Of a stretch of DNA of 32,000 nt, positions 1 to 32,000 are shown piece by piece; the stretch's first letter is position 1, and every line of letters begins with the position of its first letter. Source of the stretch: Pyrobaculum aerophilum str. IM2. GTDB taxonomy: Archaea; Thermoproteota; Thermoprotei; Thermoproteales; Thermoproteaceae. The stretch covers positions 1,290,001 through 1,322,000 of the forward strand of contig NC_003364.1 in NCBI RefSeq assembly GCF_000007225.1, in the 5' to 3' direction. The notes beneath the pieces are model-generated. The model was given only the letters and a program-made list of their open reading frames with translations, was not told the origin of the DNA and did no database searches. A program made the position numbers and the translations under genes.

Positions 1-19
1 CATAGAGTAACTCAAGCAA

Positions 20-1216
20 TTACCTAGCCCCTCTGCCGAGTTTTTTATGCGCAGAGGCAAGCTCATTTCTAGCCAGGGCTATTAGTAAGTTCAACTCCCC
101 AGCCAATACGGCCGCTGCGATTATTTCTGCGAATTTCAAAGCGTTAACGCCGGGGGGATTGCCGGAGCCGGCCACGCCCAACAGCTCCAACGCCTCGCGC
201 TGTGTGGGTAGCCCAGTGCCGCCGCCGACCGTGCCGACTTCTAAACTCGGCAAGAACACAGATATGTACAGCCCATCCTCCCGCGCCTCCGTGGAGGTAA
301 TGCCCATGCTCGACTCAACTACCTGGGCCACGTCTTGGCCTGTGGCGATGAATATTGCGGCGATTATGTTTGCAAAATGGGCGTTGAATCCGTAGGAGTG
401 GGCCAGCGCAGAGCCTATTAGGTTTTTCCTAACATTTACGTTATGAACATCCTCGGGGGTAATGCCTAGTCTTTCCAGTATCTCTTTCTTAATTACTGCC
501 TCAGCCACTACAGTCTTGCCCCTCCCTAATATGAAGTTAACAGCATTGGCCTTTTTGTCTACGCACATGTTGCCGCTAAGCGCAATTAGCTTGGCCTTAG
601 GGAAGTTCTCTTGAATAAACTTGGCAACGGCCTCTGAGGCAATAGTGACCATGTTCATCCCCATTGCATCTCCCGTGGAGAAGACCAGCCTAAGCCATAC
701 GTAATTTCCGACGATAAAATGCTGTATATCCTTAAGCTTTCCAAAACGCGTTGTAGATTCTGCTACTTTTTTCAACTCTTCGAAATGACCCGTGACCCAC
801 TCCACTAACTCCACGGCGTCGATAAGCGATGGGACTCTAAAAAGGGGGGCCCGCGCCATGCCGTCTTTTAACACCTTAACCCTCGCGCCCCCAGACTCCG
901 TGACGAATTTAGCGCCTCTATTAACAGAGGCCACAAGCGCGCCCTCTGTTGTGGCCAAAGGCACGTAGAAGTAACCGTTGGCGTAATCCCCCCTCACTAA
1001 GAGGGGGCCGGCCACTCCCACGGGGATCTGCACCGCCCCTATGACGTTTTCAATATTTCTCCCCACTACTGTGTTCAAGTCAATTATAGTCCTTCCTATA
1101 TTTTCCAGCTTGACGCCTGTCACTTTTTCTAAATACTGCCGTCTAGCCTCTGCGGCCTTATTCGCATCGCCATATACTTTTTCAAACTCGTGTAGTTTTA
1201 CTTCCATTAGAAACAT
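20..1216 (-). CDS. hmgA: 3-hydroxy-3-methylglutaryl-CoA reductase (class I, archaeal)
   Basis: 398-aa ORF. Family motifs seen by eye: [42 protein letters not shown] and C-terminal LASAHKKL. A second in-frame ATG at 1207 lies about 25 nt from a TATA-like box in the 1217-1244 spacer, so the leaderless start may be 1207. Confidence 0.95.
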
Positions 1217-1244
1217 TTTAATAAGTTGGCTTTATAACTCTTCG
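1217..1244. promoter_or_regulatory. Divergent promoter spacer (two TATA-like boxes) between hmgA and the thiolase-like gene
   Basis: 28-nt AT-rich spacer ttttaataagttggctttataactcttcg. attttaataag is centred about 26 nt upstream of ATG 1245. ttataaag (minus strand) is centred about 25 nt upstream of ATG 1207. This is consistent with leaderless transcripts. Confidence 0.5.
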
Positions 1245-2351
1245 ATGAAAGACGTATACATAGTAGGCGGAGCCCTTTATCCAGCCGGCAGGCATTACGA
1301 TAAAAACCTCGACGACATGGCCGCTATAGTTTTAGATAAAGCTCTTACAGACGCAAAGACAGATATCGATGCGGTTTTCGTTGCATCTTCAACTACAGAG
1401 TTGGCGAATAAACAACAAATACTAGGGGCCTATATACTGGAGTCTCTTGGCATTGACAAAGTGCCAGTTTTCAGAGTGGAAAACGGCGATGGTTCTGGCA
1501 GCGCCGCCATAGCCCTGGCTTATTACGCGTTGAGATCAGAGGAGTACAACTGCGTTGCCGTTGTTGGCGTGGATAAGCCCAACGACGTTCTCAGCAATCA
1601 GCAACAAGATATTTACGCGACTACACTAGATACATACTTTGAGAGGTATTTCGGCTTCACGCCGCTATCCCTTGCCGCGTTAATGGCAAAGACGTACTTA
1701 AAAAAATATGAATACAAGTATGAGGATCTCGCCAGATGGGCCGTCCTAATGCATGCGCACGGGGCGAGCAACCCATACGCTTATTTTAAACGCCCGATAA
1801 AACTTGAAGACGCATTAAACAGCGAATTAGTCAGCGAACCGCTTCGCTTATATGACGTAGGTCCCTTAGCCGACGGCGCCGCGGCAGCTGTGTTGTGCAA
1901 CAACAGGCGAGAAGGTCCCAAGATATATTCAACTGCAACGGCGACAAATACCACTAGTTTTAACTCCAGAGGCGAGTACGACGTCTTATACAGCCTTCAA
2001 GAGGCGGCTAGACAGGCGTTGAACAAAGCCGGGATTACTCCAAGAGATATAGCCACCGCAGAAGTTCACGACTCCTTCTCTATATTTGGAGTCCTCGCCT
2101 TAGAAGGGCTTGGCATTGTGAAGAGGGGGGGCGCGTTGGCGGCCTTGAGAGAGGGAGATCTGCCTGTTAATCTCAGCGGCGGCTTTAAATCAAGAGGCAA
2201 TATGCTCGGGGCCACTGGCGTCTACCAGTTGGTAGAAGTGGCTTGGCAGTTATTGGGAAAGGAGTTTAAACGAGTAGACGGCAACTACGGAGTAATCCAC
2301 AGCATGGGAGGCGTGGATAGAATTTCGACAGTAGTTGTATTAGGTTTATGA
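1245..2351 (+). CDS. Thiolase-fold protein (acetyl-CoA acetyltransferase family, SCP2-type) with substituted catalytic residues
   Basis: The track ORF 1041..2351 overlaps hmgA. The plausible start is ATG 1245 (MKDVYIVGG...), giving 368 aa. Thiolase-like blocks: RVENGDGSGSAAIALAY, SEPLRLYDVGPLADGAAAAVL, EVHDSFSIFGVLALEGLG, VNLSGGFKSRGNMLGATG. It occupies the operon position upstream of DUF35 and HMGCS. See the finding on D82/S277/N319. Confidence 0.85.
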   Translation: MKDVYIVGGALYPAGRHYDKNLDDMAAIVLDKALTDAKTDIDAVFVASSTTELANKQQILGAYILESLGIDKVPVFRVENGDGSGSAAIALAYYALRSEEYNCVAVVGVDKPNDVLSNQQQDIYATTLDTYFERYFGFTPLSLAALMAKTYLKKYEYKYEDLARWAVLMHAHGASNPYAYFKRPIKLEDALNSELVSEPLRLYDVGPLADGAAAAVLCNNRREGPKIYSTATATNTTSFNSRGEYDVLYSLQEAARQALNKAGITPRDIATAEVHDSFSIFGVLALEGLGIVKRGGALAALREGDLPVNLSGGFKSRGNMLGATGVYQLVEVAWQLLGKEFKRVDGNYGVIHSMGGVDRISTVVVLGL

Positions 2352-2384
2352 CAAAATATAAAAATGAGGTGAAAACGTAAAAAC

Positions 2385-2786
2385 ATGAAACACGAGTCCG
2401 TGCCTATATACTGGCGGAATATTCCACAGTACTACCGCCTGGTGGCCAAGAGATGTAAAAAGTGCGGCGCCGTTTACTACCCGCCTGTGGTGAGGTGTAG
2501 ATGCGGCTCAAGAGAGCTAGAAGATGTGGAGCTTCCCAAAGAGGGGAGGCTATTAGAATACACAGTGCTTCACCAAGTCGGCAGTGATTTTTTAAAACAG
2601 AAACCGTTGATCTTGGGATTAGTGGAGCTGGCAAATGGGATCAGAGTCGCGGGACAGATAGTCGATGTTCAGCCAGACAAACTCGCCCCCGGGGTGAAGG
2701 TGGAAGTGGTATTTAGAAGAGTAGTGGTAGATGGAAAACACGGCCTCGTCATGTACGGCTACAAGTTCAGGCCCGTGGGGTTATGA
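2385..2786 (+). CDS. DUF35 zinc-ribbon/OB-fold protein (scaffold subunit of the archaeal thiolase/HMG-CoA synthase complex)
   Basis: 133 aa. Four-Cys ribbon [19 protein letters not shown] followed by an OB-like C-terminal half ([20 protein letters not shown]). The stop overlaps the HMGCS start (ATGA, 2783-2786). Confidence 0.85.
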
Positions 2787-3835
2787 GCAAAGTCGGCATT
2801 GTTAGCTGGGGCGCCTACATACCGAAATATCGCATTAGGACTGAAGAAGTCGCAAGGATTTGGGGCGATGACCCGCTCCGCATAGTTGACGTATATCTCG
2901 TTGACGAGAAAAGCGTAGAGAGCCTAGATGAAGACGCCGTGACGATCGCGGTGGAGGCGGCTAGAAGGGCACTAAAGAGAGCTGGGATAAATCCGAAGCG
3001 CATAGGAGCTGTGTACGTCGGCACTGAGTCAAAGCCCTACGCCGTTAAGCCCATTTCCTCTATATTAGTAGACGCACTGGGGCTGAGCAATAACGTTTTT
3101 GCCGTAGATATGGAGTTTGCCTGCAAGGCAGGCAGCGAAGGCCTCGTGGCAGCCATTGGGCTAGTGGAGTCCGGGCGAATAGAATACGGCATGACTGTCG
3201 GCACGGACACCTCGCAAGGCGAGCCCGGGGAACACTTGGAGTATTCAGCCAGCAGCGGGGGGGCGTCTTTAATTGTCGGCAGAGACGGCGTCGTGGCAGA
3301 ACTTGAGGCCGTGTATTCTTACGTGTCAGACACTCCCGACTTCTGGAGGAGGGAGGGATCGCCGTATCCCATGCACGGCGAAGGCTTCACCGGCGAGCCT
3401 GCCTATTTCAGGCATATAATCGGCGCAGCTAGGGGATTAATGGAAAGATACGGCTACAAGCCGTCTGACTTCGCCTATGTAGTATTTCACCAACCTAACG
3501 GCAGGTTCCCAGTCCGCGCCGCCTCTATGTTAAACATACCCATGGAAAAGGTAAAGCCAGGCATAGTGGTAACGCACATAGGCAATACCTACAACGCCTC
3601 AGCGCTGATGGGCTTCGCCAAAGTATTAGATATTGCAAAACCCGGCGACAAAATACTCCTAGTGCCTTTTGGCAGCGGCGCTGGCTCAAACGCGTTCGTC
3701 TTCACAGTCACAGAACTAATAACTGAGAGGCAGAAATCGGGCGTGCCTACGGTAGAAGATATGTTACGCGATAAAATATATATTGATTACGCGCAATATT
3801 TAAAAATGAGGAAGATGATTAAATTATTCGAATAA
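2783..3835 (+). CDS. Hydroxymethylglutaryl-CoA synthase (archaeal type)
   Basis: 350 aa. Catalytic-triad contexts are present: VGTESKPY (Glu), [11 protein letters not shown] (Cys), [11 protein letters not shown] (His). C-terminal block [11 protein letters not shown]. Translationally coupled to DUF35. Confidence 0.9.
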
Positions 3836-3904
3836 TATAGGTGGCTACTATTGAAACATTACACATATAATATCTCAGTTGAACAACAGTGAAAAAAAAA
3901 TACT

Positions 3905-4144
3905 TTGTCTAATTACTACATGCCCAGAAGGCAGACTGACAAAGTTTTTGAGCGAAAAGAGCAGATTATTGAATATCTGAAAACCTATGGCGAGTTGACC
4001 ACTAGCAAATTAATACAACTCACAGGGCTTAGCCACTCCCAGATATTCTATATCCTCAAGCTACTTGAAAAAGAAAATATTGTCAAAGAAGTTAAGAGAG
4101 GCAAAATAGCATATTGGAGGCTTGTAGAGACTAAGGAGGTTTAA
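3905..4144 (+). CDS. Small winged-helix DNA-binding protein (ArsR/MarR-like), function unknown
   Basis: 79 aa from TTG 3905, or 74 aa from ATG 3920. wHTH-like pattern EQIIEYLKTYGELTTSKLIQLTGLSHSQIFYILKLLEKENIVKEVKRGKIAYWRL. Confidence 0.6.
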   Translation: MSNYYMPRRQTDKVFERKEQIIEYLKTYGELTTSKLIQLTGLSHSQIFYILKLLEKENIVKEVKRGKIAYWRLVETKEV

Positions 4145-4171
4145 TTTATAACCTAAAGCTGAGAACGTACA

Positions 4172-4780
4172 GTGCTGTCTGAACTTTACAAGTCAGGCAA
4201 AATAAGAAAAGAGGCGCTGGGGGTTTTAGCCAACACTATAATATGTATAAAGACTGGTTGCTTGGCATCAGGGCCTGAGGCCGTGTTTGGCAATACTGTA
4301 ATACAGCTGGCCGAAACCATAACTCTAGCGCCACAGAGGCGCGCAGCACAGAAGGAGGCGAAACAGACAAAACCCGCCACAACGCGCAAACAGACACAAC
4401 TCACTCAATCAAAACAGACACAAAAACAAGAGGCAACGCAACAGCCAGCGCGTGTTGAGAAACCGGCGCAACAACAAGTAACTCAAAAAGAAGAGGATCG
4501 CACGAGTTATGACATGCTAGTCGCCTTGCTCGCCAACGAGGCTAAAGTCGACAAAACAAAAGCAGAGGCGGTGTTTGAAGCCATAACTAACTACTTAGCG
4601 GTATACCCCAGCACAGGCGTAATACGCCTTATAGAAGATGTGTCACGCATATCTAAAGCGGAGCCAAGAGTCGTAAGAACTGCATTGGAAATACTGAGAT
4701 CTGCCGATGTGGTAGAACTAAGAGAAGAGGGAGTCGTGAATTTAAAGAAATTAGTCAAGAGGGGGGGAATACCCCTTTAA
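4172..4780 (+). CDS. Hypothetical bipartite protein with a K/Q/T-rich low-complexity linker
   Basis: 202 aa from GTG 4172, about 22 nt after TATA-like aatttataacc. Layout: N-terminal ~55-aa domain, a linker of roughly aa 55-110 (KQTKPATTRKQTQLTQSKQTQKQEATQQPARVEKPAQQQVTQKEE), and a C-terminal ~85-aa helical or winged-helix-like domain (VVRTALEILRSADVVELREEGVVNL). Confidence 0.55.
   Translation: MLSELYKSGKIRKEALGVLANTIICIKTGCLASGPEAVFGNTVIQLAETITLAPQRRAAQKEAKQTKPATTRKQTQLTQSKQTQKQEATQQPARVEKPAQQQVTQKEEDRTSYDMLVALLANEAKVDKTKAEAVFEAITNYLAVYPSTGVIRLIEDVSRISKAEPRVVRTALEILRSADVVELREEGVVNLKKLVKRGGIPL
4361..4420 (+). repeat. Three in-frame copies of AAACAGACA (each encoding K-Q-T) at 24-27 nt spacing
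   Basis: aaacagaca occurs at 4361-4369, 4388-4396 and 4412-4420, inside the low-complexity linker of the 4172..4780 ORF. Confidence 0.7.
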
Positions 4781-4949
4781 CTCTTAACAATCCCGATGGG
4801 GCGTCGTATACTAGAGGCGTCGCCCACCTTCTCTGTCACGAAAGAACTAACCGCCCCACCCCACAAAATGTCCTCCTAAGAGCTCGTTAGTAATACTAAA
4901 ACTCTTCTAGATAGCGTGAAAGCTTTTAATAACGGACTATGTTGAGAGC

Positions 4950-5282
4950 ATGGGCGGAAAGAAAAAGCCAACTCTAAGCCAGCTGGCAAAAAAGGCTGAG
5001 AAGGAAAAGGCTCAACAGGCGCAGAAGGCTAAAAAGGAAGTGAAGAAGGAGGAAACGCCGGCGAAGAGGACTATACAAGTTCTTGATGAAAAAGTGTTTC
5101 AAGCTATTGCAAAAGAGGTACAGAATATGAGAGTTATCACGCCTTATGAAATTGCCTCTAAATACGGCATAAAGATGTCAGTGGCGTTTAAAGTCTTGAG
5201 GAATTTAAAGGAGAGAGGCGACTTAGTGCTAGTAGCAAAGGGCCATAGGACGGAGATTTACGTGCCCGCCAAGAGGAGCTAA
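4950..5282 (+). CDS. rps25e: 30S ribosomal protein S25e
   Basis: 110 aa. Lys-rich N-terminus followed by a winged-helix core VITPYEIASKYGIKMSVAFKVLRNLKERGDLVLV. TATA-like aagcttttaataacgg lies about 25 nt upstream. Confidence 0.9.
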   Translation: MGGKKKPTLSQLAKKAEKEKAQQAQKAKKEVKKEETPAKRTIQVLDEKVFQAIAKEVQNMRVITPYEIASKYGIKMSVAFKVLRNLKERGDLVLVAKGHRTEIYVPAKRS

Positions 5283-5437
5283 AGGGTATTTTTATTGCCC
5301 GTCTGAAATAATTTAAGTTGGTCTCGGCTTCTGTCTCATTGCCAGTCTTTTTTTAACGTCTCTGCCAACGCCGTTGCAGATCCTAAGCCCTCTGTAAGGC
5401 TAGCATTACACTTATAAACCGGCGAGTTGATAGGGCC

Positions 5438-6328
5438 ATGTTCTGCATCTCGTTGCAAGAATGCATAGAGAATATAAAGCCAAGGCAAATATTAGTGGCC
5501 TCAAGCCCTTTGGGGGGTTTGGGCGTCTTGGCCCTCGCCCAGTCCGTCAAACTAACTGTGGCTACTTCAGGCCCCGTTTTTAACAAAATCGCAGTTCTCG
5601 AGGCAATTGACAACTACGGCGCCGAGGTGAGATATGTGCCCAAGCTCCACACGGCGATATACAAGCTCATAGGAGATAGGGAATGTTGGGTAGCGGGCCC
5701 CCCACTAATTAAGTCAGTAGTCGCCGGCAACTCCACCTCCTTCGCCGTATATACATGCGCTAAAATAGAGGGGTTTGAAAAACTCCTCACTAGCGGCAAG
5801 CCAATAGAGGCGCTCAGCTCAAAGGTGTTAGGCGGCGGGAGAGACGGGCGGGATTTTGACGTAGTAGTCCAGCTCAGAGCTCTCCAAATTAAGGGAGACG
5901 ATGAGGAGGACATTGCAGATAGAATTATAAGAAGCGGCGCGGTTGGCGTCGACGACCTTGACGTAGTTTCCCAATTGTTGTGGCGCATTGCAGTTAAGTG
6001 GAGGAATAGATCTGCAGTAATCTATAGAGATCTAAATGTGGGTTTGGGCATAACAATACCAATGCTTTACTATTCAGTGAAAGTTATAGCGTCGGGCAAG
6101 GACTGCCCAGAGGGAAAGTGCGTTAAAACCACGACAAAATTAATTGAGCGGGCGCTGAGGTTGGCCCCCCCGGCTAAAATACACGAGGCATGGCAAACAG
6201 CGTTGAGAGAGCCGCAAATGAGGAGGCGCATAGAAGAAAGCCCGTATTTACCCGCAGTACTCCTCCTAACGGGGAAAGTGGACGTGAAATACGAGGGAGG
6301 CAGAGTTTATACGCTTAGATCTACCTAG
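5438..6328 (+). CDS. Hypothetical protein; N-terminal half resembles a degenerate PLD-like (HKD) fold
   Basis: 296 aa. ATG is 22 nt after TATA-like cttataaa (5412-5419). The segment ILVASSPLGG...GAEVRYVPKLHTAIYKLIGDRECWVAGPPLIKSVVAGNSTSF resembles the PLD pattern LHaKiyl..d...a.vGSaNlt.....N.E. The HxK Lys and the GSxN motif are not conserved. The fold assignment is inference only. Confidence 0.5.
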   Translation: MFCISLQECIENIKPRQILVASSPLGGLGVLALAQSVKLTVATSGPVFNKIAVLEAIDNYGAEVRYVPKLHTAIYKLIGDRECWVAGPPLIKSVVAGNSTSFAVYTCAKIEGFEKLLTSGKPIEALSSKVLGGGRDGRDFDVVVQLRALQIKGDDEEDIADRIIRSGAVGVDDLDVVSQLLWRIAVKWRNRSAVIYRDLNVGLGITIPMLYYSVKVIASGKDCPEGKCVKTTTKLIERALRLAPPAKIHEAWQTALREPQMRRRIEESPYLPAVLLLTGKVDVKYEGGRVYTLRST

Positions 6329-7442
6329 TGATTTCCCGCCACGTGAGGCCTAGAGAATCTGCATATCTATAGGCCTCTTCCATCTCCTCTTCTGAAACTC
6401 TTCTCTTAATCTCCCTATAGCGATTCAGCTTCTCGACAAGATATTCGGGCCGGTATTGATCCATAATGTTCACAAGGGCATGGTTGCAATTCTCGGCGAG
6501 CCATCTCAGCACAGGTTTTGTGCAACACTCCACGTGGCCAGGCAACACTAAGTGGCGCACAATTATGTCTTCGCGCCTCTTGCAAATCACTGAGAAATTC
6601 CTGGTGGTGACCTCCCAACAGCGGGGAGCCACCGAATACCTCAAGGCGTGGGCGTCGTTTCCATATTTAAAATCGGGAAGCCATATATCTATTACGTGGA
6701 GAATAAGCGCGAGGCCCTCGGGGGTTAAATACATATTCGAATTCCACAACTGCGGCACATTAACCCCCCTTCTCGCAAGTATTCTAAGGGATTCAAGTAT
6801 ATACGGTATATTAGGCGTAGGCTCTCCGCCGACCCAGTTGATGTTACGAGCTCCCTCTTCTCTCAGCTTGGCTTGAATTGCCGCCAGGGCTTCAGCGGTT
6901 ACCTCAATGCCCGATTCTGAAAATTGCGAAATGTCCCAGTTCTGACAATAGACGCATCGGAAGTTGCAACCGGAGAAGAACACAGTGCCGCTGGGAACCA
7001 AAGGCGCCTCTTCGCCGAGGTGGTGGAAGAAACTAGCCACTCGCGGCTTGGCGTCTAGAAGACACGCTCCTTTTTTAGAGTATCTATCAACCCCGCACCT
7101 CCTCTCGCAGAGCATACAGCGTTTAAGTTGCCTCTTGGCGAGCTCTATCTTCACGTCGAGAAAAGAAGCCTTGGGGAGCTCTCGCCTCGTGAGGGATATA
7201 TCAGGGCGCTCCTTTTGGCGGCGCCACTCCTCGTCAAACGCGCGTCCAAGCTCGTCGTGCAACTTCCACAAACTGGAGTCGTCCATAGAGGCGTAGTCAT
7301 GAGGCGCCTCCACTCTAGCCGCTATGTGGAACTTAGCCGGCGCGGTATCTCGCATCACGGAGTAATACCATCTAAGCCGCTCTCTCACTACGGGTTCTTG
7401 CCAAATCGCCACGGCGTCAGGCCTGTAGATAATCCACGACAC
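6321..7442 (-). CDS. Radical SAM enzyme, PflX / AmmeMemoRadiSam-type (pyruvate formate-lyase activase-like)
   Basis: 373 aa. Radical SAM triad CNFRCVYCQNWDIS. Upstream Cys cluster CMLCERRCGVDRYSKKGAC, typical of this subfamily. About 108 aa of N-terminal extension. The 3' end overlaps the convergent 5438..6328 ORF by 8 nt. Confidence 0.85.
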   Translation of the reverse strand: MSWIIYRPDAVAIWQEPVVRERLRWYYSVMRDTAPAKFHIAARVEAPHDYASMDDSSLWKLHDELGRAFDEEWRRQKERPDISLTRRELPKASFLDVKIELAKRQLKRCMLCERRCGVDRYSKKGACLLDAKPRVASFFHHLGEEAPLVPSGTVFFSGCNFRCVYCQNWDISQFSESGIEVTAEALAAIQAKLREEGARNINWVGGEPTPNIPYILESLRILARRGVNVPQLWNSNMYLTPEGLALILHVIDIWLPDFKYGNDAHALRYSVAPRCWEVTTRNFSVICKRREDIIVRHLVLPGHVECCTKPVLRWLAENCNHALVNIMDQYRPEYLVEKLNRYREIKRRVSEEEMEEAYRYADSLGLTWREITR

Positions 7443-7498
7443 GAGAACACTGAGTAGTTAATTAAAAAAATTACAGCGCACGGCTTATTAAATAGAAG
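7443..7498. promoter_or_regulatory. Divergent promoter region (radical SAM gene / bud32)
   Basis: AT-rich blocks gttaattaaaaaaattac (7458-7475) and cttattaaata (7484-7494) lie between two divergent starts. Confidence 0.4.
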
Positions 7499-8146
7499 TT
7501 GACAAGAGTCGTGGAGTTGATAGCTAAGGGCGCCGAGGCCGAAATTTATCTAGTAGACTGGTTCGGGCTGAAGGCGGTGTTAAAGTGGAGAAAGCCAAAG
7601 ATGTATAGAGATCCAAACTTGGACTACCACATCAGGCGGAGGAGGACTATAAATGAAGTGAGAAATATGTACATAGCTTATAGTCTCGGGCTAAGAGTTC
7701 CCGACGTGTATTTTTTTGATCCCGGAGAGGCCAAAATACTAATGGAGTACGTCGAGGGAAAAAATCTGCGCGATTTGCTAAATGAGGGAAATTACAGTTA
7801 CTTACGAGAAGTAGGCGTATATGTAGGCAGAATGCACAAGGCCGGGCTAATACACGGCGATTTAGCCCCCACTAATATAATTCTGACAGGGGGGCAACTC
7901 TGTTTTATAGACTTCGGTTTGGGCGAGCAGAGAATGGGGTGGACGAGGAAAACCGCCGTATTACTAGCCAGAGATATCAACGTCTTGTTCAGAACTCTTG
8001 ATCTATACGGCGAAAAGGCAGAGGAGCTCAAGGCGTTATTCTGGAGCGGCTACAGAGAGGAAGTAGGAGGAAGAGCTGCGGCAGTGGAGAGAGAATTGTT
8101 ACGGATAAGGGCCTCGGGGCGCTATGTCGAGCGCAAGACGGAATAA
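7499..8146 (+). CDS. bud32: KEOPS complex kinase/ATPase Bud32 (stand-alone, not fused to Kae1)
   Basis: 215 aa from TTG 7499 (GTG 7511 is an alternative start). Motifs: LIAKGAEAEIY, AVLKWRKPKMYRDPNLDYHIRRRRTINEVRNM, LIHGDLAPTNIIL, FIDFGLG. Confidence 0.85.
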   Translation: MTRVVELIAKGAEAEIYLVDWFGLKAVLKWRKPKMYRDPNLDYHIRRRRTINEVRNMYIAYSLGLRVPDVYFFDPGEAKILMEYVEGKNLRDLLNEGNYSYLREVGVYVGRMHKAGLIHGDLAPTNIILTGGQLCFIDFGLGEQRMGWTRKTAVLLARDINVLFRTLDLYGEKAEELKALFWSGYREEVGGRAAAVERELLRIRASGRYVERKTE

Positions 8147-8179
8147 CAGCGGATAACTAGTGAAGAAACTCGGCGAAGG

Positions 8180-8281
8180 TGGCGGGCCCGGTGGGATTCG
8201 AACCCACGACCTACGGCTTAGGAGGCTCGGCGGACCGAGGCTGGGTCCACCGCCGCTCTATCCTGACTGAGCTACGGGCCC
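8180..8281 (-). tRNA. tRNA-Arg (anticodon CCU) with a 24-nt intron at a non-canonical position in the anticodon stem; CCA encoded
   Basis: The reverse complement reads GGGCCCG-TA-GCTC-AGTCAGGATA-GAGC-G-GCGG[tggacccagcctcggtccgccgag]C-CTCCTAA-GCCGT-AGGTC-GTGGG-TTCGAAT-CCCAC-CGGGCCC-G-CCA. All four stems pair once 8226-8249 is removed. The loop CUCCUAA has U33 and A37. The junction is ambiguous by 1 nt (29/30 or 30/31). Confidence 0.85.
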
Positions 8282-8793
8282 TGTCACGGTATAATGTCGG
8301 GTGTTTTTATTCTTTTTCTCGGTTTCTCCATGTGTTTTCCCAACCTCTGGTTTTAACATTCTGCTCCCAGCCGAGGCGTACTGTCCTATTCAGCGCCCTT
8401 GAGGGGATTTTATATCTGCGCTATGCGCCTGCCATAGTTCGCCACGTATTGACAACTCCCTGCCAGATTGAGAACGCGCCGCCCAGCCCGCCTCTCCCTC
8501 ACTCTGCAGAACGTCCCTCCGGCGTGTTTAACAACGGGCCTTTTTTGTAAGTTCAAGCGTAGTGTCAAACGCTGGAAAAGAGCCGCGGAGTGTAGTCGTA
8601 TTTCAACGCTTTGAAAACCCCCTCCACCTAAGAGTGGGTAAAAAGGCGCTTAAAAGTGCCCAGTTGTTTTCAGCGCTATGCCATGCGCATTATACTGCGT
8701 TGTCTCGCAACTTCGCCAATTTTCTCTTGAAGTGACGAAAGCCAGTTAGCGAAGAGGCGACAAGGCGTTACGAAGTGGGGCTTAACGAGGGAA

Positions 8794-8822
8794 TTGACCG
8801 CAGTCTCTCCTTGCGCGGTCAA
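8794..8822 (-). terminator. Hairpin downstream of the small minus-strand ORF (possible terminator or stabiliser)
   Basis: ttgaccgc (8794-8801) and gcggtcaa (8815-8822) form an 8-bp stem with a 13-nt loop. It lies 22-50 nt past the stop at 8844 and is followed on the minus strand by pyrimidine-rich TTCCCTCGTT. Confidence 0.25.
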
Positions 8823-8843
8823 CATAAGCGGCTTGTAATACTA

Positions 8844-8990
8844 TTACCCTTTCTTTGATAAATACTGGGCATAGACGGGGCACCCATTGCCTCCGTTGTT
8901 ACAATACTTTTCGAGATGGGTCCTCCTGGTCCTCCACTCTTCAGGGGGCATTAACACACACCGCATGCCGTCTGCCGTTGGGCGGAACAT
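8844..8990 (-). CDS. Small hypothetical Cys-containing protein (48 aa)
   Basis: This is the inner part of track ORF 8844..9095, starting at ATG 8990: MFRPTADGMRCVLMPPEEWRTRRTHLEKYCNNGGNGCPVYAQYLSKKG. It looks protein-like and ends in a YC-x6-CP-x-Y pattern. It conflicts with the 5' extension of plus ORF 8887..9594, which I consider non-coding. Confidence 0.35.
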   Translation of the reverse strand: MFRPTADGMRCVLMPPEEWRTRRTHLEKYCNNGGNGCPVYAQYLSKKG

Positions 8991-9023
8991 TGGGCACCTC
9001 ACTGAGCGTGCCGTCTTAACATC

Positions 9024-9033
9024 GTATATATAC
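9024..9033. promoter_or_regulatory. Palindromic TATA box (GTATATATAC) shared by two divergent genes
   Basis: A perfect 10-bp palindrome. Its centre is 24 nt upstream of GTG 9052 (plus gene) and about 38 nt upstream of ATG 8990 (minus gene). Confidence 0.5.
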
Positions 9034-9051
9034 TTTTGCCTTTTCAACGTC

Positions 9052-9594
9052 GTGGAGTGCAACGCAGTCGTGGAATATCTGGGAGAGAGAGGCATATATG
9101 CGGAGAGGAAGTGGGTTGAGCTAGTGGTGGCCTCAGTTGGCGCGTTGAGAATAGGATTCTGGTGCCCGCGCGAGGAGTTTCCGACATTTGACGATATTGA
9201 TGATTTGAAAAAATCTCTTTACATAGACTCACTAGACGTGCTGGTGGTCGTGTCTTACAGGCCCTATGTGTTAGTGGACTATCTCAGCTCGCTTTTGGAG
9301 CGGGCCCACAGGTGGTACGGAGTACAGTTCGATGTAAAGCTACTGGGCGTAAGTTCCGTTGATCTCGAGACTGGGTTAGAGGAGGCGCTGGGCAGGGCGA
9401 TGGTTGAAAAGCCGCATAAACTGGGGGGAGGCGTAAAGTCTGAGTACAGATGTCCACAGTGTACAAAAGAATACCTGTACCTCTACAGACAGGAGAGGTA
9501 CTTCTCCAGAAAGTATAGAGGCAGAGTTGTGGAGAGTATATATGGGTGTCCCGCCTGTAGCTTTAGGGCTAGGAGAGTTGAGCTGTTAGACTAG
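9052..9594 (+). CDS. Hypothetical protein with a C-terminal 2xCxxC zinc ribbon
   Basis: Track ORF 8887..9594. I prefer the leaderless GTG 9052 (VECNAVVEYLGERGIY...), which gives 180 aa. The C-terminus has CPQC-x28-CPAC. The N-terminal E..V.EYL..RG pattern is faintly nuclease-like but not supportable. Confidence 0.55.
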   Translation: MECNAVVEYLGERGIYAERKWVELVVASVGALRIGFWCPREEFPTFDDIDDLKKSLYIDSLDVLVVVSYRPYVLVDYLSSLLERAHRWYGVQFDVKLLGVSSVDLETGLEEALGRAMVEKPHKLGGGVKSEYRCPQCTKEYLYLYRQERYFSRKYRGRVVESIYGCPACSFRARRVELLD

Positions 9595-10476
9595 GGGGCG
9601 GGCGTCAGGAAACAGCGTCTTTACGACTTTCCTCAAAAGGCTTGGCAACTGGCTTTTACTAACCCTTTCTTTAATAATAGTCACGGCGGCCTCTCTGTGG
9701 CCTCCCCCAGCCCCCAGCGATGCGGCTAACATTGCCACGTTTAAATCCCGCGATCTAAACACCAAGTGTACCCCGTCTTTTTTTAGCGAGGCCACTATCG
9801 CCACTCTACACCCCACTGATTGGAGTAAATTAGCCAGATCTGCCTCATGCACGCCTACAAATGATGTACATATTATGCCGACAGACGATTTGTACACCTC
9901 TAGCCTCTTCATGCCCTTTAACAAAGCCATCGTCACATGGATTTCTCTTCCTCTCTCCTCTGGACCTACGACGTCGCCTAAAGCACTCCCTATTTTGTTT
10001 AACAGAACGGCTAGTCGCTTAAAAGTCTCCCCGTCGGCTCTTCTCAGCCTCCCAGTGTCTGTATATATTCCCAGTACGGCCAATTTAGCAACGTCAGGCG
10101 GGATATCAATTCCAGCTTCTTCCGCCAGCATTAACGCCACCTCGGTACAGCTCGGCCTGTTTACAACTATGCCAGGAATTTCGTCGCCAATTACGTGGTG
10201 ATCTATCTTCACACACCTCCCGCAAACAGGAGGTATTTGGCTAACCGAAGCCACATCTGCTAAGACGTATAAATCGACGTCTTTAGGGACCTCTTCGACA
10301 CATCCGCCGAGAGGAGACCCCTCAGGACATACCACTGCAGCCACGTTCACCCCCAGTCTTTTTATCACCAGCTCTAATATTTTAGCGCATGCCAACGCGT
10401 CTGCATCTGCCCTACGGTGTGTTATTACAGCTACTCGCGCAACTCCCCTCAAAAGGCCTTTTAACTCCTCCAACAT
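9586..10476 (-). CDS. DHH-family phosphoesterase (NrnA/RecJ-like, small archaeal form)
   Basis: 296 aa. Motifs: ITHRRADADALA (DxD), LADVAS, KIDHHVIGD (DHH), and C-terminal GGGHREAA (GGGH). Confidence 0.8.
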   Translation of the reverse strand: MLEELKGLLRGVARVAVITHRRADADALACAKILELVIKRLGVNVAAVVCPEGSPLGGCVEEVPKDVDLYVLADVASVSQIPPVCGRCVKIDHHVIGDEIPGIVVNRPSCTEVALMLAEEAGIDIPPDVAKLAVLGIYTDTGRLRRADGETFKRLAVLLNKIGSALGDVVGPEERGREIHVTMALLKGMKRLEVYKSSVGIICTSFVGVHEADLANLLQSVGCRVAIVASLKKDGVHLVFRSRDLNVAMLAASLGAGGGHREAAVTIIKERVSKSQLPSLLRKVVKTLFPDARPLV

Positions 10477-10736
10477 TTTCCAATATCATTGGGATTAATT
10501 GGCCATCCCTTCTCTCTGATTATATCAGCCAAACATATGCCTAGATCCGCCGCATCGTCGACTACTTTTTGCAAATAAGCATCGTCTACTAACACGCTTG
10601 CGTCTACCTCCACGTCGATGTCTACGCCGTCGCTCCTATAAGAGACAAAAACCGTGAAGTGCTTTGCCGCGCCCCCTAGCTTTTTCTCTAGGAATTTGAC
10701 AATCTGGGCAGAAATAAATTCGTTAATTTCATCCAT
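10461..10736 (-). CDS. Small conserved archaeal protein of the exosome superoperon (DUF3194-like)
   Basis: 91 aa and acidic. It sits directly downstream of prefoldin beta, with a 16-nt overlap onto the DHH gene. The family name is recalled from gene context, not verified. Confidence 0.45.
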   Translation of the reverse strand: MDEINEFISAQIVKFLEKKLGGAAKHFTVFVSYRSDGVDIDVEVDASVLVDDAYLQKVVDDAADLGICLADIIREKGWPINPNDIGKCWRS

Positions 10737-10740
10737 TACG

Positions 10741-11127
10741 CTATCCTCCTCCTTTTGCCGCCTCGGTAGCCCCGCCCTTGAGCTTAGCCAGCTCTTTGTT
10801 TATTTCCTCGCGAAGTTTGTCGAGTTGTTCTCTCAACATGGATTCTTGTCGCGTAAGAGTCTTGACGTGCAATTCCAATAATTCCTTCCTATCTCTGAGC
10901 TCTTGCAATGCTACATCGCGGCTCTGGGGCACGAGGAAGTTGCCCACGTTTTTAAAAATCTTGGCGTCTTGTGGCAGTCTTTCGATTTCAGAAATAGCCT
11001 TCTCCACTTCTTTCAACTCGGCCTCGTACTGCTGTTTTCTAAGCAACACGTTTTGTAACTGGGCTTGGGCCTGGTTAAACCTATTTACCAAGTCCTGCAG
11101 TGATGGCGGGATTTGCGCCATTGGCAA
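10741..11127 (-). CDS. pfdB: Prefoldin beta subunit
   Basis: 128 aa. Coiled coil, beta hairpin, coiled coil layout: QAQLQNVLLRKQQYEAELKEVEKAISEIERL...IFKNVGNFLV...ELLELHVKTLTRQESMLREQLDKLREEI. Confidence 0.9.
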   Translation of the reverse strand: MPMAQIPPSLQDLVNRFNQAQAQLQNVLLRKQQYEAELKEVEKAISEIERLPQDAKIFKNVGNFLVPQSRDVALQELRDRKELLELHVKTLTRQESMLREQLDKLREEINKELAKLKGGATEAAKGGG

Positions 11128-11154
11128 CCCGTACCTCCTATTTTAAATAGTTTT

Positions 11155-11364
11155 CTACATCTCCTCCAAGTGTTGTACCACGTATAGTGTTCGCATTACA
11201 GTATGCGAAAGTGACCGCAAGCTTGAGGCGTCTGTAGCCTCGGCGACGATGGTTTCCCCCTCTACGTAAAGGCGACCACGCGGGAATCGCACCTCCCTCT
11301 CCAGTATCTTAAAAACTCTCAGCGCAAGGTCGTCGTCCCCAACATCTATAATAAGTCTATACAT
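11155..11364 (-). CDS. pcc1: KEOPS subunit Pcc1-like
   Basis: 69 aa. Canonical superoperon slot between Brix and prefoldin beta. Pattern LIIDVGDDDLALRVFKILE...IVAEATDASSLRSLSHTVMRTLYVV resembles the Pcc1 A.D..aLR block. Confidence 0.7.
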   Translation of the reverse strand: MYRLIIDVGDDDLALRVFKILEREVRFPRGRLYVEGETIVAEATDASSLRSLSHTVMRTLYVVQHLEEM

Positions 11365-11902
11365 GTCTATATACTACTTTTTTAATTCTTATACTCGACG
11401 CCCTAGGCCCCAAGTCGCTACCGAGAAGCTCTACTAGGTAGCCGTCGGTGCGTCTTATTAAAACTACAGTGTCGAAAAGCCCCCTCACGGCGTCTAGGCT
11501 GTATAATATGGGGTATCCGAAAATCTCTGTAAATATGTCCCCAACCTCGCCCTCAGATAAATCTACAATTACGGCGCTTTTAGCAGGCGGTCTTCGGGAT
11601 ATGAAAACTGGGAATTCCCTCCTCGTCTTTATCCCTGAGATTTTTAGCATGTAAGGCTTCCACTCTCTGTTAATTACGTCGTAAAACAACAGGGCAAAGG
11701 GCATACCCCGCCTTTCCCAGATAAAGGCGATGTAGCGCGCCCCGCAAGCTACTGCCTCTTCTAAAAGCGTAATGAAAGATTTCTTCCCCCTTACAATTTT
11801 GCTTGTGCCGGGGAGTGAGTTTACGAGGTCGTTGACAAGTTCGAGGGTTTTCTTAGAGGGTTCTCGTGAGGTGGTTATTATTACTTTACAGCCTCCTTCC
11901 AT
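11357..11902 (-). CDS. Brix-domain ribosome biogenesis protein (Imp4-like)
   Basis: 181 aa. N-terminus KVIITTSREPSKKTLELVNDLVNSLPGTSKIVRGKKS. Overlaps both neighbouring genes, which indicates an operon. Confidence 0.85.
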   Translation of the reverse strand: MEGGCKVIITTSREPSKKTLELVNDLVNSLPGTSKIVRGKKSFITLLEEAVACGARYIAFIWERRGMPFALLFYDVINREWKPYMLKISGIKTRREFPVFISRRPPAKSAVIVDLSEGEVGDIFTEIFGYPILYSLDAVRGLFDTVVLIRRTDGYLVELLGSDLGPRASSIRIKKVVYRHV

Positions 11903-12198
11903 TTAGCTTTTTGCGCCTCAACTTCCTTTAACTCCTCTGGGGCGAGGGCCTTGCCCATAATTGTCTGCGGCGTCCACGCCCCGCCCGCGAAGGTAAAGCC
12001 GCATTTTGGACACCTCCAAATGCCGAAGGCTATTCTTTCAAGCCTTACAAGCGATCTACAGCTAGGGCACCTGTGCTTGCCTCTCTGTTTTACCTCAATA
12101 GCTGTGACTTTGCGACGGAGGCCCATTCCATACCTCGCGCCGTATCTTCCAGCGGGACCCACAATTTTAGTGTGACTAAATGGCATATGCGGAGCCAT
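11881..12198 (-). CDS. rpl37ae: 50S ribosomal protein L37Ae
   Basis: 105 aa. GRYGARYGMGLRRK plus the zinc ribbon CPSC...CPKCG. TATA-like aatttataaac (12210-12220) suggests that the leaderless start may be ATG 12186 (MPFSHTKIVG). Confidence 0.9.
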   Translation of the reverse strand: MAPHMPFSHTKIVGPAGRYGARYGMGLRRKVTAIEVKQRGKHRCPSCRSLVRLERIAFGIWRCPKCGFTFAGGAWTPQTIMGKALAPEELKEVEAQKAKWKEAVK

Positions 12199-12480
12199 TA
12201 CCCCCGTTTATAAATTTTGAGCATTTTGCCTAAGCCTACTACATATCGTTGCCGCATGGCGCCAAAGAGGCTAGCCGCCTTAAATTAAATCGCTTAATAA
12301 AGACTGTAATCACGCCTTCTCCGGTTGAAACGGGGTTAGACTTTCGGCAAGGGATGGGGCAGATGCGCTAAGCCGTAGCGGGTTATCACAGGGCCTTTTA
12401 ACCGGCAGCCTCCCACTTGCGCTGGGACATAAGTAGCCGCTCTGTATATATAGCCTGCGGGGAGCAAGATCGTATTGCCG

Positions 12481-12721
12481 TCAAAGTAGTAATATGTGGC
12501 ATTGCCTATTCTCAGAGGCCTCTACAGGCTTCGAAAATCTTAACTCCACGCCGGGTTTAATATACAGCGTGTCGTTTTCATAACGCCACTCAAAACGCGC
12601 AGGGATTACGCCCTGGTTAAGAAGCCAATTTTAGAACTTTAATATACGCGTTGCAGTCTCCGGTTGGCAGGTATTTCCCTCTCCACGTTATGGTATCGTA
12701 TTTCATCACGCCGTCTTCCAT
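12481..12721 (-). pseudogene. Small ORF split by a frameshift at an A4 run (candidate 79-aa protein)
   Basis: Minus strand: ATG 12721 to TAA 12617 gives MEDGVMKYDTITWRGKYLPTGDCNAYIKVLKLAS*. The +1 frame continues protein-like (NWLLNQGVIPARFEWRYENDTLYIKPGVELRFSKPVEASENRQCHILLL*, to 12481). Deleting one A from the run at 12629-12632 fuses the two pieces. An AT-rich promoter-like block lies at 12745-12764. Confidence 0.3.
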
Positions 12722-12799
12722 AATTACTAAGAGGGCGGTGCCATTCTTAATACATATTTTTATTCTTTCCTCAACAGAAGTAAGTCGCCGCCTTCGGCC

Positions 12800-13624
12800 C
12801 TATTTGAGGGCGCTTTTTAACGCCTCGAGTAATCTGTCCCGTCCCCTCAGCGCCAAATTGAGTGCGGCTTCTATTTCCGACTGAGTGAAGTAGCCCAGCG
12901 TCTTCTGCGCCGCGACGATTTTATCCTCTGAGAATGTGAAGGTAATTCTGCCGTCTAAGCTGAGCTCCTCCTCAAACGTGGGGTCTAGAAAGAGGACGTT
13001 GCCTATCTTCCCCACCGACACGGCGATTGGCGCTTTGCTTATATCCACCGGCAGAGGCGCCTTATTGTTACGATCTAGTTTCACAACGCCGGCCTCGTCT
13101 TTAACCACCACTGGCAGTTGTGTATTTTTAAGGGCGGCGACAGAGGCCAAGTTCGCAACATCTATTAAATTGCCGTCGTCATTAATTACGTAGAGATCAA
13201 TCCAAAGGACGTAAGCCTTCCCCCCCTCTACTGCCAGTTTTTTAAAGTCAACGTAGCCGCAGTGCCTAATGCCGCGGTCTACAACTCTTGCCAGCTCTAT
13301 GGCAAATTCGTCGGGAGGGCCCACCTCTGTATACGGCGAGGCGTGGGGCAAAACCTCGGCGTTGACCACCAAGACGCCCTCGTCAGGCGCGTCTGGGAAG
13401 GGCTGTCCCAGCCCCACCTTAACCCCCGCGACTACATGCGTCTTGCCCAGCTTCACCTCGGCTGAGCCGTCCGCCGTTTTGACAACGCCCACGTTTATCT
13501 CCACGTTTCTAGTCTGCTCTGGCCCTCTGCCGTCGACTCTGTACTTCGTGGCTAACAACCTCCTTATCTGCTCCCGGCGGAGGTAAGAAATAAACCGCTT
13601 GCCGTAGGGCGAAATCGAGGCCAT
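12800..13624 (-). CDS. rrp42: Exosome complex subunit Rrp42 (RNase PH-like, non-catalytic)
   Basis: 274 aa. RNase PH domain: YRVDGRGPEQTRNVEINVGVVKTADGSAEVKLGKTHVVAGV. Sits 1 nt downstream of rrp41. Confidence 0.9.
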   Translation of the reverse strand: MASISPYGKRFISYLRREQIRRLLATKYRVDGRGPEQTRNVEINVGVVKTADGSAEVKLGKTHVVAGVKVGLGQPFPDAPDEGVLVVNAEVLPHASPYTEVGPPDEFAIELARVVDRGIRHCGYVDFKKLAVEGGKAYVLWIDLYVINDDGNLIDVANLASVAALKNTQLPVVVKDEAGVVKLDRNNKAPLPVDISKAPIAVSVGKIGNVLFLDPTFEEELSLDGRITFTFSEDKIVAAQKTLGYFTQSEIEAALNLALRGRDRLLEALKSALK

Positions 13625-13625
13625 G

Positions 13626-14366
13626 TTACCTCCCGTATATCTCCTCAGCTATTGACATATATTTGTTTTTCAACGCATCTCTGGCGATTTGATAGACGTA
13701 CTCAGCCCCTCTTACTGCGAGGTTAAGCGCCTGTAAAAACATGTCCCTAGTCCACGCCCCGTCTAACTGCAATAGAGTAAAGCGCTTGAGATTCGGCATA
13801 TATCCAAGGGGGAGGTCCCCTTCGCCGTATTGATCCTCTAGCCCGTTGAGGTCTAACACGACGGTTCCATCAACAAGGCCCACGGACACGCCAACTACCA
13901 AGTCCCTCATGTAAATGCCGGCATCTGCCAGCGCGAGGGAGGCTGCAGTGAGGGAGGCCACTCTAGTCGACCCGTCCGCCTGTAGTATCTCCACAAACAC
14001 ATCAATTCTAGACCTCGGGTACTGCTCCAACACTATTGCCGGCTCAAGGGCCTCTCGGAGAATTTTGCTTATTTCAATTTCCCGCCTGCTGGGAGTTGGG
14101 CTTTTCCTCTCGTCCTTAGTGCTGAAGGGCGCCATGTGGTATCTGACGCGCATTACGCCGCGATCTGGCAGAGAGAGGTGGCGGGGGTGCATCTCCCTGG
14201 GTCCATATACCGCAGCCACGGCGGTAGTAGCGCCGTAGGACACCATCGCCGAGCCGTCGGCGTTGCTCACAACGCCTACTGCGATCTTGACCTCTCTCAT
14301 CTGATCTGGAGTACGGCCATCGGCTCTGACTCCGTTTTGGAGTAATGGCACAGGCGGCCTTTTCAT
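13626..14366 (-). CDS. rrp41: Exosome complex exonuclease Rrp41 (RNase PH-like, catalytic)
   Basis: 246 aa. Motifs: RADGRTPDQMREVKI, SPTPSRREIEISK, QADGSTRVASLTAASLALADAG, MRDLVVGVS. Confidence 0.95.
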   Translation of the reverse strand: MKRPPVPLLQNGVRADGRTPDQMREVKIAVGVVSNADGSAMVSYGATTAVAAVYGPREMHPRHLSLPDRGVMRVRYHMAPFSTKDERKSPTPSRREIEISKILREALEPAIVLEQYPRSRIDVFVEILQADGSTRVASLTAASLALADAGIYMRDLVVGVSVGLVDGTVVLDLNGLEDQYGEGDLPLGYMPNLKRFTLLQLDGAWTRDMFLQALNLAVRGAEYVYQIARDALKNKYMSIAEEIYGR

Positions 14367-15070
14367 ACGGTGCCTTGTTGCTTCGACGTTTTATAGTTTT
14401 CTATTTCCGCTCTTATCCTGTCAGTCAACCCCATCACGTGGCTTTCAGCCTCGATTTTCCTTATTAAGCTGGCTAAGAATACCTCGTCTCTGGGATCTTT
14501 ACACTTGACCCATATTCTCCCATTTTGCCCCACGACTATGTCGCACCCCAGCTCCATTAGCGTGTTTAACATACTACCTCTCTTCCCAATCACTCTGGGG
14601 ACTTTTACAGGGGTTATCTCGACGACAGTGCCGCTTTCTACTTTACCCACTTTCTCGTCTTTTAACGTGAGAATTATTGGGTACTCGTCTGTTAAGTCTA
14701 CGTCTTTCACCTTTGCCACTACTACATCCCCAATATTGAGAAAAGTGGTTAACGGCGTGGTTTCCAAATCCACGTGTCTGTGGAGGGCCTCGCCTACGGG
14801 GAGATATGCCGGCATAAATGATCTCACGTCGACTTCCCATCCCGTGGCCAATACGTCGGTGACATAACCGATAACTAAGTCGCCTTTTTTCGGCTTGTAA
14901 GTCCCCTCCAGCGGAACTACCACCACCACGTCTTCTCGGAACTCCACGAGGCCCACCACGAGACTTCTATACTTCCCGTTGTCGAGATAGACGGGTCCCT
15001 CCACTTTGCTGTCAGCAGTCGCTATTACATCCCCTGGGAATACTAACTGACGTGGCGTGACGTAATACAT
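14363..15070 (-). CDS. rrp4: Exosome RNA-binding subunit Rrp4 (N-terminal, S1 and KH domains)
   Basis: 235 aa. S1-like GDLVIGYVTDVLATGWEVDV and KH-like VPRVIGKRGSMLNTLMELGCDIVVGQNGRIWV. 4-nt overlap with rrp41. Confidence 0.9.
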   Translation of the reverse strand: MYYVTPRQLVFPGDVIATADSKVEGPVYLDNGKYRSLVVGLVEFREDVVVVVPLEGTYKPKKGDLVIGYVTDVLATGWEVDVRSFMPAYLPVGEALHRHVDLETTPLTTFLNIGDVVVAKVKDVDLTDEYPIILTLKDEKVGKVESGTVVEITPVKVPRVIGKRGSMLNTLMELGCDIVVGQNGRIWVKCKDPRDEVFLASLIRKIEAESHVMGLTDRIRAEIENYKTSKQQGTV

Positions 15071-15768
15071 TAGTACACTATCTCGAGAATTCTTATATCC
15101 GCGTCACCGTGAGTGACGTCGTTTACCCTTGCTATTAATACGTCTTGTAGCCCCGCGGGCAGTTCCAGCAAGGCCTCCCACGAGCCGTCCGACTTATACC
15201 TCTCGTTTACGATTTTGGCCATTTTTGCCACTAGCCCCTTTACCCTCTGGGCATATGTGGAGGAGACCGCCAGGGCCACCCGCGCTGTGGCCACTTTTAT
15301 TGGAATTATCCTCTGTATCTCCTTTAGAACCTCCTGTACCTGTTCCTCCACCGATTTAAACGGATCTATTGATACGCGGGCTTGTTCCAGCGCGTTTTCA
15401 ACTCTCTGCGGGGGTACTGGCGTCTTTGTCCTGACGTCAATACAGTTCCTTGATATCCATTCAACTATCTGTCTCTTCTTGTCCTCTATGAGCTTCCTCC
15501 TCTGCTCGGCCGTTAGCGGTATTTCGCCCTCTTTTATAATAATCTCGGCGATTTTCCTCACATCTGTCGTGCCAAAAACCTTTTTCAACGCCTGTTCTGA
15601 GGCGCGGAGCCCCTTTTTGGCATCTTTATAGATCTCCTCGTGGACTAACACCTTATCTATGCCGAGCGGCTTGCCCATCTTCAACTCCAAGGCGGCGTCT
15701 GGATCAATGAGGATCTCGAAGTGCTCCCCGCCTTTATCAAGCTTAGCTACGGCCACCTTTTTAGTCAT
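15070..15768 (-). CDS. SBDS-family ribosome maturation protein (Sdo1)
   Basis: 232 aa. N-terminal FYSH-like region VAVAKLDKGGEHFEILIDPDAALELKMGK...ASEQALKKVFGTTDVRKIAEIIIKEGEIPLTAEQRR. Confidence 0.9.
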   Translation of the reverse strand: MTKKVAVAKLDKGGEHFEILIDPDAALELKMGKPLGIDKVLVHEEIYKDAKKGLRASEQALKKVFGTTDVRKIAEIIIKEGEIPLTAEQRRKLIEDKKRQIVEWISRNCIDVRTKTPVPPQRVENALEQARVSIDPFKSVEEQVQEVLKEIQRIIPIKVATARVALAVSSTYAQRVKGLVAKMAKIVNERYKSDGSWEALLELPAGLQDVLIARVNDVTHGDADIRILEIVY

Positions 15769-15807
15769 CGCATAGCTTCTCTAGACGTGTTTATAATCTT
15801 TAGGTGC

Positions 15808-15833
15808 CCAAAAGCCCGCCGCGCTGTGCGGCG
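15808..15833 (-). terminator. GC hairpin plus T-tract after the HTH-ThiN gene
   Basis: Minus strand reads CGCCGC-ACAGC-GCGGCG (15833-15817) followed by GGCTTTTGG. It lies 38 nt past the stop at 15871. Confidence 0.3.
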
Positions 15834-15870
15834 TTGAGATCCGTCGCCGAAAAGGTGGGGCAACGGGTCC

Positions 15871-16743
15871 TCACTTTATACATTTAGCGATTTCTAGCAG
15901 TTTTGTGGCTACGTCGACGGCGTCGGCGCCAAAAACATAGGCGTTTGGCTCTATGCCCTCACCGCCTTTGTCGTATATTACATCATATACACTGCTCCGA
16001 AACGCCGAGGCTATATTAGAGATTATTTCCTCTTCGCTATTGCTAGGCCCGACCTCAGCCGCGGCGAATTTCTCCCCAACGCAAGTCCTCGCCAAATATG
16101 CTATATTGGCTACGGCCTTTATCTCGGGGCGTAATTTATTTACTTCTTCTAATAAACTCGTCAAGAAACGCGACGCGCCAGGCTTCGGCTTACCCTTGGC
16201 GGCTAACTGCGTTCCCTCAACGTGAATCCTCCCCGGGAACCCCACTCCGCCCTCAGGGCCTAATTCTACTATGTTCATTAATACCTTAGGCACGAGTTTG
16301 TAACAATTTTCACACCGCTTGAGTATTTCAAACGCCGTCTCCACGCTTTTCGTAGTCTCTGTATAGACTTGAATGTCCTTACATATGTCGCAACCTAGCA
16401 GTTCTGGATAGGCCGTTCTGTGTAGCGGGCACAGCCGCAGAGAGGAGAGGAGGCCTAAGGAGAAGTTGTTAATGTATCTAAGGAACTCCTCGGCGCTTGC
16501 ATACTCCACGAGCGCTGTTAGTGATCTAATTAGGCGTGAGAGCTCTCTGCGATCTAATATTCTTAATAGTCTCTCCTCGTAATGCGCCTTTGGGCTTTTT
16601 AAATACGCGCTAACCGCGGGCTGAGATATTCCTAACAGCAGTCCTATACGGCTCTGGGAGTAGCCCCTCTCAGCAAGCTCGTGTGCTATTAATCCCTTGA
16701 GCGGCACCAACACCTCGTTAGTTAAGAACTCTAGCGGTAGCAC
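15871..16743 (-). CDS. HTH + ThiN-domain protein (ThiR-like thiamine-responsive regulator candidate)
   Basis: 290 aa from GTG 16743. N-terminal HTH RGYSQSRIGLLLGISQPAVSAYLK. C-terminal ThiN-like block GFPGRIHVEG...VYDVIYDKGGEGIEPNAYVFGADAVDVATKLLEIA. A central cluster of five Cys (CPLH...C-x2-C...C-x2-C). Confidence 0.6.
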   Translation of the reverse strand: MLPLEFLTNEVLVPLKGLIAHELAERGYSQSRIGLLLGISQPAVSAYLKSPKAHYEERLLRILDRRELSRLIRSLTALVEYASAEEFLRYINNFSLGLLSSLRLCPLHRTAYPELLGCDICKDIQVYTETTKSVETAFEILKRCENCYKLVPKVLMNIVELGPEGGVGFPGRIHVEGTQLAAKGKPKPGASRFLTSLLEEVNKLRPEIKAVANIAYLARTCVGEKFAAAEVGPSNSEEEIISNIASAFRSSVYDVIYDKGGEGIEPNAYVFGADAVDVATKLLEIAKCIK

Positions 16744-16781
16744 AGCCTCTTAGTTTTAATACAATTATAGATTTTCGCTTG
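16744..16781. promoter_or_regulatory. Compact divergent promoter (HTH-ThiN gene / ATPase gene)
   Basis: 38-nt spacer tagttttaatacaattatagattttcgc. ttttaatac is centred about 24 nt before ATG 16782. tctataatt (minus strand) is centred about 23 nt before GTG 16743. Confidence 0.45.
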
Positions 16782-17705
16782 ATGATTGAATACGTAGAGG
16801 TAGGCTTAGGAGGTAGAAAGGCCGCTGTGCGTCTAACTAACGTCGTTTTCGTAACAGGCACAGGCAAATCTACCTTCCTGAAGTTAGTATATGGAGTTTT
16901 GTCTAGTGTGGGCAAGAGATTGCCTAAACTGGGAATTGAGTGGAGTTTTTACGCACAGAGCGGAGAAGTAATCTATTCAATCACCGCCACTAGGAATAGA
17001 GTGAGACAGACGATTTCCACACAAGGCGAGGAGATCGCCTTTGAATTCGTCCCCGCAAAGGGCGCCCACAGGTTAATAAAGCCAATAGACATAGCGGTGA
17101 CAGACGCAGATGTTGTTATGCCTGAGGTGAAAACTAAGGAACATGTATCTGTGGTCGCAGACGAGGATATTGAAAGACTTAACTCTCTGTTGTTAGCCGC
17201 TAGAAAAGCGTTTAGCGTCAAGGCGCAATTTCTAGGCCCATACATAAGCCCGAGGTCGTTAGTAGACGCATCTACTAAACAGATTAACGCGCTCGAGCGC
17301 CACGGCCGCAATTTAGCCGCCGTGCTGTCTAATCTCGCGCTTTATAACCCCTCGGCTTATGATTCCATAAGAACGGCTTTCAGGAAATTAGGCTTTTCCA
17401 TATCTGTGGGCTTAGCTAAGCCGGGGTTTGTCGGCGTAATTGTGTCGACAAAAAGGGGAAAAATGCCGCTGTCAAAAGCTCCGTGTTCTATAAAAAGCCT
17501 ACTTGCCATAGCCGTCGCGCTTGAGTTAAAACCTGATTTACTACTTATTGACAACCTCGACTATTGCCTGACGAAAAATACAGCCGAGGCGCTTGCCGCT
17601 ATACTCCGGCAGAAGTCCACAAAAGTAATAGCCGAGATTCACAACAGCGAAGTTGTTGATTGGTTCAATCTGCCCAATAAGTCAGTAGTTGAATTAATGC
17701 TGTAA
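16782..17705 (+). CDS. ABC/SMC-like (AAA_21-type) P-loop protein with degenerate catalytic motifs
   Basis: 307 aa from ATG 16782 (the track starts at TTG 16779). Walker A-like FVTGTGKST. Central block FLGPYISPR...HGRNLAAVLSNL. Signature-like PLSKAPCSIKSLLAIAVAL. Walker B position LLLIDNLD (Asp-Asn rather than Asp-Glu). H-loop position AEIHNS. Confidence 0.65.
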   Translation: MIEYVEVGLGGRKAAVRLTNVVFVTGTGKSTFLKLVYGVLSSVGKRLPKLGIEWSFYAQSGEVIYSITATRNRVRQTISTQGEEIAFEFVPAKGAHRLIKPIDIAVTDADVVMPEVKTKEHVSVVADEDIERLNSLLLAARKAFSVKAQFLGPYISPRSLVDASTKQINALERHGRNLAAVLSNLALYNPSAYDSIRTAFRKLGFSISVGLAKPGFVGVIVSTKRGKMPLSKAPCSIKSLLAIAVALELKPDLLLIDNLDYCLTKNTAEALAAILRQKSTKVIAEIHNSEVVDWFNLPNKSVVELML

Positions 17706-17720
17706 ACGTATAGTACACGT

Positions 17721-17945
17721 TTACGCAATTAAATTCCTAAGCTCATTGACTACTTCTATCAGCGCTTTCAACTCCTCCATTTCTCGTCTCGCCATTTCTT
17801 CGGCTTCTTGCAACACCTCCTTTGCAGGTCCGCCCACTTCGAATTCGTAAATTATGTAATTAATAATTGCCCTGGCGCCAACGCCTTCTATTCTGTTAGC
17901 CATATCTTTTAGCCTTTTTACAACATCCTCGGGCAAGCGCTCCAT
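17721..17945 (-). CDS. Hypothetical small helical protein (74 aa)
   Basis: Charged, coiled-coil-like ORF (EVLQEAEEMARREMEELKALIEVVNELRNLIA) 15 nt downstream of the DUF54 gene. No recognisable family. Confidence 0.45.
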   Translation of the reverse strand: MERLPEDVVKRLKDMANRIEGVGARAIINYIIYEFEVGGPAKEVLQEAEEMARREMEELKALIEVVNELRNLIA

Positions 17946-17959
17946 GGCTGTTTGAAGCG

Positions 17960-18391
17960 CTATCTTTTTAACGCTTCTCTCAGGGTGGAGAGAAAATTCC
18001 GGGCATCTTTAACGACTAATGACCTCATCCTGACCTCTAGGTATATAACGTCGTCGCCGTGTGATATTTTCAAGATCCCTCTGTAGGCTTGTTGTTTATC
18101 AAATTTGGCGTATAGCCTAGACCCCTCTACTCCTGACACCATCAACAGAAACTCCACGTCGTCCAGCCTGGCTAGTATAGACTTAAGGGCCTCCAGCGCC
18201 TCACAGTCCTCCAGCTTAGCCTCTATAATGTTTATTAGATTTCCGTAGTGCCCCCTAGCGCTTCTTACTGTAAATCGGCTAGTTACGATATTTTTAAGCG
18301 CGCGGATTACTCTATCAGGATCCTCGGTGGCATGTATATAGGCTCTGGCGTAGAGGAGAGACACGGGACACGACACTGGTAGTATATTCAT
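17960..18391 (-). CDS. Exosome-superoperon RNA-binding protein (DUF54 / COG1931-like)
   Basis: 143 aa. The N-terminal block ARAYIHATEDPDRVIRAL matches the haTED motif I associate with DUF54. The AT-rich promoter block abuts ATG 18391, so the real start may be GTG 18376. Confidence 0.6.
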   Translation of the reverse strand: MNILPVSCPVSLLYARAYIHATEDPDRVIRALKNIVTSRFTVRSARGHYGNLINIIEAKLEDCEALEALKSILARLDDVEFLLMVSGVEGSRLYAKFDKQQAYRGILKISHGDDVIYLEVRMRSLVVKDARNFLSTLREALKR

Positions 18392-18424
18392 AAAATATTT
18401 TTAAACGAGGAGGAATAGGCCGTA
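18392..18424. promoter_or_regulatory. Bidirectional AT-rich promoter block
   Basis: aaaatatttttaaac (18392-18406) lies about 25 nt upstream of GTG 18425 on the plus strand and about 24 nt upstream of GTG 18376 on the minus strand. Confidence 0.4.
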
Positions 18425-18688
18425 GTGAGTCTGTATGTACTTCACAGCGAGAAGGTCTATATAGAATGCGATATGGAGTACAGTGCTGGTAAAGACGTGT
18501 CTTGTATAATAAGGGGCGCTACTGCTGAGTGTGTTAAGAGCGCCCTCGCGAAGATAAACGGTGCAGATTATATCACTGTCAAGGGAGGAGAAGAGGTAAA
18601 CGTTACAATATCGACGTCTGTATTTAAGGCCGGCAAGACCCCCGGAGAGTTAATAAGGGAGTTGTTTATACTCTTAAGAGCTTGTTAG
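18425..18688 (+). CDS. Hypothetical protein (87 aa)
   Basis: GTG start with a well-placed TATA. Protein-like sequence (SCIIRGATAECVKSALAKINGADYITVKGGEEVNVTIS...GELIRELFILL). Its stop overlaps the psmA stop by 4 nt (convergent). No family recognised. Confidence 0.45.
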   Translation: MSLYVLHSEKVYIECDMEYSAGKDVSCIIRGATAECVKSALAKINGADYITVKGGEEVNVTISTSVFKAGKTPGELIRELFILLRAC

Positions 18689-19428
18689 CTCTTTTTAAGT
18701 AGCCCTAGTTTAGTAAGTAGCGAGGCCACTTCGTCTTGGCTCATTTTCCTCATTTTCTTCTCCTCTATTGTCGCATATGCCACTTCGACGTTTGCGCTAT
18801 CTGTTATCTCCACCGCAGACGCCAACGCTTTTAATGCCAATTCTATACACTCCCCCATTTCCATGTCGAATTTGTAGTTCTTCTCTAAGAATTCTGTAAT
18901 TGTGCCAGACTCAGCGCCTATGGCAGTGGCGAAGTATCCTATGTAGACCCCTGAGGGATCAGTCTGGTACAGCCTAGCGCCGTGTCTATCAACGCCGGCT
19001 ATAAGAAGGGCTACTCCGAAGGGCCTGGCGCCTCCAAACTGGGTGTACTGTTGTTTTAAATTACATACTGCTTTTGTTAAGAATTCCACGTCTATTGGCT
19101 CGTCGTAAATAAACCTGTGGCTTAAAGCCACGTCTCTGGCGTAGTCTATAAGGATTCTAGCATCTGCGAGGAGGCCTGAGGGAGATGCCGCGACGTGCTC
19201 ATCAATTAAATAAATTTTTTCTAGAGAAGATGAATCAAACAGCGCTGAGATCTTCCTCTTCTCTGCCGTGAGCACGACGCCTGCTTTACACTTAACGCCG
19301 ACGGTCGGCCACCCCCTCTTTACCGCCTCGCCGGCGTACTCAACTTGATATATTTTGCCCTCAGGCGAGAAGATTGTTATTGCGCGATCGTAACCTGCCA
19401 TTGCCGGTGGGAACATGGGGCCTACCAA
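18685..19428 (-). CDS. psmA: Proteasome alpha subunit
   Basis: Motifs YDRAITIFSPEGKIYQVEYA and GWPTVGVKCKAGVVL. The track start is TTG 19428. ATG 19416 (MFPPAMAGYD) sits about 25 nt from the TATA gatataaag (19436-19445, minus strand) and is the likelier start. Confidence 0.95.
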   Translation of the reverse strand: MVGPMFPPAMAGYDRAITIFSPEGKIYQVEYAGEAVKRGWPTVGVKCKAGVVLTAEKRKISALFDSSSLEKIYLIDEHVAASPSGLLADARILIDYARDVALSHRFIYDEPIDVEFLTKAVCNLKQQYTQFGGARPFGVALLIAGVDRHGARLYQTDPSGVYIGYFATAIGAESGTITEFLEKNYKFDMEMGECIELALKALASAVEITDSANVEVAYATIEEKKMRKMSQDEVASLLTKLGLLKKS

Positions 19429-19601
19429 GTTATGGCTTTATATCATTTTACTCTCCATTTCTACCTCTCAGCTGCCCACATTAAGCGCTGTGATCTTTCT
19501 CTACGTTTTGTGCAAAACCACAACTCCCACTTTGTCGCTAGCCCTTTCCGTCGGGAGCCATTTTAACGCCATTCTCACTGCCCTAATATTTGTACTACCC
19601 C

Positions 19602-19640
19602 GATCCTCAGAGACAAGAGGAGATCATTGTACTGTTTTTT
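19602..19640 (+). terminator. Imperfect hairpin followed by T6 in the psmA/top6B intergenic region
   Basis: gatcctc (19602-19608) pairs with gagg-ag-atc (19617-19625), giving 7 bp with a 2-nt bulge. T6 follows at 19635-19640. No annotated plus-strand gene lies upstream. Confidence 0.2.
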
Positions 19641-19783
19641 AAATATCGCAAGGCTTAGTCTTGCGCCGGCCAGCTAGACGCCGCGCGTTAATTCGCGACG
19701 CCACAGACAAGCGGAGAGCAAAGAGCGGGTTTTACACGGCGTTAAAACTTATATAATTTGCCGTGTGGCTCGTCGTGACTTCA

Positions 19784-21367
19784 ATGTATGCGTACGAAGC
19801 GTTGCCTGTAGCTGAGTGGTTTCGTCGAAATAGGGAGCTGGCGGGTTTCCACAATCCCACAAGGGCGTTGTACCAGACTATAAGAGAGCTTACTGAGAAC
19901 TCCCTAGACGCCACTGAGACTTACGGAATACTTCCCACGATTTACCTCAGGGTGAATATTGAAGACGAGCAGAAGGGGTGGGTTTCGGTTTATGCCGAGG
20001 ACAACGGCATTGGCATACCCGGTAACGAGATTCCCAACGTCTTCGGCCGAGTCTTTTACAGTAGTAAGTATAAAATAAAGCAACACAGGGGAGTGTTCGG
20101 CCTGGGCCTTAAAATGGTGGTGTTGTACTCCCAGAGCACTACTAACAAGCCGGTCTTGGTGAGATCGGCAACTCTCAAATCCGATAAAATTTATGAGTAC
20201 CAGATAATGATTGATACCAACAGCAACAGCCCAATTATCCTTGACAGAAGAGAATACCCCAATAGATACAAATGGCACGGCACAGCGGTTAAGGTATACT
20301 TAGAGGGGAATTGGCTAGCGGCTAAAAAACGTATAGAGGATTACCTCAAGAGGACGGCGATTATCGCGCCTTATGCAGAAATTGTGTTCAAAGGACCCGA
20401 TTTAGAGCTTTGGCTAAAAAGGAGGACCACTAAGCTCCCGCCCGCGCCTAAGGAGGGCTTGCCCCATCCCAAAAGCGTAGACGTCGATACGTTAAAACAA
20501 ATGATACAGGAAAGCAGGGGGCTGACATTACTAGAGTTTTTAATGGAGAATTTCGACGCCGTAGGGGAGGGGACGGCAAAAGCGTTTTTAGAATGGGCTG
20601 GTTTTAATCCAAACGCAAAGGTTACGGCGTTGACCCCAGAGGAGCTCGTCAAGCTCGTGGATAAGATGAAACAATACGAGGGCTGGCGGAGGCCTCGCTC
20701 AGACTGGCTCTCCCCCGCCGGCGCAGAGCTGTTAGAAATAGGCGCAAAGGCAATACTGGGAGCCGAGGCTGTATTCGCCATCACTAGGAAGCCTGAGTCT
20801 TACGGCGGACACCCCTTTATTGTCGAGGCGGCAGTTGCATGGGGCGGCCAAATACCGCCGGCGGATAAACCGCTTTTACTCCGCTACGCCAATAAAATAC
20901 CGTTGCTCTACGACGAAGGCGCAGACGTGGCCAGGAAAGTAGTAGACGAGTTCAACTGGCAGAATTACAAAGTGAAATTCCCGGCGCCTCTCGCAGTTAT
21001 TATACACGTCTGTTCGACCAAAATCCCCTACGCCTCGGCTGGTAAAGAGGCCATCGCCGAAGTCCCCGAGATTGAGAAAGAGATGAAGCTAGCTCTGAGA
21101 GACGCCGCCAAGAAGCTAAGGCTTTACTTATCCAGGAAGGAAAAAGAAATGGAGATGTTAAATAAGTATATATCACTAGCAAAATATGTAGAAGAAATCG
21201 CCTATAATCTATCAATGATAACTAGAATAGAAAAAGAATCTCTTGCAAAGAATTTACATACACTAATAGAGCGGAAAATAGGCTTGACGATAGAGGAACT
21301 AGTCAAACACACACTGTCCATGTCCTCAACGTCGCAAGAGGAAGTTGTTGAAGCGACACCTCAATAA
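19784..21367 (+). CDS. top6B: DNA topoisomerase VI subunit B
   Basis: Bergerat ATPase motifs RELTENSLDA, EDNGIGIP and GVFGLGLK, followed by the transducer domain. The track starts at GTG 19763. ATG 19784 fits the TATA cttatataat (19748-19757). Confidence 0.95.
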   Translation: MYAYEALPVAEWFRRNRELAGFHNPTRALYQTIRELTENSLDATETYGILPTIYLRVNIEDEQKGWVSVYAEDNGIGIPGNEIPNVFGRVFYSSKYKIKQHRGVFGLGLKMVVLYSQSTTNKPVLVRSATLKSDKIYEYQIMIDTNSNSPIILDRREYPNRYKWHGTAVKVYLEGNWLAAKKRIEDYLKRTAIIAPYAEIVFKGPDLELWLKRRTTKLPPAPKEGLPHPKSVDVDTLKQMIQESRGLTLLEFLMENFDAVGEGTAKAFLEWAGFNPNAKVTALTPEELVKLVDKMKQYEGWRRPRSDWLSPAGAELLEIGAKAILGAEAVFAITRKPESYGGHPFIVEAAVAWGGQIPPADKPLLLRYANKIPLLYDEGADVARKVVDEFNWQNYKVKFPAPLAVIIHVCSTKIPYASAGKEAIAEVPEIEKEMKLALRDAAKKLRLYLSRKEKEMEMLNKYISLAKYVEEIAYNLSMITRIEKESLAKNLHTLIERKIGLTIEELVKHTLSMSSTSQEEVVEATPQ

Positions 21368-21402
21368 GAAAAAATTTATTCTCTCTGTGATATAGCCCTT
21401 TT

Positions 21403-22506
21403 GTGAGCACCCGATCGGAGTTCCTTAAGCGCTTAGAGTCGTGGGGTACTCAGCTGGCGAAGGCGATTCTTGAACTGGAGGAGCCGATAATGGAGATCCC
21501 TGCGAGGACTTTATCTAACACTATATGGGACGAAAAGGCGAGGATGTTAAAGCTAGGCCCCGAGAAGTTGCACCGGAGGTTTTTAGACGTGAAAGAGGCG
21601 AGGAAGTTCATGCAGACGGTATTAATGCTGAGGCTAATAGTCGAGGCTATTAGAGAAGACGTATACCCAACTATTCGTGACCTGTATTACAACGGGAAAC
21701 ACACCATAGTGTTTAAAGATCCCTTAGGCAGGACACATAGGGAAAACACTTGGGATGAGCAGTCGGAGTCAAACGCCGTTATTGAAGACATCGAGGTGGC
21801 CACAAACGTGTTGAGGGAAGAAATGGGGGTATCTGCAGACGTCAAGGGGAAGATAGTGGGGCCTATAGTGGTGAGATCGCAAGGATATGAGCTTGACGCC
21901 AGCAAATTCGGCGAAACTGCTCTAAGCCTCCCAGTGAACGTCGACGCGCTGGAAATAGTAAAAGTGGAAGCGTCTTATGTACTGGTGGTGGAAAAAGACG
22001 CAATTTTCCAGCGCCTAGTTAGGGAGAAGTTCTGGAGCCAGGAGGGGGCTATTTTAGTGACTGCAAAGGGCATGCCCGACAGAGCCACGAGGAGATTCAT
22101 AAGGAGGCTAAACGAGGAGTACAAGCTACCGGTTTACGTCTTAACTGACGGAGATCCCTACGGGTGGTATATATACTCAGTTTACAAAAGCGGCTCGATT
22201 AAATTAAGTTATGAAAGCGAACGCCTGGCGACTCCCGACGCTAAGTTTTTGGGGCTAACCGCGACTGACATTGACACGTACAAAATATCAGATAATTACG
22301 TCATAGCGGCAAATGACAGAGACATTAAAAGAGCCCAGGAGTTGCTACGATACCCCTGGTTCCAAAAGCCAGAGTGGACTAGGGAGATAAACCTCTTTTT
22401 AAAGAAGAAGAAAAAAGTAGAAATCGAGGCTCTCTCAACCCACGGGCTTAAGTTTCTACACGACTATCTTAGGGACAAGATACGTAGCAAGAAGTTCATT
22501 GATTAG
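21403..22506 (+). CDS. top6A: DNA topoisomerase VI subunit A (Spo11 homologue)
   Basis: 367 aa from GTG 21403. Catalytic Tyr context IRDLYYNGKH. Toprim motifs VLVVEKDA and VLTDGDPYGWYI. Confidence 0.95.
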   Translation: MSTRSEFLKRLESWGTQLAKAILELEEPIMEIPARTLSNTIWDEKARMLKLGPEKLHRRFLDVKEARKFMQTVLMLRLIVEAIREDVYPTIRDLYYNGKHTIVFKDPLGRTHRENTWDEQSESNAVIEDIEVATNVLREEMGVSADVKGKIVGPIVVRSQGYELDASKFGETALSLPVNVDALEIVKVEASYVLVVEKDAIFQRLVREKFWSQEGAILVTAKGMPDRATRRFIRRLNEEYKLPVYVLTDGDPYGWYIYSVYKSGSIKLSYESERLATPDAKFLGLTATDIDTYKISDNYVIAANDRDIKRAQELLRYPWFQKPEWTREINLFLKKKKKVEIEALSTHGLKFLHDYLRDKIRSKKFID

Positions 22507-22577
22507 TATATAGAGGGCTAGGACTCCCTATTTGGGGTTGTGTGTAGTATATTTATATATGTTTTCTATTTAGAACT

Positions 22578-23591
22578 ATGCGAGGTGAGGTTAGAAAGGT
22601 TCAACTCACTGGCGGCGCCACTCTCATAGTTAGTCTCCCTAAGGAGTGGGCTAAACGAATTGCGCTTGCCCCAGGGGACGAGGTGATAGTGGTGACTCAG
22701 CCCGACGACACTCTAGTCCTTATTCCAAAAAAACTGGGCAAGAGAACTGGAGTAATTGCAGAGCTCACAATTAACCAACCGGTGGACATAGCCGAGTTAG
22801 AAAGGCTGTTTATGACGTTGTACATAGGCGGGGCTGAGACTATAGTGGTGAGGTTCTCCCCCAAGGCTATGGGATTACGCAAGCAGATGAAGGAGTTCAT
22901 CCGCCGTCGTATTGTGGATATGGAGATAGTGGAGGAGGCCAGCGACAGACTAATTGTGCAGTCCATGGTCTCGGCGACGGAGTTGGCCGTAATGGATATC
23001 GCCGTGAAAATGTTGCGTCTTGTGGGTAATATGCTCAGCGATTTAATGATCGGGTTAGATAAAGACGACGTATCCCTTTTAAAGGACGTCATAGAGCGAG
23101 ACGACGAGGTGGATAGGCTATATTGGCTTATGGAGAGGCAATTGAAGAGGGCAGCTATGTCTAGATACGTCATGTTGGAACTTAAAATCGACGATCCGCG
23201 GGACTTAGTTGAGTACATGATTATTGCTAAATCGATAGAACGAATGGCCGATCACATTTGCAGAATAGCCTATGTTAATCAAGAGGAAAAAGTGGATATG
23301 CGCGTATTAGGCCCGATTTTATCAAAAGCCCTGGAATTTTTACGCCATGCCGAGATCTTATTAACAAGCGAGGCGCCTGCGCATAGAATAGCTGAGTTGC
23401 AAGGCGAGATAATGTCGTGGAGTCAGAAGGTGAGGCGGGAGGAGACGTTATCGGATCCCGCCACATCAATAGCTAAGGAAAGCGCTGTTAGAATTGGCGA
23501 GTATGTCGGCGATATAGTGGAGTCGCTGGGGAGAATTAGGCTAAAAGACAAGGCGATAATTATAGGCGAGGAGGCGGGCCCCTCTTCCTAA
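22578..23591 (+). CDS. PhoU-family regulator with an N-terminal AbrB/SpoVT-like domain
   Basis: 337 aa. N-terminus VQLTGGATLIVSLPKEWAKRIALAPGDEVIVV is swapped-hairpin-like. Two PhoU-like helical repeats follow (ERDDEVDRLYWLMERQL; IAKSIERMADHICRIA). TATA atatttatatatg lies about 24 nt upstream. Confidence 0.85.
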   Translation: MRGEVRKVQLTGGATLIVSLPKEWAKRIALAPGDEVIVVTQPDDTLVLIPKKLGKRTGVIAELTINQPVDIAELERLFMTLYIGGAETIVVRFSPKAMGLRKQMKEFIRRRIVDMEIVEEASDRLIVQSMVSATELAVMDIAVKMLRLVGNMLSDLMIGLDKDDVSLLKDVIERDDEVDRLYWLMERQLKRAAMSRYVMLELKIDDPRDLVEYMIIAKSIERMADHICRIAYVNQEEKVDMRVLGPILSKALEFLRHAEILLTSEAPAHRIAELQGEIMSWSQKVRREETLSDPATSIAKESAVRIGEYVGDIVESLGRIRLKDKAIIIGEEAGPSS

Positions 23592-23818
23592 GTCCAATCG
23601 CCTTAAAGGGGGATAGAAAAAGCGGGTTTGCTTATCGTGTTTTCTATGCGTATCTCCTGGCGTGTGTGCCGTAGGACAATACATAACGAAATGAGGTCTC
23701 TTCTATCGCCTTAAACTACAACGGCGCCCGGCTGTAAAAGGCGCACGAAACAGCCAGCTGAAAAGTCTCAAATATCCTCTGTAGCCCAAAGCCAGCTCCA
23801 TATGCCGCTTTAATTGCC

Positions 23819-24315
23819 TTACTTGTCATTGATCCTTACCACCTGATGTAGTGGGCTCTCCGGCCTGATATAGACGCCGTACGCGCTTCTCCCCGCTGAA
23901 AACTTCCACTTCTCAGTAATTAGGCACGATACGGGCATGCTTACCCGCTCCTCGCCCTCGCCAATATGCCCTTCTAAGGGCTCTCTCAGGCGACGGCACG
24001 CTGAATTTCCTCTTTACCGTCATTCACATTCGGCATACCGTCTAGTACTCCTCGATCCTCTGCGTCATGGGGGTCTCAACATAACGGCGGAACTGCCAAT
24101 CAGCCCTCAACGTCTCATCTAATCCCATGCCCGCGCCATATTCCCTCTCACTCCTTGCGTTCTCTGAGACGTCTCAACGCCTCGCCAATACAGTAATAGA
24201 GCCGCGTTGTGTTAAACGGCGTGGAGAATAGTGAGGCATACTGAGGGTTGATCAGAATATCGTCAGCCACTACGGCGCTGAAGAAGGGGGAAAGGCCAGG
24301 GAGGTGGCGGAGAGG
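23819..24315 (-). pseudogene. Decayed gene: protein-like minus-strand frames broken by stops and frameshifts
   Basis: Consecutive minus-strand fragments lie in different frames: ...VADDILINPQYASLFSTPFNTTRLYYCIGEALRRLRERKE*, ENARSEREYGAGMGLDETLRADWQFRRYVETPMTQRIEEY*, VLDGMPNVNDGKEEIQRAVA*, RRLREPLEGHIGEGEERVSMPVSCLITEKWKFSAGRSAYGVYIRPESPLHQVVRINDK*. No intact ORF of 60 aa or more on that strand. Family not recognised. Confidence 0.35.
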
Positions 24316-24368
24316 TTATGCTTGGCAATATTTAACAGAAGGATTTCTATACTTCCGTTGCCGTAGTT

Positions 24369-24854
24369 TCAACACTTTGCAATCACCGAGTAAATGGTTT
24401 CAAAAAACAAGTGCAATTTCGCCACTTTAACAATAACGCACTGAGCCCTCAATGCCTCTAAGATAAAATCCGCCCTCCCCAGAGAGCTAAAAGTCGCGAT
24501 TACCGCCCGAGGCCTAGTAATTGAAATCCATCTTAAAAATCTAGACACGACGCCTGCATCGTGTATTGATACATCTATCGGCTCTTCTGGGGGCAAATAC
24601 GGCATATTGAAAACTGCCACATCAGCCCTCCTCACAGCCCTCCCAACATCGCTACACACAACGTCTATTGTCCAATTACAAGTCTTGCAAGCCTCTATAT
24701 CGATATCTGTCGCCACAGTTTCTCTACATTTTGTCGCGAGTTTTTCGGCTATTATACAGGAGCCAGTGCCCACGTCTACACAAATATCCGCACCGCCTAA
24801 TTCTTCTACAACCTCCAACGTCAAGTAGCTATCTTCTGACGGCTTATAGGGCAT
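24369..24854 (-). CDS. SAM-dependent methyltransferase, HemK/Mtq2-like (release-factor glutamine N5-methyltransferase family)
   Basis: 161 aa. N-terminus YKPSEDSYL, motif I VDVGTGSCIIA, ATDID, and motif IV FNMPYLPPE (an NPPY variant, NMPY). Confidence 0.7.
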   Translation of the reverse strand: MPYKPSEDSYLTLEVVEELGGADICVDVGTGSCIIAEKLATKCRETVATDIDIEACKTCNWTIDVVCSDVGRAVRRADVAVFNMPYLPPEEPIDVSIHDAGVVSRFLRWISITRPRAVIATFSSLGRADFILEALRAQCVIVKVAKLHLFFETIYSVIAKC

Positions 24855-25683
24855 TATGCAAAGGGACGAGGTAAAAGAGCGACGGGATGACGAAGAAGAG
24901 GAGAAGCGCCCGCACTAAAGAGGCCTCGTAGGTTGTGCCCACCTCCAGGGAATACACCGAGGCGAAGACTGTTGCAGTGAGGAGTAGAGCTACGAAAAGC
25001 AAGATTTGTGACACAGTGATTAGGTACGTGTACTCAAGAGAGCGGGCTATTTGTACTATTGTTAAGTGGGCGGCTGGGTACAGAGCGATGGGGAATACGC
25101 CTATGGCTGTTTTAAAAGGCGATATCTTTCTATGTGATAAGAAATAAACAGCGGATATCAAAATTGTCAGAGACAGAAGAGAAGACGCTATTGAGAGGGG
25201 GGCAGAGAGGCCTAACGACAGCGGAAGGTAGTAGCCTATGTATAAAACGTATATCATTGAAAGAGGCGGGTTTTGAAGACCTCCTATTACAAGCGCGATA
25301 ACCCAAGTGGCTAGGAGAATAGATGCGGTTATTGTTAGCCGTGGGGACATTAATAGCCATATCACTAGAGGCCTGAGGCCCAAGACTGAAATAAAGTCTA
25401 GAGATTTTAAAGGCGCCGCAGTAGAAATAATAGAGGCCACTCTCTCGCCCAACTCTGTGAGAGCCACTAGGGAGTCTTCTCTTCTCACAACCCCCAGTTT
25501 TTCAAGCGCTGATAGCTCGAATAATAATGTGGAGGGGGATATGCCCAGCGTAGCGCGTAGTTTTGAAAGCGTAAGCGGGCCCTCCTTATGCAACAGTAAA
25601 ATAATATCGCGCCGCTTACCTGTGGCGGCTCCGTAAATTATCCTGTCCACGGTGAATTTGGGGCTGTTTTTAATAATTGACAT
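24844..25683 (-). CDS. Winged-helix (ArsR-like) domain fused to a polytopic membrane domain
   Basis: 279 aa. N-terminal wHTH RRDIILLLHKEGPLTLSKLRATLGISPSTLLFELSALEKLGVV. About six hydrophobic segments follow. 11-nt overlap with the downstream methyltransferase gene. Confidence 0.6.
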   Translation of the reverse strand: MSIIKNSPKFTVDRIIYGAATGKRRDIILLLHKEGPLTLSKLRATLGISPSTLLFELSALEKLGVVRREDSLVALTELGERVASIISTAAPLKSLDFISVLGLRPLVIWLLMSPRLTITASILLATWVIALVIGGLQNPPLSMIYVLYIGYYLPLSLGLSAPLSIASSLLSLTILISAVYFLSHRKISPFKTAIGVFPIALYPAAHLTIVQIARSLEYTYLITVSQILLFVALLLTATVFASVYSLEVGTTYEASLVRALLLFFVIPSLFYLVPLHNAL

Positions 25684-25732
25684 GTACCACTAAAGCGAAA
25701 ATGTTAAATACCCCTATAGTCATGGGCTAGCC

Positions 25733-26011
25733 ATGGCAACAGAACAGACAATACTAGTAGGGAAGAAACCAACAACAAACTACGTAATAGCCACGGTAAT
25801 GGCGTTCAACGCCGGCGTTAAAAAAGTGGTGTTAAAAGCCAGAGGTGCTGCCATCTCAAAGGCAGTCTCTACAGCTGTCATGGTGAGAGATAGGTTCCTA
25901 CCGGGCAAGGTGCAGATAAAAGACATTAAATTGCTTAGTGACAAGGTTCAGGGGCAAGGAGGCAGGGAAAGAACTGTAGCGGCAATTGAAGTAGTACTAG
26001 AAATGGCATAA
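25733..26011 (+). CDS. albA: Chromatin/RNA-binding protein Alba (Sso10b family)
   Basis: 92 aa: ILVGKKPTTNYVIATVMAFNAGVKKVVLKARGAAISKAVSTAVMVRDRF...TVAAIEVVL. Confidence 0.95.
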   Translation: MATEQTILVGKKPTTNYVIATVMAFNAGVKKVVLKARGAAISKAVSTAVMVRDRFLPGKVQIKDIKLLSDKVQGQGGRERTVAAIEVVLEMA

Positions 26012-26435
26012 CATTTTTTCCGCGCCACAGCCTCTCTGTCCTCGCCCGCCACACGCTTCTCCCTCCCGTTGTATTTCCCTAAATACCTCTTAAGAGACAT
26101 GTCGTATGGCAATACGTAGCGGAACCCCCTTAGCGCCACCCTCCGCCACCACTGCGTCAACGCCGTAAAAAGCGCCTTGCGAGAAACACCCCCGCGAAAC
26201 GCCGAATTTTCTGGGCAGGAAAAAGGCCTCTGGTAGCGCCACTTTTACACACGCCGCCTTGACTGTCATCGCCCCTATGCGCCACTTTAATCCAGTCGTC
26301 CACAAGCTTTATCTCTGGCTTTAGGTACACTCCCTGCGGCGTGTCGAATACATAAAATGCGGCCATTTTTTCGCCCACTCTACACACAGCCTTTTTCTCC
26401 GTCACGAAACAGGACATGGGCCCCCCACCCTCCAT
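25948..26435 (-). pseudogene. Gene split into three frames by two G-run frameshifts (possible paREP2a-type partner of the neighbouring gene)
   Basis: Track ORFs 26157..26435, 26090..26305 and 25948..26160 are consecutive minus-strand frames. Each is protein-like only up to or from a G-run (plus-strand C4 at 26271-26274 and C5 at 26125-26129). Removing one G at each run gives one ORF of about 160 aa: ...KLVDDWIKVAHRAMTVKAACVKVALPEAFF...VVAEGGAKGFRYVLPYDMSLKRYLGKYNG... Confidence 0.55.
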
Positions 26436-26507
26436 CCCCCAGAAAGCCCTCCTCAGGGCGTATTTGCTGATTAGCTGTTCTGCGTATTTCTCAGTACTCC
26501 GCCAAGC

Positions 26508-27998
26508 TTGCTGAAAGCGCTTGTCCCAGAGCTACCCACGTTGCACAAGCTTAGGGACGCCCTTGCAGAATTCGCCGACTCGTTTAGTGTTGTCACCAAC
26601 GAGGTGGTTAAAAGGGAATTCGGCATTGACTTGGCGTACGACGTGAGGAACAAAAGTTTTTCAAAAATAGAGGAAGCTGTCACAATGACAGAGGATTACG
26701 TCTACAAAAACATCGCCGTAAGGAGGGGGCCACTAGACACTAGCGGGGACTATCCGAAGACCGTAATCCGCTTGAAGCTGGGAGGGGAGGAGGTGGCCTA
26801 CATTAACATGTACTGGACTGGTATGGCACTACAAGCCAAGTTCGTCGGCTCTCGCGAAAACGTCGAACATCTGGCCTCTATCATCAGGGCACTTGGAGGT
26901 AAGGCGGAGATCAAACGCATGGGTAACGGATGGGGAGTTGAGCTCACCACAGACGGCATAATTGCCATTCGCCACAACGGTTGGCTGAATGCGGTGAGGA
27001 GCTTTGTGGAGGATCTTCGCGAGTACGGGAAGCGTCACGGCAAAGAGCTGATTAACAAGGAGAGGTATGAAAAGATAATTAAAGACATAGAGGCCGGCCC
27101 CAACACAGTTAAATTCGCCGGAGCGGAGTTCTCGGTTTATTATAAAGGTAGCAAAATAATGGTAGAATATCAACCGACTAGCGAGACGTCTAAAAACGCC
27201 GCTGTAAGCACGTTAAGGGCCAAAGGACTGAGGGAGGGAGAGCACTTCACTGTAACAAAACAAGGCGTTTACGAAATTCGCGTAACGGGCGAGTCGTATG
27301 CCAAGGCCGTTGAGGCGCTGGCGCAGAGCGGACTGAAAGAGGGCGAACAATACGCCGTTGATGGCAGAAGGCACGTAATCCGCGTCAAGGCGGAGCATAA
27401 AGACGCCGTTGTAAACGCCTTGAAGGCGGCAGGGCTGGGGGAGGGCAAACACTTCGCCACAAGGAGTAGCGGACACCACGTGATCCACATCACTTACGAT
27501 GGCCTTCGCGAAATTCAGCGCATGGCGCTAAAAGGCGATGTGGAGGCGGAGCACTTCATTAGGGGGCTTAAGGACGTTTTGAAACGCCGATACGGCGACG
27601 ATGCAGTGAAGAAGATGATAGAGGTGATTACGCCCGCGAGGGAGGAGGGGACGATAGAGCTACCGCTAGCGGCACGCGACGAAAAGGGCAGCGTGGTAGC
27701 CCGTATTGTTGGCCTGAAATACGAATTTGTTGAAAACGGCAAGCCCGTAAGCCAGTGTAGCGGAAAGGACTGCCGCCTCCGCATAATCGCGGAGTACGAA
27801 ACGGGAGCAGAAAGGGAGCAGTTCAAGATGGAGTGGTATTGGAAGAAGAAACTGGAAAAGAGGGGTGGGACAACGATTACGTATTACTACGAAATCGCTG
27901 TCATTTACCTCAAAGACGTAGTAGAAGTCGCCGTGTCGAAGGCGTTGACTGGGAAGGACGTAAAAAAGGCAATGTGCAACTCTATGCCAGCGATTTAG
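26508..27998 (+). CDS. Large lineage-specific repeat-containing protein (paREP2b-like, function unknown)
   Basis: 496 aa from TTG 26508. Contains tandem ~37-aa modules. Its size, its location next to a short divergent partner and my recollection of the Pyrobaculum paREP2 families suggest paREP2b, but this is not verified. The C-terminus appears frameshifted at an A6 run (see findings). Confidence 0.6.
   Translation: MLKALVPELPTLHKLRDALAEFADSFSVVTNEVVKREFGIDLAYDVRNKSFSKIEEAVTMTEDYVYKNIAVRRGPLDTSGDYPKTVIRLKLGGEEVAYINMYWTGMALQAKFVGSRENVEHLASIIRALGGKAEIKRMGNGWGVELTTDGIIAIRHNGWLNAVRSFVEDLREYGKRHGKELINKERYEKIIKDIEAGPNTVKFAGAEFSVYYKGSKIMVEYQPTSETSKNAAVSTLRAKGLREGEHFTVTKQGVYEIRVTGESYAKAVEALAQSGLKEGEQYAVDGRRHVIRVKAEHKDAVVNALKAAGLGEGKHFATRSSGHHVIHITYDGLREIQRMALKGDVEAEHFIRGLKDVLKRRYGDDAVKKMIEVITPAREEGTIELPLAARDEKGSVVARIVGLKYEFVENGKPVSQCSGKDCRLRIIAEYETGAEREQFKMEWYWKKKLEKRGGTTITYYYEIAVIYLKDVVEVAVSKALTGKDVKKAMCNSMPAI
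27189..27506 (+). repeat. Three tandem protein-level repeats (~37 aa each) inside the paREP2b-like ORF
   Basis: NAAVSTLRAKGLREGEHFTVTKQGVYEIRVTGES / YAKAVEALAQSGLKEGEQYAVDGRRHVIRVKAEH / KDAVVNALKAAGLGEGKHFATRSSGHHVIHITYDG. A weaker fourth copy lies upstream (HLASIIRALGGKAEIKRMGNGWGVELT). Confidence 0.65.
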
Positions 27999-28099
27999 AC
28001 GCCTTGCGCAAATTTAAAGCGTTGAAAGACGCTATAGACAAGTGGCGCAAAGGAAAACCTAAATGACCACAAGCTTAAAAGTCGCTTCCTCCAACAGCA

Positions 28100-29377
28100 T
28101 TGATGGCCCTCTCCGAGGCGGTAAGCAAACTCCCCGGCTTAAGGATTTACAACCCTCCTTACGGCGAGTTTACTATTTCTAAAGTCCTGAAGGAGTCTGA
28201 GGGGAGATGGACTCCTTTGTTTAAAGGCGTAAAACCCGGCTATGTGGGAGTTGGCAATATTATTGATACACGGGCTAAGTTGTATCAATACCTCGGCGCT
28301 AAAGACGATGAAGAAGCTTATAACAAATTACTATCAGCCGCCGAAAGCCCATTGGCTGTGGAAAAAGTATCGACGTGGCGTGATGTGTACAAAACTGTGG
28401 ACTCGCTTTACGACCTCCCCATGGTTAGGTATTACGAGAAAGAGGCCCGTCCGTATATAACGGCTGGGATTGTCATAGGGGCTGGGCCAGACGGAGTTTA
28501 TAACGCCTCGATACACAGGTTCTCGCCCGTGGGGAGCAGGAAGGCCGTCATAAGGCTCGTTCCCAGGCATTTATACCACATATACAAGTCGAGTATTGAG
28601 AGAGGAAGGGAGGTGCCTGTGGCAGTGGCGTGGGGAGTGCACCCATTGGTACTTCTCGCCGCAGCTTCCTCCCCGCCCTATGGCGTTTTTGAGCTAACAG
28701 TGGCGTCGCGCCTCATGGGGGGGTTAAAAGTCGTCGAGCTAGACAATGGAGCTCTGGCGCCTTTTTTGTCGTCGGTAATAATCGAGGGCTTTATAACTGC
28801 CGAACAAGCCGAGGAGGGGCCTTTTGTTGACATAGTCGGCGTATATGACAGAGTGAGGCTTCAGCCAGTTGTTAGAATTGAGAGAATATATGTGCTCCGG
28901 GAGGAGGCCTATGTCCACTACTTGTTGCCAGCGGGTTTAGAACATATGTTATTAATGGGCTTTGAGAGAGAGGCTAAGATATGGAGAGCGGTCAAGTCAG
29001 TGGTTCCGCGGGTGAAGAAGGTGAGGCTCACCAGAGGCGGCTTCGGCTGGCTAGTTGCTGTAATCTCGCTGGAGAAATCTGTGGAGGGTGATGCTAAAAA
29101 CGCCTTGTTAGCCGCCTTTGCGGCGCATCCCAGTTTAAAAATCGCAATCGCCGTCGATAGCGATATAGACCCCGACGATCCTCTTGACGTGGAGTGGGCC
29201 ATAGCCACAAGGCTTAGAGCTGATAGGGGGCTTTTCGTAATACCCTACGCCAGAGGATCAACTCTCGATCCCGTCGCTTTAAACGAAGAGGGCTTGACTT
29301 ATAAAATAGGAATAGACGCAACGAGACCGCTTGACGCAGATCCCGTCCTTTTTGAGCGTGCCCGAATACCGGAATAG
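28100..29377 (+). CDS. UbiD-family decarboxylase; by context, candidate anhydromevalonate phosphate decarboxylase of the archaeal mevalonate pathway
   Basis: 425 aa (TTG 28100, or ATG 28103 with a better-placed TATA gcttaaaag). UbiD-like blocks YITAGIVIGAGPDGVYNASIHRF, AVIRLVPRHLYHI and PFVDIVGVYD. It lies immediately upstream of the AcnX large and small subunit genes. Confidence 0.8.
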   Translation: MMALSEAVSKLPGLRIYNPPYGEFTISKVLKESEGRWTPLFKGVKPGYVGVGNIIDTRAKLYQYLGAKDDEEAYNKLLSAAESPLAVEKVSTWRDVYKTVDSLYDLPMVRYYEKEARPYITAGIVIGAGPDGVYNASIHRFSPVGSRKAVIRLVPRHLYHIYKSSIERGREVPVAVAWGVHPLVLLAAASSPPYGVFELTVASRLMGGLKVVELDNGALAPFLSSVIIEGFITAEQAEEGPFVDIVGVYDRVRLQPVVRIERIYVLREEAYVHYLLPAGLEHMLLMGFEREAKIWRAVKSVVPRVKKVRLTRGGFGWLVAVISLEKSVEGDAKNALLAAFAAHPSLKIAIAVDSDIDPDDPLDVEWAIATRLRADRGLFVIPYARGSTLDPVALNEEGLTYKIGIDATRPLDADPVLFERARIPE

Positions 29378-29405
29378 ACATTATATATTCCATTAATATT
29401 GTGAC

Positions 29406-30527
29406 GTGTCGCGGTATTTCGCGCGTGAAGTGGTTTTAAAAATAGCCGATGCGGTGTCTGGAGGCGAGGTAGTGCCAGTGGAGACGGCCCACATATCGGG
29501 CGTGTCTTATTTCACAATAGGAGAGTATGGAGTAGAATTTCTCGAATTTCTTGCAAGCTCCGGGGCCAGGGTGTCGGTGTTCACAACGTCTAACCCCGCC
29601 GTTGTGGATATAAGCGGCTTTCTGGCTGTGGATGAAAAGATGGCAAGAGGCCAAGAGAGGATATACAAGGCGCTGAGATCGATGGGCGTGAGCGTCACAT
29701 ACTCGTGTACGCCCTACGAGTTTATTCTGACAAGATCGCGCACGTTTCACGCGTGGGCTGAGTCCAGCGCCGTTGCATATATTAACACTTTTCGCGACGC
29801 GTGGTCAGATAAGAACCCAGGGCCATTGGCGTTATTAGGCGCTATCGCTGGGTTTGTGCCAAAAACTGCTTTATACACCCTGGAGGGGAGGCGCCCTACA
29901 GCAGTAGTGGAAATAGAACACGGCCCCTTAGAGGCTTTGGAGGCTGGGATTGTGGGGGCTGTTTTGGGAGAGCGTATGGGGTTCGGCATACCTTATATCA
30001 GAGGTGCCTTGTTTGCAGACGAAGAGAGCAGGCGGGAGTTTGCCGCATCTCTATCCACTTATTCCGCCATGGTTTTTGCAGTAATTGAGGGGATTACTCC
30101 CAATTGGCGCCAGTATTTAGAAATTGCCGACTTCCGGGACAAATTCAAGATAGATTCCAGGGACATATCAAGTTATTTAAAAGACGCGGAGACGCCCGAC
30201 GTAATATACTTCGGCTGCCCATTTGCTGATATCGATACTGTGTTGTGGGTGTTGAGTGAAGTGAAAAAGAGGGGGCCTGCCAGGAGGCCGATATACATTT
30301 CCACGTCCCCCGGCGTGTATGGACAGATAAGAAAACTCGCGGATGAGATGAGGGAGTACAACGTGAATATATTCTCGGGGTCGTGTTTAGTAGTCTCGCC
30401 GTATACTAGGAATTTTAAAGTCGTTGCGACAGATTCGCTTAAGGCGGCTTTTTACATACCTAGATTACATGGAGTAAGAGTAGTCCCGTGTAGACGTATG
30501 GGATGTCTAGAGTTGGCATATGCTTAA
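29406..30527 (+). CDS. Aconitase X large subunit (DUF521); candidate phosphomevalonate dehydratase large subunit
   Basis: 373 aa from GTG 29406. DUF521-like N-terminus VETAHISGVSYFTIGEYGVEFLEFLASSGARVSVFTTSNP. Several conserved-looking Cys residues. 8-nt overlap with the small subunit gene. Confidence 0.8.
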   Translation: MSRYFAREVVLKIADAVSGGEVVPVETAHISGVSYFTIGEYGVEFLEFLASSGARVSVFTTSNPAVVDISGFLAVDEKMARGQERIYKALRSMGVSVTYSCTPYEFILTRSRTFHAWAESSAVAYINTFRDAWSDKNPGPLALLGAIAGFVPKTALYTLEGRRPTAVVEIEHGPLEALEAGIVGAVLGERMGFGIPYIRGALFADEESRREFAASLSTYSAMVFAVIEGITPNWRQYLEIADFRDKFKIDSRDISSYLKDAETPDVIYFGCPFADIDTVLWVLSEVKKRGPARRPIYISTSPGVYGQIRKLADEMREYNVNIFSGSCLVVSPYTRNFKVVATDSLKAAFYIPRLHGVRVVPCRRMGCLELAYA

Positions 30528-30870
30528 GCCCTTAGTGAAAGGGAGGGGGCGCGTAAGGGCCGAAGTGGTAAAAATAACATCGCCTGTGTCGTTGCTGGGG
30601 GACTTGGATCCTGAGGCCGGCAAGCTGGCTGGCGTTGACGTAGTTGGGAAAATTGCCGCGTTGCCGTATGTCAAGGGCTCTACAGTGGGGCCTTATGTGT
30701 TGTGGGGCGCGGCGAGGAGGGGAAAGGCGCCCTTAGCCATAGTGGCTCAAAAACCCGATTTAATGCTAATTTCCGCCTGCGTCCTCGCAGGTATTCCGCT
30801 TTTTCAAGGCGTTCTTGAAGAGGGGTGTGTTAATATAGATCTTGAAACTGGGGCGTATGACAAGTGTTGA
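30520..30870 (+). CDS. Aconitase X small (swivel) subunit (DUF126); candidate phosphomevalonate dehydratase small subunit
   Basis: 116 aa: ITSPVSLLGDLDPEAGKL...GKIAALPYVKGSTVGPYVLWGAARRGKAPLAIV. Confidence 0.8.
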   Translation: MLKPLVKGRGRVRAEVVKITSPVSLLGDLDPEAGKLAGVDVVGKIAALPYVKGSTVGPYVLWGAARRGKAPLAIVAQKPDLMLISACVLAGIPLFQGVLEEGCVNIDLETGAYDKC

Positions 30871-31150
30871 GAGGGACATTGCGGCTAGATTGGCGTTATT
30901 AATGTTAGAAGAACTCGCATTGAGAAAAAACGGCAAGATAAAGGACAAGTATTGGAAAACTTATAGAATGGTTGTGTTTTGGCTAGGTAAAGAGGTAGCC
31001 GATGGAATTGTGAGGAAATTAATTGAGGGAGGGTTTATTAAAATAGAGGGTAAGTATATAGTCTTAGTAAAGCGTTTTTCCCACGGCAAGTCGCTTAACG
31101 CTATTCTGAGGGAGGCCTACAACCTCCTCTCCACTGGAATAAGGCGATAA
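30842..31150 (+). CDS. Small winged-helix-like protein coupled to the AcnX operon
   Basis: 102 aa from TTG 30842, or 97 aa from ATG 30857. The start overlaps the AcnX small subunit stop by 14-29 nt. C-terminal half VADGIVRKLIEGGFIKIEGKYIVLVKRF is wing-like. The 3' end overlaps the AGOG 3' end by 50 nt. Confidence 0.5.
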   Translation: MKLGRMTSVERDIAARLALLMLEELALRKNGKIKDKYWKTYRMVVFWLGKEVADGIVRKLIEGGFIKIEGKYIVLVKRFSHGKSLNAILREAYNLLSTGIRR

Positions 31151-31871
31151 CCTCTTTAGGCACGCCGTGGAGGTTTTCACCATAGAGCACTGCCCTGCCA
31201 GCTAGCCACAATAGAGTATCTAAGTGTAGAGGGGGGATGCCGGTCTCCCTCGCCACGGCATCCCATATTTTTTGCACTGCCTCATAGCGGCGTAAGGCTT
31301 CCTCGGGGGGAAAATCTATTAGGCCTGCGCACCAAGTAAGACGGGCGACTCTGTAGTCAACGGGTATGGGGATGTCAAACGGCAAGACTCTATTAACGCC
31401 TCTACTACACATATAGGCATAGTTCAGTATTTTTATCGTGAAAACCAAGGTCTTTTGCTCGCGTCTGGCTCCTACAATGTGCGAAAGTTGGCGTAGTGTA
31501 AGACCTAGGTCTTCAAGATTTGGCACATAGTCGCATGCCTTCAATGCCCTCTTCTTCCTGGCCTCCACGCCAATTTTAAGAAAAGGGCTTGTCTCTATGT
31601 ACTTAAGGAAATCTCTGCACAAGTCTATAACTTCCAGCTGGGAGAAATACTTCCCAAAATACTCCCAATGCTCCTCCCCCTTACCAGTGAGTCTATAACT
31701 TATTAACGCGTTTAACATAGCTAGCCTTGATCCCACAGTCTCTCCGTGTCTTTTTACGACGTTGCATACGGCGCGGTATTGCGGGTCGCGCCTTTCTAAC
31801 TTCAAAACCTCCTCTATGCCCAAACGTCTTAACGTCTCAATTACTCTTTTTAATTGCGACTCTGCGGCCAT
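31101..31871 (-). CDS. agog: Archaeal GO-glycosylase (AGOG), 8-oxoguanine DNA glycosylase/lyase
   Basis: 256 aa. The length and sequence match my recollection of the Pyrobaculum aerophilum AGOG (HhH-GPD superfamily): MAAESQLKRVIETLRRLGIEEVLK..., RREQKTLVFTIKILNYAY, DIPIPVDYRVARLT. Confidence 0.85.
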   Translation of the reverse strand: MAAESQLKRVIETLRRLGIEEVLKLERRDPQYRAVCNVVKRHGETVGSRLAMLNALISYRLTGKGEEHWEYFGKYFSQLEVIDLCRDFLKYIETSPFLKIGVEARKKRALKACDYVPNLEDLGLTLRQLSHIVGARREQKTLVFTIKILNYAYMCSRGVNRVLPFDIPIPVDYRVARLTWCAGLIDFPPEEALRRYEAVQKIWDAVARETGIPPLHLDTLLWLAGRAVLYGENLHGVPKEVIALFQWRGGCRPPSE

Positions 31872-32000
31872 ATTGTAGTGGGTTCTTTACTCCACAGCCG
31901 AGATTTGTAGGGCACAGCCCCCAAGAGTTCATAGTTTCACAATTTGGCACGGCGTATTCCTTCCTCCCGCCGACTTGTCCCGCTATATGTTGTACTTGGT
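31837..32000 (-). CDS. 3' end of an unidentified gene running off the window (partial)
   Basis: An open minus-strand frame enters from beyond 32000: ...QVQHIAGQVGGRKEYAVPNCETMNSWGLCPTNLGCGVKNPLQYGRRVAIKKSN*. The stop is TGA at 31837-31839, overlapping the AGOG start by about 35 nt. It is too short to appear in the ORF track. Confidence 0.3.
   Translation of the reverse strand, partial: QVQHIAGQVGGRKEYAVPNCETMNSWGLCPTNLGCGVKNPLQYGRRVAIKKSN

Follow-up and report, generated by a model that had tools for sequence, protein, structure and literature searches.

The genomic window that we analysed, a 32,000-nt stretch of the Pyrobaculum aerophilum chromosome, carries near its start an HMG-CoA reductase gene (20-1216, minus strand; Pfam HMG-CoA_red, E 1e-138) and, divergent from it across a gap of 28 bp, a plus-strand operon in the order thiolase-like gene, DUF35 and HMG-CoA synthase (HMGCS). 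The first operon gene (1245-2351, plus strand) encodes a thiolase-fold protein of 368 aa, identified by Pfam, PDB alignments and an AF2 model. It is followed by a DUF35 protein with a four-Cys zinc ribbon and an OB fold (2385-2786, plus strand; Pfam zf-ChsH2 and OB_ChsH2_C), whose stop overlaps the start codon of the HMGCS gene (2783-3835, plus strand; NCBIfam equivalog NF003274, 569 bits against a cut-off of 244). An earlier sequence-only reading of this DNA had described both neighbours as intact, and they are: the DUF35 protein has all of its zinc-ribbon cysteines (C24, C27, C38 and C40), and HMGCS has the complete catalytic tetrad E82, C114, H236 and N268, four columns that are invariant in our HMGCS alignment and match the E-C-H-N tetrad defined in PMC12960953. 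We looked for a second thiolase gene in the window and did not find one, nor did we see extra pathway genes accompanying the operon at this locus.

The thiolase-like reading frame, read from the DNA, begins with the ATG at 1245, and its stop ends at 2351. A longer, mechanically called ORF from 1041 was rejected as an artefact since every orthologue and every PDB alignment starts with MKDVY. The product matches a P. aerophilum ‘thiolase family protein’ at 100% identity and contains the Pfam domains Thiolase_N (PF00108) and Thiolase_C_1 (PF22691). Its AF2 model has a pLDDT of 96 and matches chain C of 6ET9 with a TM of 0.96 at 1.4 Å (Foldseek); judged by this model, the protein is an SCP2-type thiolase homologue whose fold is predicted with confidence. 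It falls under every NCBIfam cut-off, scoring 223.7 bits against an equivalog cut-off of 600 for NF053570 (archaeal complex-type acetoacetyl-CoA thiolase) and 316.3 against 420 for PRK06064, which the Pyrodictium operon thiolase clears at 449.5. The protein has only two cysteines, C103 and C218, both invariant among orthologues. They were considered as a catalytic Cys moved elsewhere and rejected, since core strands 103-110 and 210-218 carry them at their distal ends, which from the fold lie away from the pocket, and they are more likely a structural pair.

To place the catalytic columns, we used HMMER alignments to solved structures, including the P. furiosus thiolase (7YVY) and the Methanothermococcus complex thiolase (6ESQ), the latter being one of the comparisons that the sequence-only reading had proposed. 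Asp82 (codon gat, 1488-1490, plus strand) takes the place of the acyl-accepting Cys in CxS, aligning with the Cys of ‘AACAS’ in both 7YVY and 6ESQ, and Asn319 (codon aat, 2199-2201, plus strand) occupies the His column of GHx (G-H-P/A in the PDB sequences). The HDxF motif is present as H275-D276-S277-F278 (2067-2078, plus strand), with His and Asp kept and Ser277 (codon tcc, 2073-2075) at x, where 6ESQ has Cys and 7YVY has Ala. The motifs on either side (SGxAA, EVHD.F and SGG.K.RG..GATG) are unambiguous, sequence-based and structure-based alignments agree on the substituted columns, and the coordinates and codons first reported for Asp82, Ser277 and Asn319 were all correct. The nucleophilic Cys of CxS and the His of GHx are thus both absent from the P. 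aerophilum protein; each of the 47 Cys-type operon thiolases that we surveyed carries C and H there.

The initial claim that all three catalytic positions are substituted holds for these two columns and is to be softened for the third. In complex-type thiolases the His of HDxF is essential and x is usually an acid/base Cys (PMC12960953). Most active operon thiolases in our data have Cys there, but some Cys/His-intact ones (Thermococcales, Pyrodictium) have Ala, so Ser277 by itself is not diagnostic; none of the Cys-less sequences in our data carries Cys at this position. The changes extend beyond the catalytic residues. Active-type operon thiolases share 103 positions with conservation of 90% or more; of these, the thiolase-like protein keeps 66 and departs at 37, C82, H319, P320, M112, N353 and G358 being among the latter. 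Several replacements are polar and invariant across 26 orthologues (D82, D110, N113, Y180, D358, E52 and E156).

The loss is fixed across Thermoproteales. In orthologues from Pyrobaculum, Thermoproteus and Caldivirga, where conservation of the substituted columns had been suggested as a check, Asp82 and Asn319 are present in 26 of 26 sequences, down to 44% identity, and are therefore neither an error nor a strain oddity. P. oguniense has D/S/N at the three columns and a Caldivirga sp. D/T/N; the Asn319 column holds Phe in Thermocladium and Tyr in survey locus L014. The same substitutions occur in independent genomes and MAGs, and the ORF is full-length in every genome examined. With a dN/dS of about 0.09, close to the 0.057 to 0.069 of three neighbouring genes, the thiolase-like gene is under purifying selection and therefore functional. 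Measured against its linked HMGCS, the protein has a divergence ratio of 1.39; Cys-type operons give 1.05 +/- 0.06, and the difference fits a relaxation of catalytic constraint. The former active-site loops remain constrained: clade-invariant residues make up 44% of positions there and 12% elsewhere, and hence the pocket region is still used. The operon linkage is conserved as well, the HMGR(-)/THL-DUF35-HMGCS arrangement being kept in 12 Pyrobaculum and Thermoproteus loci and the THL-DUF35-HMGCS linkage also being seen in Caldivirga and Thermocladium. In Vulcanisaeta distributa, HMGCS has no adjoining thiolase-like or DUF35 gene, so the thiolase-like partner may not be strictly obligatory.

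Homologues without the nucleophilic Cys are not confined to this order. Among 63 metagenomic operons, 14 (22%) contain a Cys-less thiolase homologue, in at least four separate groups; our NJ tree of these thiolases is only indicative as to the number of independent losses. Such homologues come from Thermoproteales, Sulfolobales, Verstraetearchaeota, Thermoplasmata and Methanomassiliicoccales, and one Cys-less survey locus, L031, is 79% identical to a Cys-type enzyme. The residue pairs at the nucleophile and GHx columns vary by lineage (D/N, D/Y, D/F, D/H, E/H, G/D, A/N and S/H); the operon copy of Methanomassiliicoccus intestinalis, for instance, is Cys-less with Gly at the nucleophile column. 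Within the 150 nearest cluster representatives, Asp/Glu is the commonest nucleophile-column replacement (35 of 85 Cys-less sequences), and D, S, G, N and T together account for 60 of the 85. A literature search found no published description of Cys-less HMGCS-linked thiolase homologues. A candidate crenarchaeal paralogue, P0046, was discarded: it lies on a bacterial contig that encodes sigma-70 and exosortase proteins nearby and has an HMGR-HMGCS-DUF35-THL cluster of its own.

The closest characterised counterpart is the complex thiolase of Methanothermococcus thermolithotrophicus (6ESQ, 6ET9; Vögeli et al. 2018), which has the same fold at 32% identity, the same three-gene linkage with DUF35 and HMGCS, and in common with the P. 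aerophilum protein the His and Asp of HDxF and the SGG.K and GATG loops. In P. aerophilum, however, Asp stands for the nucleophilic Cys, Ser for the Cys of HDCF and Asn for the His of GHx, and 34 more positions that are near-invariant in active-type operon thiolases are changed. The same tripartite HMGS/ACAT/DUF35 architecture is found in the bacterial PhlABC and MucABC C-acyltransferase complexes and in the P. fluorescens ACAT/HMGS-DUF35 complex, which likewise retain one thiolase-superfamily subunit without catalytic residues (PMC12960953, PMC6392133). P. aerophilum is their mirror image: the bacterial complexes have a dead HMGS-like subunit and an ACAT-like one that keeps its Cys, whereas in P. 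aerophilum HMGCS is intact and the ACAT-like subunit lacks Cys and His. The Friedel-Crafts C-acyltransferases PhlC/MucB also show the opposite residue pattern, keeping Cys and the GHx His and losing HDxF. Structural neighbours of the AF2 model include the steroid aldolases Ltp2 and Sal, the trypanosomal SCP2-thiolase-like protein TbSLP and the S. tokodaii ‘thiolase-like protein’ ST0096 (PDB 4YZO), all with the SCP2-thiolase fold and none of them HMGCS-linked. Ltp2 and Sal are DUF35-bound, and we take them, like TbSLP, to be devoid of a nucleophilic Cys. The Ltp2/Sal aldolases and SLP have a Tyr in a YDxF/Y motif (PMC12329534), which in P. aerophilum is VHDSF, His275 replacing the Tyr. ST0096 has Ser at the nucleophile column and keeps the GHP His; we rejected it as the Sulfolobus operon subunit because euryarchaeal-type sequences are closer to it by BLAST than the Sulfolobus operon copy is, and it is probably another paralogue.

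A gene that is conserved and under purifying selection after losing its thiolase residues is most naturally read as having a non-thiolase role in the HMGCS context. Lost catalytic residues, purifying selection and a conserved association with HMGCS together suggest a pseudoenzyme subunit, and the original proposal of a non-catalytic thiolase-like subunit stands as far as sequence can carry it. The reading that we favour, with reasonable though not high confidence, is that the protein is no longer a thiolase and has been kept as a partner of HMGCS and DUF35, probably an obligatory one that still binds ligand, with acetoacetyl-CoA coming from elsewhere. Without the acyl-accepting Cys, the Cys acid/base and the GHx His, the ping-pong thiolase reaction would be lost. 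The thiolase-like subunit would be retained to build the CoA pocket of HMGCS and to support assembly of the putative complex, and might also dock acyl-CoA. There is precedent for such a role: in the characterised archaeal complex, the CoA site lies at the thiolase/HMGCS interface and is used by HMGCS, which is reported to be inactive by itself (PMC12960953, PMC12329534), and Cys-less thiolase folds such as TbSLP (PDB 5AB6) are still able to bind acetoacetyl-CoA. Acetoacetyl-CoA would then be supplied by a separate enzyme, for example a stand-alone ketothiolase paralogue, and would be neither produced nor channelled within the complex.

The same data could be explained if the protein had instead become a new enzyme, catalysing a different acyl-CoA reaction in a remodelled pocket (D82, H275, D276, N319, D358, Y180 and others), an option that we think unlikely. 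Its activity might be a malonyl-/acetoacetyl-type decarboxylation, as in KSQ/CLF ketosynthases and TbSLP, or a hydrolytic or lyase reaction by which HMGCS is supplied or regulated. Such an enzyme would account for replacements that are invariant and polar in 26 orthologues and for the old active-site loops being the most conserved parts of the protein, and H275 with N319 formally resembles the His/Asn combination in condensing enzymes of the KAS III type. Active thiolase folds without the nucleophile do exist, as the Ltp2 and Sal aldolases and the decarboxylation by TbSLP illustrate (PMC12329534). However, the Cys-less lineages share no common catalytic set, their residue pairs being different; H275 stands where the YDxF/Y aldolases have their Tyr base; and the operon is without additional pathway genes. 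The drift of the His column between N, F and Y within Thermoproteales also argues against a new conserved catalytic role there.

A further alternative keeps the original reaction: Asp82 would act as a carboxylate nucleophile, an acetyl-aspartyl mixed anhydride would replace acetyl-Cys, and acetoacetyl-CoA would still be formed. Mixed-anhydride carboxylate chemistry is known from CoA-transferases, and the prominence of Asp/Glu among the replacements, which arose separately in several groups, L031 being one case, could point to selection for chemistry beyond stability alone. The small-genome M. intestinalis, which has a Cys-less copy and still needs acetoacetyl-CoA, would also fit, but its copy has Gly. 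In many Cys-less lineages the column is Gly, Ala, Pro or Asn, none of which can be a nucleophile; the acid/base Cys is gone too, the oxyanion-hole His is replaced, and a carboxylate nucleophile has no known precedent in the thiolase superfamily. There is also a purely structural reason for Asp, because the column immediately precedes helix 84-97 in the model and residues favoured at helix N-termini (D, S, G, N, T) predominate among the replacements. We therefore hold this mechanism to be highly improbable. Least credible is a decaying, functionless relic or an alignment or sequencing artefact. Evolution about 1.4 times faster than the HMGCS partner predicts and scores below all curated family cut-offs would suit a relic, but the intact ORF in every genome examined and the low dN/dS do not. 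An artefact is contradicted by identical substitutions in independent genomes and MAGs, by the agreement of the alignments and by the pLDDT of 96, so that this explanation is effectively refuted already.

Where acetoacetyl-CoA would come from bears on a suggestion in the sequence-only reading that the thiolase became dispensable because the dicarboxylate/4-hydroxybutyrate cycle provides this intermediate. That link finds no support in P. aerophilum, which does not have the cycle: according to PMC12794621, it lacks succinyl-CoA reductase and succinic semialdehyde reductase, and its heterotrophy was demonstrated to be obligate. Table 1 of PMC12794621 gives no complete cycle for P. oguniense or Caldivirga maquilingensis either. 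Pyrodictium, which belongs to a group using the cycle, retains a Cys/His-intact operon thiolase. The groups of M. intestinalis, Thermoplasmata and Verstraetearchaeota, in which comparable Cys losses are seen, have, to our knowledge, no 4-hydroxybutyrate cycle. With Cys loss also occurring in cycle-less organisms and Pyrodictium keeping Cys and His, the link is unsupported. In P. neutrophilum, a published account assigns the ketothiolase to another gene, Tneu_0249; the orthologue of the thiolase-like gene lies at 1.21 Mb and is distinct from it. A protein search for an intact Pyrobaculum paralogue, with the P. furiosus enzyme 7YVY as query, gave at least 120 matches, and the 120 listed were all from Thermococcales.

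Archaeal membranes depend entirely on the mevalonate pathway, whose first step, the thiolase condensation, is strongly endergonic, and the current view is that archaea overcome this with a near-universal thiolase/HMGCS/DUF35 complex that channels acetoacetyl-CoA. If entire orders such as Thermoproteales, Sulfolobales and Methanomassiliicoccales have a catalytically dead thiolase-like subunit, the channelling view fails there, and the source of acetoacetyl-CoA becomes a testable question for those orders. Should some Cys-less genomes turn out to have no other thiolase, either a previously unknown Asp/Glu mixed-anhydride mechanism or an unrecognised acetoacetyl-CoA route for lipids would have to exist, an outcome that we regard as quite improbable. 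Automatic annotations of the Cys-less genes as ‘acetyl-CoA acetyltransferase’, and the metabolic models derived from them, would be wrong at the thiolase step. Taken with PhlABC/MucABC, a dead thiolase-like subunit would mean that either catalytic partner of this tripartite assembly is expendable while the architecture is retained.

The thiolase-like gene of P. aerophilum (1245-2351) encodes a protein that is 100% identical to a P. aerophilum entry annotated 'thiolase family protein'. The sequence-only reading had placed Asp82, Ser277 and Asn319 at the catalytic columns of thiolases; their codons (gat 1488-1490, tcc 2073-2075 and aat 2199-2201) all read as stated, and HMMER alignment to solved thiolase structures agrees with the placement, the flanking motifs being unambiguous. 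Asp82 aligns with the nucleophilic Cys of the P. furiosus (7YVY) and M. thermolithotrophicus (6ESQ) thiolases, Ser277 with the x of HDxF (Cys in 6ESQ, Ala in 7YVY) and Asn319 with the His of GHx; we write such triads as D/S/N. Archaeal ACATs are defined in the literature by the motifs CxS, HDxF and GHx, and mutation of the HDxF His abolishes activity (PMC12960953). Among PDB entries the AlphaFold2 model (pLDDT 96.1; input alignment of 74 sequences) best matches 6ET9_C, a thiolase chain from the M. thermolithotrophicus complex (TM 0.96, rmsd 1.4 Å, 32% identity). The protein scores below all curated cut-offs, with 316 vs 420 for PRK06064 and 224 vs 600 bits for the M. thermolithotrophicus-type equivalog. 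HMG-CoA synthase (HMGCS) is intact: it keeps its E-C-H-N tetrad (E82, C114, H236, N268) and exceeds its NCBIfam equivalog cut-off (569 vs 244 bits). Because an acyl-accepting thiol is missing, the covalent ping-pong mechanism is unavailable, and judged by its sequence the protein is most likely not a thiolase.

The gene lies opposite the HMG-CoA reductase (HMGR) gene (20-1216, minus strand), 28 bp away, and is followed by a DUF35 gene (2385-2786; zinc ribbon and OB fold) and the HMGCS gene (2783-3835); the stop of the former and the start of the latter overlap. A mechanical ORF start at 1041 was ruled out, since all orthologues and structural alignments begin with M-K-D-V-Y, at 1245. Two A/T-rich TATA-like elements occur in the 28-bp divergent gap (window 1213-1244), TTTTAATAA at ~1216-1224 and TTTATAA at 1232-1238, each ~20-25 nt from one start codon (HMGR or thiolase-like gene); this spacing points to promoters placed back to back and to transcripts without leaders. 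The true HMGR start may be the second Met, M4. A UbiD-family gene (28100-29377) adjoins an AcnX gene (29406-30527), families that supply the anhydromevalonate-phosphate decarboxylase and phosphomevalonate dehydratase of the archaeal-type mevalonate pathway, so that upper and lower pathway genes are both in the window, ~25 kb apart. Ordinary context is provided by the genes for both topoisomerase VI subunits, B and A (19763-22506), and by a PaRep2b gene (26508-27998), whose repeat protein family takes its name from P. aerophilum.

Orthologues bear the substitutions out: Asp82 and Asn319 are present in 26/26 recovered from Pyrobaculum, Thermoproteus, Caldivirga and other relatives (the D/N clade), down to 44% identity. 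All four genes keep their arrangement in 12 Pyrobaculum and Thermoproteus loci, and the thiolase-like, DUF35 and HMGCS genes are linked in that order in Caldivirga and Thermocladium too. Median pairwise Nei-Gojobori dN/dS is 0.09 for the thiolase-like gene, beside 0.057 for HMGCS, 0.069 for HMGR and 0.060 for DUF35. The protein has diverged more quickly than HMGCS: the ratio of its distance from Cys-type operon thiolases to the corresponding HMGCS distance is 1.39, vs 1.05 ± 0.06 among Cys-type operons. Cys/His-type operon thiolases have 103 positions with conservation of 90% or more; the protein keeps 66 of these and has changed 37, among them C82, H319, P320, M112, N353 and G358. Invariant residues of the D/N clade are concentrated in the former active-site loops (44% vs 12% elsewhere), so the pocket region is still constrained. 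Gene decay or artefact is refuted by identical substitutions in independent genomes and MAGs and by the low dN/dS; the substitutions are fixed and selected, not an accident.

The protein has only two Cys, Cys103 (1551-1553) and Cys218 (1896-1898), both invariant in the 26 D/N-clade orthologues; their columns vary among other thiolases, where the pair sometimes co-occurs. In the model each sits at the distal end of a core strand (103-110 and 210-218), and the two may be joined by a structural disulfide like those reported in Pyrobaculum proteins.

Cys loss in HMGCS-linked thiolases is far wider than Thermoproteales. In a survey of 80 metagenomic HMGCS loci, ordered by similarity to Pyrobaculum HMGCS, a thiolase homologue adjoins HMGCS in 63, with the Cys in 49 and without it in 14 (22%; G 5, D 3, E 3, S 1, A 1, N 1). 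Exact-sequence look-up assigned some Cys-less operon copies to Methanomassiliicoccus intestinalis (G/N/D), Methanomassiliicoccaceae (G/S/D), Verstraetearchaeota (G/D/A), Thermoplasmata (A/S/N) and Sulfolobales (E/S/H). In a set of 1.84 billion proteins clustered at 50% identity, 85 of the nearest 150 representatives lack the Cys, which is replaced by D in 24, S in 16, G in 14, E in 11, P in 6 and other residues in the rest. Cys-less sequences form at least four separate groups in a neighbour-joining tree, and none from the operons has a Cys in HDxF; both cysteines were thus lost together. One loss is recent, as the D/S/H operon thiolase of L031 (Ga0190360_1001162) is 79% identical to a C/C/H neighbour (L037, WOR8_10009522); the two offer a natural 'before and after' comparison of Cys loss. 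A Sulfolobus MAG has the order HMGCS–thiolase-like (D/S/Y)–DUF35–HMGR, and Pyrodictium the same order with an intact thiolase (C/A/H).

The operon is broken up in some Thermoproteales. In Vulcanisaeta distributa (L018; CP002100, 1891052-1900101) HMGCS has neither a thiolase-like nor a DUF35 gene within 4 kb, and at locus L014 a related thiolase-like gene (D/T/Y) adjoins HMGR without DUF35 or HMGCS. In Candidatus Methanomassiliicoccus intestinalis, a human gut methanogen, the HMGCS-adjacent gene (L069; P0410, its exact sequence on 188 contigs) is named 'acetyl-CoA acetyltransferase' and has Gly/Asn/Asp at the three catalytic columns. A Dehalococcoidia MAG (L012, 4992-7400 and 9055-10044) carries tandem thiolase homologues near HMGCS, one intact (C/A/H) and the other with every catalytic column degenerate (G/L/F), possibly the active and inactive halves of a bacterial heterodimer. 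In the Chloroflexi thiolase homologues of P0040 (Anaerolineae MAG and JGI metagenomes) S stands in the nucleophile column and D in that of the His; their 90% cluster also lists HMGCS-named members, probably a clustering or gene-fusion oddity.

That the remodelled pocket has a new activity seems unlikely to us. In its favour, the polar newcomers D82, D110, N113, Y180 and D358 are invariant, and a thiolase fold can work as an enzyme when the nucleophile is gone, as in the Ltp2 and Sal aldolases and in TbSLP, which presumably all lack it. Against it, each Cys-less lineage has its own residue set, position 319 is variously N, F or Y inside Thermoproteales, and the aldolase Tyr (YDxF/Y) is missing. 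A thiolase with a carboxylate nucleophile, the most exciting possibility, is very improbable; in the Gly, Ala and Pro lineages it is impossible. Recurrent Asp may instead reflect stabilisation of the vacated nucleophile site: 60/85 replacements among Cys-less cluster representatives are to D, S, G, N or T, which helix N-termini favour, and in the model this column directly precedes helix 84-97.

The suggested link to the dicarboxylate/4-hydroxybutyrate cycle is not supported. P. aerophilum was shown to be an obligate heterotroph without succinyl-CoA reductase and succinic semialdehyde reductase (PMC12794621), and the complete cycle is missing also in P. oguniense and Caldivirga maquilingensis (PMC12794621, Table 1); the P. 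oguniense protein is D/S/N and that of a Caldivirga sp. D/T/N. Moreover, the operon thiolase is intact in Pyrodictium, and the Cys is gone in Methanomassiliicoccales.

No account of archaeal HMGCS-linked thiolases losing their catalytic residues turned up in full-text literature searches. In a 2026 Nature Communications paper (PMC12960953) the archaeal complexes are taken to be functional and conserved almost universally, and only the opposite situation is described, bacterial complexes whose HMGS-like subunit is dead; here it is the thiolase-like subunit that lacks the Cys. PDB 4YZO is a solved Cys-less 'thiolase-like protein' from S. tokodaii, probably a paralogue other than the HMGCS-linked subunit; a literature search found no paper on it.

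Two papers that cite Vögeli et al. 2018 describe, for the archaeal complex, a CoA-binding site formed jointly at the thiolase/HMGCS interface, and isolated subunits of which ACAT is insoluble and HMGS inactive (PMC12960953, PMC12329534). Such dependence would explain purifying selection and a constrained pocket region in a thiolase-like protein of this kind: HMGCS may need its thiolase-like partner for CoA-substrate binding and assembly. In P. neutrophilum, Tneu_0249 is assigned as acetoacetyl-CoA ketothiolase (PMC3189178); from the position of the thiolase-like orthologue, at 1.21 Mb of the 1.77-Mb genome, we infer that it is not the same gene as Tneu_0249. Seven ketothiolase/DUF35 pairs occur in S. 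acidocaldarius. If the thiolase-like protein is kept as a partner of HMGCS, the source of acetoacetyl-CoA would lie outside the complex.
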